64,000 bases of DNA, from the NCBI GenBank assembly GCA_026645775.1, contig JAPKMS010000040.1:20406-84405 (forward strand), written 5' to 3'. Positions 1 to 64,000 of this stretch are shown piece after piece. The position numbers were made by a program, and so were the translations under genes. This DNA is from Anaerolineae bacterium (GTDB lineage: Bacteria > Chloroflexota > Anaerolineae > CG2-30-64-16). The number at the start of each line of letters is the position of its first letter. The stretch's first letter is position 1. The notes under the pieces were generated by a model. The model did no database searches, was not told the DNA's origin, and worked only from the letters and a program-made list of their open reading frames with translations.

Positions 1-990
1 ATGCACGTGCTGCCTCGGCCGGTCAAGCTCTACTCCATCGGCCCGATCTTCCGCCACGAGGCGCCCCAGGCCGGCCGCTACCGCCAGTTCCACCAGTTCA
101 ACGTCGAGATGTTGGGCGAGATGGATCCCGCCGTGGACCTGGACGTGATGTCCGTTGCGTGGATGCTGTTGACGCGGTTGGGTTATCGCGGCCTCAACTT
201 CCAGCTTAACTCGACGGGGTGTCGCAAGTGCCGGCCAGGCTATCGGGCCGCGCTGGTGGACTATTTCAAGGCCTACGAGGATCGGCTCGGTGACGTGGAC
301 CGCCGCCGGCTGGCGATCAATCCGCTGCGGCTGTTGGATTCCAAGGAACCCGCGGTGCAGCCGCTGCTTGATGCGGCGCCGCACAGCGCGGATCACCTGT
401 GCGATGAGTGCGCGACGCACCTGGCAGGACTGCGCGGGTATCTGGCTGCATTGGGGATGCCCTACACGATCAACTTCCGGCTGGTGCGCGGGCTGGATTA
501 TTACACCAAGACGGTGTTTGAGGTGTGGGCCGAAGGGATCGGCTCGCAGTCGGCGGTTTGCGGCGGCGGCCGTTACGATGGCTTGGTCGAGGAGCTGGGC
601 GGCCCTCCCACACCGGGCATCGGCTTCGCAATGGGTATCGAGCGGGTGATCGCCAGCCTCAAGCAGCAGGGGATCACGCCTCCGGCGCTGGCCGAGCCGC
701 GTGTCCAGGTCTCACCACTGGGTGAGGCCGCGCGCCTGCCGGCTATCCGCCTGGTGAATGACCTGCGGGCCGCGGAAATCGGCGCGCTGCTGGCGTTCGG
801 CGGCCGCAGCCTGAAATCCCAGCTTAAGAGCGCGGACAAGGCCGGGGTCGCCTACACGGTCATCTTGGGCGACACGGAGCTGGCAAACGGCGTCGCTGTG
901 GTGCGCGATATGGCGAGCAGCCAGCAGGAAACAGTGGCTGCGGATGGCATCGTGGATTGGTTGCGGGCAAGAGTGATTCGTAACACGTGA
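1..990 (+). CDS. hisS: histidine--tRNA ligase (HisRS), 5'-truncated at window edge
   Basis: The 329-aa translation has the class II aaRS core and anticodon-binding region (YSIGPIFRHEAPQAGRYRQFHQFNVE, GLDYYTKTVFE, CGGGRYDGL). The gene runs off the left edge. Confidence 0.9.
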   Translation: MHVLPRPVKLYSIGPIFRHEAPQAGRYRQFHQFNVEMLGEMDPAVDLDVMSVAWMLLTRLGYRGLNFQLNSTGCRKCRPGYRAALVDYFKAYEDRLGDVDRRRLAINPLRLLDSKEPAVQPLLDAAPHSADHLCDECATHLAGLRGYLAALGMPYTINFRLVRGLDYYTKTVFEVWAEGIGSQSAVCGGGRYDGLVEELGGPPTPGIGFAMGIERVIASLKQQGITPPALAEPRVQVSPLGEAARLPAIRLVNDLRAAEIGALLAFGGRSLKSQLKSADKAGVAYTVILGDTELANGVAVVRDMASSQQETVAADGIVDWLRARVIRNT

Positions 991-1056
991 CACGTGGGAA
1001 CCTGGCGTCTGACGTATCCCGCGTCACGCATCACGCCGTTTCCACCGGAGGCGCAT

Positions 1057-4000
1057 ATGGACTTACGCGACTACCCTCGGCCAAAAGGCGACACCGGCAT
1101 CGGTGTTCATTGGAGCGCCGGTTTCCCGACTGCTGCCGGCTTGGCGCAAATCCGGGATGTTTGGGCGCCCGAGTTGCAGGCGCTGGGCGTCAAGTGGGTC
1201 AAGATCGCCCGGCATGACGGGGCGCTCGATCTGGCTGAGCTGCTGCTGAGCCGCGACATCATGCCCATCGTGCGGCTCCAGCGGCCGCAGCCCAATCCCT
1301 CCCGGCTGGACGAGACCCTGTTGCGCGCGGTCAAGGATCATGTGGCTGCCGGCGTGCGGTATTTCGAATTCAGCAGCGACCCCGATCGGGCCGCGGAGTG
1401 GCAGGGCGGCTATGTGCCTGGGGATGCGCTGGAGATCGTGGCGCGCAACGCCATCGCCGACATGGAGGCGATCCTGGCGTGCGGCGGCTTTCCCGGCATC
1501 CCGGCGGTGTCGCCCGCGTCCCGGTGGGATATCGTCGGCGAGATTTGCCGCCTGGGGCGTCGCGACCTGCTGGCGCAGCCCGTGTGGCAGGCGGTCCACA
1601 ACTACAGCTTCAACCGGCCCCTGGATTATCCGGCGGATGCCGGCAACCGAGAGGGCAAGCCGTGCAGCGCGGACTTTTATGGCCGGTTGGCCGGCGAAGC
1701 CTGGGAAGGCGATGCCTGGGGCGGCTGGAGTTTGGAGCGTGTCAACGAGGAGCGGCGTGAGCGAGCAAACCCGGCGCTCACCGCCTTTGAGGACCCGGCC
1801 TGCTGGCGCGCGTACGAGCGTTACGACCAGCTTATCCGGCGCCAGATTGGCCGCTCGCTGCCGATTCTGGCCACTGAAAACGGTCCCCTCGTGGGTCAAC
1901 GGGCCGACACGCGCTACCCGGCCGTGACCCCCCAATTGCACATGGCGCACACGCTGGAGGCCTGCCGTGTGATGATGGGCGCCAGCGTCCGGTTTGATCA
2001 CGCGCCGGACTATTACTTCTGCACCGCATTTTGGCTGCTGGGCAACTACGCGCTGGGCAACTGGACCCCTGAGTGGGAAAGTCAGGCCTGGTACAGCAGC
2101 CGTTGGCCCGGCGGGCAGCTTCCCATTGTCGCGGCGCTGCAGGCCGAGCCCAAGCTGGCCCGCGGGTGGCGCGGCGATGCGGGCGTGGCCGGCCGGGTGA
2201 GCGGCGCCGTGAAGGGCGGAGCCGGGCTGGCGGTGCAATTGCTGCGGGCTGATGGCTGGACCCTTGCCGGTCGCGTGGGTCCCGACGACCGCTATGAGTT
2301 CATCGATGTGCCGCCGGACCGCTATACTGTCCTCGTGGCCGGCGCGGGGCAGAGCGAGACCGTCACCCTGTCGCGCGAACGGCCCGCCGCGGCCGCCAAC
2401 TTCGATGTGGCCGGCGCCGCGCAGGTGTTTGGGGCGGGCGTGATCCGCGGCACAGTGCGCGGCGGCGCGGGGCTGATCGTGCGGCTGCTCCGTCCCAGCG
2501 ATGGCTGGACACAAGAGCAAGCCGCCGCCGAGAATGGCGCCTATGCGTTCAGCGGACTGCGGACTGGCGTCTACACCATCGGGCTGGCTGGCACGGCGAC
2601 GGCCCAGACCGGCGTGACCGTCGATGGCCGGGGCGAGCTCATCATGGATCTGGCCGCGCCTGGCTGGGGCTGGGAGCTGGTCGATGGCGGCCCCGGGCCG
2701 GGTTACGGCGTGGTGCGCTGTCGGGTGCTGGGCCGGGTGGATCAAGCGGTGCAGTTGTGGACCGCCGGCTGGGAGGGCATGCTGGCGCATACTGGCAGCC
2801 AGCCCGAGCTGGGCGCGGCCGACGTCTGCGAGTTTGCCCCCCTGGGGCCCGGCCGCTACAGCGTGCGCCCCCAGAACCTGGATGTGACCGCGGAGGTGCC
2901 GGTGGATGGCAGCCGCGTGATCTGGGTGAACTTCACCGAGCGCCTCGTTCACGCGACGGAACCCGGCGCGGCCGCTGCGGCGCCATCGCTCAAGGCCGAA
3001 CACGCGGTCGTAACCCGCGGCGTCAGCGCCGAACCGAGCGCGGAAACACCTGAGCTGCGCTGGGCGGTGGAAGATGGCGGGCCGGGACCCGGCCACAGCG
3101 TGGTCCGCTGTCGCGTGGCCGGGCAGACGGGTCGTGCGATCAGCCTGTGGGCCTACGGCTGGGGCGGCATCACGCAGTTCACCGGCAGCCAGCCGGACTA
3201 CGGCCCGGATGTGTGCGAGTTCGCACCCCTGGGGCCGGGCGTCTATTTCCTGGAATTGGAGGACGCCGACCCGGTCACGGGCGAGATGCGCACGGTGCGG
3301 GCCGAGGTCAAACTGGAGCCCAACCGGGTGCTTTGGGTTACCTTCGAGCATCCCGGTGACGGGCGCAGCGCGGAAGCCGCGCCGGCCATCGTCGCTGAAC
3401 CTGGGCCTGCGGCCTTTGGCGAGTCAGCGGCCGCGCCTGCGGTGACCGGCGAGAGCGTGATCGCGGGGATGGTGACCAACGGCGAAGGGCTGCTGCTGCT
3501 GTTGACCGGGCCGGCCGGCGAGGATCACGTCCGGGTCTCCGAGGGCCGTTATCGGTTCGACCGCTTGCCCATGGGGACTTATCGCCTGGCCGTGTTGGCG
3601 GGCGACGTTACCTCGGATGAGCTGGCCATCCGCGAGAGCCTGGCCATCGATGGGCGCAGCGCGGTCGTCGTAGATTTCGATCTGCCGGCGCAGCGCTTAT
3701 CTGAAAGCCGCGTGGCCGGCCGGGTGCGCGGCGGCGCCGGGCGCGCCATCGTCCTGGAAGGGCCTTTGACGGACGCCCTGACCGGTGCGGTGCGCACGGC
3801 CCTGGTGGCCCAGGATGAAACCTATAGTTTTGACGATCTGCCGGCGGGCAGCTATCGGGCCACCCTGCGCGACACCGAACCGCCGACCGGAACCGGGCAG
3901 ATTCAGAGCGGTATCGTGGTGGATGGCGCCAACAGTGTGCGCGTCGATTTCGGCCTGGACGCGTTGGGGCCGGGCAAGACGCTGGAGCACTACCTGCTGG

Positions 4001-4251
4001 CGGGCAGCATCGCGCGGTCTAAAGATGATTTTCTGACGGTTTTGCGCTACGTGGCGCGTTTCCGACCGGTGGTCGGCAGCGATGAGGCGGAGGCGCGGCG
4101 GGCCCGGCACGTCACCATCTTGGGCGGCGTCAGCGGTGTCAGCGCACTGGCCGAGCAAGGTCTTCGCTTGAGCGGCTGCCAGGTGCAGCGCATCGAAGGC
4201 GATTTTGCCGAGAACCTGGGCAAGTTGATCGACGAAGGCAGGGCGTACTGA
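1057..4251 (+). CDS. large multidomain protein with an N-terminal TIM-barrel-like (glycoside-hydrolase-like?) region, several CarboxypepD_reg/Ig-like beta-sandwich repeats, two copies of a novel roughly 95-aa module, and a C-terminal CWB2-like domain
   Basis: ORF 994..4251. The likely start is the ATG at 1057 (MDLRDYPRPKGD), which follows a CCGGAGG RBS. Internal repeats include GRVRGGAG(L/R)IV. The duplicated module reads W..DGGPGPG..VVRCRV.G....LW..GW.G....TGSQP.YGPDVCEFAPLGPG. The C-terminal roughly 85 aa are shared with the ORFs at 62204 and 63537. Confidence 0.7.
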   Translation: MDLRDYPRPKGDTGIGVHWSAGFPTAAGLAQIRDVWAPELQALGVKWVKIARHDGALDLAELLLSRDIMPIVRLQRPQPNPSRLDETLLRAVKDHVAAGVRYFEFSSDPDRAAEWQGGYVPGDALEIVARNAIADMEAILACGGFPGIPAVSPASRWDIVGEICRLGRRDLLAQPVWQAVHNYSFNRPLDYPADAGNREGKPCSADFYGRLAGEAWEGDAWGGWSLERVNEERRERANPALTAFEDPACWRAYERYDQLIRRQIGRSLPILATENGPLVGQRADTRYPAVTPQLHMAHTLEACRVMMGASVRFDHAPDYYFCTAFWLLGNYALGNWTPEWESQAWYSSRWPGGQLPIVAALQAEPKLARGWRGDAGVAGRVSGAVKGGAGLAVQLLRADGWTLAGRVGPDDRYEFIDVPPDRYTVLVAGAGQSETVTLSRERPAAAANFDVAGAAQVFGAGVIRGTVRGGAGLIVRLLRPSDGWTQEQAAAENGAYAFSGLRTGVYTIGLAGTATAQTGVTVDGRGELIMDLAAPGWGWELVDGGPGPGYGVVRCRVLGRVDQAVQLWTAGWEGMLAHTGSQPELGAADVCEFAPLGPGRYSVRPQNLDVTAEVPVDGSRVIWVNFTERLVHATEPGAAAAAPSLKAEHAVVTRGVSAEPSAETPELRWAVEDGGPGPGHSVVRCRVAGQTGRAISLWAYGWGGITQFTGSQPDYGPDVCEFAPLGPGVYFLELEDADPVTGEMRTVRAEVKLEPNRVLWVTFEHPGDGRSAEAAPAIVAEPGPAAFGESAAAPAVTGESVIAGMVTNGEGLLLLLTGPAGEDHVRVSEGRYRFDRLPMGTYRLAVLAGDVTSDELAIRESLAIDGRSAVVVDFDLPAQRLSESRVAGRVRGGAGRAIVLEGPLTDALTGAVRTALVAQDETYSFDDLPAGSYRATLRDTEPPTGTGQIQSGIVVDGANSVRVDFGLDALGPGKTLEHYLLAGSIARSKDDFLTVLRYVARFRPVVGSDEAEARRARHVTILGGVSGVSALAEQGLRLSGCQVQRIEGDFAENLGKLIDEGRAY

Positions 4252-4252
4252 G

Positions 4253-5098
4253 TTGAAATCACCGCATTCGATCGGGCTGCTGTATCAGCCCAAGAAACCG
4301 GAATCGGTCACGCTGGCGGATGAGATGGCGCGCTTCCTCAGCGCGCACGGGTGCGCTGTCTGGGCCGGCTCCGCGTGGGATGAGCCCGAGGCGTTAGCCC
4401 ATGTCGCCGGGCTGGATGTGCTGGTGACGTTGGGCGGCGACGGCACCATGTTGCGCGCGGCCCGCGTCGGCAGCCGGCACGGCGTGCCCATCCTCGGCAT
4501 CAAGCTGGGCCGGGTGAGCTTCCTGGGCGAGGTTCCGGCGGACGACTGGCAGGCGCCGATGCTGAAGATGCTGGCAGGCGACTACTGGCTGGAAGAGCGG
4601 ATGATGTTGGAGGTTCGGGTGGCGCGCGGCGGCGAGCCGCCTGTCAACCACTCCTATCAGGCGCTCAACGATGTCGTCATCAGCCGCGGGGGCATGGCGC
4701 GCCTGGTCACCATCGGAGCCTGGGTCGATCAACGTTACCTGACCAGTTACCGCGCCGATGGCGTGATCGTGTCGACGCCGACTGGGTGCACCGGCTATGC
4801 GTTGGCGGCCGGCGGGCCGATCCTGCCGCCTGAGCTGAAGAATATCCTGCTGATCCCGATCTGCCCGCACCTGAGCCTGGATCGCCCGGTGGTGCTGGCC
4901 CAGGGCGCCACCGTCATCTTGGAGGCGCACGCCGATTACGCGCCGATCCTCACGGTGGATGGTCAGTTCGAGATTGCCCTGGCCGAAGGCGACCGTGTAG
5001 AAGTGTTGGCGAGCCAACACGTCAGCAATTTTGTGCACATGCTGGATCGGGCCTATTTCTATCGGACGTTGATGGAACGTTTACGGTGGGCACTCTAG
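4253..5098 (+). CDS. nadK: NAD(+) kinase
   Basis: GGDGTMLRAAR motif and full-length similarity to PpnK/NadK. A TTG start sits 1 nt after the upstream stop. Confidence 0.85.
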   Translation: MKSPHSIGLLYQPKKPESVTLADEMARFLSAHGCAVWAGSAWDEPEALAHVAGLDVLVTLGGDGTMLRAARVGSRHGVPILGIKLGRVSFLGEVPADDWQAPMLKMLAGDYWLEERMMLEVRVARGGEPPVNHSYQALNDVVISRGGMARLVTIGAWVDQRYLTSYRADGVIVSTPTGCTGYALAAGGPILPPELKNILLIPICPHLSLDRPVVLAQGATVILEAHADYAPILTVDGQFEIALAEGDRVEVLASQHVSNFVHMLDRAYFYRTLMERLRWAL

Positions 5099-5661
5099 CC
5101 ATGACAGACGAAACACTCCCCACCCTGCGTTGCGCGAATCACCCCGCTCGCGAGACGATGTTGCGCTGCAACAAATGCGACAAGCCAATCTGTGTGCAGT
5201 GTGCGGTGCGCACCCCGGTCGGCTATCGGTGTAAAGAATGCGTGGCCGGCCAACAAGCCATTTTTTACAACGGCAACCCCTCTGATTCGCTGATCGCCGG
5301 CGCGGTCGCGCTGGTCCTGGGTGCGATCGCCGGCGCGTTGGCGTATGCGTTCCTGGGTTTCTTCGGTTGGTTCAGCTTCATCGCGGCCATCTTTGTCGGC
5401 CCGGTGGTCGGCGGCCTGATCGCGGAGGCGGCCCGCCGCGCAGTGCGCAAGCGGCGCTCCCGGCAGATGAAATGGATCGTCGCCGCGGCGTGCGTGATCG
5501 GCATCCTTGCGGGCGGCCTGTTGGTCACCGTGGGGCCGGCGCTCGGCTGGGGCGGCGCTGTGGCTGATTTTACCTGGATCATCCCGACTGTGTTCCTGCG
5601 CTGGGACGTGCTGCTCTTTGCCGCACTTGCTGCAAGCACGATCTATACAAGGCATCTGTGA
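5086..5661 (+). CDS. membrane protein with N-terminal B-box-like zinc ribbon (CxxC...CxxC...CxxC) and three or more TM helices
   Basis: CANHPARETMLRCNKCDKPICVQCAVRTPVGYRCKEC is followed by hydrophobic helices. No specific family was recognised. Confidence 0.5.
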   Translation: MGTLAMTDETLPTLRCANHPARETMLRCNKCDKPICVQCAVRTPVGYRCKECVAGQQAIFYNGNPSDSLIAGAVALVLGAIAGALAYAFLGFFGWFSFIAAIFVGPVVGGLIAEAARRAVRKRRSRQMKWIVAAACVIGILAGGLLVTVGPALGWGGAVADFTWIIPTVFLRWDVLLFAALAASTIYTRHL

Positions 5662-6908
5662 TGGCCGCGCCGCCCGCCGCTCGCAGTCAGCTCGCTGCTA
5701 CTTTTGCCGCCCTGCGCTATCCCAACTTCCAGCGCTGGTTCATCGGCCAGGCGCTCTCGTTGGCCGGCACCTGGATGCAGTCGGTCGCCCTGGGGTGGCT
5801 GGTCTACCAGATCACCGGCTCGAAGTTGGCGTTGGGCGCCATTACCGCCGCGGGAACCATCCCCACGCTTTTCTTTATGCTGCCCGCGGGTGTGCTTGCG
5901 GATCGGATGTCCAAGCGCCGGCTGCTGATGATTACCCAGGTCGTGATGATGATCAGCGCTCTGCTCCTGGCCGCGCTCACCTGGCTGGGAGTGCTCCAGG
6001 TGTGGCAGATCGCGGCGCTGGCATTGCTTTCGGGCATCGCCCAGTCGTTTGATGCCCCTGCCCGGCTGGCATTGACGCCGATGCTGGTCGATGACCGCCG
6101 TGACCTCCAGAACGCGATTGCGATGGGCTCGACGATCTTCAACCTCGCACGGGTGGTGGGCCCGGCCATCGGCGGGCTGGTGCTGGCGAGCATGGGCGCG
6201 GCGTGGTGCTTCGCGATCAACGGCGCCAGTTTTATCGCGGTGCTGATCGCGCTCTCGGGGATGAACCTGCCTGCCGACGTGGGCCGGCCGCCGAGCCAGC
6301 GGCACATGCTCGCGGAGATCGGCGACGGGCTGCGCTACGTGTGGCAGCAGCCGGTGGTGCGCACCCTGACCGTCCTGATCGGCGTCACTTCGATCTTCGG
6401 GTTCTCCTACTCGGTGCTGCTCCCGGCCTACGCGGTGGATGTGCTGAAGGTCGGTGAGACGGGCTACGGCCTGCTGAACGCGGCGGTGGGCGTCGGCGCA
6501 CTGGTCGGCGCGCTGACCGTCGCGTCGTTGAGCCGCCGGAAGAACAAGGGCGTGCAGCTCACGGTGGGCAACCTGATTTTTCCGCTGGCGGTGCTGGCCT
6601 TCGCTGTCACGCGCTCCTTCCCGCTGACCTTGGTCTGTATGGCGGGCGCAGGCATCGGGTTCGTCATCCAGAACGCCACCAGCAACACGATCATCCAGTT
6701 GATGGCGCCCGATGAGCTGCGCGGCCGCGTGATGAGCGTTTATGCGCTCTTCTTCTTTGGCACCACACCGATCGGCGCCCTGTTTGCGGGCGCCGTGGCC
6801 GAGCGGTGGGATTCCACGGCATCGATCGTGCTCGGCGCGGGCGTGACGCTGGCCTTTGCGTTGGTGATTTTCTTCTTCGTCCCGGCCGTGCGAAGGACGC
6901 AAATCTGA
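5658..6908 (+). CDS. MFS transporter
   Basis: Twelve hydrophobic segments and the MFS signature G(x)LADRMSKRRLL after TM2. Confidence 0.8.
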   Translation: MMAAPPAARSQLAATFAALRYPNFQRWFIGQALSLAGTWMQSVALGWLVYQITGSKLALGAITAAGTIPTLFFMLPAGVLADRMSKRRLLMITQVVMMISALLLAALTWLGVLQVWQIAALALLSGIAQSFDAPARLALTPMLVDDRRDLQNAIAMGSTIFNLARVVGPAIGGLVLASMGAAWCFAINGASFIAVLIALSGMNLPADVGRPPSQRHMLAEIGDGLRYVWQQPVVRTLTVLIGVTSIFGFSYSVLLPAYAVDVLKVGETGYGLLNAAVGVGALVGALTVASLSRRKNKGVQLTVGNLIFPLAVLAFAVTRSFPLTLVCMAGAGIGFVIQNATSNTIIQLMAPDELRGRVMSVYALFFFGTTPIGALFAGAVAERWDSTASIVLGAGVTLAFALVIFFFVPAVRRTQI

Positions 6909-6950
6909 CCCTTGTCTACCCATTTCCTTGTTTCCTGATCGACAAAGCCT

Positions 6951-8819
6951 ATGCTAACTGAACTCCGAATCCGTGACCTTGCCATCATTGACGAGCTCGA
7001 CCTGACCTTCGAGCCGGGCTTCAACGTGCTCACCGGTGAGACCGGCGCGGGCAAGTCGATCATCATCGACGCCGTCAACCTGCTGCTGGGTGACCGGGCC
7101 TCGGCTGATGTGGTGCGCGCCGGCGCGGAACGCACCGAGATCGAAGGCACGTACCAGCTTCGCGCTGCGGCCTCGGCGCGCCTGGCGCCGATCCTGGCCG
7201 AACATGGGTTGGAAGGCGACAGCCCGGACGAGCTCGTTCTGGCCCGCGAGGTGCGCGCCAATGGCCGTTCGATCGCCCGCGTCAACGGCCGGGCGGTCAC
7301 TACCGCCCTGCTGGGCGAGATCGGTGGGCGGCTGGTGGATGTGCACGGCCAGGGCGAACACCTCTCGCTGCTGCATGAACGGGAGCATCTTGGGTTGCTC
7401 GATCGCTATGCCGGGCTCAACGGGCAGGCCGCGGAGTTGGCCGAGCTGGTGCGGCGCGTGCGGGCCGTGCGGCGGGAACTGGAAGGGCTGCGCCAGAACG
7501 AGCGCGAGCGCGCCCGCCGCATCGATCTCCTCACCTACCAGATGGAAGAGATCGGCGCGGCCGCGTTGCAGCCGGGGGAGGAAGAGGCGCTGGAGGTCGA
7601 ACGCAAGCGCCTGGCCAACGCCGAGCAGCTTGCCGCTCTTAGCAGTGAGGCGGTCGCGCTCCTCGCCGGCGGCGATGATCCCGCGGAGGGGGAGCGGCTG
7701 GGCGCGGTGGATGCCCTGGGCGCGGCCGAGCAGGCGCTGACACGCCTCGCGCGCATTGACCCTGGCGCAGGGCCGCTGGCCGAACAACTCGGCGAGGCGG
7801 CCGCGGTGCTGGCCGATCTGACACACGAGCTGACGCGCTACCGCGAGGCTGTCGAGTTCAACCCCCGGCGGCTGGGACAAGTGGAGGAGCGCATCTATCT
7901 GCTCCATGCCCTGCAGCGCAAATACGGGGACACGGTGGCCGAGGTGTTGGCCTACGCCGAGCGCGCTGCGGCCGAGCTCGAGACCATCGGCCACGCGGAG
8001 GAGCGCATCGCCGATCTGGAAGCCGAGGAGGCCGGGCTGCTGAGCCGGATCGGCGCGGCCGGCGCGACGCTCTCGGCCAGGCGGCGGGCGGCCGGCGTGA
8101 CCCTGGCCCGCGCCATCGAGGCTGAGCTGGCCGATTTACAGATGGCCAAGGCGCGTTTCGCCGCCGACATCCACTGGACGGCCGATCCGACGGGCGCGAT
8201 CCTGGATGCGGAGACGGCCGCACAGGCCGGGCAGCCAGCCGGTCGCTATGCCTTCGACGGCCACGGGCTGGACGCGGTGGCTTTCCTCATCTCGGCCAAC
8301 CCCGGCGAGCCGCTGAAACCGATGGCCAAGGTGGCTTCCGGCGGCGAAACCTCACGGCTGATGCTGGCCCTGAAAACCGTCCTTGGCCGCGCCGATGAAA
8401 CCCCGACCCTGATTTTTGACGAGATCGACCAGGGCATCGGCGGCCGCGTGGGCGGCACGGTGGGCAGGAAGCTGTGGGAGCTGAGCAGGGGTCAGGAGTC
8501 AGGGGTCAGGAGACAGGAGTCAGGAGACAGGAGTCAGGAGACAGGGACCCGCTTCCAGCTTCTAGCTTCCAGCCACCAGGTTTTGTGCATCACCCACTTG
8601 CCGCAATTGGCGGCCTACGGCGACGCGCATTTTCGCGTCTCGAAGCATATCGTCGGCGAGCGGACGCTCACCGAGGTCAGCGTCTTGACGGACGAGGCCC
8701 GCGTGGCCGAGCTGGCGCAGATGATGGGCGCGGATTCCGAAGTCGGCCGCAGCAGCGTCGCAGAGATGCTGGGCGAAGTGGCGAGCCTTAAGCAAGCGAA
8801 AGGCGGAGATCTCAAATGA
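6951..8819 (+). CDS. recN: DNA repair protein RecN, carrying an in-frame low-complexity insertion
   Basis: N-terminal SMC-like Walker A (LTGETGAGKSIIIDAV), coiled-coil middle, C-terminal signature and Walker B (ASGGETSRLMLAL...LIFDEIDQGIGG). There are about 28 extra residues (RGQESGVRRQESGDRSQETGTRFQLLAS) before the HQVLCITHLPQ motif. Confidence 0.9.
   Translation: MLTELRIRDLAIIDELDLTFEPGFNVLTGETGAGKSIIIDAVNLLLGDRASADVVRAGAERTEIEGTYQLRAAASARLAPILAEHGLEGDSPDELVLAREVRANGRSIARVNGRAVTTALLGEIGGRLVDVHGQGEHLSLLHEREHLGLLDRYAGLNGQAAELAELVRRVRAVRRELEGLRQNERERARRIDLLTYQMEEIGAAALQPGEEEALEVERKRLANAEQLAALSSEAVALLAGGDDPAEGERLGAVDALGAAEQALTRLARIDPGAGPLAEQLGEAAAVLADLTHELTRYREAVEFNPRRLGQVEERIYLLHALQRKYGDTVAEVLAYAERAAAELETIGHAEERIADLEAEEAGLLSRIGAAGATLSARRRAAGVTLARAIEAELADLQMAKARFAADIHWTADPTGAILDAETAAQAGQPAGRYAFDGHGLDAVAFLISANPGEPLKPMAKVASGGETSRLMLALKTVLGRADETPTLIFDEIDQGIGGRVGGTVGRKLWELSRGQESGVRRQESGDRSQETGTRFQLLASSHQVLCITHLPQLAAYGDAHFRVSKHIVGERTLTEVSVLTDEARVAELAQMMGADSEVGRSSVAEMLGEVASLKQAKGGDLK
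8486..8573 (+). repeat. AGGAG-containing heptad tandem repeat (CAGGAGT/CAGGAGA, about 6 units) plus a CTTCCAGCTTCTAGCTTCCAGC tail, located in-frame inside recN
   Basis: Direct reading: ggtcaggagtcaggggtcaggagacaggagtcaggagacaggagtcaggagacaggga cccgcttccagcttctagcttccagcc. Confidence 0.6.
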
Positions 8820-9229
8820 CGCAAGCTGCGAACAATCCCCAGAAACCGGCTGCTGAAGCGATTCAGGCCTGGCTGATTGCAAATGTGGCGGAAGCCCTCG
8901 GCATCGACCCGCACGAAATCGACATTCACGAGCCACTGGAGTCCTACGGCCTGTCGTCCCGGGATGCCGTGTCGCTGACCGGCGACCTGGAGGATTGGCT
9001 GAGCTGCCGCGTTTCTCCCACGCTCGTGTGGGAGTATCCGACCATCGAGGCCATCGCCCACTACCTCAGCGGGGATGCATCGGGAGAAACAGCGCAGACC
9101 CGCCTGGGGGTTGCGCAGGCCGACGCGGCGCCCCTGCGGCCGGCTACGACGGCAGCCGAGCTGGCAGAGATGTCGGACGAGGAAGCGGAGGCTCTGCTGC
9201 TGCAGAAGCTGACCGACCTGGGGCAGTAG
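8816..9229 (+). CDS. standalone phosphopantetheine-binding carrier protein (PKS/NRPS ACP/PCP type)
   Basis: LGIDPHEIDIHEPLESYGLSSRDAVSLTGDLEDWL...PTLVWEYPTIEAIAHYL matches the PP-binding helix II motif (GLxS) and PKS ACP flanks. The ATG overlaps the recN stop (ATGA). Confidence 0.6.
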   Translation: MTQAANNPQKPAAEAIQAWLIANVAEALGIDPHEIDIHEPLESYGLSSRDAVSLTGDLEDWLSCRVSPTLVWEYPTIEAIAHYLSGDASGETAQTRLGVAQADAAPLRPATTAAELAEMSDEEAEALLLQKLTDLGQ

Positions 9230-9248
9230 TCGCATCGGGAGTGAAGCC

Positions 9249-9788
9249 ATGCTTATCCGGGCCGCCCAACTGAACGATGCCGCAGCGATCGCGCGGGTCC
9301 ATGTGGACTCCTGGCGAGCGGCATATCGCGACATCCTGTCTGCAAGCTTTCTGGCTGAGCTTTCGTATGCGGCGCGCGAGCAGCGTTGGCGCGAATGGTG
9401 GACGCAGGCCGACCCGCAACGGTGGCTGTTCGTGGCTGAAGATGACGCTGGCCGTATCATCGGGTTTGCCGGGGGCGGCCCAGAGCGCGATGCGATCCCC
9501 GGCTATGGCGGCGAGGTGTATGCGATCTACCTGGCGCCCGAAACCTTTCGTCGCGGGATCGGGCGACGCCTGATGGCCGTCGGTGCGGGCAAGCTGATCG
9601 ACCAGGGCTTTGGCGCCGGACTGGTGTGGGCGCTGGAAGACAATCGCGCCGCGCGGGCGTTTTACGAGGCGCTGGGGGGGCAGCTTATGGGCACCAAACC
9701 GGTCACCATCGGCGGTACGACGCTGACCGAGGTCGCTTACGGCTGGTCGGATCTGCGCACGCTGTGCGCGGCCGGAGATGAGGCATGA
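9249..9788 (+). CDS. GNAT family N-acyltransferase
   Basis: GNAT motif A region (RRGIGRRLMAVGAGKLIDQGF) in a 179-aa protein. Confidence 0.75.
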   Translation: MLIRAAQLNDAAAIARVHVDSWRAAYRDILSASFLAELSYAAREQRWREWWTQADPQRWLFVAEDDAGRIIGFAGGGPERDAIPGYGGEVYAIYLAPETFRRGIGRRLMAVGAGKLIDQGFGAGLVWALEDNRAARAFYEALGGQLMGTKPVTIGGTTLTEVAYGWSDLRTLCAAGDEA

Positions 9789-10633
9789 AACTGACCCGTT
9801 ATGAGGCTGCCGATGCCTTCGTGGCGCGCGCCCGGGACTGGCTGGAGCAAAATGAGGCCGCCAACAACCTGATCCTGGGCATCGCCGTGCGCCTGGCCGA
9901 ATATCCCGACCGGGTCAAGGCGCCGCCCTACCTGGCGACGGTCGAGGCGGACGGCGCGCTGGCAGCCGCGGCCGTGATGACACCGCCGCATCGTGTCGTG
10001 CTCTACTCGGCCGCAGGCGCCGACCCTGCGCCCCTGGTCCCGCTCCTGGACGATTTGCGGGCCGGCGGCTGGCACGTGCCGGGCGTGATGGCCCCGGCGG
10101 CCACGTCTGAAGCGTTCGCCTGGCTCTGGGCAGCGGCGACCGGCGGCGACTACCGCCCCGCCATGCGTGAGCGCGCCTATGAGCTGCGCCGCGTGATCCC
10201 GCCTGCGGCCGTCCCCGGTCACTTGCGGCCGGCGACGGAGACGGACCTGCCGCTGGCAGCGGACTGGGTTTATCGGTTCATGCAGGACGCTGGGTTGCCG
10301 GGCACAGTCGAAGGCGCGCAGGAACTTGCCGAGATTCGCATCGCTGACCGCGATCTGTTTATCTGGGATAACGGCGGGCCAGCTTCGATGGCCGCCAAGA
10401 CGCGCCACAGCACCCACGGCATCGTCGTTAGCCTGGTTTTCACCCCGCGCGAGCTGCGCGGGCAGGGCTATGCGTCGGCGTGTGTAGCGGCTTTGAGCCA
10501 GCAGTTGTTGGATGCCGGTTGGGAGTTCTGTGCGCTTTTCACCGATCTGGCCAACCCCATCTCCAACGACATCTACCAGCGCATCGGCTACCGGCCGGTG
10601 TGCGACTTCAATGAGTACGATTTTGATGCTTAA
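9785..10633 (+). CDS. GNAT-fold acyltransferase with N-terminal extension
   Basis: C-terminal GNAT core (LRGQGYASACVAALSQQLLDAGWEFCALFTDLANPISNDIYQRIGY). The start overlaps the upstream stop (ATGA). Confidence 0.65.
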   Translation: MKLTRYEAADAFVARARDWLEQNEAANNLILGIAVRLAEYPDRVKAPPYLATVEADGALAAAAVMTPPHRVVLYSAAGADPAPLVPLLDDLRAGGWHVPGVMAPAATSEAFAWLWAAATGGDYRPAMRERAYELRRVIPPAAVPGHLRPATETDLPLAADWVYRFMQDAGLPGTVEGAQELAEIRIADRDLFIWDNGGPASMAAKTRHSTHGIVVSLVFTPRELRGQGYASACVAALSQQLLDAGWEFCALFTDLANPISNDIYQRIGYRPVCDFNEYDFDA

Positions 10634-10769
10634 CATCACCCGACGACTGAACGTCGCAGCAACCTTTGCAAAGTCGGCCGCCGCCGCCGACTGAGATGAG
10701 TCCAGGAAGGTGAACTTTGCGGAGGTTGCCGCGATTTCAATCGCCGGGGAACCACTCAACAGGAGAGAT

Positions 10770-12578
10770 GTTGTGTCTACCCAAACCATCCCCGCCCACA
10801 GCGATATCGATCCGAAATACACCTGGAACGCGCCCAGCGTCTTCCCGTCCGATGCCGCCTGGGACGCCGAGTGCGTCAGCGTCGCGCAGGATCTGGCCGG
10901 CCTGCGGGCTTACCAGGGCCGCCTGGCAGAGGGTCCCGACGCCTTGGCCGAGGCGGTGACCGCCATCGAGCATCTCTTCCGCCGGGTCTACAAGCTGTAC
11001 GCCTACGCGGGCATGGCCTACGCGGTGGACACCACCGATCAGGCCGCAGCCAAGCGCAATGGCCGGGCCCAGGCGTTGTTCGGCCAGACGGCGGCCGCCG
11101 CGGCTTTCTTTGATCCCGAGCTGTTGGCCCTTGGCGAGCCGACGCTGCGGCGCTGGCTGGCCGAGGATGCCCGGCTGGCTTACCTGGACCACTACGTGGA
11201 TAATCTCTTCCGCAAACAGGCGCACATCCGCTCGGCCGAGGTGGAGGAGTTGTTGGGTCTGCTGGCCGACCCGTTCGGGAACACCGCCATGACCCAAAGC
11301 ATGTTGGCCGATGCCGATTTCAAGTTCCCGTTCGCAGTTGCCGGCGACGGAACCCAACGGCCGGTGACCCAGGGCGCCCTGGGCGAGATCCTCTCTGGCC
11401 CGGACCGGGAGGCGCGGCGCACGGCCTGGGAAGGCTACATGGACACCTACCTGGCCCACAAAAACACCCTGGCCTCGAATTTAATGACCTCGGTCAAGAA
11501 TTACGTCTTCACCATGCGCGCTCGCCGTCACGCCAGCACGCTGGAGATGGCGCTGCACGGTCCCAATATCCCGGTGGCGGTTTACCGGAACCTGATCGAT
11601 ACCTTCAAGAAGAACCTGCCCACCTGGCATCGCTATTGGCAGGTGCGGCGTCGGGCGTTGGGCGTGGAAACGCTGGAACCCTACGACATCTGGGCGCCGC
11701 TCGCTAAGACCCGCCCGCAGATCCCGTACGCGCAAGCCGTCGCCACGATCTGCGATGGGTTGGCGCCGTTGGGGCAGGCGTACGTGGAAACTGTGCGCCG
11801 CGGCTGTCTGCAAGACCGCTGGGTGGACGTCTACCCGTGTCAGGGTAAGATGGGCGGCGCGTTCTCATCCGGTGCGCCCGATACCTTCCCGTTCATCATG
11901 ATGAGCTACACCGACGAGGTGTTCAGCATGAGCACGCTGGCGCATGAGCTGGGCCACTCGATGCACTCCTACCTCACCTGGCAGAACCAGCCCGCCCTCT
12001 ACAGCGACTACACGATGTTTGTGGCCGAGACCGCCTCCAACTTCCACCAGGCCATGGTGCGCGCCCACTTGCTGGAGACCGCGACCGATCCCGCCTTCCT
12101 GTTGGGGACGTTGGAAGAGGCGATGTCCAACTTCCACCGCTACTTCTTTATCATGCCCACGCTGGCCCAGTTTGAGCTGGCCGTGCACGAGGCCGAAGAG
12201 CGCGGGGAAGGCATGAGCGCGGATGACATGATCGGGCTGATGGCTGACCTGTTCAGTGAGGGCTACGGCGGCGGCGTACACGTGGATCGCGAGCGGACGG
12301 GGATCACCTGGGCCACTTTCTCGCACCTGTATGCCGACTACTATGTCTTCAACTACGCCACCGGGATTTCGGCAGCCAATGCGCTCGCACTGCGTGTCCG
12401 CTCAGGGACGCCTGGCGCGGCCGATGACTATCTGCGGTTCCTGAAGGCCGGCAACTCGCTCTACCCCGTGGATGCGCTGAAGGTGGCCGGCGTTGACATG
12501 ACCACCCCCGCACCGGTGGAGGCCGCGTTCGCCGTGCTCGCCGGGCTGGTGGATCGGCTGGAGAAGCTGGTCGGGTGA
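10770..12578 (+). CDS. pepF: oligoendopeptidase F (M3B family)
   Basis: HELGHSMH zinc-binding HEXXH plus M3 architecture. GTG start at 10770 behind an AGGAGA RBS. The ATG at 10710 is less likely. Confidence 0.85.
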   Translation, partial: VVSTQTIPAHSDIDPKYTWNAPSVFPSDAAWDAECVSVAQDLAGLRAYQGRLAEGPDALAEAVTAIEHLFRRVYKLYAYAGMAYAVDTTDQAAAKRNGRAQALFGQTAAAAAFFDPELLALGEPTLRRWLAEDARLAYLDHYVDNLFRKQAHIRSAEVEELLGLLADPFGNTAMTQSMLADADFKFPFAVAGDGTQRPVTQGALGEILSGPDREARRTAWEGYMDTYLAHKNTLASNLMTSVKNYVFTMRARRHASTLEMALHGPNIPVAVYRNLIDTFKKNLPTWHRYWQVRRRALGVETLEPYDIWAPLAKTRPQIPYAQAVATICDGLAPLGQAYVETVRRGCLQDRWVDVYPCQGKMGGAFSSGAPDTFPFIMMSYTDEVFSMSTLAHELGHSMHSYLTWQNQPALYSDYTMFVAETASNFHQAMVRAHLLETATDPAFLLGTLEEAMSNFHRYFFIMPTLAQFELAVHEAEERGEGMSADDMIGLMADLFSEGYGGGVHVDRERTGITWATFSHLYADYYVFNYATGISAANALALRVRSGTPGAADDYLRFLKAGNSLYPVDALKVAGVDMTTPAPVEAAFAVLAGLVDRLEKLVG

Positions 12579-12584
12579 GTTTTC

Positions 12585-12619
12585 AGAAACCCGGTTTCTC
12601 CGAGAAACCGGGTTTCTCC
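12585..12619 (+). terminator. tandem near-palindromic 15-mers (agaaacccggtttct / agaaaccgggtttct) after pepF; hairpin or terminator-like
   Basis: Each unit is self-complementary and the two units are mutual reverse complements. Sits directly after the pepF stop. Confidence 0.4.
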
Positions 12620-12641
12620 ACAGAAGCCGGTAGGATGGAGC

Positions 12642-13562
12642 ATGGCTGAGATGATCCGGTTGGCCGATGGTCGCCGGCTGGCCTACGCCGAATACGGCGA
12701 TCCTGATGGCGCCCCGGTGTTCTTTTTCCAGGGCACGCCGAGCTCGCGGCTGATGCACCCCGACGAGGCCGTGACGCGTGATCTCGGCGCGCGGCTCATC
12801 GTGGCGGATCGGCCCGGCTTCGGCCTGTCCGACCCCAAACCCGGCCGCACGCTGCTGGACTGGCCCGACGACATCGTCGCGCTGGCGGACGCGTTGGGCA
12901 TCGGCCGCTTCGGCCTGGTCGGCATCTCTGGCGGCGGGCCCTACGCGGCCGCGTGCGCCTACAGGATCCCGCAGCGCCTGACCGCGGTCACGATTGTCGG
13001 CGGCAGCGGGCCGGTGGATCTGCGCAACACGCTTGCGGGCGCGGCGAGGGAGCGCCACATCGGCTACGTGCTGGCCCAGCGTGCGCCCTGGCTGTTGCGG
13101 TTGGTGATCCTGCTGGCGCGCAACCCGCGGCGCAACCCCGCCCGCTTTCAAGCGCAGTTCAGCCAGGGCGCGGCCGCGGCCGATCGGGCCATCATGGCGC
13201 GGCCGGCGATGCGTGAGATGTTCGTGCGCAGCTACGCCGAGGCATCGCGCCAGGGCGTGACCGCCTTCGCCGATGAGGTGATCCTGGCGTCGAAGCCCTG
13301 GGGCTTTCCCCTGCAAGACATCACGACGCCGGTCCACCTGTGGCATGGAGAGGAGGATCGCAACACCCCCCTCGCGATGGCGCGGGCGATGGCCGCGGCG
13401 ATCCCGAACTGCTGCACGACTTTCCTGCCGGGCGAAGGGCACCTGTTCCTGTTTGAGCGGTGGGGGGAGATTTTGGGCGATTTGCTGACGATCAGCGAGG
13501 TGAGGGGAAGGGCGATGATCGAAGAAAAACTGGAGCCGATACATCCTGGCGAAGTCTTGTAG
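12642..13562 (+). CDS. alpha/beta hydrolase
   Basis: GISGGG nucleophile elbow and alpha/beta hydrolase fold pattern. The 3' end is co-linear, in the same frame, with the higA-like start. Confidence 0.75.
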   Translation: MAEMIRLADGRRLAYAEYGDPDGAPVFFFQGTPSSRLMHPDEAVTRDLGARLIVADRPGFGLSDPKPGRTLLDWPDDIVALADALGIGRFGLVGISGGGPYAAACAYRIPQRLTAVTIVGGSGPVDLRNTLAGAARERHIGYVLAQRAPWLLRLVILLARNPRRNPARFQAQFSQGAAAADRAIMARPAMREMFVRSYAEASRQGVTAFADEVILASKPWGFPLQDITTPVHLWHGEEDRNTPLAMARAMAAAIPNCCTTFLPGEGHLFLFERWGEILGDLLTISEVRGRAMIEEKLEPIHPGEVL

Positions 13563-13797
13563 GAAGAATTCATAAAGCCACTGGCTCTGAGCCAGAATCG
13601 CCTGGCCATCGCCATCGGCGTGCCGGCGCGGCGCATCAACGAGGTCGTGCTGGGCCGGCGCGGCATCACGGCCGACACGGCGTTACGCCTGGCACGTTTC
13701 TTCGGCAATTCGCCGCAGTTTTGGCTGGGCTTGCAAGCCGACTACGATCTCGACATCGCCCGAAGCGTCCTGGGCGCCCGGCTGGCACGCGAGTGAG
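13515..13797 (+). pseudogene. higA: higA-family (XRE-HTH) antitoxin interrupted by an in-frame TAG at 13560-13562
   Basis: A GAGGGGA RBS precedes the ATG at 13515. The translation MIEEKLEPIHPGEVL-stop-EEFIKPLALSQNRLAIAIGVPARRINEVVLGRRGITADTALRLARFFGNSPQFWLGLQADYDLD is a canonical HigA/VapI sequence. No higB is adjacent. Confidence 0.6.
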
Positions 13798-13983
13798 GTC
13801 CTATGCCGGCGTACGTGAGGAAGGCCCGGAGTACGAGGGCTGAGTCTCCAAAGACATAATCGAACACCGAAAAAGGGACGCAGATTTACCTGATCTACCT
13901 GATTTTCCGTTTTTTCATCTTCGTCTGTGCCCCGACAGGGGCGTGGACGCTAATCCAGACCACCTTAATGAGGACACACCGCC

Positions 13984-15474
13984 GTGATCCATATTTATCC
14001 ACCCACCCTCGACGCGGCCCATGCTGAGTTCCTGGCCGCGTACCCATCCTACACGACGACGGCCGCGCTGGACGACCTGCGCACCCGCGAATACGCGCGA
14101 CTGGACGCGGCCGGCCATGTCTACCTGGACTACACCGGCGGCGGGCTGTACGCCGAGAGCCAGTTGCGGGGGCACCTCGATCTGCTGAGCTGCGGCGTCT
14201 TCGGCAACCCGCACTCGCACAATCCGACCTCCCAGGCCATGACGTGCCTGGTGGATGACGCGCGGTCGTACGTGCTGGAGTATTTCAATGCGCCGCCGGG
14301 GGAGTACGTCGCCATCTTCACGCAGAACGCCAGCGGCGCGCTCAAGCTGGTGGGCGAGGCATACCCGTTCGAGCCGGGCGACCGCTACCTGCTCACCTTC
14401 GATAACCATAATTCGGTCAACGGCATCCGCGAGTTCGCGCGGAGCAAAGGCGCGGCGTTCACCTACCTGCCGGTCGTCCAGCCGGAGCTGCGCATCGACC
14501 CGGCGACGTTGGCCGCGCATCTCGACCTGGCTCAGCCCGGCCGCCACAACCTGTTCGCGTTCCCGGCGCAGTCCAACTTCACCGGCGTGCAGCACCCGCT
14601 GGAGATGATCGCCCAGGCGCGGGCCAAGGGGTGGGACGTGCTCGTGGACGCGGCGGCGTTCGCACCGACCAACCGGCTCGACCTGGCCCGCTGGCTGCCC
14701 GATTTCGTGCCGCTGTCGTTCTACAAGATGTTCGGCTATCCCACCGGCGTCGGCTGCCTGCTGGCGCGCAAATCTGCGCTGGAGAAGCTGGTCCGGCCCT
14801 GGTACGCGGGCGGCACAATCACCATCTCGTCGGTGCAGGGGGACGGCCACTATCTCGTCCCGGGCGAGGCCGGCTTCGAGGACGGCACGGTCAACTACCT
14901 GAACATCCCCGCGGTCGAGATCGGCCTGCGCCACCTGGCCGCGGCCGGCATCGATGTCATCCACGAGCGGGCCATGTGCCTGGCCGGCTGGCTGATTGAC
15001 AGCCTGACCCGCCTGCGACACAGCACCGGCCAACCGCTCGTCCGCCTCCACGGCCCGGCGAGCCTGAATGGGCGCGGCGGCACCGTCACGGTGAGCTTCT
15101 ACGACCGGGACGGGCAGCAGCTCGACGACCGGCGCATTGAGGAGTTGGCCGGCCATCAGCGCATCTCGCTGCGCACCGGCTGTTTCTGCAACCCCGGCGC
15201 GGGCGAGGTGGCTCACGGGCTGACGCCGGAGATCATGCGCGAGTTCTTCCGCGGCCCGGCGCCGCTGTCGTTCCAGGAGCTGCGCGCCGAGATGCGCGCC
15301 CGCTTCGGCATGGACGTCAGCGCGGTGCGGCTGTCGGTGGGCATCGCCTCCACCTTCGCCGACGTGGATACGTTCATCCGCTTCGCAGCCCGGCTCCTCG
15401 ATCACACCGCGGCCGAGATCGGTGCAGTCGAGGTCACAGATCCCGGCTGCTCGGTGGATCGCGACGCGGCATAA
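13984..15474 (+). CDS. class V aminotransferase-fold PLP enzyme of the Moco-sulfurase (ABA3/MCSU NifS-like domain) type, without a MOSC domain
   Basis: VYLDYTGGGLYAESQL, FGNPHS, LEYFNAPPGEY, SFYKMFGYPTGVGCLL and RTGCFCNPGAGE are recalled to match the NifS-like domain of eukaryotic Moco sulfurases. GTG start. Confidence 0.7.
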   Translation: MIHIYPPTLDAAHAEFLAAYPSYTTTAALDDLRTREYARLDAAGHVYLDYTGGGLYAESQLRGHLDLLSCGVFGNPHSHNPTSQAMTCLVDDARSYVLEYFNAPPGEYVAIFTQNASGALKLVGEAYPFEPGDRYLLTFDNHNSVNGIREFARSKGAAFTYLPVVQPELRIDPATLAAHLDLAQPGRHNLFAFPAQSNFTGVQHPLEMIAQARAKGWDVLVDAAAFAPTNRLDLARWLPDFVPLSFYKMFGYPTGVGCLLARKSALEKLVRPWYAGGTITISSVQGDGHYLVPGEAGFEDGTVNYLNIPAVEIGLRHLAAAGIDVIHERAMCLAGWLIDSLTRLRHSTGQPLVRLHGPASLNGRGGTVTVSFYDRDGQQLDDRRIEELAGHQRISLRTGCFCNPGAGEVAHGLTPEIMREFFRGPAPLSFQELRAEMRARFGMDVSAVRLSVGIASTFADVDTFIRFAARLLDHTAAEIGAVEVTDPGCSVDRDAA

Positions 15475-15620
15475 CTCAAAATTACCACAGAGGCGCGGAG
15501 GACACAGAGGCTTCCTAAAGGCTCTCTGCGCTCTCTGTGTCTCTGCGGTGAGTTTTTCATGCGCGGGCGCGGCGCCACGCGATACCAAACGAAGAATCCC
15601 GATAGAAACGAATCGAGGAC

Positions 15621-17003
15621 ATGGAGACACACTGGGCGCACGACGCCATCTTCTACCACATCTACCCGCTGGGCCTGTGCGGCGCGCCGGCGCGCAACGA
15701 TTTCGCGTCGCCGCCGCAGCCGCGCCTGGAGCAGCTCTCGGCCTGGATCCCCCACCTGCACGACTTGGGGATCAACGCGCTCTACCTCGGGCCGCTGTTT
15801 GAGGCCACCGCGCACGGCTACGACACGGCGGACTATTACCACGTGGATCGCCGCCTCGGGACGCGCGAGACGCTGGCCCGCCTGGTGGCCGAGCTCCACG
15901 CCAACGGCATCCGCGTGATCCTGGACGGCGTCTTCAACCACGTCGGACGCGACTTTTGGGCCTTCCGCGATGTGCTCCGAAACGGGGCAGGCTCCCCTTA
16001 CTGCGGTTGGTTTGCGGGCCTTAACTTCGGCGGCCGCAGTCCCCTGGGCGACCCGTTCACCTATGAAAGCTGGCAGGGGCACTATGAGCTGGTCAAGCTG
16101 AACCTGCGCGTTCCCGAACCTCGCCAACATCTGCTCGAAGCCGTGCGGCACTGGATCGTTGACTACGACATCGACGGGCTGCGCCTCGACGTGGCGGACA
16201 GCCTGGACCTGGATTTCCAGCGGGAGCTTTCCAGGTTCAGCCGCGGGCTGCGCCGCGATTTCTGGCTGATGGGCGAGGTGATCCACGGCGATTACCGCCG
16301 CTGGGCCAACCCGGAGACGCTGGACGCCGTGACCAACTACGAGTGCTACCGGGGCCTCTACTCCAGCCTGAACGCCAAGAACTACTTTGAGATCGCGTAT
16401 GCGCTCAACCGGCAGTTCGGCGACAACGGCCTCTATCGCGGCCTGCCGCTCTACAACTTCGTGGATAACCACGACGTGGACCGGGTGGCCAGCAACCTGA
16501 CGAACCCGAAGCACCTCCACCCGCTCTACTGCCTGCTGTTCACCATGCCGGGCGTCCCGTCGATCTACTACGGCAGCGAGTGGGGGCTGGCGGGAAAGCG
16601 CAGCCCGCAGAGCGATGCCCCGCTCAGGCCGCAGTTGGATCTGGCGCAGCTCCGGCAGAACGTCCCGCATCCCGACCTGCTGGCTGACATCCGCAGGTTG
16701 ATCGAGGTGCGCAAAGCGTCGCCGGCCCTGCGCCGCGGCAGCTATCGCCAACTCCACGTGAGCTTCGAACAACTGGCGTTTGCGCGCGAATTCGAGGGCG
16801 AGACCGTCATCGTCCTGCTCAACGCATCCGCTGAGCCGGTGAGCCTGGAGGTCCCGGTCAACCTTGCGAACGGGCGCCAGTTGGCCGATCTGCTCAATTC
16901 TGGGCAGCGGTTTGAAGTCAGCAACGGCCGCCTGCGCGTGGATTCCGTGTATCCCTGTTGGGCGCGTGTGCTGAGCACCACGGCTCATAGAGCAATCACA
17001 TAG
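15621..17003 (+). CDS. GH13 alpha-amylase family glycoside hydrolase
   Basis: GINALYLGPLFE, GIRVILDGVFNHVG, GLRLDVAD and FVDNHD catalytic regions. Confidence 0.8.
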   Translation: METHWAHDAIFYHIYPLGLCGAPARNDFASPPQPRLEQLSAWIPHLHDLGINALYLGPLFEATAHGYDTADYYHVDRRLGTRETLARLVAELHANGIRVILDGVFNHVGRDFWAFRDVLRNGAGSPYCGWFAGLNFGGRSPLGDPFTYESWQGHYELVKLNLRVPEPRQHLLEAVRHWIVDYDIDGLRLDVADSLDLDFQRELSRFSRGLRRDFWLMGEVIHGDYRRWANPETLDAVTNYECYRGLYSSLNAKNYFEIAYALNRQFGDNGLYRGLPLYNFVDNHDVDRVASNLTNPKHLHPLYCLLFTMPGVPSIYYGSEWGLAGKRSPQSDAPLRPQLDLAQLRQNVPHPDLLADIRRLIEVRKASPALRRGSYRQLHVSFEQLAFAREFEGETVIVLLNASAEPVSLEVPVNLANGRQLADLLNSGQRFEVSNGRLRVDSVYPCWARVLSTTAHRAIT

Positions 17004-17118
17004 AGGTTGTACAAAGGAATCGAGCCTTCAGGCGGTCTGACCGGCTAAAGCCTCGAGTCCGGAGTGCGAAGTATATCTGGTTGCTTTATTAGTTTAACTT
17101 CTGTCTGGGAGAGCTCGC

Positions 17119-18219
17119 TTGGACAAGACACCGCTCTACCTCCAAATCGCCGACGCGATCCGGCAGGAACTGCTGGCGGGCAAGCTCCGCCCAGGCGACC
17201 CGCTGCCGCCCGTGCGCGAGATGGCCGAGCGCTGGAATTGCACGCCGGGCACCGTCCAGCAGGCGTACAAAGAATTGGCGCGTCAAGGCCTGGCGGTTAG
17301 CCGCGCCGGTCAGGGCACGCGCGTGGGCGCAGCGCAGCCCGCGCAGCCGCCGGACCGGACGCCACTGCGCCGTGCCTCGCTGGTGCACCAGGCCGAGGCG
17401 TTCCTGCTAGAGGTCTTGGCCGCGGGTCACACGCCCGAGGAGGCTGAGAGCGCGTTCCGCGCGGCGCTGGATCGCTGGCGCGCATTGGCTGTGATGCAGC
17501 CGGAGGTGTCGGCGCGCGTGCTGCGGTTCATCGGCAGCCATGATCCCGCCCTCTCCCTGGTCGCGAGCCGCTTCCCGGAAATCTGCCCTGGCTGCGCGCT
17601 CGAGCTGGCGTTCACGGGCAGCCTAGGCGGGCTGATTGCACTGGCCGAGGGCAAGGCTGACCTGGCCGGCAGCCATCTGTGGGACGAGGAGAGCGACACC
17701 TACAACGCACCGTTCATTCGCCGCCTGCTGCCCGGCCGCCGCGTGGCTTTGTTGACCCTGGCGCAGCGCCGGCTGGGCCTGATCGTGCCGCCCGGCAACC
17801 CGGCCGGCCTGGCGGAGCTCGGTGATCTGACTCGGCCCGGCGTGCGCTTCATCAACCGGTCGCGCGGCACGGGCACGCGCGTCTGGCTCGACGCACAGCT
17901 TGCCCGCCGCGACGTCCCATCCGATGCCATCGTCGGCTATTCCCAGGAGGCCTCCACCCACGCTGAGGTTGCCCGCGCGGTCGCCGAGGGCCAGGCGGAC
18001 GCCGGGCTGGGGATCGAGGCCGCGGCGCGGGCTTACGGGCTGGGCTTCATCTTTCTGACCACCGAGCCCTATGACCTGGTGATACCGGCCGCGGCGTGGG
18101 AGATGCCGCCCGTGCAGGCGCTCGCAACGTGGCTCCGCACGGCAGAGGCGCGCGTCGTGATCGGTGGGCTCGGCGGGTATGAGACGGCGGAAACGGGGCA
18201 GATGGTCTGGGTGGGGTGA
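17119..18219 (+). CDS. GntR-family HTH regulator fused to a periplasmic-binding-protein-like domain
   Basis: N-terminal GntR wHTH (LYLQIADAIRQELLAGKLRPGDPLPPVREMAERWNCTPGTVQQAYKEL). The C-terminal 230 aa are PBP-like. TTG start. Confidence 0.7.
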   Translation: MDKTPLYLQIADAIRQELLAGKLRPGDPLPPVREMAERWNCTPGTVQQAYKELARQGLAVSRAGQGTRVGAAQPAQPPDRTPLRRASLVHQAEAFLLEVLAAGHTPEEAESAFRAALDRWRALAVMQPEVSARVLRFIGSHDPALSLVASRFPEICPGCALELAFTGSLGGLIALAEGKADLAGSHLWDEESDTYNAPFIRRLLPGRRVALLTLAQRRLGLIVPPGNPAGLAELGDLTRPGVRFINRSRGTGTRVWLDAQLARRDVPSDAIVGYSQEASTHAEVARAVAEGQADAGLGIEAAARAYGLGFIFLTTEPYDLVIPAAAWEMPPVQALATWLRTAEARVVIGGLGGYETAETGQMVWVG

Positions 18220-18292
18220 GCATTTCAGGAGGCTTGTACCTCTCGATCTACTCCAGGCGGAGGTCGGAGGTGCGAAGTTGATCAGGGGAAGG

Positions 18293-18348
18293 CGAGGGGG
18301 GCGAGAGCATCCGTACGGATGCTGCCGCCCCCCTCGTGCTTCTTTATT
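18293..18348 (+). terminator. intrinsic terminator
   Basis: Stem cgaggggggcg...cgcccccctcg with an inner palindrome gcatccgtacggatgc, followed by tgcttctttatt. Confidence 0.5.
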
Positions 18349-18459
18349 CGCTGAAATCCACCGCCGCGGTCATGTTCCAGCGCAGGCGGGGTTTGCCTAG
18401 GTTGATTTTAAAACTCGTCAAGCGCAGAGCGATATCCGTAGGAGTACATGCCCCTGGCG

Positions 18460-18487
18460 CTTGACGTTCCCCCGCCACCGGTTATAC
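18460..18487 (+). promoter_or_regulatory. sigma70-like promoter (TTGACG-N16-TATACT) for the M20 peptidase gene
   Basis: Sequence match only. Confidence 0.35.
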
Positions 18488-18504
18488 TACATCCACCAAA
18501 TTGA

Positions 18505-19602
18505 ATGCGAGGTGGAATCTTGATCAGCGAAACTCGTCTAGTTGAAACTTTCCTTGACCTGGTTGCCATTGACAGCCCTTCCGGCCACGAAGAGCCGATC
18601 AGCAAGAATCTGGCCCGTCGCTTCACCGAGCTCGGCGGCGAGGTGGAGCAAGACGAGCATTGGAATCTGATTGCCCGCTTCCCGGCCGACCGGGGCGATT
18701 GGCTGATGCTCAGCGCGCACATGGACACCGTCGGGTTGGACACCGGTATCAAGCCGGTGATCCGCGACGGTGTGATCTACTCCGACGGCACGACGATCCT
18801 GGGCGGCGATGATAAGTCCGGCGTCGCCGCGATCCTGGAGACGATCCGTTCGCTGCGGGAAGCTGACCTGCCGCACCCACCCCTCGAGGTCGTCATCAGC
18901 GTGAGCGAGGAGGTTGGTCTGCGCGGGGCAAAGCTGCTGGACAAGAGCAAGCTGCGGGCGCGGCGCGGCTACGTGCTGGATGCCGGGGGTCCTATCGGCG
19001 TCATCGTCACCAATGCGCCCAGCCAGGATTCGCTGGAGATCAAGGTGCACGGCAAGAAGGCGCACGCGGGCAGCGAGCCGGAAAACGGCATCAATGCGAT
19101 CCGGGTAGCAAGCGAAGCCATTGCGGCAATGCCGTTGGGCCGCATCGACTTCGAGACGACGGCCAACATCGGCATCATCCAGGGCGGCGTTGCTACCAAC
19201 ATCGTGCCCGATGAGGTTTACATCAAGGGCGAGGCGCGCAGCCGGGACAACCTCAAGCTGGCGACCCAAACCGCGGCAATGGCTGCGGCGTTCCAGGACG
19301 CGGCGGAGCGCTATGGCGCGCACATCGATCTCAAGATCAAGCGCGCATATTCCACGTTCAAGCTGGCCGATGATCATCCTGTGGTCGCGGCCGCGGCCGC
19401 TGCGGCCCAGCGGCTGGGCCTCACGCCGATCATCAAAGGCAGTGGCGGCGGCAGCGATGCCAATATCTACGCGGAGTCTGGGGTCGAATGCGCGGTGCTC
19501 AGCACCGGCATGGCCAACGTGCACACGCCGCAAGAGCAAATCGCGATCGCCGACATGGTCGGCGCGGCGCGGCTGTTACAAGAGATCGTGGTTGAAAGTT
19601 GA
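18505..19602 (+). CDS. M20 family metallopeptidase (peptidase T / tripeptidase-like)
   Basis: SAHMDTVG and GGDDKSGVAAILE motifs. The true start may be the TTG at 18529 behind AGGTGG. Confidence 0.8.
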   Translation: MRGGILISETRLVETFLDLVAIDSPSGHEEPISKNLARRFTELGGEVEQDEHWNLIARFPADRGDWLMLSAHMDTVGLDTGIKPVIRDGVIYSDGTTILGGDDKSGVAAILETIRSLREADLPHPPLEVVISVSEEVGLRGAKLLDKSKLRARRGYVLDAGGPIGVIVTNAPSQDSLEIKVHGKKAHAGSEPENGINAIRVASEAIAAMPLGRIDFETTANIGIIQGGVATNIVPDEVYIKGEARSRDNLKLATQTAAMAAAFQDAAERYGAHIDLKIKRAYSTFKLADDHPVVAAAAAAAQRLGLTPIIKGSGGGSDANIYAESGVECAVLSTGMANVHTPQEQIAIADMVGAARLLQEIVVES

Positions 19603-19655
19603 GGATTCAAGGTTGAAGGTTGCAGTTCACACCTTCAACCTTGAACTTTCAACCA
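19589..19655 (+). repeat. AAGG/GAGG-rich tandem-repeat hairpin element overlapping the M20 gene stop
   Basis: Left arm ggttgaaagttgaggattcaaggttgaaggt, loop tgcagttcac, right arm accttcaaccttgaactttcaacc. Confidence 0.45.
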
Positions 19656-19669
19656 AAACGGAGGTCATC

Positions 19670-20695
19670 ATGTCCCATCCACTTCCCGTGATGTTCGTCC
19701 ACGGCTTCAACGGTGATCCAGGCGATTGGACTGATGGGGGGTTCCGGCAGTATCTGTTGGAACACGGCGGCCTGGACCCGGATTTGGTGCGCATCTTCCG
19801 CTATGGCTTGGCGGAGGATGGCACTTACAACAACCGCGGCGACCTGCGGCGGATCGCGGCCAGGTTGGCCGGCGTGGGGCTGACCGACGCGGAGCGCCTG
19901 ACGTGCAGCGTCGATCAGCTCAGCGCGGACAGCGTCGCCAGGGGCGGCCCGAGCCACGTCACGCTGATCGCACACAGCCTGGGCGGCATCATCAGCCGCT
20001 ACTACCTGGCTCAGGCCGCGCCCGACACGTTCGGCACGCACTACCGCGGCAACGTGGGCCGGCTGATCACCATCGGCTCGCCGCATCGCGGGGTGGATAC
20101 GTTGGAGCTGACCAAGCTGGCGCCGCGCAATTCCGTGGCCTGGGGCTTCGTCCGATTGCTGGAAAAGCTCGGTTTGGCTCCGGCGCTGCCCGCGCAAGCG
20201 ATCGACGCGTGGGAAACCGCATTGGACCAGAGCCAGCGCGAAGCGCGTGAGAAGCTGGCGGAGGGGCCGCTGCCCGAAAGCCGCGTCCTGTTGACCGATT
20301 CGCCGATCCCGGAGCAGTTGGCGCCCGATAGCCCGCTGCTGGCCGGATTGAACCAACCGGGTTCGCTGCCGGCGAACATCGACGCGCACTGCGTCTACGG
20401 TGATATCCGCTTGCGCGTGCGCGTCTTGCTGGGGGCGGGCGGCGTCTCACTGCTGGATCATGCAGTCAGCTTCGGGGATCTGGCGGTGCCGGCCCGCAGT
20501 GCGCGGGAGATCCCCGGCGCAACGTCCACGCCGCACGAGTACAGCACCGAAAAACTGATTGAGCTGACGCTGCGATTTGGCCCGGCCGCGACCGAGTCCC
20601 GCTCGCTGGCGGGTTTCTTCCCCGAGACCCAGCATGGCCGGTTGTTATCGAATCCGGAAGTTCAGGATGGGGTGTTGGCGTTGTTGAATGACTGA
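19670..20695 (+). CDS. alpha/beta hydrolase, lipase/esterase-like (PGAP1/DUF676-like)
   Basis: Start ATG at 19670 behind GGAGG. VMFVHGFNGD and AHSLGG nucleophile motifs. The ORF-track entry 19121..20695 is an upstream read-through. Confidence 0.7.
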   Translation: MSHPLPVMFVHGFNGDPGDWTDGGFRQYLLEHGGLDPDLVRIFRYGLAEDGTYNNRGDLRRIAARLAGVGLTDAERLTCSVDQLSADSVARGGPSHVTLIAHSLGGIISRYYLAQAAPDTFGTHYRGNVGRLITIGSPHRGVDTLELTKLAPRNSVAWGFVRLLEKLGLAPALPAQAIDAWETALDQSQREAREKLAEGPLPESRVLLTDSPIPEQLAPDSPLLAGLNQPGSLPANIDAHCVYGDIRLRVRVLLGAGGVSLLDHAVSFGDLAVPARSAREIPGATSTPHEYSTEKLIELTLRFGPAATESRSLAGFFPETQHGRLLSNPEVQDGVLALLND

Positions 20696-20704
20696 GGGGA
20701 AGAA

Positions 20705-21394
20705 GTGAAGGCATTCGGTGTCGTCTACCGGGCGATAATCAGTTTGGGGCGCGAATTCTACCTGTTGAGCGGCCTGAGCCTCTTGTGGTGGCTGTTGGGC
20801 GGCTTCTTTGCCGGTGTGTCCGCGGTGCTGGTGTATATCATGTTCATGGCGGGCGGGCCGTGGTGGCTCATGCCGCTGCTGGCCATCCCCGTTGGCCCCG
20901 CCACCGCGGCCCTGGCAGTGGTAACCCGGCGCTGCACCCGCAATCGTGCGGCCGACCGGGGGATTTTTATGGAGGGCCTGCGCACTTATTGGCGCATGGC
21001 GCTGGGGATCAGTGCCGTTGGCATGGTCGGGATCGTGCTGGTGCTGTTCAACCTGGTCTTTTACGTCTCGCGTTCCAATGTATATCTCCAGGTCTTCGGG
21101 CTTTTTTGGCTCTACCTCGCTTGCTTCTTGATCGCGACACAGATGTATGCGTATCCGATCCTGGTAGGCATGGAAAAGCCGTCGACGTTGGGGGCGCTGC
21201 GCCTCGCGCTGACGGCTGCTTTTGGAAACCCGTTCTTCTCAATTGTCTTGGTGCTGATGGCCGCGGCCTTGACCGCGGTGAGCGTTGTCGTGGTGATCCT
21301 GCTCTTCTTTGTCTGGCCAGCGCTGATGGCGCTCCTGGATGAGCACTCGCTGCGGCTTTTCTTGGAACGGGCCGGGGTGAAGCTGGAAGACTAA
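20705..21394 (+). CDS. polytopic membrane protein (DUF624/YesL-like?)
   Basis: Six hydrophobic helices. Family assignment is tentative. Confidence 0.45.
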   Translation: MKAFGVVYRAIISLGREFYLLSGLSLLWWLLGGFFAGVSAVLVYIMFMAGGPWWLMPLLAIPVGPATAALAVVTRRCTRNRAADRGIFMEGLRTYWRMALGISAVGMVGIVLVLFNLVFYVSRSNVYLQVFGLFWLYLACFLIATQMYAYPILVGMEKPSTLGALRLALTAAFGNPFFSIVLVLMAAALTAVSVVVVILLFFVWPALMALLDEHSLRLFLERAGVKLED

Positions 21395-21412
21395 AAGGCC
21401 ACGGTCGCGGTT

Positions 21413-22438
21413 CTATGTGAACAGTTTGGTAATCTCATCTGCGGCAAAAATTGGCCACCGCGTCGGCCGGCCGTCGCGTAAGGCCACCAGCCCTTCAGCC
21501 GCGGGCGTGATTTTTCCGATCTGCACGGTCGGATATCCGGCTGCGGTCAATGTCCCGGCCAGGCGTGCGGCGTCCCCCGCGGCTGCTGTCAAGATGATCG
21601 CCCCGGAGGCGATCGTTCCCAGCGGGTCCAGCCCGAACTCGCGACACAGCACCGCGCTCTCCGCCGGGATGGGGATGGCATCCAGATCCACTGCCAGCCC
21701 GGTCCCAGCCGCCCGCGCCACCTCCAGCAGGCCCGTCATCACACCGCCCTCTGTGGGATCGTGCATCGCATGCACCGGGGCCGTTGCCAGCGCTAACTGC
21801 GCCGGCGCCACCACGCTGATGCCCGGCTCGTGCAGATAGCGCTGCGCCGCGGCGATGAATGCCGGGCTGTAGCCCCGCCGGCGCAGCTCGTCGCTGCGTT
21901 CCAACGCAATCAACGCCGTCCCCTCGATCGGCGCGGGCTTCACCAGCAGCACGGCGTCGCCGACGCGCGCACCGGCGGTGGTGATCAGCCGCTCCTTCGC
22001 CACCTCGCCCAGCATTGTGCCTGAGATGATGGGCCGGCTCAGACCGACGGTGATCTCGGTGTGGCCGCCCACCAGGCTCACCCCCAGCGCGTCACAGGCA
22101 TGGGCGATCTGGGCGAAGATGCGTTCGGCCATCTCCGCGGTGGCCTGGCCGGCCGGCAGCAGCACGGTTGCCAGGAACCAGCGCGGGGTCGCACCCATCA
22201 TGGCGATGTCGTTGGCGTTGACGTTAACCGCGTACCAGCCGATTTCGTCCGTGGCAAAGGTGATGGGATCGGTCTTCGCGACCAGGTAGCGGTCGCCGAA
22301 GTCGAGCACGGCCGCGTCCTCGCCCGCACGCGGGCCCACGACGATGCGCGGGTCGCGCGGGGTGAGGCGGGTCAATAAGCTTTCGAGCAAGGCCAAGGGC
22401 AGTTTGCCGGCGGGCAGAAGATGCGTGTGTTCGGTCAT
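21413..22438 (-). CDS. AIR-synthase-related (PurM superfamily) protein; possibly ThiL-like
   Basis: VVGPRAGEDAAVLDF and AVNVNANDIAMMGA N-domain motifs. Start at ATG 22438 (MTEHTHLL). The 439-aa ORF-track version reads into the intergenic region. Confidence 0.7.
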   Translation of the reverse strand: MTEHTHLLPAGKLPLALLESLLTRLTPRDPRIVVGPRAGEDAAVLDFGDRYLVAKTDPITFATDEIGWYAVNVNANDIAMMGATPRWFLATVLLPAGQATAEMAERIFAQIAHACDALGVSLVGGHTEITVGLSRPIISGTMLGEVAKERLITTAGARVGDAVLLVKPAPIEGTALIALERSDELRRRGYSPAFIAAAQRYLHEPGISVVAPAQLALATAPVHAMHDPTEGGVMTGLLEVARAAGTGLAVDLDAIPIPAESAVLCREFGLDPLGTIASGAIILTAAAGDAARLAGTLTAAGYPTVQIGKITPAAEGLVALRDGRPTRWPIFAADEITKLFT

Positions 22439-22541
22439 ATGGGATGCCAGTATAGCCCGCACGCGCTCACCTGTCAACGCCGCTTTTCGTTTCGTGCATG
22501 TCAGAGTATAATCTCGGCACAAATGAGTTCTTGAGGTTAAG

Positions 22542-23075
22542 ATGAACAAACGCTCTTCCCCAGCCATGATTGCCCTGATCGCCGTGCTGATTGCCCTGGT
22601 GACCGTCTTTACGCTGCTCGTGCGTGTGCCGACGCCCGCCAAGGGGTACGTTAACCTATCCGATGTGGCGATCACTTTCGCCAGCCTGATCTTTGGGCCG
22701 TGGGCCGGGCTGGTGGCCGGGGGCGTGGGCACGGGCCTGGCCGATATGTTGGGCGGCTTCGCACCGTTTGCGCCGCTCAGCCTGGTGGCGCACGGCCTGG
22801 AAGGCTTGCTGATTGGTCTGTTGAGCCGCGGGCGGCGCGCGGTCGGGTGGCTGGTGGTGTCGTGGCTGGCCGGTGCGGTGGCGATGGTGGCCGCGTACCT
22901 GGTCGGCGAAGGCTTGTTCTACACCGGTTGGCCGCCGGCGTTGGCTGAACTGCCCATGAACGCCTTCCAGGCACTGATTGGCGCGGCCGTCGGCATCCCG
23001 CTGGTTCTGGCCGTGCGCGGAGCGTATCCGCCCATCGATCGCATCGGCCACCGGAGCACTTGGACCGAGGAATGA
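22542..23075 (+). CDS. ECF-transporter-type substrate-specific (S) component (ThiW/HmpT-like)
   Basis: 177 aa, five to six TMs. The pattern VRVPTPAKGYVNLSDVAITFASLIFGPWAGLVAGGVGTGLADMLGG is typical of S components. Confidence 0.6.
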   Translation: MNKRSSPAMIALIAVLIALVTVFTLLVRVPTPAKGYVNLSDVAITFASLIFGPWAGLVAGGVGTGLADMLGGFAPFAPLSLVAHGLEGLLIGLLSRGRRAVGWLVVSWLAGAVAMVAAYLVGEGLFYTGWPPALAELPMNAFQALIGAAVGIPLVLAVRGAYPPIDRIGHRSTWTEE

Positions 23076-23887
23076 ACCAGCGCGTGGCCGACTGCTCCGC
23101 TCGTCCGATGATCGAGGTGCGCGATCTGACGTTCGCGTACGCCGATCAGCCGCCGGTCTTCCGCGGATTCTCGTGGACTGCGGCCGTGGGCGAGGCGTGG
23201 GCGGTGATCGGGCCTTCGGGCTGCGGCAAGAGCACGTTGCTCTACCTGGTGGCCGGTTTGCGGCAGCCGACGGGGGGGCAGGTGTTGGTCGAAGCCCGGC
23301 CGGTGCCGCGGCCGCGCGCCAGCACGGGGTTGGTGCTGCAGGATTACGGGCTGCTGCCGTGGGCTACGGTGTGGGAGAACATCGCGCTGCCCATGCGTCT
23401 GGGACAGTTCTATCGCGACAAGAAGACGCTCGACGCAGAGCCGCGTCCCTACCCGCAGCCGGATCTCACCCCGGCCCAGGTGGATCGCTGGCTGACGCGG
23501 CTCGACATCGCGGTTCAGCGCGACAAGTATCCCAGCCAGCTCAGCGGCGGTCAGCGTCAACGCGTGGCCATTGCCCGCAGCCTGCTCCAGCAGCCCAACT
23601 TGCTGCTGCTGGATGAGCCCTTCTCATCGCTGGACGCGCTCACTCGCGAGGATTTGCAGCGGCTGACGGTGGAACTGCGCGCCGAGACGGACGTGACAAC
23701 CGTGGTGGTCACGCACAACATCGAGGAGGCGGTCTATCTGGGCCAGCGGATCCTGGTGCTGGGCAAAGCCCCCAACACGGCGGCGCGCATCATTGAAAAT
23801 CCGGCCGCGTGCGTCCCGGAATTCCGCGGTCAACCCGCCTATTGGCAGCAGTGCGCGGCGCTGCGCGCGGCGCTGGCCGCGGGGTGA
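23060..23887 (+). CDS. ABC transporter ATP-binding protein (NitT/TauT family)
   Basis: Walker A GPSGCGKST, signature LSGGQRQR and Walker B LLLLDEP. Overlaps the S-component gene. Confidence 0.85.
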   Translation: MDRGMNQRVADCSARPMIEVRDLTFAYADQPPVFRGFSWTAAVGEAWAVIGPSGCGKSTLLYLVAGLRQPTGGQVLVEARPVPRPRASTGLVLQDYGLLPWATVWENIALPMRLGQFYRDKKTLDAEPRPYPQPDLTPAQVDRWLTRLDIAVQRDKYPSQLSGGQRQRVAIARSLLQQPNLLLLDEPFSSLDALTREDLQRLTVELRAETDVTTVVVTHNIEEAVYLGQRILVLGKAPNTAARIIENPAACVPEFRGQPAYWQQCAALRAALAAG

Positions 23888-23902
23888 GGAGCAAGGTGGA
23901 CG

Positions 23903-24652
23903 ATGCGTCGGCGTGATCTGGCCCTGGCGACGTTGGTCTTGCTGATCGGCTGGCAGCTCTTGGCCTGGCTGATCCATCGCGAGGTGCTGCCCGGGCCGTG
24001 GGAGGTGGCACAGGCGTTCGCGCGGGCGCTACTGGCGCGGCGGGGGTTGGGTTGGCATTTCCTGGTCAGCGCCTGGCGGGTGGTCATCAGCATCGTGATC
24101 TCGATGCTGTTGGCGGTGCCAGCGGGCCTGATCCTGGGCCAGAGCCGGGCCTTGGATCGGTTTTTCGGCCCCATGATCTACATCGTGTACCCGATCCCGA
24201 AGATCGTCTTCCTGCCGGTGATTTTGCTGCTGCTGGGCCTGGGCGATCGCAGCAAGATCTTCATCATCTGCCTGGTGCTGTTCTTCCAAATCCTGGTGGT
24301 GGTGCGGGATCAGGCGAGCGCGCTGCGGCCCGAGCTGATCTACTCGGTGCGGTCGTTGGGCGCGGGCCGGCGGGCGCTGTTCCGTTACGTCTACCTGCCG
24401 GCGACCGTGCCCGCGGCGCTTACGGCGCTGCGCGTCAGCGTCGGCACAGCGATCGCTGTGTTGTTCTTTGCTGAGTCGTTCGCGACCACCGCGGGATTGG
24501 GCTACTACATCATCGTCGATAGCTGGGGCCGGCTGGCCTATCCGGATATGTACGCCGGCGTGATGGCGATGAGCCTGCTGGGGCTGTTGCTCTATTTTCT
24601 GATCGACCGGCTCGAGCGCCGGCTGGCGCCGTGGATGTTTGTGAAAGATTAA
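23903..24652 (+). CDS. ABC transporter permease (NitT/TauT family)
   Basis: Six TMs and an EAA-like loop. Confidence 0.8.
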   Translation: MRRRDLALATLVLLIGWQLLAWLIHREVLPGPWEVAQAFARALLARRGLGWHFLVSAWRVVISIVISMLLAVPAGLILGQSRALDRFFGPMIYIVYPIPKIVFLPVILLLLGLGDRSKIFIICLVLFFQILVVVRDQASALRPELIYSVRSLGAGRRALFRYVYLPATVPAALTALRVSVGTAIAVLFFAESFATTAGLGYYIIVDSWGRLAYPDMYAGVMAMSLLGLLLYFLIDRLERRLAPWMFVKD

Positions 24653-24663
24653 GGAATCGACCC

Positions 24664-25386
24664 TTGGCCAAGAATCCATCCGTCCTACCCTCCACATCTG
24701 AAAAGCGGTCCTACGTCCGCCAGATGTTCACGAAGATCGCACCGCGCTACGATCTGATGAACCGGTTGATGGCGCTCGGCCGCGACCAGGCATGGCGGCG
24801 CACCGTCATCCGGCTGTGTGCGCTGCCCACCGGCGGCCGGCTGCTGGATGTGGCGACCGGCACCGGCGACATCGCCTACGAGGCGCAGCGCCAGGATCCC
24901 ACCCTCCGCGCGGTGGGCATCGACCTGACGCGCGAGATGCTGGTGTACGGCCAGGAAAAACAGCCGGCGGTGGGCCCGGCCCTGCCCTTCATCGAGGGGG
25001 ATGCGCTGGCGCTGCCGTTCGCGGATGACACCTTCGATGCAGCCTGCTCAGGCTTCATGATGCGCAACGTCGTGGATATCCGGTCCGCTTTTGCCGAGCA
25101 GGCGCGCGTGGTGAAGCCGGGCGGCCGGGTGGTCTGCCTGGAGATTTCGCTGCCGAGCACGCCGGGTTTTAGCCAACTGTTTCGGCTGTACTTCTTCAAG
25201 CTGGTGCCGCTCATCGGTGGGCTGATCAGCGGACAACGGGAGGCCTACACCTATCTGCCGAACTCCGCGGTGCCGCTGCCGCGACCGGCTGCGCTGGCGA
25301 AGACCATGGAAGCCGTGGGGCTGCGTGACGTCCACTATCGCATGGCGATGCTGGGCACGGTGTCCATCCACTGGGGAACCAAATGA
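24664..25386 (+). CDS. ubiE: demethylmenaquinone/ubiquinone C-methyltransferase
   Basis: MFTKIAPRYDLMNRLMALGRD and SAM motif LLDVATGTGD. Start ambiguous: TTG at 24664 behind AAGGAA, or ATG at 24631. Confidence 0.85.
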   Translation: MAKNPSVLPSTSEKRSYVRQMFTKIAPRYDLMNRLMALGRDQAWRRTVIRLCALPTGGRLLDVATGTGDIAYEAQRQDPTLRAVGIDLTREMLVYGQEKQPAVGPALPFIEGDALALPFADDTFDAACSGFMMRNVVDIRSAFAEQARVVKPGGRVVCLEISLPSTPGFSQLFRLYFFKLVPLIGGLISGQREAYTYLPNSAVPLPRPAALAKTMEAVGLRDVHYRMAMLGTVSIHWGTK

Positions 25387-25970
25387 AACGCTTGATCATC
25401 GGCATGTCCGGCGCGTCCGGCCAGATCTACGGCATCCGAATGCTGGAGATGCTGCGGGATGTGGCCGAGGTGGAGACGCACCTCGTGATGAGCCAGGCCG
25501 CGCGCATAACCATCGCGCAGGAAACGGACTATGACCCGCGCGCGGTCGAGGCGTTGGCTGACGTCGTCTACCGGCCGGGTGACATCGGCGCCGCGATCGC
25601 CAGCGGCTCATTCGCGACGGCCGGCATGATGGTTGCGCCGTGCAGCATCAAGAGCCTCTCGGCTATCGCGCACAGCTTCGATAGCGACCTGCTCAGCCGG
25701 GCGGCCGATGTGCAGCTTAAAGAAGGCCGGCCTGTGGTGTTGATGGTGCGCGAGACGCCGCTGCACCTGGGCCATATCGAGTTGATGGCGCAGGCGGCGC
25801 GCATCGGATGCGTCATCTTCCCGCCGGCGCCCGAGTTCTACAGCCGGCCGCAGAGCGTGGACGACATCGTCAACGCCACGGTGGGCCGCGCGCTGGCGCG
25901 GATTGGGTTGGAGAATGCGCGCTATTACCGCTGGCCCGGCATGCGTGAGGCTAATCCCAAGCAACCATGA
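25383..25970 (+). CDS. ubiX: flavin prenyltransferase UbiX
   Basis: MKRLIIGMSGASGQIYGIRMLE and strong conservation throughout. Confidence 0.9.
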   Translation: MKRLIIGMSGASGQIYGIRMLEMLRDVAEVETHLVMSQAARITIAQETDYDPRAVEALADVVYRPGDIGAAIASGSFATAGMMVAPCSIKSLSAIAHSFDSDLLSRAADVQLKEGRPVVLMVRETPLHLGHIELMAQAARIGCVIFPPAPEFYSRPQSVDDIVNATVGRALARIGLENARYYRWPGMREANPKQP

Positions 25971-26005
25971 CCAGAATTTGCCAGATGTTTTTTCTGGGTG
26001 GTTTG

Positions 26006-26039
26006 TGCTATACTACTCCGGGTGAATGATTGACCCGGC
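26006..26039 (+). promoter_or_regulatory. extended -10 promoter (TGcTATACT) plus small inverted repeat ccgggt-N9-acccgg upstream of the parA-like gene
   Basis: Sequence pattern only. Confidence 0.3.
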
Positions 26040-26068
26040 TCAGGTGATAGGAAGGACCAGCAGTCTTC

Positions 26069-26839
26069 ATGGGCGTCATCATCGCACTGGCCAACCAGAA
26101 AGGCGGCGTCGGCAAAACGACGTCCACCATTAACCTGGGCGCGGCCCTGGCCGAGCGCGGCCTTCGCGTCCTCGTGGTCGATCTGGATCCCCAGGCCGCA
26201 CTCTCCCACGGGCTCGGCATCCAGGCCGAAGATCTGTCGAATACCATCTACAACCTGCTGGTGGACCCCGACCAGGATGCAGCCAAGGCGCTGCTGCCGG
26301 TGCGCAGCGGGATGGATCTGTTGCCGGCGAATATCGACCTGGCCGCGGCCGAGATCGAGCTGGTGTCCGCGCTCAGCCGAGAGTCGCTTTTGAAGGACGC
26401 GCTGGCGCCGTTGCGGCCGCGTTACGACTTCATCCTGATCGATTGCGGGCCGAATCTGGGGTTGCTGACGCTCAACGCGTTGACCGCGGCCGATGCGGTG
26501 CTGATTCCGTTGCAGTGCGAGTATTTTGCGTTGCGGGCGCTGACGATCCTGCTGAAGACGGTGACGCGCGTGCGCGCCCGGCTGAACCCCAATCTAGAAG
26601 TGGCCGGCATCCTGGGCACGATGTATCAGACGGGCACTCGCCACGCCGAGGAAGTGTTGGGCCAGGCGCGGGCCTTATTTGGCCAACGGGTGTTTGACAT
26701 CTACATCAAAAAAAGCATCCGGTTTGCCGAGGCGTCGGCCGTCGGCAAGTCGCTGTTGGAATATGCCCCCGATCACGAGGGCGCTCATGCTTATCGAGCT
26801 CTTGCGGAGGTGATCATCCATGACTACAGCCAGAAGTAG
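26069..26839 (+). CDS. ParA/Soj-family P-loop ATPase
   Basis: Deviant Walker A KGGVGKTT and full ParA-fold similarity. Confidence 0.85.
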   Translation: MGVIIALANQKGGVGKTTSTINLGAALAERGLRVLVVDLDPQAALSHGLGIQAEDLSNTIYNLLVDPDQDAAKALLPVRSGMDLLPANIDLAAAEIELVSALSRESLLKDALAPLRPRYDFILIDCGPNLGLLTLNALTAADAVLIPLQCEYFALRALTILLKTVTRVRARLNPNLEVAGILGTMYQTGTRHAEEVLGQARALFGQRVFDIYIKKSIRFAEASAVGKSLLEYAPDHEGAHAYRALAEVIIHDYSQK

Positions 26840-28166
26840 CGCGGGAAATTCGAGTTTGGCCCGCGGTCGCGGGTTGGATGCACTGTTCGAGAGCACGGCG
26901 AGCCCGGTGGCAACCGGTTCGCACGTGGATGCTGATCTGGCGGCCTTGCTGGATGACGAAGTGTTGGCGGCCACAGTGGGCGCGCCGGATGTGAGCGAGC
27001 CGCCTGTTGCGGCGCCGGCTGCCGCTGCGGCGGCAACGCGAGCGGCCGCAGCCGCGCAGCCGCCCGAAGCCATCGATGTGCCCCCAGCGGCCAGCGAGGC
27101 GCGGCCGGTGACGCCTCCCCAGGCCACGGTCCCGCCCGTCTCCGAGCCAGCGCCGCCGGCCCCCGCGGTTGAAACGCCGCCGCAGTTGCCCACCACCAAG
27201 CGTTTCGGAGCGATCATCATGGAATCTGCCCCCCAGGAAACCCCGCCCGATGTCCAAGTCACGCCCTCTGCGAGCGCTGCCGATGCGCTGGTGCCTGCCA
27301 TGCCGGGGACCCGGAGCGTTATGCCTCCCACTTCGGGTGTTGAAGAGGAGGTGACCCCCTTGCCGTCGGCTGTTGATCGCACCGAAGACCAAAAGGCGAT
27401 TGTCATCTCGCGGCTGGACAAGGTTCTGGATAAAGGCTGGCAACGGGCGCTGCACCAGCAGATCGACGGCCTATACAAACAGGTTGCCACGGAGTTTGCC
27501 AGCCCGCCCGAAAAGGCTGAGCGCGCCCTGTCCATGCTGCGCGAGGCGCGCCAGGTGCTGTTGGACACCCCAGAGGAATATGTGGCGGCTGAATATCGGA
27601 CGATGCAAGTGCGGGCCCTGCTGGATCGGATGCAGGTGAGCCGCAAAAAGGCCGTGGTCTTTGGGCCGCGCATCCTGCTTTACCAGGCGGCCTGGTTGGT
27701 GGTGCTCCTGACGCTGTTGATCTTCGCGGCGCCGCTGACGCAGTGGATCACCCAAGTGGGCAACGTGACTGGGGCAGCGCTGCTGAACCTCTATCCGATC
27801 GTCAACACGATGATTTGGGGCGGGATTGGCGGCATCGTTGGTGCGCTCTACGCACTGTGGTGGCACATCTCGGAGCAGCAAGATTTTGACCCTAACTATC
27901 TGACGTGGTACCTGGTGCAGCCGCTGATGGGGGTGGTGCTGGGCGGCATCATCTTCTTGATCCTGGCCGGCGGGTTCTTGATCTTGCAGGTGGACCTGAC
28001 CGACGACAAGGCTACCCAGGGCGCGCGGCTGCTGCCCTATCTGACGGCTGTGCTCGCGGGGTTCCGCCAGAACTTCGTGTATCAGCAGTTTGATCGCTTG
28101 ATCGCGCTCTTCACGCCATCGCAGCGGAGCGGCAACGGCACAACCGGCGACGGCCCCGCCGCATAA
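26820..28166 (+). CDS. membrane protein with ParB-type N-terminal ParA-interaction motif, Pro/Ala-rich linker and C-terminal TM domain
   Basis: Residues 12-23 are LARGRGLDALF, matching the ParB N-terminal peptide consensus. Residues 55-200 are Pro/Ala-rich. Residues 290-420 hold four or more TM helices. No ParB HTH or CTPase body is present. Confidence 0.5.
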   Translation: MTTARSSAGNSSLARGRGLDALFESTASPVATGSHVDADLAALLDDEVLAATVGAPDVSEPPVAAPAAAAAATRAAAAAQPPEAIDVPPAASEARPVTPPQATVPPVSEPAPPAPAVETPPQLPTTKRFGAIIMESAPQETPPDVQVTPSASAADALVPAMPGTRSVMPPTSGVEEEVTPLPSAVDRTEDQKAIVISRLDKVLDKGWQRALHQQIDGLYKQVATEFASPPEKAERALSMLREARQVLLDTPEEYVAAEYRTMQVRALLDRMQVSRKKAVVFGPRILLYQAAWLVVLLTLLIFAAPLTQWITQVGNVTGAALLNLYPIVNTMIWGGIGGIVGALYALWWHISEQQDFDPNYLTWYLVQPLMGVVLGGIIFLILAGGFLILQVDLTDDKATQGARLLPYLTAVLAGFRQNFVYQQFDRLIALFTPSQRSGNGTTGDGPAA

Positions 28167-28179
28167 CGGCATCCGCTAC

Positions 28180-28210
28180 GCTGGGCGTACGACAAGGTCA
28201 TACGCCCAGC
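28180..28210. terminator. bidirectional hairpin between convergent genes
   Basis: gctgggcgta-cgacaaggtca-tacgcccagc, a perfect 10-bp stem. Confidence 0.5.
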
Positions 28211-28286
28211 GTCTACTTCTGCCTCATTCGTCCCACGGGACCTCACCGACGCCCTCCTTGAAGGCGGCCGTTTTGCCGGAGCGCCG

Positions 28287-29570
28287 TCAAGCCTTGATCC
28301 GCTCGATGTGTGCGCCCAGCCCGCGCAGCTTTCTGTCGATCTCCTGGTAGCCGCGATCGATCTGGTCGACGTTGGCGATGCTGCTGGTGCCCTGGGCGGC
28401 CAGGGCCGCGATCAGCAGCGCCATGCCGGCGCGGATGTCGGGGCTGCTCAGCTCGGAGCCGTGCAGCGAGCCGGGGCCGACAATCACCGCGCGGTGCGGG
28501 TCGCAAAGGATGATCTTGGCGCCCATGCCGATCAGTTTGTCCACGAAATAGAGCCGGCTCTCAAACATCTTTTCATGCATCAGCACCGTGCCCTTGGCCT
28601 GGGTGGCGACCACCAGTGCGATGCTCATCAAATCAGCGGGGAACTGCGGCCACGGCGCATCGTCGATCTTCGGCACCGCGCCGCCGATGTCCTCTCGAAT
28701 CGTCAGGTGTTGCTCATCGTCGATCACCAGGATGTCGCCATCCATGTGCATATTGACGCCCAGGCGCTCGGAGAAGATCAGGTTGATCATCCGCATGTGC
28801 TCGGGCACCACGCCGTGGATGCGAATTTCGCCGCGCGTCACCGCCCCCAGACCCATGAAGCTGCCCACCTCGAGATAATCCGGCGAGATGGTGAAGTCAC
28901 CGCCGCCGAGCTTTTCCACGCCGTGGATGATCAGTTTGTTGGAGCCAACCCCCTCGATTTGTGCGCCCCAGCCGACCAGCATCTGGCACAGGTCTTGCAC
29001 GTGCGGCTCGGACGCGGCGTTGCGGATGACGGTGGTGCCCTTGGCCCGCACCGCTGCCATCACGGCGTTTTCGGTTCCAGTGACGCTCATCTCATCCAGC
29101 AGCATATCGGCGCCATGGAGGCTGGCAGCGCGCATGGTGAAATCATGGTGATTGAAATCGATCGTTGTCCCCAGGGCTTCCAGGGCCAGCAGGTGCGTGT
29201 CAACCCGGCGCCGGCCGATGCGATCGCCGCCGGGCAGCGGCAGGATGGCCTGCCCGAACCGGCCCAACATCGGCCCGGCCAGCAGCATGGAGCCGCGGAT
29301 TTGCTGGAACAGCTCGGTTCGCGGCGCGCTGAACCGGGCGTTCTTGGCGCACAAGTGGAGCGTGGCCCCCTCGTCACGCACGGTCACGCCAAATTCGCCC
29401 AGGATTTGCAGCATGGTGCCCACGTCGCCGATGCGCGGCACGTTGTGCAGTGTGACCTCGGCTTCGGTGAGCAGCATGGCCGCCAGGATCGGCAGCGCGG
29501 CGTTCTTGTTGCCGGCCGGGGTGACATCGCCGTTGAGTGGGTGGTTGCCTTCGATGACGAATTTCTCCAT
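28287..29570 (-). CDS. murA: UDP-N-acetylglucosamine 1-carboxyvinyltransferase
   Basis: Full-length MurA similarity. Confidence 0.9.
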
Positions 29571-29629
29571 TGAAGCGTCTCCTTGGTGTCAGGGGATGGG
29601 GAGTGCCGTATCTCCGCGGGCGCCCGTGA

Positions 29630-30406
29630 TCAGAGGGCTGCCCAGAGTCGAACGGGATCATCCGGCCTTGTGCCCAGTTGTTGCGCTGCGTTGCCGTTGC
29701 AGACAGCGATTTCTACGGCGCCGCCGCTGCTGATCAGCGCAATGAGTGCGCCGGGCGCTGCTTCGGCGTAAGTTGCGGTGATCCCATCAATCTGCCGGCC
29801 GGCGATTTCGCACATCCAGCGGCCGCTTGCCACCCAGGCTGCAGGGATGTCGGTGATGAGATTGCCGAACCGATCCACATGGCTGACGTGGCCGTGGATC
29901 GTTCCGTTCCCCAGCCGTTCGGCCCTCGTCGGCTTCAGGCGGACAGGATCGGCGATGGGCGTGCCCAGCCGATGAGGCGGGGCGCCCAGCGCCAGGTGGG
30001 CGGCGATCGGCGCAAAGATATCGCGGCCGTGAAACGTGTGGCTCACCTCGGGCCGCCAGAACTGCGGGCGATCGAGCACCCAGGCCTGAGCGCCGGGTGC
30101 TGCCAGGGCGAAGGTAAAGAGCCCATTGTCTGGACCCACAAAGCAAGCATCGGGGGTTGAGACCACCAGCGGGCGCCGAGCGCTGCCTACACCGGGATCG
30201 ACCACCGCCAGGTGTATGGCGCCTGCGGGAAAAAAGGGCGCTGCACCGGCCAGGATGTGCGCAGCCTGGCGGATGTTTTGCGGCATGACGTCATGGCTTA
30301 GATCGATCAGCCGGGCGTCGGGGGCGATACCCAGGATGACGCCCTTCATAATTCCCACGTAGCCATCGGCCAGGCCGAAGTCGGTCGTCAGGGTGATGAG
30401 ACTCAT
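29630..30406 (-). CDS. SAM hydroxide adenosyltransferase / SAM hydrolase (DUF62, fluorinase-chlorinase-like)
   Basis: MSLITLTTDFGLADGYVGIMKGVILGIAPDARLIDLSHDV N-terminal signature. Confidence 0.8.
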   Translation of the reverse strand: MSLITLTTDFGLADGYVGIMKGVILGIAPDARLIDLSHDVMPQNIRQAAHILAGAAPFFPAGAIHLAVVDPGVGSARRPLVVSTPDACFVGPDNGLFTFALAAPGAQAWVLDRPQFWRPEVSHTFHGRDIFAPIAAHLALGAPPHRLGTPIADPVRLKPTRAERLGNGTIHGHVSHVDRFGNLITDIPAAWVASGRWMCEIAGRQIDGITATYAEAAPGALIALISSGGAVEIAVCNGNAAQQLGTRPDDPVRLWAAL

Positions 30407-30597
30407 GGCACCTGTGATGCGTGGCGGCTTGCACTTTTGGGTGCGATTCTACCCCAGTCCGCAGTGAGCGTCAACTGCTGTTTTAGCCGCCCCGCGGATT
30501 CGCGGAAGTTGGCCTACCCAAACATTTGTGCTATCCTGGCCGATGTACGAACCTGCTTTGTTTCTGGGAAACGTCGATCTGTGGTAAAATAGATCAG

Positions 30598-31710
30598 ATG
30601 AAATCAAAATTCGTGTCACCCAAGATTGGTGTGATCGACGCTTTGGCGACCGGTTTAGCGCACGCCGCGCGCCGGCCGTGGTTGGTAGCTATCCCAGCAC
30701 TGGTCGACCTGGGGCTGTGGCTGGCGCCGCGACTGTCGGTGAAAGAGCTGCTGCAGCACCTGGGCCTGGTGGTGGAGGGGTTGCTGCGCGCCGGATACTC
30801 CACTGTGCAGGTGGCAGGGCTCGATGAGATGCTGGTCATGTTTCATGAGAGCATCCAACAACTCAGCACATCGGTGAACCTGGCGAATGCTATCGGCGGA
30901 CATTGGCTGGCGCTCCCGAGCGCACTGATGCCGGTGCAGGCCAACCGGTTTACAGTGTTTACCGATGGCATTTTGGCGCCGCTCGGTATCGGGGTGAAGC
31001 TGACCCCTGTGGCGGCCGCGCCCCTGCAATGGGCGCCCATTGAGATCAAGAGCGCCTGGTTGGCTGTGGCGATCGTCGTGGGGTTCTGGCTGGTGGGTCA
31101 TCTGTTGGCGGCGCTCTATCTGCGGGCCGCGGCCAAGGATTGGCTGGGACCCGTCGCTGGCACAGAGGTCGCACCGGCGCGGGCAGCCCGTTGGCAGGGA
31201 CTGCGCGGCCTGTTCGCTCTGACGCTCCGCCTCATCTTCGTGAGCCTGTTGATCGGGGTGGGCGTGAGCCTGCTCTTTACACCGCTGCTGATGGCGACGA
31301 GCATTGCGTCCCTGGTGGGCGGCGCCTTCGCCGAGTTAGCCTTTGCATTGACGGGCGGAATTACGCTCTGGCTGCTGTTGTGGTTTCTGACGTCGGCCTT
31401 CTTTACCAGTGAGGGGGTGCTGCTGGACGGCGTTCCCGTGTTGGGCGCCCTGTTGCAGAGCGCCGCACTGGTGCGCAGCAACGGCGTGCTGACGCTGGGC
31501 CTGGTCGTCGTCGTCAACCTTTTGATGTTGGGTTTTCGTGCGGCCTGGGGGCTGTTGGGTCAGACTCCGGTGACCGTGCTGGCGGCTATCATAGGGAACG
31601 CGTATCTGGCTACCGGGGTGTTACTGGCTGTTTTTGCGTATTACGATGGATTGCGCAAGCACTGGATCATGGTGAACGCGGCGCGATCGACGCCCACGGG
31701 GCAGAGTTAG
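30598..31710 (+). CDS. polytopic membrane protein, unknown function
   Basis: ATG at 30598 (MKSKFVSPKIG). Eight or more hydrophobic segments. Confidence 0.5.
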   Translation: MKSKFVSPKIGVIDALATGLAHAARRPWLVAIPALVDLGLWLAPRLSVKELLQHLGLVVEGLLRAGYSTVQVAGLDEMLVMFHESIQQLSTSVNLANAIGGHWLALPSALMPVQANRFTVFTDGILAPLGIGVKLTPVAAAPLQWAPIEIKSAWLAVAIVVGFWLVGHLLAALYLRAAAKDWLGPVAGTEVAPARAARWQGLRGLFALTLRLIFVSLLIGVGVSLLFTPLLMATSIASLVGGAFAELAFALTGGITLWLLLWFLTSAFFTSEGVLLDGVPVLGALLQSAALVRSNGVLTLGLVVVVNLLMLGFRAAWGLLGQTPVTVLAAIIGNAYLATGVLLAVFAYYDGLRKHWIMVNAARSTPTGQS

Positions 31711-33660
<1,950 letters not shown>

Positions 33661-33736
33661 ACTTGTAGGACCGGTTGCCAACCGGTCCACCGTTCCGACT
33701 AACTTCCTGCCAGTGCGCCGGTCAACGGGAGGAGCC

Positions 33737-35929
33737 ATGCCAGAAATCAACGCCGCGCCGCCGTCGCCAGACAAACCAGCCCCGGAACGCAGCACGCCCA
33801 TCTGGCCGGGGAAGTCCTATCCGCTCGGCGCGACGTGGGACGGCGCAGGGGTCAACTTCGCGCTCTTCTCCCAGAACGCATCTGCTGTGGATCTCTGCCT
33901 TTTCGACGGCCCGGAGGGCGAGCGCGAGGCGGGGCGCATCCGCTTGCCCGAATACACCGACCACGTCTGGCACGCCTATCTGCCGGCGGTCCGGCCAGGC
34001 CAGTTGTACGGCTATCGCGTCCACGGCAATTACGCGCCCGAAGCCGGCCGGCGCTTTAACCCCAACAAGCTCCTGCTCGATCCCTACGCCAAGGCGATTT
34101 CGGGACATCTGCGCTGGCACGACGCCCTGTTCGGCTACACTATCGGCGACCCCAAGGGCGACCTTTCGCTCGACGGCCGCGACAGCGCGCCCTACATGCC
34201 GAAGTCGATGGTGGTTGATCCGGCGTTTAGCTGGGGTAACGATGTGCAGCCGCGTACGCCGTGGCACAAGACGTTGATCTATGAGATGCACGTCAAGGGG
34301 TTCACCGCGCGCCATCCAGCCGTCCCCGAAGAGCTGCGCGGCACTTACGCCGGACTCACCCACCCGGTGGTCATCGAGCACCTGCTCAAGCTGGGCGTGA
34401 CCGCGGTTGAGTTGATGCCGGTGCATCACTGCCTGATCGACAAGCACCTGCTCGACAAAGGGCTCACCAACTACTGGGGCTATAACTCCATCGGTTTCTT
34501 TGCGCCGGACCCGCGCTTCAGCAGCAGCGGTGTGTCGGGTGGGCAAGTCGCCGAGTTCAAGACCCTGGTGAAGACGCTGCACCGGGAAGGCATCGAGGTG
34601 ATCCTGGATGTCGTCTACAACCACACCGGCGAGGGCAACCACCTGGGGCCGACCGTCTCCTTCAAGGGCATTGACAACGAGGCGTACTACCGGCTGGTGG
34701 CCGACAACAAGCGGTATTATTTTGATTACACGGGCACCGGCAACACGCTGAACGCGCTCAGCCCGCGCACTTTGCAGCTTATCATGGACAGCCTGCGCTA
34801 CTGGGCCCTGGAGATGCACGTGGACGGGTTCCGCTTTGACCTGGCCTCGGCGCTGGCGCGCGGGCTGCACGAGGTAGATCGGCTGGGCGCCTTCTTCGAC
34901 ATCATCCACCAGGACCCCGTGTTGTCGCAGGTGAAGCTGATCGCGGAGCCGTGGGACACCGGCGCCGGCGGCTACCAGGTGGGCAACTTCCCCGTGCTGT
35001 GGGCAGAGTGGAACGGCATCTATCGGGACACGGTCCGGCGGTTTTGGAAAGGCGACGCGGGGCAGTTAGGGGGCATGGCGTATCGCCTGACCGGCAGCCC
35101 CGATCTGTACGAGAAGGGGGGCTGCCATCCCTACGCCAGCATCAACTTCGTTACTGCACACGATGGCTTCACCCTGGCCGACCTGGTCAGTTACAACGAG
35201 AAGCACAACGAAGCCAATGGCGAAGGCAACCGCGACGGCGCCAACGACAACAATAGCTGGAACTGCGGCGTCGAGGGCCCGACCGACGATCCCGTGCTCC
35301 TGGCGCTGCGCGGCCGCCAGATGCGCAACTTCCTGGCTACGCTGCTGCTGTCGCAGGGCGTCCCGATGCTTCAGGCCGGCGATGAGATTGCGCGCACCCA
35401 GCGCGGCAACAACAACGCCTACTGCCAGGACAGCGAGATCTCATGGCTCGACTGGAATATCACGTCTGCGGGCGCCGATCTGCTGGAGTTTACTTGCTAC
35501 CTGGTGCGGCTGATGCAGGATCATCCGGGTCTGCGCCGGCGCACTTTCTTCCAGGGCCGGCAAATTCTCGGTTCCGAGGTCAAGGATGTGACCTGGCTCC
35601 GGCTCGATGGCCAGGAGATGACCGATGCGGACTGGAAGGCCAAGGGGGCCGGCGTCTTTGGCCTGCGTCTGGCCGGCGATGCCATTGACGAGGTCGATGA
35701 TCGGGGCAACCGAGTCAGCGATGACACGTTGTTGATCCTGCTCAATCCCGATTGGAAGCCGGCAGCCTTCGTTCTGCCCACCCAGTCCAATGCGACCCGG
35801 TGGGAGGTGCTGCTGGATACGCGGGAGTCACTGCCGCCCTCGCGCCGGCACACGGTCAAGGGGGGCGCAAAGTATAAGCTGGAAGGGCGCAGCCTGGCCC
35901 TGTTCAGGACACCTTCCGGTAACGAGTGA
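33737..35929 (+). CDS. glgX: glycogen debranching enzyme GlgX (GH13_11)
   Basis: [19 protein letters not shown]-terminus, [13 protein letters not shown] and [11 protein letters not shown] at 33737. Confidence 0.85.
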
Positions 35930-36092
35930 TGAGCGGTCCGAAGACGATATCGAGTTGCTCGGGATCCCCGGTGAGATTCTCGTCGATGCGCTGGAACGGG
36001 CCGACACGGTGAGGACTATGCGGTGATGCAGCGCCCTAACCCCGTGACCCGTGGAGTGGCGACCTCAGGCGCTTGCGCAGGACGGCAAAAGC

Positions 36093-36725
36093 TCAGCGCC
36101 CCTGGAGTCGACGCCGAACGCGCTGCCTCGCGAACCAGCGCCGCACCGGCGGCAGGCGCAGAGCCAACAACGCGGCGATGAGCGCCCCCCAGGCCAGCGG
36201 CCCGCGGATATCCGCTTTCACTGCCCACGCGTAGTGGATGATCACCAGCCCGCCGGCCGCGTACACCCAGCGGTGCAGTTGCTTCCACCGCCGCCCCATC
36301 CGCTTCATCGCCGCCCCGGTCGATGTGAACGCCAGCGCCACCAGGATGGCCAGCGCGGCCGCGCCCACCAGGATGAAACGCTTGCCCGCCACGTCCAGCC
36401 AGATCAACCCCACATCGAAGCCGTAGTCCAGTCCGAGGAACGTCAGGAAATGCAGCGCGGCGTACACAAAAGCGTAGAGCCCCAGCGGCCGGCGCCAGCG
36501 CAAGACGGACCGCCAGCCGGTGACGGTATTCAGCGGCGTGCAGGCCAACGATGCCGCCATCAGGATCAGCGCGTATTTGCCGGTGCGCTGCTCGACTGCC
36601 TGGATCGGGTTGGCGCCCAGGTTGCCCCGCGCCGCGTCGAAGATCAGCCACGCCAGTGGGATCAGCGCGGCCAGATGCACCAGAAGCTGGTAGCGGGCGA
36701 ACTTGGGCAGGGATAATCGACGCAT
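36093..36725 (-). CDS. msrQ: methionine sulfoxide reductase heme-binding subunit MsrQ (YedZ)
   Basis: Colinear with E. coli YedZ (HLAALIPLAWL... HRWVYAAGGLVIIHYAWAV). Confidence 0.8.
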   Translation of the reverse strand: MRRLSLPKFARYQLLVHLAALIPLAWLIFDAARGNLGANPIQAVEQRTGKYALILMAASLACTPLNTVTGWRSVLRWRRPLGLYAFVYAALHFLTFLGLDYGFDVGLIWLDVAGKRFILVGAAALAILVALAFTSTGAAMKRMGRRWKQLHRWVYAAGGLVIIHYAWAVKADIRGPLAWGALIAALLALRLPPVRRWFARQRVRRRLQGR

Positions 36726-36777
36726 CGAGAGTGCCTTGTAGGAATCGGAGCGGGTGGACTGGAGGCCGGGTGCATTA

Positions 36778-36848
36778 GTAGATTGGTAGAAGGTAGATTG
36801 GTCTTTGCCGTAACTAACTTACCAACCTACCTCTCTACCAATTTACCA
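36778..36848. repeat. GGTAGATTGG-type inverted-repeat element in the msrP-msrQ intergenic region
   Basis: attggtagaaggtagattgg ... ccaacctacctctctaccaat. Confidence 0.45.
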
Positions 36849-36849
36849 C

Positions 36850-37812
36850 TCAATAAAACTTCGCCAGATCCATCCCCGCGTACAGCCCTGCCACCTGTTC
36901 GGCGTAGCCGTTGAATGGCAGCGTGCGGCGCCGGGCGGTCTCACCGATGCGGCGCTCGCTGGCCTGCGACCAGCGAGGATGGTTCACGTCCGGGTTGACG
37001 TTCGCATAGAAGCCATACTCATCGGGCGCGGCGACCATCCACAGCGAGGACGGCTGTTCGGCGACCAGGTCGATCTTGACGATCGATTTGATGCTTTTGA
37101 AGCCATACTTCCAAGGCACGACCAGCCGGAGCGGCGCCCCATTCTGGGGCAGGGCCGGTTTGCCGTAGACGCCGGTTGCAAGCAGCGTCAGGTCGTGCAG
37201 CGCCTCGTCCAGCCGCAGCCCCTCGACGTAGGGCCACTCGTACCAGTCGTTCCGCTGCCCCGGCATTTGTTCGGGGTCGTTGAGGGTCTCGAAGCGCACG
37301 TATTTCGCAGCGCCGGTCGGCTCCACCGCGGCGAGCAGCTTGTTGAGCTGGAAGCCCTGCCACGGGATCACCATCGACCACGCCTCCACGCAGCGCAGCC
37401 GGTAGATGCGCTCCTCTGGCGGGAACAGGCGGATCAGATCCTCCACGCCGAAGGTCGCCGGTTTATTCACCAGCCCGCCCACCTGGACGGTCCACGGCGC
37501 GGTGCGGAAGTTCTTGGCCTGCCGGGCCGGATCGCTCTTGTCGGTGCCGAACTCGTAGTAGTTGTTGTAGGTGGTGACGTCTTCATACGTTGTCAGGCGG
37601 TCGCCGAGCTCATCGGTTGATTTGCCGGCCGTGGGCGCGAGGGTTGCGACGCTGCCGACTGCCGGTGCTGGGCTGCTCGGCGCCGCGCACGCGGCCAATG
37701 CAGCCGCCGCGGCCAGCCCCCCCAATCCCAGCATGAACTGGCGCCGGTTGATGTAGACGTGCTCCGGCGTGATCTCTGACGACGGAATTCCGGGGATATC
37801 GGTCTTTGCCAT
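36850..37812 (-). CDS. msrP: methionine sulfoxide reductase molybdopterin subunit MsrP (YedY)
   Basis: Tat signal [15 protein letters not shown] and sulfite-oxidase-family core ([21 protein letters not shown]). Confidence 0.85.
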
Positions 37813-37964
37813 TGACCCTCCAGGCTCGCAAACGCGTGCTCCTCGTGTTTGCGTGGGTGATAGTTTATGCCCGGTCTTTGATAACCGGAATATGAAGATA
37901 CTATGCGAGGGTCGTTGCGTCTGTAAGCTGCTAGGCCTTGTGCAATACTGCGGTTATCCAAAAG

Positions 37965-38200
37965 CCAGTTCTCGACGCGCAATTGCGGCACGCGGGCGAA
38001 CTTATCCACGTTAGCGGTGACCAGGGTGACATCCAGACTGGCAGCGTGCGCGGCGATGAGGGTATCGAGCGGGCCGATGGGCGTGCCGCCTGTTTCCATG
38101 TGGGCGCGAATATGACCGTATGCTTTGGCCGCACCTTAGTCAAAGTCGGCGACCACAAGCGGCAGCAGACACAGCGCCAGGGCTTCGGCATTCTGTTCGG
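37965..38200 (-). pseudogene. vapC: vapC (PIN-domain toxin) remnant: N-terminus missing, frameshifted, no cognate antitoxin
   Basis: One frame gives ...EALALCLLPLVVADFD-stop. The adjacent frame gives AAKAYGHIRAHMETGGTPIGPLDTLIAAHAASLDVTLVTANVDKFARVPQLRVENWL, the canonical VapC C-terminal half. Confidence 0.55.
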
Positions 38201-38219
38201 GGTGGTTACTTATGCAATC

Positions 38220-38243
38220 CCCGGCAACTTCAAGTTGCCGGGG
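38220..38243 (-). terminator. hairpin just downstream of clpB stop
   Basis: cccggcaacttcaagttgccggg palindrome. No clear U-tract. Confidence 0.35.
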
Positions 38244-38255
38244 ATTGGACATGCC

Positions 38256-40859
<2,604 letters not shown>

Positions 40860-40878
40860 GGTGCCCTCCGCGTTCCGG

Positions 40879-40969
40879 GAATTGGTAGATTGGTAGACTG
40901 GTAGATTGGGAAAAGCCTCGCGACAATCGGCATACCAGTTCCCCAAGTTACCGATTTACCAGTCTACCT
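40879..40969. repeat. GGTAGATTGG-type inverted-repeat element in the clpB 5' leader
   Basis: aattggtagattggtagactggtagattggg -N37- ttaccgatttaccagtctacc. Confidence 0.45.
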
Positions 40970-41052
40970 GCTCCCCGTTAGCGTCGCATTCGCGGGGTGT
41001 TAGCGAAGTGTGAGAGACGAAAAATCGGCTTTAAAAAACGCGCATTTGCCTC

Positions 41053-41081
41053 TTGACAACCCGATTGTGTTGTGTTATCCT
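41053..41081 (+). promoter_or_regulatory. sigma70-like promoter TTGACA-N17-TATCCT for the GntR(FCD) regulator
   Basis: Sequence match only. Confidence 0.4.
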
Positions 41082-41141
41082 ATCATCACATATCAGACAT
41101 CCGACATCTAATCTCTTTGCGTTGATACTTGAGAGTGCGTT

Positions 41142-41867
41142 ATGGAAAAGCTGTCTCGCGGCCCGGTGCTCAACCGGGTTATCCAGGATCAGATCAAGCG
41201 GTACATCACCGAGAACCGGCTGGGCGCGGGCGATCTGCTGCCGCCGGAAGGCCAGCTTGCGGCCGATCTGGGGGTGAGCCGCGGCTCGGTGCGTGAGGCG
41301 GTCAAGTCGCTGGAGTCGCTGGGCATCGTTGAGGTGCGCCACGGCGACGGCGTGCGCGTGCGGGCTTTCAACTTCGACTCGGTGTTTGAGCTGCTATCGT
41401 ACGGTCTCGTGTTCGATCCCGTCCGGGCTGCTGAGGTCCTTGAGATTCGCGTGTGGCTGGAAGTGGCTGCGGTGGCCGATGCCGTGCGCCGGATCAGCGA
41501 CGCGGAACTTGCCGAGATGGATGCGCTGTTGGACCGCTGGGAGCAGAAGGCGGCCCTCGGTGGGGATGCCTCCGCGGATGATCGCGGCTTCCATCGGATG
41601 CTCTACAGCTCGTTGGGCAATGAGTCGTTGATGGGGTTGATCGATATTTTCTGGGTGATCTATCATTCGCTGCCCGTCCAAAGCATCGGCACGGATCGCC
41701 AGCCGCTGGCGACCGTCAGGGCGCACCGTGAGTTGTTGGCCGCGATTCGTGCGCGTGATGTGGTGCAGGCCACGCAGCACATGCGCGATCATTTCCACAA
41801 TTTGGAGGCCCGCATGGCCCGGGCCATCGAGATCAACCAGGCCGGCGCTGAGCCGGAACACAACTAA
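41142..41867 (+). CDS. GntR-family regulator, FadR/FCD subfamily (NanR-like?)
   Basis: wHTH (LPPEGQLAADLGVSRGSVREAVKSL) plus a C-terminal FCD domain. Confidence 0.8.
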   Translation: MEKLSRGPVLNRVIQDQIKRYITENRLGAGDLLPPEGQLAADLGVSRGSVREAVKSLESLGIVEVRHGDGVRVRAFNFDSVFELLSYGLVFDPVRAAEVLEIRVWLEVAAVADAVRRISDAELAEMDALLDRWEQKAALGGDASADDRGFHRMLYSSLGNESLMGLIDIFWVIYHSLPVQSIGTDRQPLATVRAHRELLAAIRARDVVQATQHMRDHFHNLEARMARAIEINQAGAEPEHN

Positions 41868-41885
41868 CCAGGGGAGAGCCACGGT

Positions 41886-42890
41886 ATGGCGCATCTGTTG
41901 GAAGTCAAAGACCTGGTGACGCGGTTCTACTCGGACCGCACGACCATCCATGCGGTCAACGGCATCTCCTACACGCTGGACGAGGGCGAATCGCTGGCGA
42001 TTGTCGGCGAGAGCGGCTCGGGCAAGTCGGTGGGAGTAATGTCGCTGATGGGGCTCATCCGCTATCCGCCGGGCCGGGTGGAGGGGGGCGAGGCGCTCTT
42101 TAAGGGCCGCGATCTGCTCAAGCTCTCGCCCAGCGAGATCCGCAAGGTGTGCGGGCGCGAGATCGCGATGGTCTTCCAGGACCCGATGACCTCGCTGAAT
42201 CCCGTCCTGCCCATTGGGCTGCAACTGGGCGAATCGCTGCGCAAGCATATGGGGATGGATAAGGCGCAGGCCCAGGTGCGCGCGGCAGAGCTGCTCGCCC
42301 TGGTCGGCCTGCCCAACGCGGCGGATCGCCTGAAGGATTTCCCGTTCCAGTTCTCCGGCGGGCAGCGGCAGCGCATCATGATCGCGATGGGGTTGGCGTG
42401 TGATCCCAGCCTGCTGATTGCGGACGAGCCGACCACCGCGCTGGACGTCACGATCCAGGCGCAGATTGTCGAGCTGGTGAAAGAGCTCCAGCAGAAGCTC
42501 GGCATGGCGATTATCTGGATCAGCCACAACCTGGCGCTGGTAGCGGGCATGGTGGACAAGGTCATCGTCATGTATTCCGGCTACATTGTGGAGCAGGCGC
42601 CAGTGGATGACCTGTACGAGCGGCCGCTGCACCCCTACACGCTGGGCCTGCTGCACGCCATCCCCACGCTGGAGCAGCGTAACCAGGAGCGGCTGGCCTC
42701 CATTGAGGGGATGCCGCCCGATCTGCGCAAGCCGGTGACGGGCTGCCCCTTCGCTCCGCGCTGCCCGTATGCGATCGAGAAGTGCCTGCAAGCCATCCCG
42801 CCCCTGCAAGCCGTGGGCCCTCAGCGCACCTCCGCCTGCTGGCGCGCCGAAGAGCTGCGCGGGGTTCACACCTTTGGAGACAAGCTATGA
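41886..42890 (+). CDS. ABC ATP-binding protein (DppD/OppD-like)
   Basis: Walker A GESGSGKS, signature and C-terminal oligopeptide-ABC extension with Cys cluster. Confidence 0.85.
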
Positions 42891-43897
42891 CCGCCCCAAT
42901 GCCCTCAAAGACACTCGTCGAGGTCAAAAACCTCAAGGTGCATTTCCCGATCCGTCGCGGATTGCTGCGCAAGCAGGTCGGCGCGGTGCGCGCGGTGGAT
43001 GACATCAGCTTCGATGTGTACGAGGGCGAGACGCTGGGCCTCGTGGGCGAGAGCGGCTGTGGCAAGTCCACGACCGGGCTGGCCGTGCTGAAGCTGCTGG
43101 AAGCGACCGCGGGCGAGGTCCGTTTCCGCGGGCAGGACCTGACGCACCTCAGCGAGGCGCAGATGCGCCCCTTGCGCCGGCACATGATGATGGTGTTCCA
43201 GGACCCGTACTCGTCGCTTAACCCGCGCATGACCGTGGGCAACATCATCGGTGAACCGCTGGGTGTGCATGCGGTGGGCGCGGCAGCCGAGCGGGCGGAG
43301 CGCGTGCAGGAGCTGCTGCGGCTGGTGGGGTTGAACCCCGCGTTCATCAACCGCTATCCGCACGAGTTCTCCGGCGGGCAGCGCCAGCGCATCGGTCTGG
43401 CCCGCGCGCTGGCGACCAACCCGGCGTTCATCGTGGCCGACGAGCCGATCTCCGCGCTCGATGTGTCCATCCAGGCGCAGGTCGTCAACCTGATGAGCGA
43501 TCTCAAGTCGCAGCTTGGGCTGACGTACCTGTTTATCTCCCACGATCTTTCCATGGTGCGTTTCATCAGCGACCGCGTCGCTGTGATGTACCTGGGCAAG
43601 ATGGTGGAGTTGGGCAGCCGCGATGCCGTGTTCGAGCGGCCGCTGCACCCCTATACGCGGGCGCTCATGTCGGCTGTGCCCGTTGCGAACCCTCGCCTGG
43701 AGCGCCAACGGCGGCGCATCATCCTCGAGGGGGATGTGCCGAGTCCCGCGAAGCCGCCCGCGGGCTGTCGTTTCCATCCGCGCTGTGCATTTGCCACCGA
43801 TATCTGCCGTCAGGAGGAGCCCGCCCTGCGGGAGCTGGAAGGCGGGGCTGTGGCTTCGCACCGGGTGGCGTGCCATCACGCGGAGAAACTGCTCTGA
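42887..43897 (+). CDS. ABC ATP-binding protein (DppF/OppF-like)
   Basis: GESGCGKST and LSGGQRQR. ATG overlaps the upstream stop. Confidence 0.85.
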
Positions 43898-43958
43898 TTG
43901 CATTCAACGAGCTGGTCCGTCAGTGGGCCGGCGTAACCATCACTCCAAGGAGAGAACC

Positions 43959-45665
43959 ATGAAGGTCACCCAGTTGTTCGTTATCGTTGCCCTGTTCGCG
44001 ATGGTGCTGTCTGGCTGTGCCGCCCCGGCCGCCACAACGACACCCGCGACCCCCGCCCCGGCCGCCGTCGAACCGACGAAGGCCCCTGAAGCACCCGCGG
44101 CGCCCGCCGTGGAACCGACCGCTGCCCCCGCCGCTGCCACAGGGCCTGCTGGCGTCTTCCGCTCGCCCATGCGCACCGGCTGCGCGGTTGGCACGCTGTG
44201 GACCACCTGCGGCCGCCGCCTCGATGAGGCGTTCCTCCAGGGCCTGGCGGAAGTCAAGTGGACCGCCGACGGCGTCGAGCCGCTGCTGGCCACCAACTGG
44301 GACGTAGAAGATGGCGGCAAGGCGTTCGTCTTCCATCTGCGCGAAGGCGTCAAGTGGCATGATGGCGAGCCCTTCACGGCCGATGATGTCGTCTTTACCT
44401 TCAACATCTTTGCGAACCCGGCGGTTGGCTCCACTTACGCGGCTAAACTGTCGGATGTCGTCGGCTACGATGAGTTCAAGGCCGGCACCGCGACTTCGCT
44501 GGCCGGCGTGACCAAGGTCGACGACATGACGGTGCGCGTCGAACTCAAGGCCGTGACCCCGCTGTGGGTCGAGCTGCAGCAAATCTCGATCAGCATCCTG
44601 CCCGAACATATCCTTGGCAGCGTCGCGCCGGATCAACTGCGCACGCACGCCTACTGGAAGAACATGGTCGGCACCGGCCCGTTTGTTATGACCAAGTTCG
44701 TGGATGACCAGTACATCGAAGGCGCCGCCAATCCCGACTACTTCCTGGGCAAACCCAAGCTGGACAAGATCGTCTTCCAGATCTACGCCGACACCACCGC
44801 GATCCTGAACGCGCTCGAGGCCGGTGAGCTCGACGCCACCCCGTACGAGGGCGGCGGCATCCCGCTCGATCAGGTCAAGCGCTTCGAGGCGATGGACCAC
44901 CTGACCGTCCTGGGCAACATGGACGGCGGCCTGCCCACGTTCCTGTTCGTCAACTTCACCGACCCGGACTTCGCCAAGCTTGAGGTCCGCCAGGCCATGA
45001 TGTATGCGATCGACCGCCAGACCATCATGGAAACCGTCCGCATGAACTACGGCAAGATCTCCAACACCATGTTCCCTGCGGAATGGGCCCGCCCCGCGGA
45101 CCTGGAAACGTACGCGTACAATCCTGAGAAGGCCATGGAACTGCTCAAGACGGCCGGCTGGGACAGCACGCGCAAGCTCGACTTCCTTTACTACTACAAC
45201 GACCAGGTCAACAAAGACATCGTCGTGGCGATCCAGTCGTACCTGGCGGCGGTCGGCGTCAACGTCGAGCCGCGGCTGGTGGACGGCGCGGGCTTCAACC
45301 AGGCGATCGTCGACGGCACCTTCCAGGTCGGCTACGGGGCCAACGGCCAGGGCCTTGACCCCTCCATCGCGGCCAACATCCAGAAGTGCGGCACGCAGCG
45401 TGCGATGGGCTACTGCAACGAGCGGGTGGACGAGCTGTTCGGCTTGGGCCTGAGCGAAGGCACCCGTGAGAAGCGCGCCCCGTACTACCAGGAAATCAGC
45501 ACGATCCTGAACAAGGAACTGCCGAAGATCTGGCTGTGGTACGAGGTCCGGCCGATGGGCTTCAACAGCCGCATCGCTGGCCTGGCCGAGCATTTCGCGC
45601 AGCAGCCGCTGCTGATGTTCGACATCCCGGTCTACAACGAAATCCACACCTGGTACACCAAGTAA
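43959..45665 (+). CDS. ABC substrate-binding lipoprotein, family 5 (peptide/nickel/oligosaccharide type; SatA-like?)
   Basis: Lipobox LSGC, Ala/Pro-rich linker and family-5 SBP core. ATG at 43959 behind AAGGAGAG. Confidence 0.85.
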   Translation: MKVTQLFVIVALFAMVLSGCAAPAATTTPATPAPAAVEPTKAPEAPAAPAVEPTAAPAAATGPAGVFRSPMRTGCAVGTLWTTCGRRLDEAFLQGLAEVKWTADGVEPLLATNWDVEDGGKAFVFHLREGVKWHDGEPFTADDVVFTFNIFANPAVGSTYAAKLSDVVGYDEFKAGTATSLAGVTKVDDMTVRVELKAVTPLWVELQQISISILPEHILGSVAPDQLRTHAYWKNMVGTGPFVMTKFVDDQYIEGAANPDYFLGKPKLDKIVFQIYADTTAILNALEAGELDATPYEGGGIPLDQVKRFEAMDHLTVLGNMDGGLPTFLFVNFTDPDFAKLEVRQAMMYAIDRQTIMETVRMNYGKISNTMFPAEWARPADLETYAYNPEKAMELLKTAGWDSTRKLDFLYYYNDQVNKDIVVAIQSYLAAVGVNVEPRLVDGAGFNQAIVDGTFQVGYGANGQGLDPSIAANIQKCGTQRAMGYCNERVDELFGLGLSEGTREKRAPYYQEISTILNKELPKIWLWYEVRPMGFNSRIAGLAEHFAQQPLLMFDIPVYNEIHTWYTK

Positions 45666-45675
45666 GTGACTGACA

Positions 45676-45706
45676 GGTGTAGGGGCGGGGTCACCCCGCC
45701 CCTACA
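45676..45706 (+). terminator. perfect 15-bp hairpin after the SBP gene
   Basis: gtgtaggggcggggt-c-accccgcccctacac. Confidence 0.5.
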
Positions 45707-45736
45707 CAAACCCTATGCGACACGGAGTTCATCGCT

Positions 45737-46693
45737 ATGACCACGTATATCTTACGCCGCATCCTCATCAGCCTGCCCATCATCCTGGGGATCACGATCA
45801 TCGTGTTCCTGCTGGCGAACATGATGCCGGGCGACGCCGTGTTGGCGATGATCTCCTCGGATACGCCCATGGAAGCCGACCTGATCAAGCTGCGCCAGGG
45901 CCAGTTGGGCCTCGATCTGCCCCTGTACGTGCAGTATGGCCGTTGGCTGGGCAACCTGGTGCATGGCAACCTCGGTTTCTCCTTCCAGACCGGCGAACCG
46001 GTGGCGCGGATGATTGTCACGCGCATCCCGGCCACGCTGGAGCTGATGGGCATTTCGCTGCTCATTTCCATCATTTTAGGCGTCATCCTGGGGACGGTGT
46101 CGGCGCTGAAACAATATTCTGCGCTGGATTACGGCCTGACGCTGTTCGGCTTTACCGGCATCTCCATCCCCGATTTCTTCCTGGGCATGATCCTGATCTT
46201 CATCTTTGCCTTGAAGCTCAAATGGTTCCCGACCTCCGGCATGGTGACCGCGGGCACCGACTTTTCGTGGGGTGATAACCTGCGCCACTTGTTCCTGCCC
46301 GGGCTGGCGCTGGCCCTGGTGCGCACGTCCGTGTTTATGCGGTATACCCGCGCCAGCGTGCTCGAAGTCATCAACGACGATTACGTGCGCACGGCCCGCG
46401 CCAAGGGGATGACCGAATTTGTCGTCATCGCCCGGCACGTCCTGCGCAACGCCCTGATCCCCGTCATCACGGTGATCGGCGTCAGCCTGACGGTGTTGTT
46501 TGCCGGGGCCGTGATCATCGAGACCATCTTCCAGTGGCCGGGTATCGGGCTCATGTTCATCAGCGCGATCTCGCTGCGCGACTCGCCCGTCATCATGGGC
46601 TACGTGCTGGTATCCGCTTTTGTCGTGCTTATCGCCAACCTGTTGACCGACGTCGTGTATTCGTGGGTTGATCCCCGGATCCGGTACGAGTAG
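45737..46693 (+). CDS. ABC permease (DppB-like)
   Basis: Six TMs and an EAA loop. Confidence 0.85.
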   Translation: MTTYILRRILISLPIILGITIIVFLLANMMPGDAVLAMISSDTPMEADLIKLRQGQLGLDLPLYVQYGRWLGNLVHGNLGFSFQTGEPVARMIVTRIPATLELMGISLLISIILGVILGTVSALKQYSALDYGLTLFGFTGISIPDFFLGMILIFIFALKLKWFPTSGMVTAGTDFSWGDNLRHLFLPGLALALVRTSVFMRYTRASVLEVINDDYVRTARAKGMTEFVVIARHVLRNALIPVITVIGVSLTVLFAGAVIIETIFQWPGIGLMFISAISLRDSPVIMGYVLVSAFVVLIANLLTDVVYSWVDPRIRYE

Positions 46694-46702
46694 GAGATCC
46701 CA

Positions 46703-47596
46703 ATGACAACTGCCGCTGCGTCAACGATCGTGCTCGCCACGAGCAAGCCGGAGAGCCTGTGGACGAAGGCCCGCAGGCGCTTCTTCCGCCATAAGCTCGC
46801 CATGTTCGGGCTGGTCACCCTGTTCCTGCTGATCTTCGTTTCGGTGGCCGCGCCGCTGCTCACGCCGTATTCGCCCATTACGCTTGATCTGCGCGCGATG
46901 CGCAAGGCGCCGACCGCCCTGCACTGGCTGGGCACCGATGGCACCGGCCGCGACGTCCTGACGCGCATCTTCTATGCCGGCCGCATCTCGTTGTCCGTGG
47001 GCCTGGTGTCGGTTTCCATCTCCATGCTCATCGGCATCATCATCGGCAGCATCGCGGGCTACAAGGGCGGCAAGGTGGACATGTTCCTGATGCGCCTGAC
47101 CGACATGTTCATGACGTTCCCGTCGCTGGTTATCATCATTACCGTAGCGGCCGCGATGGGCCCCAGCGTCTATAACGCTATGCTCGTGATCGGCCTGCTG
47201 ACGTGGCCGTCCATCGCCCGGCTGGTGCGCGGCCAGTTCCTGACGTTGCGCGAACAGCAGTTCGTGCGCGCGGCTCGCTCCATCGGCGTATCCGATTGGG
47301 AGATCATCTTCAAACACATCTTCCCGAACACCATCAGCTCCATCGCGGTCGCGGTGACCTTCGGCGTGGCGAACGCCATCCTGTTAGAGGCGTCGCTGTC
47401 GTTCCTGGGGCTGGGGGTGCAGGCGCCGACGCCGAGCTGGGGCAACATGCTGCGCGACGCCCAGAGCCTCAACATCCTGGAAGACATGCCCTGGATGTGG
47501 CTGCCGCCCGGCCTGATGATCGGGCTGGCGGTGTTGAGCATCAACTTCATCGGCGACGGCCTGCGCGACGCGCTGGACCCGCGATCCATTTTGTAG
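46703..47596 (+). CDS. ABC permease (DppC-like)
   Basis: Six TMs and an EAA loop. Confidence 0.85.
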   Translation: MTTAAASTIVLATSKPESLWTKARRRFFRHKLAMFGLVTLFLLIFVSVAAPLLTPYSPITLDLRAMRKAPTALHWLGTDGTGRDVLTRIFYAGRISLSVGLVSVSISMLIGIIIGSIAGYKGGKVDMFLMRLTDMFMTFPSLVIIITVAAAMGPSVYNAMLVIGLLTWPSIARLVRGQFLTLREQQFVRAARSIGVSDWEIIFKHIFPNTISSIAVAVTFGVANAILLEASLSFLGLGVQAPTPSWGNMLRDAQSLNILEDMPWMWLPPGLMIGLAVLSINFIGDGLRDALDPRSIL

Positions 47597-47597
47597 A

Positions 47598-47670
47598 GAT
47601 AAGGCTAAGGATAAGGCTGAGAATTCATATGAACCTTCGACCTTAGCCTTGATCTCAACTTTAGCCTTAC
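47598..47670. repeat. AAGGCTNAGG tandem-repeat hairpin element after the permease gene
   Basis: gataaggctaaggataaggctgag ... accttagccttgatctcaactttagccttac. The right arm is homologous to the element at 50241-50292. Confidence 0.45.
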
Positions 47671-47681
47671 TGGAGACATTA

Positions 47682-48569
47682 ATGCGTACATTTGATGGTT
47701 TCTGGCCGGCGCTTATCACGCCGTATACTGAGAACGACGAAATCAACGTGAAAGTTTTGCGCGAATTGGTGGATTACCACCTCAGCAAGGGCGTCAGCGG
47801 CTTCTACCTGTGCGGCAGCACGGGCGAAGGCGCGTTCCAGACGGTGGCCGAGCGGAAGCTGGTGGTCGAGACCGCCCTGGCGCGCATCAACGGCCGCGTG
47901 CCGGTGATCGTGCACGTGGGCGCGGCGGTGTTGAACGACGCAGTCGAGCTGGCGCGGCATGCGCAGGCTCGCGGCGCGGCGGGCATCAGCAGCATCCTGC
48001 CGCCCGTGATTTACAACTTACAGGGCGTCGTGCCCTTCTTTGAGCGGATCGCGGCCGCGGCGCCGGAGCTGCCGTTCCTGCCCTACCTGTTCGGCTTCTC
48101 CCGCGATGCCGTGGCGCTGATGCGCGATCTGGCGCACATCCCCAACCTGGCCGGCACCAAGTACACCGGGCCGAACATGTACGAGATGAACCAGGTCATC
48201 CGTTTCCGTTCGGAAGGCTGGACCGTCTTTTCGGGGATGGACGAGCAGGCGGCTTTGGGGCTGATGTACGGCGCGGCCGGCGTGATCGGCTCGACCCTGA
48301 ATTTTATGCCCGGCGTCTACCGGGAGATCTACGCCAGCGTTCGGGGCGGCGACCCCGCGCGGGCGCTTGAATTCCAACGCCGCGGCAACCGCATCACCGA
48401 ACTGATGATCAGCAACGGCTTCGTCGGCTCGTTTCGCGAGGGGATGCGGCTGCTGGGCTTCGACTGCGGCCAGCCCCGCCTGCCCAATCTGCCGCTGCCC
48501 GAAGCGAAGCGCGCCGCGCTGCACGCTGGGTTCGAGGAATTTGGGTTCGCGGAACTGGCCGCGCTGTAA
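47682..48569 (+). CDS. DapA-family aldolase/lyase (N-acetylneuraminate lyase-like)
   Basis: DHDPS/NAL fold motifs (GFYLCGSTGEG, lysine-bearing strand). ATG at 47682 behind GGAGAC. Confidence 0.8.
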   Translation: MRTFDGFWPALITPYTENDEINVKVLRELVDYHLSKGVSGFYLCGSTGEGAFQTVAERKLVVETALARINGRVPVIVHVGAAVLNDAVELARHAQARGAAGISSILPPVIYNLQGVVPFFERIAAAAPELPFLPYLFGFSRDAVALMRDLAHIPNLAGTKYTGPNMYEMNQVIRFRSEGWTVFSGMDEQAALGLMYGAAGVIGSTLNFMPGVYREIYASVRGGDPARALEFQRRGNRITELMISNGFVGSFREGMRLLGFDCGQPRLPNLPLPEAKRAALHAGFEEFGFAELAAL

Positions 48570-48683
48570 CCCGAAAAATCGGACGCGGACGAGCGCGGAT
48601 CAACGCGGATGGCTGAATTGTCAGTCCATGCCTGTTGCCCCGCAGGTCCGCTGGTCCAGATCTCAACTTTCGTGAGCAAGAGA

Positions 48684-49892
48684 ATGACCGCTACTGATAC
48701 TTCAACGATCATGTCCCCCGCCCGCGTTGAGGCGCTGCTGGCAACTTATCGGGATGGCCTGCTCAACAGCACGCTGCCGTTCTGGTTCCCGCGCGCGGTT
48801 GACGAGGAGCACGGCGGATTTATGTTCTCGCGCGACCGTGACGGGTCGCCCTTGGACAGCGACAAAGCGATCTGGCTGCAAGGACGGGCTTCCTGGCTGC
48901 TGGCGACGCTCTACAGCGAGGTGGCGCCGCGGCCGGAATGGCTGGCGTGGTCGCGGCACGGCATCGATTTCCTGCGCAAGCACGGCTTCGACGCGGATGG
49001 CCGGATGTTCTTCCTGGTGGATCGGGAGGGTCGCCCCCTGCGCAAGCGGCGCTACATCTTCAGCGAGACGTTCATGATCGCCGCGCTGGCCGCGTACGGC
49101 CGTGCCGCCGGGGACGCGGCCGCGGTGCAGGAAGCGCTTGAGTTATATCAGCGCGTGCAGAGTCATCTTGACACACCCGGCGTGTTGGAGCCGAAGTGGA
49201 ACACCGCCGTGCGGCCCATGCGCGGGCTGGCCGTGCCGATGATCATGATCGTCACCGCGCAAATCCTGCGGCAGGCATTGCCCGACCCCACCTTCTGCAA
49301 TCAGACGATTGACCGCTACATCGGCGAGCTCCGCCGCTACCACATGCACCCGGAGCTGGCGACCGTGCTGGAGACCGTCGGGCCGGACGGCGAATTCCTG
49401 GATCACTTCGACGGCCGCACGCTGAACCCCGGGCATGCCATCGAGGCATCGTGGTTCATCATGCACGAAGGACGGCTGCGCGGCGACCCTGAGCTGATCC
49501 GGACCGGCCTGACGATCCTTGACTGGATGTGGGAGCGGGGCTGGGATCGGGAGTACGGTGGCATCACCTACTTCGTGGACGTCAAGGGGCTGCCGGTGCA
49601 GGAGTACTGGCACGACATGAAGTTCTGGTGGCCCCAGAACGAGACGATCATCGCCACGCTGCTGGCTTACCGGCTCACCGGGGATGAGAAGTACGCGCGC
49701 TGGCACCGCATGATCCACGACTGGACCTACGCGCGCTTCCCCGACCCGGAGCACGGCGAATGGTTCGGCTATCTGCACCGCGACGGCCGGCTCTCCTCGC
49801 GCCTCAAGGGCAACACGTACAAGGGCGCGTTCCACGTCCCGCGCATGGAGCTGATCTGCTGGAAGCTGATGGAGGAGATCAAGGCCGGGTAA
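48684..49892 (+). CDS. AGE-family epimerase/isomerase (N-acylglucosamine 2-epimerase-like)
   Basis: (alpha/alpha)6-barrel AGE signatures. ATG at 48684. Confidence 0.8.
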   Translation: MTATDTSTIMSPARVEALLATYRDGLLNSTLPFWFPRAVDEEHGGFMFSRDRDGSPLDSDKAIWLQGRASWLLATLYSEVAPRPEWLAWSRHGIDFLRKHGFDADGRMFFLVDREGRPLRKRRYIFSETFMIAALAAYGRAAGDAAAVQEALELYQRVQSHLDTPGVLEPKWNTAVRPMRGLAVPMIMIVTAQILRQALPDPTFCNQTIDRYIGELRRYHMHPELATVLETVGPDGEFLDHFDGRTLNPGHAIEASWFIMHEGRLRGDPELIRTGLTILDWMWERGWDREYGGITYFVDVKGLPVQEYWHDMKFWWPQNETIIATLLAYRLTGDEKYARWHRMIHDWTYARFPDPEHGEWFGYLHRDGRLSSRLKGNTYKGAFHVPRMELICWKLMEEIKAG

Positions 49893-49924
49893 AGGCGGCC
49901 GCAAACTTCTGGCTGCATAAATCA

Positions 49925-49960
49925 CAGGCGTCAAACGCTTTGGGTAGCGTTTGACGCCTG
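49925..49960. terminator. perfect 14-bp bidirectional hairpin
   Basis: caggcgtcaaacgc-tttgggta-gcgtttgacgcctg. Confidence 0.55.
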
Positions 49961-49979
49961 TTCGCGCCGAGGACTCGCA

Positions 49980-50228
49980 TCACAGCGCTGCCGCGTGCCA
50001 TAAGCCCTTCTCCGTCAACACATACGTCGCGGCCGGAAACTTCATATTGCTGGCGATCAGCCCGTGCCGCTTGAGGGTCTCGACCACGGCGCGCTCCACG
50101 GCCTCGTCCGGCCCGTCGAGCGGGTGCAGGGTGTAGGTCTTTTCGCCGTCCAACGTCCGGTGGGCCTTGAGGGTCGCGCCGGCGAGCATGGTGCGCAAAA
50201 TGCGAGTAGATTCGGAGGAAAGCCTCAT
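49980..50228 (-). CDS. small (82 aa) protein, possibly winged-helix
   Basis: Last gene of the radical SAM operon. Carries a Y.LTEKG wing-like motif. Preceded by a GAGG-rich repeat. Confidence 0.4.
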   Translation of the reverse strand: MRLSSESTRILRTMLAGATLKAHRTLDGEKTYTLHPLDGPDEAVERAVVETLKRHGLIASNMKFPAATYVLTEKGLWHAAAL

Positions 50229-50240
50229 GAGCTGGGACTG

Positions 50241-50292
50241 CTCAACCTCGACCTTGGCCTTAACCTCAGCCTTAACCTCAGCCTCAACCTAA
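50241..50292. repeat. tandem AACCTCAGCCTT repeat (about 3.5 units; purine-rich AAGGCTGAGGTT on the minus strand)
   Basis: ctcaacctcgaccttggccttaacctcagccttaacctcagcctcaacct. Confidence 0.5.
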
Positions 50293-50490
50293 CTCCCTGA
50301 CGTACTGCTGCAACTGCCGCTGGTTGATCTTCTGAAACTGATCCGGGATGATCTCCGCCATCTCGGCCTCGCTCAGCCGGATGCGCAGGACTTCCAGCGC
50401 GTCCTCAGGCGATTGGCCGTAGGCCAGTTTCTTTTTGCCGCTCGTCATGGCGAACAAATACATGTAGTGGGGGTTGCTGAAGCTGCTCAT
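50284..50490 (-). CDS. small (68 aa) hypothetical protein, translationally coupled to the radical SAM gene
   Basis: The ATG overlaps the radical SAM stop (ATGA). No family recognised. Confidence 0.4.
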   Translation of the reverse strand: MSSFSNPHYMYLFAMTSGKKKLAYGQSPEDALEVLRIRLSEAEMAEIIPDQFQKINQRQLQQYVRELG

Positions 50491-51905
50491 GCCTTCACCA
50501 GCGCCTGTGCGTACAATCCCTGATACCCGCGCGCTTGCTCTTCCGGGCTCAGCCCCTGGTTGATTTCGGCGTCGTACTTGCCGGCCAGCAGCTCGCGGTA
50601 GAACTGGTAGTCCACGCCCCGCACCTTCTCGTCACCGGGGAAGCGATGGTAGTTTTCCTTCGACATCAGGCTCTTGCCCTCGGCGATGAGCTGGAAACCC
50701 AGGGCCGAGCCGGGATAGGGCGCGTAGTAGGAGATCGACGGGAAGACGCGCTTCATCCGCTTGAGCATGCGCATCGTCTTGAACGCGTCCTCGTGCGACT
50801 CGCCCGGGATGCCCAGCATGATGTTGGACCAGAAGCGCGGGGGCTGTTTGCCTTCGCGCGCCATGTCATCGCCGATGCGGTTCAGCAGATCGATGGCGAA
50901 GTTGTTGTCCTCTTCGGTGCATTCCTTGTTCAGGAGCTTGAGGGTGCGGTCGCTGCCCGACTCGAAGCCGATGGAGATCAGGTTCCAGTTGGTCTCCCGC
51001 ACCAGCGCCTCGAAGAGATCGGGCCATTGGCGCACAGTGTCGGCCCGGCCGGCCGCCCAATACGTCCAGCGCTTGTGCGCCTTGCGCGGATACTTGTCGA
51101 TCCACTCCCGCAGCCAGCTCGGATTCTGGAAGAACATCGAGTCATGGATCACGAACGAGCCGACCCCGTACTTGTCATCCAGGTAGTTGAGCTCGTCTAT
51201 CACCGCATCGACCGGTTTGCGGCCCATGTTGGGGACGTAGGAGCTCTCGTTGCAGAACACGCACTGCCATGGGCATACGCGGCTGGTGAGCAAGGTGACG
51301 ACCGGGCCAGGCCCCCAGCCGCACTCCGGCTCCAGCGGCCAGTTAAAGCGGCGGCTGATGCGGCGGCTGGCCGGTTTGGGCCACAGCGTACGGTCGATCA
51401 TGGGCCACTCGGCCATCGACGCGGCGCTCTCGCCGATCACCAGGCGCGGAAACGCGGCGTGATCGTGCACCAGATCCACGATGACCTTCTCGCCCGGCCC
51501 CTGGCAGACGTGGTCGAACTCGGCGATTTCCAGCATTTCGTCCGGCGCAACGGTGGCGTGCATGCCGCCGGCCATCACGATCCCGTGTGGGTTCACCTCT
51601 TTGAAAACCTGCGCGGCCTTGCGGCCCGAGGGGAAGGTGTAGCTTCGCACGTTCATCAGCGCCATCTCGTAGCCGGCAATCTGCCGCTTGAGTTGGTCCC
51701 ACGAAGTGACGGCGCGGGTCGAGACAACATCGGTCAGGGTTCCGTTTTGATGGAGGATGGTGCGGAGGAGCCCCAAGCCATGGTCCTGCCACTGTTCGTG
51801 CGGCCCGTCCGGGTTTACCAGATCGCCCAGGTCACCCAGGTCGATCCAGACGATTTTCGGTTTTTCCTGTTTCCACGGCCAAGCTATACGCATCTTGTAC
51901 ATCAC
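50487..51905 (-). CDS. B12-binding-domain radical SAM protein (class B)
   Basis: CPWQCVFC (CxxxCxxC) cluster and N-terminal Rossmann-like B12-binding-type domain. Confidence 0.8.
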   Translation of the reverse strand: MMYKMRIAWPWKQEKPKIVWIDLGDLGDLVNPDGPHEQWQDHGLGLLRTILHQNGTLTDVVSTRAVTSWDQLKRQIAGYEMALMNVRSYTFPSGRKAAQVFKEVNPHGIVMAGGMHATVAPDEMLEIAEFDHVCQGPGEKVIVDLVHDHAAFPRLVIGESAASMAEWPMIDRTLWPKPASRRISRRFNWPLEPECGWGPGPVVTLLTSRVCPWQCVFCNESSYVPNMGRKPVDAVIDELNYLDDKYGVGSFVIHDSMFFQNPSWLREWIDKYPRKAHKRWTYWAAGRADTVRQWPDLFEALVRETNWNLISIGFESGSDRTLKLLNKECTEEDNNFAIDLLNRIGDDMAREGKQPPRFWSNIMLGIPGESHEDAFKTMRMLKRMKRVFPSISYYAPYPGSALGFQLIAEGKSLMSKENYHRFPGDEKVRGVDYQFYRELLAGKYDAEINQGLSPEEQARGYQGLYAQALVKA

Positions 51906-52029
51906 CTGTAGAGAATTAGGAAGCTATTCTAACCGATTTTGGGGAGATAAGCCAATTTGCCTGCCGCTGAGCTTGCGCGGTTTGACCTTCTGGATTGCTT
52001 CAACTATACTCGCAGCCAGGAGATCTAAG

Positions 52030-52356
52030 ATGGAAACAATCCAGGTAGAAGTATCGTCGGAACTGGCCCAACGGCTGCGGACCTATCCAGATAAGCTCAC
52101 ACAGATCTTAGAAAGGGGACTGCACATCATCGAAGCCGAAGAAAGGCCTGCTGCGACGAGTATTTCCTCTGCACGCCAAAAGACACTTGACGCCTTGCGC
52201 GCCTCCGGGCTGATGCTGGAACTCGATCCCACTCTGGTCAAGCGTTACCGGGCGGGGATAGACAAACCGCGCTGCACGCCCGTCTATGTGAAGGGCAAGC
52301 CCTTAAGCGAGATAATCATAGCAGAGCGCGGGCCGGCATGGGATGACCAGGCATGA
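52030..52356 (+). CDS. antitoxin of VapBC-type pair
   Basis: 109-aa ORF behind CAGGAGATC. It ends in an ATGA overlap with the PIN-domain gene. Confidence 0.55.
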   Translation: METIQVEVSSELAQRLRTYPDKLTQILERGLHIIEAEERPAATSISSARQKTLDALRASGLMLELDPTLVKRYRAGIDKPRCTPVYVKGKPLSEIIIAERGPAWDDQA

Positions 52357-52814
52357 CCACCTACTATCTTGATAGCAGCGCTCTGGTCAAACGTTACGCG
52401 GTAGAGATCGGCACGGCATGGGTGCGGATGCTCTGCGAACAAGCCGATAACGTGATTGCAGTAGCCTTGTTTGGGTTAGCAGAGGTAGCAGCCGCAGTCA
52501 ATGGCAAACTCCGTGGCAAAGCAATTGATTCGGCCACCAGCGACGCAATTCTGAACGACCTTAAGGCTGATGCAGTAGCGCAGTATTCATTGCTGGATGT
52601 TGACCAATTTGTGGTTGATGAGGCAATGGATTTGACCAGCCGACATCGCCTGCGCGGCTATGACGCAATCCATCTTGCCAGCGCCTTGCGTCTCAATCGC
52701 GCGTTGACCGAACTTCAGTTACCCCCGCTCATCCTGGTTTCTGCTGATGGCGATCTTTTGAAGGCGGCGCAGGGTGAGCATCTTGCAATCGAGAACCCCA
52801 ACGAGCATCCCTGA
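52353..52814 (+). CDS. vapC: PIN-domain toxin VapC
   Basis: YYLDSSALVK N-terminal acidic motif and conserved PIN Asp residues. Confidence 0.8.
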   Translation: MTTYYLDSSALVKRYAVEIGTAWVRMLCEQADNVIAVALFGLAEVAAAVNGKLRGKAIDSATSDAILNDLKADAVAQYSLLDVDQFVVDEAMDLTSRHRLRGYDAIHLASALRLNRALTELQLPPLILVSADGDLLKAAQGEHLAIENPNEHP

Positions 52815-52816
52815 CG

Positions 52817-53803
52817 ATGGGTCGAGGCGCGTACGAGCAAAACTATACCCAGCTCAATCTCCCCGAGCTGGCGATCGACGCTGTAGACGCGACGCCAACC
52901 GCGGTCGCGCTGTCTTCTGATTTGACCGGCCCTGGCCCGGCAGCGGTCGATCTGTACTGCGCCGACAACCTGGCGCTGCTCGACGCATTGAGCGGGCCGT
53001 GGGCCGGCACGTTCCAGTTGATCTACCTCGATCCGCCGTTCGGCAGCGGCAAGGTCTACAGCGCCCGCGTCGACGGCGCGCCGGGCCGGGGTGCGCAGCC
53101 GGTGGATGCCTACCGGGACACCCAAGATTTCGATGCCTATCTCGCCTGGCTGGACCGGCGGCTGGCGTTTTGCCGCGACCTGCTGGCGGCCAGCGGCACG
53201 CTGTACGTCCACCTCGACTGGCATGCGGTGCACTATGTCAAAGTGTCGCTGGACCGCCTCTTCGGCCGCGAGCGCTTCCTCAACGAGATCATCTGGTGCT
53301 ACCACGGGCCATCGCCCATCCGTAGCGCGTTCAAGCGCAAACACGACACGATCCTGGTCTACACCCGCTCGGCCGATTATTTCTTCGATGCGGACGCCGT
53401 GCGGGTGCCTTATGATCCAGCGACGGTGAAGACGTTTGCCAGCAGCCCCAAAGCCGGGTTCGGCAAGGCGCCCGATCTAGCGCGCGGCAAGGTGCCGGAG
53501 GACTGGTGGTATTTTCCGGTGGTAGCGCGGATGCACTCCGAGCGCACCGGCTACGAGACACAGAAGCCCGAGGCGCTGCTGGCGCGGATCATCAAGGCGT
53601 CCAGCCGGCCGGGCGATCGGGTAGGCGACTTCTTTGCCGGCGCCGGCACGACCGGCGTGGTCGCCGCGCGGCTGGGGCGTGGTGCGGTGCTGGTTGATCG
53701 GAACCCGGTAGCGGTGGAGAAGAGCCTGCTGCGCCTGGCGCGGCTCGAACCCCGGCCGCAGGTCAGCCTCTGGCGTTATTTTGCCCATCAGGCCCAGGAG
53801 TGA
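52817..53803 (+). CDS. beta-class N4/N6 DNA methyltransferase (orphan)
   Basis: Motif IV DPPF (LIYLDPPFGSG) lies upstream of motif I (FFAGAGTTGVVAARLGRG). No restriction-endonuclease partner is visible. Confidence 0.8.
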   Translation: MGRGAYEQNYTQLNLPELAIDAVDATPTAVALSSDLTGPGPAAVDLYCADNLALLDALSGPWAGTFQLIYLDPPFGSGKVYSARVDGAPGRGAQPVDAYRDTQDFDAYLAWLDRRLAFCRDLLAASGTLYVHLDWHAVHYVKVSLDRLFGRERFLNEIIWCYHGPSPIRSAFKRKHDTILVYTRSADYFFDADAVRVPYDPATVKTFASSPKAGFGKAPDLARGKVPEDWWYFPVVARMHSERTGYETQKPEALLARIIKASSRPGDRVGDFFAGAGTTGVVAARLGRGAVLVDRNPVAVEKSLLRLARLEPRPQVSLWRYFAHQAQE

Positions 53804-54423
53804 AAGCCATGACGAAACAAGCACAGGACAAAATCCCCGGCGGACAACAGCGCGGCGTGGTGGTGATGTTTGATGCCGAGCGTGGGTTCGGGTTCATCCG
53901 TCCGGACGGTGCGAAAGAAGGCGAGGGCAAGGATGTATTCGTTCATGTGCGTAACGTGGTGGGACGCAAGACGCTGCACGCGGGGCAGCGCGCCAGCTAC
54001 TTCGTGACGCGCACTGACAAGGGGCCGGCCGCGATCAACGTGCAGGCCGGTTCGGTGCTCGGCACCCCGTATCTGAAATACAGCTTGATCGGCCTCGGCG
54101 CCGCCTTGATGCTCCTGTTCGGGCTGGCCACGGCGCTCAATCAGCCCGGTTCCCTGGCCCTGTGGCTGGCGCTGTGGGTGGGGGCGCTGAGCCTGGTGAC
54201 GTTCGGCATCTACGGCTACGACAAGGCGCAGGCGCAGGGGGGCGGCCCGCGGGTGCCCGAGGTGGTGTTGCATCTGTTGGGGGCGTTGGGCGGCACGCTG
54301 GGGGCGTTTGCCGCGATGCGGCTGTTCCGACACAAGACCAGCAAGCAACCCTTCGGGGCCATCTTCTGGCTGATCGTGGCCGCGCAGTTTGGCGTGTTGG
54401 CTTGGTGGCTGTTGAACCGGTGA
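53800..54423 (+). CDS. cold-shock domain protein fused to DUF1294 membrane domain
   Basis: GVVVMFDAERGFGFIRPDG CSD RNP motifs. C-terminus GIYGYDKAQAQ...RVPE...HLLGALGGTLGAF. Confidence 0.75.
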   Translation: MKAMTKQAQDKIPGGQQRGVVVMFDAERGFGFIRPDGAKEGEGKDVFVHVRNVVGRKTLHAGQRASYFVTRTDKGPAAINVQAGSVLGTPYLKYSLIGLGAALMLLFGLATALNQPGSLALWLALWVGALSLVTFGIYGYDKAQAQGGGPRVPEVVLHLLGALGGTLGAFAAMRLFRHKTSKQPFGAIFWLIVAAQFGVLAWWLLNR

Positions 54424-54429
54424 ACAGAT

Positions 54430-55215
54430 CTACGCTTCGTACATCCCGCGTAGTTCGTTGCGCTTCACCCGGTAGACCTCGCGTGCCATGTCCATGGATT
54501 CGTGCAAGTAGCGGGCCAGATCGCTCTGCTGGCTTTTCGTATCGCTCACATCTCGGTTCAGCCAGACGACTTCCACCTCTTTGATGGTGTAACCGGCCTT
54601 CTCGAACAGATGGAGCAGCTCGACATCGTAAGCAGAGACCTTCCAGCCCGTGGGCCGGCTCTCCTGCTTGAAGAACTGAAGCTTCGGGAATGCATCCAGG
54701 GCCGCTTCCCGCCGGCAGGTTTTGAAGCCGCATTGTGTGTCGTTGATCCCGCGTAACAGGAACAGGCTCCGCAGCGTGCGAAAGACGAAGCTGCCCAGCT
54801 TGCGGACCACCGAGAAACCCTCCCGGGTCGCGCCGCGGGAGCCGATCACCACCTGAAATCCCGCATCGTACCAGGGCAGCAGCTTGTCCAGCTCTTCGAT
54901 GGGGGTGGACTGATCCATATCGGTGAAAAGGACCACCGCGCCCTGAGCACGCTGAATGCCGGCCCACACCGCGGCTGGTTTTCCCCCGTGAGGAATGTTG
55001 GCCAGTGAGAAGTGGGGCTGTTGCTGGACAAAAGCCTCGATCAGTTGCTGGCTCTCATCGGTGGATTCATCGTTGACGATGATCACTTCCCATGAATACG
55101 TCTGCCGGATGAGATAGTGATATACCTCATAGAGCACCCCCCGTTCGAGATTGCGCGCCTCGTTGTAGCATGGAATCACTACCGAGAGATAGGGAGCCAG
55201 CGACCCAATCGTCAT
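54430..55215 (-). CDS. GT2 glycosyltransferase (polyprenyl-phosphate sugar transferase-like)
   Basis: VVIPCYNE and DxD/ED motifs. Confidence 0.8.
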   Translation of the reverse strand: MTIGSLAPYLSVVIPCYNEARNLERGVLYEVYHYLIRQTYSWEVIIVNDESTDESQQLIEAFVQQQPHFSLANIPHGGKPAAVWAGIQRAQGAVVLFTDMDQSTPIEELDKLLPWYDAGFQVVIGSRGATREGFSVVRKLGSFVFRTLRSLFLLRGINDTQCGFKTCRREAALDAFPKLQFFKQESRPTGWKVSAYDVELLHLFEKAGYTIKEVEVVWLNRDVSDTKSQQSDLARYLHESMDMAREVYRVKRNELRGMYEA

Positions 55216-55226
55216 AACCGATCACC

Positions 55227-56075
55227 TTACATCAGAATCAGCAGCGCCAGGCCGGCCGCGACCGAAGCTCCGGCCGCCGCTGCCAGGAAGTTAACCCAAT
55301 CGTTATTCAGCCAGCGCCGGCCGCGCACCAGGCGGGTGGGTTGGCCGCACCGATGAACGAGGCGCTCGGTTTCAACGTCGCATCGGTCGCACCGGTAGAT
55401 CGCCTGAACCGTCGCGCCCAGCAGGCTGTCGAACAGCGAGCCGGCCAGGCCGCTGAGCGCGGCCACCGGGATCACCACCCAATCGCTCAATAGCCATGCG
55501 CCGGTGGTCCAGCGCGCAGCGATTTGGATCAGGCAGAACCCGACAACGCCGATGGTCGTCGCACCGGCCAGGGCCGCCAGGGTGCCCTCGACGGTGACGC
55601 CGCCCGATGTGCCTACGGGCACCGGCCGGCCGGTTGTCAGCAGCCGCGGCCGGCTGCGCGCCAGCACGCCCAGCTCAGTGGCCCAGGTATCCGCATTTAC
55701 CGCAGCCAGCGCGCCGTAGAAGCCAAATGCCAACGCCGGATAGCTGGCCGAATCTTTGCCGGTCAGGCCGATGGCGAGGGCGATGGCCGCTGCCAGGCCG
55801 CCATTGGCCAGCGTCTGCGCCAGGTCGCGGCGGCTGCCCTTGGAAAACTTTTCGGCCAGGCCGGTTTTTTGGCGGCCGCGGTAGTGCGACAGCAGGCTGG
55901 AGCTGACAAAAAAGGCGATCAAGACCAGCCCGCGCACCCAGCCGCCGAAACCGAAGATCAGCGTGCCGGTGAGCACCGCGCCGAGCACGCCGCTGCGCGA
56001 CAAGGAACGGCGCCAGTACGCCACACCCCCGATAGCAAGGCTGAGGCCCAGGCCGAGCAGGAGCTGTGAAGCCAC
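55227..56075 (-). CDS. DUF92 (TMEM19/TIGR00297) membrane protein
   Basis: Characteristic conserved polytopic pattern. Confidence 0.7.
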   Translation of the reverse strand: MASQLLLGLGLSLAIGGVAYWRRSLSRSGVLGAVLTGTLIFGFGGWVRGLVLIAFFVSSSLLSHYRGRQKTGLAEKFSKGSRRDLAQTLANGGLAAAIALAIGLTGKDSASYPALAFGFYGALAAVNADTWATELGVLARSRPRLLTTGRPVPVGTSGGVTVEGTLAALAGATTIGVVGFCLIQIAARWTTGAWLLSDWVVIPVAALSGLAGSLFDSLLGATVQAIYRCDRCDVETERLVHRCGQPTRLVRGRRWLNNDWVNFLAAAAGASVAAGLALLILM

Positions 56076-56078
56076 GCC

Positions 56079-56975
56079 TTACCACCGCATCAGGTTGAAC
56101 AAAGCTAACCCGGCAATGCCTTGCACGACCATCGCACCGCCCCACAACAGATAGGCCGCCCCGCGCTGGATGCGCCGGTACAGCCAGACGCCGGCGCCGG
56201 TGTTGAACAGCCAGGTCACCAGGCCGATCAGCGGCAGGGCAAAGAGGCCGGACTTCGGCGCAATGCGATCGGGCAGGCCGGAGATGTCGAAGTGCAGCGG
56301 CAGGTCCGACGAAAGGTACGGGAAGCGGAAACACAACACGCCGAACATCACCAATATCCCCAGTAATCCCGCACCCATCAGCACCAACGCGCCGCGATCG
56401 CGCCACAGCGGCCAGGTCCACAGCGGTGGGCGCCGCAATGCGGCCTCAACTGCGCGTGCGGGCCCCAGTGCGACACGTTCCTGCAGCGCCGTCAGAAAGC
56501 CCGGCGCATCTACCGGCGACACGCCATAGCTTTCCCCGGAAGTCACCAGGATGATTTGCTCGGCAAGGGGCCGTGCGGCGTAGGAGTTCACCACCCCTAA
56601 CCCCTCACAAACCAGGCGGCGCCGATCGGGACACGGCCAGTGCCACGGCTTGGACTTGGAGTGTACGCTGGCATCCGAGCCGACGATGAGGCGCTGGATG
56701 CTGCCGATGGGGATGACCTGGCGCGTAGGCCCCCAAACCAGGGTCACGGCATTGCGATCGACCCAGTACTCCAGGTTGAACGTCGCCAGGGTGCGATAGC
56801 CGACGTAACCCATCGCCAGCACGCTGGCCAGCACAAAGACGCCCAGCACAAAGCTCAGACCGGTCACGGGGCGCCCGATCAGCCACGACAGGAGCAAGAG
56901 ATCCAGCAGGCCTACCCCCAGCACGGCAAGCACGCCATACCAGCGTTCCAGACAGGGCAAAGATTTGTAGCTCAC
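56079..56975 (-). CDS. membrane protein with bacterial PH (YdbT-like) domain
   Basis: TM hairpin then a PH-like segment. Tentative. Confidence 0.45.
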   Translation of the reverse strand: MSYKSLPCLERWYGVLAVLGVGLLDLLLLSWLIGRPVTGLSFVLGVFVLASVLAMGYVGYRTLATFNLEYWVDRNAVTLVWGPTRQVIPIGSIQRLIVGSDASVHSKSKPWHWPCPDRRRLVCEGLGVVNSYAARPLAEQIILVTSGESYGVSPVDAPGFLTALQERVALGPARAVEAALRRPPLWTWPLWRDRGALVLMGAGLLGILVMFGVLCFRFPYLSSDLPLHFDISGLPDRIAPKSGLFALPLIGLVTWLFNTGAGVWLYRRIQRGAAYLLWGGAMVVQGIAGLALFNLMRW

Positions 56976-57014
56976 GCAAACTCTCGTAAGTAGATGTGCA
57001 TCACCGACGGTGCA

Positions 57015-57794
57015 TCATTGTAATCCCCATGTGACCAACTCGGCTAATTGGGCCGGATCAGTCATGTCCAGGTTCAAGGGGGTGATCGAAATGTAGCCCT
57101 GCGCCAGCGCGCCGACATCTGTGCCCACCACCGGTTCGCCCGCAGGTGGGTCGCCGCCGATCCAATAATAGGGGCGGCCTTTGGGGTCGAGGCGTTCGAT
57201 TAACACATCCCGGTAGATGCGGCGGCCGAGCCGCGTCAGTTGGATGCCGCGCACCTCGCCGGCCGGCAGCGCCGGAAAGTTGACGTTCAGCAGGACGTCC
57301 TGCGGCAGGCCGTGCGCCAGGACGTGCCGGGCTAGTCGGGCCACCGTGTCGGCGGCAAACGTCAGGTCTCCCGCGCAGCCGGCGCAGATGTCTTGCGATG
57401 CCGCGATAGCCGGCAAACCGAACACCGTGGCTTCCATTGCGGCCGCCAGTGTGCCGGAATAGGTCACGTCATGGCCCAGGTTGACGCCCTGGTTGATGCC
57501 CGAAACGACCAGGTCTAGCGGCTCGGCCACCACGCCCAACAATGCCAGCCCCACGCAGTCCGACGGCGTGCCGGTGGTGGTGATCACGGGTGTGCCATCG
57601 GGCCACGCGCGCCGGTCGATGCGCAGCGGCTTGTGCATGGTCTTGGTGTGGCCGGCAGCCGACCAGTTGTGATCGGGCGCGAAGACCGTCACGCGGCCCA
57701 CGGCCGAGAGTGCGGCCGCCAGCGCCTGCAATGCGGGGGCCTGGTAACCGTCGTCGTTGGTGATGAGGATATGCGGCACGATCACATCCTCCAT
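57015..57794 (-). CDS. surE: 5'/3'-nucleotidase SurE
   Basis: ILITNDDGY N-terminus. Confidence 0.85.
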   Translation of the reverse strand: MEDVIVPHILITNDDGYQAPALQALAAALSAVGRVTVFAPDHNWSAAGHTKTMHKPLRIDRRAWPDGTPVITTTGTPSDCVGLALLGVVAEPLDLVVSGINQGVNLGHDVTYSGTLAAAMEATVFGLPAIAASQDICAGCAGDLTFAADTVARLARHVLAHGLPQDVLLNVNFPALPAGEVRGIQLTRLGRRIYRDVLIERLDPKGRPYYWIGGDPPAGEPVVGTDVGALAQGYISITPLNLDMTDPAQLAELVTWGLQ

Positions 57795-60700
57795 CGCTCA
57801 TCCAACCACGCAACGGCAGGGCGGGCAGGCCAGAGCAGACCGGTCTTCTGCGGCTCCTTCGGCTTATGCATCACCAGGATGCGCACCTTTGCGCTCTCAG
57901 CTTCGTTCCCGGCCTTGTCGAACGCCTTAACGTAGATCGTGTGCGTCTCGGTCAACACGCCCGAGTCGAGGATTTGGCCGAAACCGGATTCGGTGGTGAG
58001 CACCAGACGCTGGCCCTTGGTGCCATCCTTGCGCGTGTACGTTTCTATCTTGGTTTCGCTCTGGACGTATTGTTCCACGGTGACCGTGCCATCGGTGTTG
58101 GTGATGGTCCGTGTGGCTATGATAGGCGGGCCGAGCTTGGGCACTCTGTCGGTCATCTTGATCGTCCAGCGAACGCTGTATGGCGAGACGGTAGCCTCGC
58201 CCAGCTTCTGGCTGTCGAGATAGAACACCACCCGATCCATCTCCCAGTTGTCCTGCGCATCGGCGGTGATGCTGACCAGCTCATCCGTTTCCATTTCGTA
58301 TTTCTGGTCCTTGCCGGGGTGCACAATGCTGACCACAGGCGGGGTGTTATCGACCGCCATCGGCGCTTCGTAAGTCTGGACGTTGCCGCTGTTTTCCATG
58401 ACGACCAGGCGCAGGGTGTAGAGGCCGTCGAAGCCGGTCGTGTCCCATGTTTCCAGCAGGCCATTGCTCACCTGCTCGCCGTGATCGGGGCCGATCTGCC
58501 GCCAATCGTTGGGCGTCTTCTCGGCGGCGACCTCGAGCCTGTAAGCCCGGAAGTCGCCGGAGCGGGCGTTGCCGGTGATCTGCACGCTGCCCTTGACGCG
58601 CGCACCGATGATGGGCGTGCCGATGACGACGTCGCCGACCAACTCGCCGCCGCCGCAGGGGCCATCCACCTCCACCGGCGGCTGGGCCAACCCTCTTTCA
58701 CGCACCCAGTCGGCCGAGCTGGACGGGAAGACCTGGTAGACCACCCGCTGGATCAGCTCCGGTGGGGTGCAGGCTGACGCCCGTTTGCCGTTTTCTCGGT
58801 TGATCTCGAAGGCCTGGTAGACGGTGTCTTGCTGCACCGGCTCGTGGCCCGCCAGGAAGATTTCGGTCGCTGTTTGCGGGCAGTCGGGAGTGGGCAACAT
58901 GCCCGAAGGCACGCACACGCGCACCTTGGTGATCCCTGCCGGCTGCGTCCAACCCTCGGCCGGCAGTCCCTCGACGCCCTTGGCCAGCACCTTGTTGAAG
59001 ATCGGTGCGGCCGTGATGGAGCCATCGGCCAGTTTCATCGATTTATTGTCGCTGTTGCCGGTCCAGACACCCACGGCCAGTTGCGGTGTATAGCCCATGG
59101 TCCAGGCGTCTTTCCACTCATTGGTGGTGCCGGTTTTGGCCGCGACCTGTCGCCCGGGCAAGACCAGGTAATTCGCGTAGCTGCCGAAGGCGACCGCCCG
59201 CGGGGATGGGTCGCTGAGGACATTGTTGAGCATATAGTTTGCGGCAGGCTTGACGGCCTCTTCGGTGCTGGGCGTCGTGAATTCGTGTACCAGCTTGCCA
59301 TCTTTGTCTTCGATTTTGAGGATCACAACCGGGTCGAGCTTGCGATAACCGGGGCGTTGGAGATCCTCCGGGATAGGCTGGCCGGCCATCACACCGCCGT
59401 TCGCAAAGACGCTGAACGCGTAGGTGTGGTCCAGCAGGGAAACCTGGCCGCCGCCCAGGGTCAAGCTGAGACCGTAGGTGTTCAGCTCCCGATCGAGGCT
59501 GCTGACACCGACGCGGCGCGCCGTCTTGATCACATTGGAGATGCCCACCTGATCCATCAGCCAGACAGCCGGGATGTTGTAGGAACGCTGCAAGGCCCAG
59601 CGGAGCATCTGCGGGCCATGGTACTTTCGGTCGTAGTTTTCGGGCACGTAGGGTGGGTTGCCGGGATCGGGGAAGACCGTACGCACGTCCATCACCATGC
59701 TCGAGGGCGCAAACGCGCCGCTTTCGAACGCGGTCAGGTAGGTGTACGGCTTGAACGACGAGCCTGGTTGCCGCGGCGAGGTCGCCATGTTGATCTGCCC
59801 GTCGATGCTCTCATCGAAGTAATCCAGGCTGCCCACCATCACCAGCACCTCGCCGGTGTTGGGCCGGATCGCAACGACCGATGCGTTGGTGACTTCGTGG
59901 TCGAATTTCTGTTTTAACGCCTCGGCGACGGGCGCAAAGGTCGGCAGATCGTTCTGGCACGCCTTCGGCGTTTGCAGGCGCAGCGAGCCGATGTGGCTGC
60001 GCGCCGCACACTCGGCATAGGTCTGCAGATCCCAATCCAGCGTGGTGTAAACCCGCAGCCCGTTCTGCCAGATGTAGTACGGGTCTTCGGGCGTGTTGTA
60101 CTTTTCTTCGAGCTTCTGCAGGACGTAGATGGCGAAGTGCGGCGCATCGGGCGGCACGCCAAAGCGCTCTTCAGCCGATTCCCGGGTGTACTGCCACAGC
60201 GTGCCGGTCAACTTTTTGGCGCTGTCAGCCTCTTCTTGCGTCAGCACATCGGCTTTGACCAATGCGTTCAGTGCACGGGCCGTCGCCGGCCGATCGCCCG
60301 TGGCCACCAGGGGCAAATCAGACTGGCCGAGCAGATTTTTCTCCAATAGCTCCTTCAACAGGGGGGTGTTGAAGTAGCGTTTGGCCGCGTCCGCCTGCTC
60401 TTGGGTCAGATAGCCCGCATCCACCATCGAGGTCAGCACTTTGCGCTGGCGGCGATAGGCATCGTCGGGCGCCTGGAACGGGTTCAGGCCGGGATACTGC
60501 GGGATGGCCGCCAACATAGCGACTTCATCCAGGGTCAGATCGGCGACTGTTTTGTCATAATACACTTTGGCGGCGGCTTCGATGCCGTAAGCCGCGTTGC
60601 CGTAGAAGTTGTAGTTGAGATACCACTCCAGGATCTGGTTTTTGCCTTCGATGCCGGGATATTTGCGCGTGATCTCAATGGCCATGATGGCCTCTTTGAG

Positions 60701-61240
60701 TTTGCGCGCATAGGACTGCTGGTAGCGTTCCTCGGGGGCGATCAAGACGTTTTTGACCAGTTGCTGGGTGATGGAGCTGGCGCCCTGCACACCGCCGCCG
60801 CGTAGATTTGAGATGAAGGCGCGGACGATGCCCTCGAAGTTTACGCCGATGTTGGTGTAAAAGCTGCGATCTTCCAGCGAGACGGTGGCATAGCGCACCA
60901 GCTCCGGGATCTGGTCGATCTTGAGGTAAGTGCGGTCGCCGCGAAACGGCCGCGGATCGATGGACTCGTACAGCAGGTGCTGGCCCGTCCGATCGTAGAT
61001 CTTGACCGTTTCATAGGTGGCCTGTTCGGTCTGGATGGAGCTGGGATCGGGCAGGTTTTGGGCGAAAAAGGTGTAAACGCCTGCGACCGAGCCCACGGCG
61101 CCGAAGATCAGGGAAAACACCAGGAGTAGATTGACGAGGATGAAGCCGGCGCCGATGTAAAGCGCCCACCGCCCGACGGGCGGGCCGCCCTTGGCGCGGC
61201 GGTAGCGTCGCCAGCGTTGGATTTGTTGCGTGCGATTCAT
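57782..61240 (-). CDS. class A penicillin-binding protein (transglycosylase + transpeptidase) with about 450-aa C-terminal extension
   Basis: GT51 motifs and SxxK transpeptidase region. ATG at 61240 (MNRTQQIQRW). The C-terminal 450 aa are beta-rich and Ig-like. Confidence 0.85.
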   Translation of the reverse strand: MNRTQQIQRWRRYRRAKGGPPVGRWALYIGAGFILVNLLLVFSLIFGAVGSVAGVYTFFAQNLPDPSSIQTEQATYETVKIYDRTGQHLLYESIDPRPFRGDRTYLKIDQIPELVRYATVSLEDRSFYTNIGVNFEGIVRAFISNLRGGGVQGASSITQQLVKNVLIAPEERYQQSYARKLKEAIMAIEITRKYPGIEGKNQILEWYLNYNFYGNAAYGIEAAAKVYYDKTVADLTLDEVAMLAAIPQYPGLNPFQAPDDAYRRQRKVLTSMVDAGYLTQEQADAAKRYFNTPLLKELLEKNLLGQSDLPLVATGDRPATARALNALVKADVLTQEEADSAKKLTGTLWQYTRESAEERFGVPPDAPHFAIYVLQKLEEKYNTPEDPYYIWQNGLRVYTTLDWDLQTYAECAARSHIGSLRLQTPKACQNDLPTFAPVAEALKQKFDHEVTNASVVAIRPNTGEVLVMVGSLDYFDESIDGQINMATSPRQPGSSFKPYTYLTAFESGAFAPSSMVMDVRTVFPDPGNPPYVPENYDRKYHGPQMLRWALQRSYNIPAVWLMDQVGISNVIKTARRVGVSSLDRELNTYGLSLTLGGGQVSLLDHTYAFSVFANGGVMAGQPIPEDLQRPGYRKLDPVVILKIEDKDGKLVHEFTTPSTEEAVKPAANYMLNNVLSDPSPRAVAFGSYANYLVLPGRQVAAKTGTTNEWKDAWTMGYTPQLAVGVWTGNSDNKSMKLADGSITAAPIFNKVLAKGVEGLPAEGWTQPAGITKVRVCVPSGMLPTPDCPQTATEIFLAGHEPVQQDTVYQAFEINRENGKRASACTPPELIQRVVYQVFPSSSADWVRERGLAQPPVEVDGPCGGGELVGDVVIGTPIIGARVKGSVQITGNARSGDFRAYRLEVAAEKTPNDWRQIGPDHGEQVSNGLLETWDTTGFDGLYTLRLVVMENSGNVQTYEAPMAVDNTPPVVSIVHPGKDQKYEMETDELVSITADAQDNWEMDRVVFYLDSQKLGEATVSPYSVRWTIKMTDRVPKLGPPIIATRTITNTDGTVTVEQYVQSETKIETYTRKDGTKGQRLVLTTESGFGQILDSGVLTETHTIYVKAFDKAGNEAESAKVRILVMHKPKEPQKTGLLWPARPAVAWLDERWRM

Positions 61241-61337
61241 AAAGTTCCGTTGTGCTCCGTTGCCAGGCAGGGCCTGGGTGTTATCCAACAGACTGCCTGA
61301 GCCGGTTTTTAGTTCCGTATGGGTCTTGCCACTATAT

Positions 61338-61371
61338 GAGAAAACAGCGGGGGGCAATCTCATCCCCCCGC
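61338..61371 (-). terminator. intrinsic terminator (minus sense) after the methyltransferase gene
   Basis: gcgggggg-atgagattg-ccccccgc followed by TGTTTTCT in the minus sense. Confidence 0.5.
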
Positions 61372-61416
61372 GGCCGAGGTATGTTAGCAGAAAAAGGGGG
61401 GTTTGGCAAAACAGGG

Positions 61417-62253
61417 TCAGCCGGGCAGCCGTTCCAGCACCAGGAAATGGCTCAGCCCGAATGCCTGCAAGGGCGTGTGTTCCAGGGTGTACAGCACGCG
61501 GCGCAGGATGCGCCCCAGGCCGGGGCGCCGCGCGACCACGTTATCGAAGCCGGGGTAGACGATGCTGTGATGGACCACCCGCACCGGCTGCCCGGCAAAC
61601 AGGCCAAGCAGCCCGGCGCTCGTGTAGGCGCGCACGTGCGGCGCCAAGCGGTTGCGCAGCGGATTTGGCAGCCAGTTGATCAGCGGCGTATTGCCGAAGT
61701 GATACTGCCCGCGCCAGTAGTGGCCGTGGGTCTCAAAGGGATACAGCCGATTGGGGCAGAAAAGCGTGAGCCGGCCGCCGGGCGCCAGCACGCGCACCAT
61801 CTCCGCGGCCGCAGTGCGGTCGTCGGAGACGTGCTCGATGACTTCGTGAGAGAACACGACGTCAAAGCTGCCGTCCGCGAGCGGAAGCGCTTCGGCCGGC
61901 GCCAGCACGATGCCCGGGATGCGCGCGGCGGCCTGCGCCGCGACCGCCGGGTCCACCTCAACGCCGACCACGTGCGGGCTGAACCGGCGAAACTGCTCGG
62001 TGTACATGCCCACGCCACAGCCGGCGTCCAGGATGCGCGCGTCCTCCAGCTTTGCCCATTGACGCACCAGCCCCAGCCGGCGCTCTTGTCCGGCCCGCCA
62101 GACGTAAGAAGGATGGCCGAGCCGGGCCGCGTCGTCTGCCGTCCGGCGGTAAACATCGTTAGATGATGTGTCCAACTGTCTTAATCCTGTGGAAGTTTTG
62201 AGCCTACGCCTGGCCTGCAGCGATCCGGCGCGCGAGCTCCGCCTCGATGGCAT
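61417..62253 (-). CDS. class I SAM-dependent methyltransferase (type 11)
   Basis: ILDAGCGVGMY motif I. The start is uncertain: the ATG at 62253 overlaps the upstream gene by 50 nt. Confidence 0.7.
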   Translation of the reverse strand: MPSRRSSRAGSLQARRRLKTSTGLRQLDTSSNDVYRRTADDAARLGHPSYVWRAGQERRLGLVRQWAKLEDARILDAGCGVGMYTEQFRRFSPHVVGVEVDPAVAAQAAARIPGIVLAPAEALPLADGSFDVVFSHEVIEHVSDDRTAAAEMVRVLAPGGRLTLFCPNRLYPFETHGHYWRGQYHFGNTPLINWLPNPLRNRLAPHVRAYTSAGLLGLFAGQPVRVVHHSIVYPGFDNVVARRPGLGRILRRVLYTLEHTPLQAFGLSHFLVLERLPG

Positions 62254-63532
62254 AGCTGTCGCCGTCGATCCGCGCGACCTGGCAGCCCGCGGCCTCCAGC
62301 TCCTGCGCCACCGCTGCAGGGATGGCCTCCGCGCCGCTGCCGATCAGGGTGACGCGGGCGGCCTGGCGCGCCTGGGCCTTGTCGAAGCCGACCGTGAGCC
62401 CAAACGTCTGCACGTAGGCGACGGCAAGCTGCCAGTTCACGCGGCCGGCCGGCGTGTTGACCGGGGCCAGCAACACGTAGTGCGGCAGCGGCTTCTCCGC
62501 CGGTGCGGGCATTTCCGGCACGGCCAGGTTCACGGTGACGCTGTTTTGTCCATCCAGCAGGATTTCAGCGGATGTGACCGCCGTGCCCGCCACCGAGACC
62601 TGGTAAAGCCCGGCCGCCAAGGCCCTGAACGCGAAGCTGTCATCGGCCGCGAGGGCGGTTGTGGCAACTGTGGCGCCCTCGCACAGCAGCACGATTGAAC
62701 GTCCGGCGCCGTTGGTCACGCGGCCCTGCACCACGCTGACGTTAGCAGGCGCCGGTGCGGGCGTTTCCGGCACGGCCAGGTTCACGGTGACGCTGTTCTG
62801 CCCATCCAGCACGATATCGGCGGATGTGACCGCCGTGCCCGCCACCGAGAGCCGGTAAACGCCGGCCGCCAGCGCGCTGAACGAGAAGTTGCCATCGGCC
62901 GCGAGGACCGTTGTGGCAACCGTGGCACCTTCGCGCTGCAGAACGATCGAGCGCCCGGCGCCGTTGGTCACGCGGCCCTGCACCCCGCTGGCGTTGACAG
63001 GCATCGGCACGGCCGCCGTGACACGCTGGAAGGTTACCTCGAAGCTGTGATGGAACCGGGTGTTGCCCGTGGCTTCGTCGGGGTGATCGGTGTGCAGGCC
63101 AGTCACTTTGTCGCTGGCCAGCTCTAGCCCCGGCACCCCCAGCGCGATCACATCACACACCTGGCCGGGCCACATGGGCAGATTGGTGCCAGGCTCGCTG
63201 GTTGGCTTATCCACCGTCACGACCTGGAACCCACCGGACCAGCCGATCCGCGCCTGCGCGCCGTAAATACGGGCGCCGGCCTCGTCGTTGATGTTGACAT
63301 AGAGGTTCTGCCGGCCGTTGTTTTCGTGCGGGGCTAGGTGGCGGACGCGGACGGCCTTCCAATAGCTGGCGCCGGCCGCCGGTGTCGCAGACGTCACCTG
63401 CACGCCATAGGCGGCAGCTTCGTTGGCATCACTGCTGACGCCGCGGCTGACCGCGGCCGGCTGGGATGTCGCTCGGCCAAGCAATGCCTCCCACAACCGC
63501 TTCCAAAATGTCGCGAATGTCATGGCGCGCAT
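62204..63532 (-). CDS. repeat-domain protein: novel module + 2 near-identical CarboxypepD_reg-like repeats + CWB2-like C-terminal domain
   Basis: The tandem 73-aa repeats VQGRVTNGAGRSIVL...NSVTVNLAVPE are about 90% identical. The C-terminal 85 aa align with the C-termini of the ORFs at 1057..4251 and 63537. Confidence 0.65.
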   Translation of the reverse strand: MRAMTFATFWKRLWEALLGRATSQPAAVSRGVSSDANEAAAYGVQVTSATPAAGASYWKAVRVRHLAPHENNGRQNLYVNINDEAGARIYGAQARIGWSGGFQVVTVDKPTSEPGTNLPMWPGQVCDVIALGVPGLELASDKVTGLHTDHPDEATGNTRFHHSFEVTFQRVTAAVPMPVNASGVQGRVTNGAGRSIVLQREGATVATTVLAADGNFSFSALAAGVYRLSVAGTAVTSADIVLDGQNSVTVNLAVPETPAPAPANVSVVQGRVTNGAGRSIVLLCEGATVATTALAADDSFAFRALAAGLYQVSVAGTAVTSAEILLDGQNSVTVNLAVPEMPAPAEKPLPHYVLLAPVNTPAGRVNWQLAVAYVQTFGLTVGFDKAQARQAARVTLIGSGAEAIPAAVAQELEAAGCQVARIDGDSYAIEAELARRIAAGQA

Positions 63533-63536
63533 CCTT

Positions 63537-64000
63537 TCATTGCAGTCGGGCGGCCTGTGCGTAAAGATCGCCGGCCACGCGCTCGACGGCGCAGCCCGCG
63601 GCTCGCAGTGTTTCCTCGGTGGCGGCGTTGATGACGTCGGTATCGCCCAGCAGGATCACCCTGGCGGCCAACTTGGCCTCATCGACGGAAAATCCCAGCG
63701 CGGTGGTCGGATGGCTGGCCAGATACTCCTGCAAGAGACGCAGTCGCAACTGGATGTGGCCCGCGCGGGCTCCGCTGGCCCGTTCCAGCAAGATGTATTC
63801 GGCGAAGACCTTCTCAGTGGGCGAGACCACGCTGTCAGGCGCGATCAGGGTCACGCGGCTGTCCTCGCCGGCCTTCAGCACCACATCGCTGCTGGCGCTG
63901 GAATCGGCCAGGGAAACCGTGTAGAAACCCGGTTCGAGCCGCTCGAAGGCGAACACACCCTCGCTGTCGGTGCTTGTTTCGCCGATCGCACGTCCGGCTT
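63537..64000 (-). CDS. paralogous repeat-domain protein, 3' portion (continues beyond the window)
   Basis: The frame stays open upstream of the nominal GTG. The translation ...TSTDSEGVFAFERLEPGFYTVS is the end of a CarboxypepD_reg-like repeat. The shared C-terminal domain is present. Confidence 0.55.
   Translation of the reverse strand, partial: AGRAIGETSTDSEGVFAFERLEPGFYTVSLADSSASSDVVLKAGEDSRVTLIAPDSVVSPTEKVFAEYILLERASGARAGHIQLRLRLLQEYLASHPTTALGFSVDEAKLAARVILLGDTDVINAATEETLRAAGCAVERVAGDLYAQAARLQ

Follow-up and report, generated by a model that had tools for sequence, protein, structure and literature searches.

The SCIFF peptide and its radical SAM maturase form a conserved pair in Clostridia, and small partner proteins of the PqqD and MftB type are sometimes fused to their radical SAM enzymes. 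In the cobalamin-dependent (class B) radical SAM enzymes, the C-methyltransferases form the largest group and act on carbohydrates, metabolites and proteins (2026 review, PMC12931638). The words "partner" and "accessory protein" are absent from this review of the class. GenK and Fom3 are examples that modify small molecules or sugars; proteins are the targets of MgmA/QCMT and Mmp10. The operon described here lies in a window of 64 kb (the whole stretch of DNA that was analysed) and encodes a radical SAM enzyme, rSAM, which resembles these C-methyltransferases in having a probable N-terminal B12-type Rossmann segment followed by a CxxxCxxC core; moreover, more distant members of its family are found in sugar or glycan operons, and carbohydrates are among the known alkylation targets of the class (PMC12931638). 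Unlike the described enzymes, however, rSAM comes near the cutoff of no curated subfamily and has an apparently obligatory partner of 68 aa, p68, that belongs to no family. As with PqqE and PqqD, or MftC and MftB, a small and presumably non-catalytic protein is encoded beside the enzyme, strictly co-inherited with it and occasionally fused to it. The pair also recalls SCIFF and its maturase in that a small gene product, highly conserved throughout a lineage, is coupled to a radical SAM gene and has the look of a housekeeping function rather than of a sporadic natural-product cluster; in contrast to SCIFF, p68 contains no cysteine, is predicted to adopt a domain fold and in some organisms forms one polypeptide with the enzyme. 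A literature search on the rSAM–p68 family found nothing specific.

All the elements of the original prediction, that is, a radical SAM gene, a 68-aa ORF, a tandem repeat, an 82-aa ORF and a hairpin, are present, and on the minus strand they follow each other in the order rSAM, an ATGA overlap, p68, a 55-nt spacer with a 12-nt tandem repeat, p82 and the 16-bp hairpin:

51926..51955, minus strand: sigma-70-like promoter candidate, TTGGCT, 18-nt spacer, TAGAAT (consensus match at 9 of 12 positions)
50487..51893, minus strand: rSAM, radical SAM enzyme of the probably B12-binding class B type, 468 aa when read from the ATG at 51893
51471..51698, minus strand: probable N-terminal cobalamin-binding-type Rossmann segment, residues 70–145 of the 472-aa ORF, PF02310 match
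51252..51275, minus strand: CPWQCVFC, the CxxxCxxC motif binding the [4Fe-4S] cluster, read from the sequence
50284..50490, minus strand: p68, probable 68-aa partner protein, its start overlapping the rSAM stop (ATGA)
50240..50290, minus strand: 12-nt tandem repeat of the AAGGCTGAGGTT type in the p68–p82 spacer, a 36-nt lineage-specific insertion
50225..50287, minus strand: putative mini-ORF of 20 codons with a TTG start, MRLRLRLRLRPRSRLSSPSS, created by the repeat
49980..50228, minus strand: p82, 82 aa, distantly YjhX-like, weak matches of winged-helix type, 76 homologue clusters
49924..49961, unstranded: perfect 16-bp hairpin with a 6-nt loop, an inverted-repeat pair, probable terminator

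The promoter candidate, which comes from a consensus scan, lies about 20–50 nt upstream of the rSAM start. The hairpin, with perfect arms of 16 nt each (49924–49939 and 49946–49961), sits between the convergent p82 and GlcNAc 2-epimerase genes; its RNA fold of −35.4 kcal/mol (z = −4.69) was equalled by 0 of 200 shuffles, and it is a probable terminator, passed over by the terminator scan because it has no proper U-tract. No RNA family was found by Rfam at the gathering threshold in the whole 64-kb window, and a cobalamin riboswitch is therefore absent. The genes flanking the locus vary from genome to genome; here a VapBC-like pair adjoins it. Searches of PADLOC and PHROGs gave no matches for rSAM, p68 or p82.

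The mechanical rSAM ORF (51905..50487) encodes 472 aa from a GTG, but as the same gene is annotated with 468 aa in a near-identical strain (locus L008) and relatives have 468–470 aa, the true start is probably the ATG at 51893. The protein scores above cutoff against Pfam Radical_SAM (PF04055; 40.4 bits, cutoff 29.5), and the three motif cysteines are invariant in an alignment that includes relatives of 38–55% identity. Its match to the B12-binding domain PF02310 has E = 4.6e-7, at 30.1 bits for a gathering cutoff of 32.1, and this domain is among the precomputed Pfam domains of nearly all rSAM homologues. A search of the TIGRFAM/HMM models had been proposed along with the original prediction; in NCBIfam rSAM reaches the cutoff of no curated family, each score being 5–20 times too low, including those for BchE (TIGR02026, the best match; 65.2 bits, cutoff 481), HpnJ (TIGR03471; 58.4 bits, cutoff 577.6), HpnR (TIGR04367; 36.4 bits, cutoff 650) and MgmA/QCMT (TIGR04014; 32.1 bits, cutoff 360). 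These scores support the prediction of a B12-type radical SAM enzyme outside the BchE and HpnJ families. The sole solved structure found by a sequence search with rSAM is that of MgmA/QCMT (PDB 9CCB; E = 1.3e-4). Some rSAM homologues bear the JGI names "anaerobic Mg-protoporphyrin IX monomethyl ester cyclase" or "YgiQ". A BLASTP comparison with E. coli YgiQ, which we take to be RlmX, gave E = 0.3 with the alignment confined to the motif region, ruling out YgiQ/RlmX kinship. The rSAM homologues fall into 1614 clusters, the best 120 of which are 75–87% identical to it; relatives are encoded in 441 species genomes, of which the best 80 are all Caldilineales/Anaerolineae, with 73–86% identity. Among clusters formed at 50% identity the next relatives stand at 61, 55, 51, 46 and 43%, then at about 30–36%. 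By these identities, rSAM is a tight orthologue group.

Where a genome locus extends 300 nt or more past rSAM, the gene for p68 comes directly after rSAM (77 of 77 such loci), usually with a gap of −3 to +15 nt. In metagenomes, too, nearly every rSAM with 60% or more identity to that of the window is followed by p68; the small gene is missing beside a clade of rSAM paralogues of about 41% identity (L098–L101). In two separately sampled sequences (P0318/L181 and L175), p68 is fused to the C-terminus of rSAM, and at locus L183, where a TPR–rSAM fusion is accompanied by a separate 68-aa gene, the start of p68 shares 4 nt with the end of rSAM. Co-occurrence of the three genes had been suggested as a check on the prediction, and they are indeed found together across genomes. 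The two small ORFs, whose conservation and reality had been in question, are conserved and under selection: p68 (2770 homologue clusters) has dN/dS values of 0.05–0.2, indicating strong purifying selection, and p82 (76 clusters) of 0.13–0.28. The length of p68 is constant among relatives, at 68 aa. An AF2 model (pLDDT 86.6) predicts an α/β fold with the order β-β-α-α-β-α, and residues F13, G18, K21, G25, A31, L35, R38, L39, Q57, L67 and G68 are the same in every context. p68 has no family in Pfam, NCBIfam, PHROG or PADLOC; a PDB sequence search with its profile returned nothing significant and a fold search of BFVD no match at E ≤ 0.001. Its best structural matches include the ribosomal protein eL20/LX, RNAP epsilon and the Spt5 NGN domain.

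The constant length, the dN/dS values, the confident fold, the adjacency at 77 of 77 loci and the fusions together point to a partner subunit and not to a RiPP precursor. The link between rSAM and p68 rests on four lines, namely strict synteny, translational coupling, the two sampled fusions and carriage of the pair on phage-like contigs, and the two proteins probably form a two-part enzyme. The RiPP-like role first proposed for the 68-aa ORF fits less well than a dedicated partner subunit would: p68 is a uniformly conserved, fixed-length and confidently folded α/β domain that is also fused to rSAM in the two sampled sequences and travels with it on phage-like contigs, conservation spans its whole length with no leader/core pattern to be seen, and p68 is unlikely to be a ribosomal peptide awaiting tailoring.

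We thus propose, with moderate confidence, that the operon encodes a two-component cobalamin-dependent radical SAM enzyme with p68 as the partner. The 468-aa protein would act as catalytic subunit and, by analogy with other members of class B, would bind a [4Fe-4S] cluster through the C-x3-C-x2-C motif, cleave SAM to give a 5'-deoxyadenosyl radical and use cobalamin held in the N-terminal Rossmann domain. The same analogy makes methylation of an unactivated carbon the most likely reaction, although the repertoire of class B also includes ring contraction and cyclisation, among other reactions. Co-translated with the enzyme, p68 probably docks near the rSAM C-terminal region as a specificity or substrate-presenting subunit. 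p82 accompanies the pair in most Caldilineales and may regulate the operon or be an accessory, outside the obligatory core.

Possible, though in our view unlikely, is that p68 is itself the substrate, a lineage-wide small protein modified by the B12-dependent enzyme, for example by C-methylation in its N-terminal tail or at its C-terminal Leu-Gly; the SCIFF peptide and its maturase in Clostridia, or the methylation of MCR by MgmA, would be possible parallels. Strict adjacency and translational coupling would also be expected here, as enzyme–substrate pairs show tight adjacency too. The N-terminal tail, MSSFS.PH, is invariant in Caldilineales and predicted to be disordered (low pLDDT), which would suit a modified tail; L67-G68, at the extreme C-terminus, is invariant everywhere, fusions included; and the only solved structure reached by sequence is that of a protein C-methyltransferase, MgmA/QCMT, at just E = 1.3e-4. 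However, the tail is not kept in the phage and fused versions of p68, the score against the MgmA model TIGR04014 is 32 for a cutoff of 360, and whole-length conservation without a leader/core division is not what a substrate peptide would lead one to expect. Covalent fusion to the enzyme, in the two sampled sequences, and the presence of p68 within glycan operons outside Caldilineales speak against a substrate as well. Moreover, no protease, transporter/export or RRE genes or domains were found by Pfam and NCBIfam in the three proteins or their neighbours.

The best lead to the substrate of the proposed two-component enzyme comes from gene order in operons outside Caldilineales, which suggests modification of a sugar or glycan (a nucleotide-sugar or an envelope polysaccharide). 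At L183 the order is GT2, TPR–rSAM, p68, GT2, two methyltransferases and a DegT aminotransferase; at L181 the rSAM::p68 fusion is followed by an NTP_transferase and an NAD epimerase/4,6-dehydratase; at L175 the fusion lies between a GT1 and a GT4-like gene; and the paralogue locus L099 reads GT2, rSAM, methyltransferase, FkbM methyltransferase. Within Caldilineales, a panel of glycan genes gave matches at 15 of the 80 loci from genomes and 2 of the 76 from metagenomes, which rules out a general glycan-gene association in that group. There, the recurrent neighbours of the pair are ErpA-like and DUF2203 genes, seen at 71 of 156 loci and in each case sharing its strand, as well as additional rSAM genes (e.g. 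at L185). An alternative lead from these ErpA/DUF2203 and multi-rSAM clusters is that the substrate may be the product of a larger multi-rSAM pathway.

A different target for the pair, namely an rRNA, a tRNA or a ribosomal protein of the translation apparatus, with p68 as an RNA- or ribosome-binding adaptor, seems to us improbable. It is brought to mind by AT-rich contigs that carry phage-type genes along with dense arrays of tRNA genes, and in which rSAM–p68 is present and p82 absent. In all three of these phage-like contigs the pair is embedded in the tRNA array (9, 2 and 13 tRNAs), and the contigs carry candidate RNA-ligase-like, GGQ/ArfB-like, QueC-like and TROVE genes, assigned by reading the translations only. 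[quoted passage not shown] Conversely, rSAM lacks similarity to E. coli YgiQ (E = 0.3), and translation genes are not recurrent neighbours at any cellular locus. The three phage contigs, furthermore, apparently belong to one lineage, with rSAM 75% identical between two of them, and may therefore reflect a single acquisition.

The 82-aa protein is less closely bound to the enzyme. It carries the conserved motifs GATLKAHRTLDGEK and SNMKFPAATY.LTE.G, and is found at 59 of 74 loci, adjacent to the pair in 55; as it is missing from the other 15, and from all phage and fused versions, p82 is accessory and dispensable. The "small regulator" of the original prediction thus survives as a possible role for p82, but for a protein that the pair can do without. 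In length, and in a weak end-to-end profile match, p82 resembles YjhX/TopAI (UPF0386, PF09857), and some of its relatives carry PF09857 or the YjhX name: the full-length match of the window p82 to PF09857 (YjhX_toxin) is at 12.4 bits (E = 0.16), and 6 of 51 relatives match at E < 0.01, the best at E = 1e-5. However, the 12.4 bits fall below the gathering score (cutoff 27), the probability given by hhalign against E. coli TopAI is 6%, and no YjhQ-type GNAT acetyltransferase is encoded beside p82 in the window or at L001, L005 or L013. A PDB sequence search with the p82 profile found nothing significant. At most, then, p82 would be a distant relative of YjhX/TopAI.

The spacer ahead of p82 owes its repeat to a recent event. 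TRF delimits the repeat to 50257–50290 (period 12, 2.8 copies, 95% matches), and degenerate units carry it on to about 50240. It corresponds to an insertion of exactly 36 nt relative to an 87%-identical relative, L005, from which it is absent, and is identical in four near-identical strains (L008–L011). The window contains the core AAGGCTRAGG at 4 places, for 0.11 expected, the other sites being at 47601, 47641 and 56037. To judge from these sequences, the tandem repeat arose recently, when a small, dispersed intergenic repeat expanded by slippage. The tandem repeat had been credited with supplying SD-like sites to the last ORF, but the nearest GAGG ends 17 nt ahead of the p82 ATG, which is not a working distance. 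A regulatory RNA structure is ruled out, as the fold of the spacer is not significant (z = 0.2); the repeat was also rejected as p82 coding sequence, since, although in frame, it offers no start codon after the TAG, and relatives lack it. The putative mini-ORF would overlap the p68 stop with its start (TTGA) and the p82 start with its stop (ATGA); it is not conserved beyond this lineage because the repeat is absent elsewhere.

It is very unlikely that p68 and p82 form a type II toxin–antitoxin-like pair, with a YjhX/TopAI-like toxin second, downstream of an unrelated rSAM. The order and sizes of the two genes are like those of such a pair, p82 has its weak full-length match to YjhX_toxin and relatives with PF09857, and a VapBC-like pair adjoins the locus. 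Nevertheless, p68 is tied to rSAM and not to p82, as seen at 77 of 77 loci, in the fusions and in the phage and glycan contexts that lack p82, itself absent from 15 of 74 loci; PADLOC has no matches, hhalign gives the 6% against TopAI, and the distribution looks vertical and lineage-wide, with one orthologue group of 73–86% identity across Caldilineales. That rSAM simply belongs to a characterised family (BchE, HpnJ/HpnR, MgmA, PhpK, a RiPP C-methyltransferase or YgiQ), with small ORFs that are incidental, is less credible still, for all the JGI names and a best NCBIfam match to BchE, given scores 5–20 times under cutoff (BchE 65/481, HpnJ 58/578, MgmA 32/360), the E value of 0.3 against YgiQ, conserved small ORFs under selection and, as originally predicted and confirmed from the neighbouring genes, no bch or hpn genes near rSAM (for bch, within about 5 kb).

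Taken furthest, the two-component reading would make rSAM the first class B radical SAM enzyme to need a dedicated small subunit, the pair carrying out a housekeeping modification across Caldilineales, either on a sugar of the envelope glycans or on the translation apparatus. Large tRNA-rich phages would have acquired both genes along with IscU/IscA so as to make this modification while they infect; we offer the whole scenario as a speculation that is doubtful. Most members of the very large class of B12-dependent radical SAM enzymes are uncharacterised, and the present work defines within that class a clean two-gene unit of an enzyme and a 68-aa protein that has no family assignment. p68 is recorded in cultured Caldilinea, and a matching gene arrangement is seen in Caldilinea-type assemblies, so that the unit is probably testable in a cultured organism. 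If p68 is a specificity subunit, the pair would represent a new way to target this chemistry; if it is the substrate, p68 would be a new lineage-wide modified protein.

The cobalamin-type radical SAM enzyme (rSAM) and the 68-aa protein encoded directly after it (p68) are obligatorily co-inherited, coupled and occasionally fused, and purifying selection acts on these two genes and on the third gene of the module, which codes for an 82-aa protein (p82). The gene layout of the original prediction was confirmed, with rSAM, p68, the repeat-bearing spacer, p82 and the hairpin all found:

51955-51926: sigma-70-like promoter candidate just upstream of rSAM
51905..50487, minus strand: rSAM ORF, 472 aa counted from GTG
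50490..50284, minus strand: p68, its start overlapping the rSAM stop as ATGA
55 nt between p68 and p82: spacer
50257-50290: tandem repeat, 12-nt unit, 2.8 copies (TRF)
50287..50225, minus strand: mini-ORF of 20 codons, TTG start, MRLRLRLRLRPRSRLSSPSS, made by the repeat insertion
50228..49980, minus strand: p82, 82 aa
49924-49961: perfect 16-bp hairpin after p82

Because an identical rSAM gene in a near-identical strain (L008) is called at 468 aa, and relatives have 468-470 aa, the true rSAM start is probably the ATG at 51893. The RNA fold of the hairpin far exceeds that of shuffled sequences (z = -4.7); it went uncalled in the terminator scan, since a U-tract is missing. Neighbouring genes code for a GlcNAc 2-epimerase, a DHDPS-family protein, ABC permeases, a PIN-toxin pair, a DNA methyltransferase and a GT2 protein. 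Within 52030-53803 the rSAM promoter is followed on its far side by an ORF of 108 aa plus a gene with a PIN domain, by reading a candidate VapBC-like toxin-antitoxin pair, and then by an N6/N4 DNA methyltransferase gene in divergent orientation (52817-53803). The pair looks like an insertion, because in a relative with an 87%-identical rSAM (L005) the methyltransferase gene is directly divergent from rSAM.

By its motif and domains the rSAM protein is of the class B radical SAM type; its CxxxCxxC motif reads CPWQCVFC, and in Pfam Radical_SAM exceeds its cutoff, with B12-binding slightly under cutoff. All 21 NCBIfam matches fall 5-20 times under the curated cutoffs (BchE, 65 vs 481; MJ_1487, 60 vs 251; HpnJ, 58 vs 578; MgmA, 32 vs 360). 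These scores, together with the absence of bch and hpn genes among the neighbours of the module in the window, exclude BchE- and HpnP-type roles, which had already been argued against from context. MgmA/QCMT (9CCB, E = 1.3e-4) is the sole solved structure matched by the sequence. The name YgiQ, given by JGI to some homologues, was rejected, as E. coli YgiQ has no real similarity to rSAM (E = 0.3). Homologues form 1614 clusters at 90% identity, the best 120 being 75-87% identical, and relatives occur in 441 GTDB species genomes, of which the best 80 are all Caldilineales or Anaerolineae MAGs (73-86% identity). Among 50%-identity representatives the values drop quickly (61, 55, 51, 46, 43%) to generic B12-rSAMs at ~30-36%. 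On sequence grounds, rSAM belongs to no curated subfamily and its family is a tight orthologue group. In a representative of the p68-less paralogue clade (P0322), intein-like sequence splits the cluster motif between CPWK and CSFC; the insert (C...HN) is, by reading, a candidate intein with a LAGLIDADG-type endonuclease.

The p68 homologues fall into 2770 clusters; those listed, 120 in number, are of 68 aa in 119 cases and of 69 aa in one, and one of them is named for cultured Caldilinea. In an HMM census p68 lies directly 3' of rSAM in 77/77 genome loci with room after rSAM, usually with a gap of -3 to +15 nt, and it comes next in nearly all metagenome loci whose rSAM is at least 60% identical to that of the window; it is absent beside the ~41%-identical paralogue clade. 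Its dN/dS is 0.05-0.2. In two separately sampled sequences p68 is fused to the rSAM C-terminus: P0318, of 521 aa, which two different samples yielded (contigs L181/L182), and L175, of 511 aa. With a TPR-rSAM fusion (P0317), the 68-aa protein keeps its own gene, which shares 4 nt at its start with the end of the rSAM gene. Residues F13, G18, K21, G25, A31, L35, R38, L39, Q57 and the C-terminal L67-G68 are invariant across all contexts. The AF2 model (56 sequences) is confident (pLDDT 86.6), with the predicted order β9-15, β20-25, α28-38, α41-46, β47-55, α57-67; pLDDT falls below 50 for residues 1-4 only, and the first ten average 63. The protein lacks cysteines and has no family match in Pfam, NCBIfam, PHROG or PADLOC. 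Given its uniform length, synteny, selection, fusions and confident fold pattern, p68 is better explained as a dedicated partner domain, co-translated with rSAM, than as the RiPP precursor first proposed. That p68 is a protein substrate of rSAM is kept alive by its N-terminal tail, invariant in Caldilineales and poorly modelled, and by the C-terminal Leu-Gly invariant everywhere.

Conservation of the three-gene module across genomes was borne out, p82 being found in 59/74 loci and adjacent in 55. Since it is absent from the remaining loci, where unrelated genes come after p68, and from phage-borne, fused and TPR-linked forms of rSAM, p82 is an accessory companion outside the core. Its homologues form 76 clusters with the strongly conserved motifs GATLKAHRTLDGEK and SNMKFPAATY.LTE.G, at a dN/dS of 0.13-0.28. 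The match between the window protein and PF09857 (YjhX_toxin) spans the full length, with an E of only 0.16; 6/51 relatives match that family (best E = 1e-5), and single relatives give weak Pfam matches to MUS81-like_WH, Rio2_N and HVO_A0261_N, among others. In hhalign, p82 against E. coli TopAI reached a probability of 6%. p82 would be a DNA-binding accessory protein, perhaps a regulator.

Aligned with L005, the tandem repeat is a clean 36-nt insertion in a 19-nt spacer, the same in four near-identical strains (L008-L011). The window contains 4 copies of its core AAGGCTRAGG, where 0.11 would be expected; of the copies outside the spacer, two lie inverted to each other (TAAGGCTAAGGATAAGGCTGAG ... 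CCTTAGCCTTGATCTCAACTTTAGCCTTA) at 47598-47670, between the genes for an OppC-like permease and the DHDPS-family protein, and another lies at 56037. The excess and the inverted intergenic pair suggest that the repeat belongs to a small family dispersed between genes of this genome. Folding of the spacer RNA gave no significant structure (z = 0.2). The repeat was thought to supply SD-like sites for p82, an idea left unsupported because the GAGG closest to the p82 ATG ends 17 nt upstream; the first interpretation thus holds for the conserved module and the BchE/HpnP exclusion, and fails for the RiPP precursor and the SD role. The mini-ORF overlaps the p68 stop with its start (TTGA) and the p82 start with its stop (ATGA), so that each ORF from rSAM through to p82 overlaps the next; it is confined to the window lineage and is not conserved. 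In a 75%-identical relative (L001, 7620-7745) the spacer is of 126 nt, without the tandem repeat and with an apparent inverted repeat judged by eye (gacacggcgac...gttcgccgtgtc); the third gene there codes for 108 aa, with a C-terminal extension. By this comparison the spacer varies across the family. Other tandem repeats of the window (8486-8546, 19590-19654, 40881-40909, 62498-63002) are a CAGGAGT heptamer array (8.6 copies), GGTTGAA arrays adjoining complement TTCAACC arrays, the octamer ATTGGTAG (3.6 copies) and a 252-nt unit (2 copies, 87% identity).

Flanking genes differ between genomes, so that the module alone is conserved. An ErpA-type Fe-S insertion protein and/or DUF2203 accompanies 71/156 Caldilineales-type loci, always on the rSAM strand (upstream in 62, downstream in 9), and additional rSAM genes are also common. 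Contig L185 has the same-strand order HTH, Fic, MoaA, ErpA, DUF2203, rhodanese, B12-rSAM, B12-rSAM, SPASM rSAM, rSAM, p68; MoaA and ErpA exceed NCBIfam cutoffs and the other rSAMs match no curated family. A same-strand Caldilineaceae cluster (L185, 1162-9620; L013, 4520-12207) was observed in which MoaA, ErpA, DUF2203, rhodanese or NifU, two B12-rSAMs and a SPASM/twitch rSAM precede rSAM-p68, none of the extra rSAMs attaining a curated NCBIfam cutoff. The non-Caldilineales cellular contexts recovered are glycan or nucleotide-sugar operons in 3/3 cases: GT2, TPR-rSAM, p68, GT2, two methyltransferases and DegT aminotransferase (L183); the fusion, NTP-transferase and NAD epimerase/4,6-dehydratase (L181); and GT1, the fusion and a GT4-like gene (L175). 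A p68-less paralogue also lies between GT2 and methyltransferases (L099), with candidate phage capsid genes, by reading, upstream. The glycan association fails in most Caldilineales loci. Three AT-rich IMG/VR contigs (L095/L178, L096, L097/L179; GC 0.35-0.37) are phage-like and carry an rSAM 54-65% identical to that of the window, inside arrays of 9, 2 and 13 tRNAs; p68 follows on both contigs that reach past rSAM, the third stopping within it. Two of the three enzymes are 75% identical, and the contigs therefore probably represent one phage lineage. Candidates read from their translated ORFs are HNH and GIY-YIG endonucleases, RNA-ligase-like, GGQ/ArfB-like release-factor-like, QueC-like and TROVE proteins, and in L095 IscU and two IscA-like proteins.

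Mechanistically, rSAM would cleave SAM reductively and carry out cobalamin-mediated chemistry, of which C-methylation seems the likeliest, since a 2026 review describes it as the dominant activity of the class, on carbohydrates, metabolites and proteins (PMC12931638). p68 may act near the rSAM C-terminal region as a specificity or substrate-presenting subunit. Among candidate substrates we rank a sugar or glycan first, because of the operonic contexts of the more distant members, the product of the Caldilineaceae multi-rSAM cluster second, and a translation component third, on account of the phage tRNA arrays, fold resemblance and the RlmX precedent (PMC13602947). In mode of action rSAM resembles class B radical SAM C-methyltransferases; it stands outside their curated subfamilies. 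In organisation, we take PqqE/PqqD-type pairs and the SCIFF/rSAM pair to be the closest likenesses to rSAM-p68, the former as small partner pairs; rSAM-p68 differs from both in fold and enzyme class and in lacking a precursor peptide. The rSAM-p68 pair makes a well-defined unit that can probably be tested in Caldilinea cultures.
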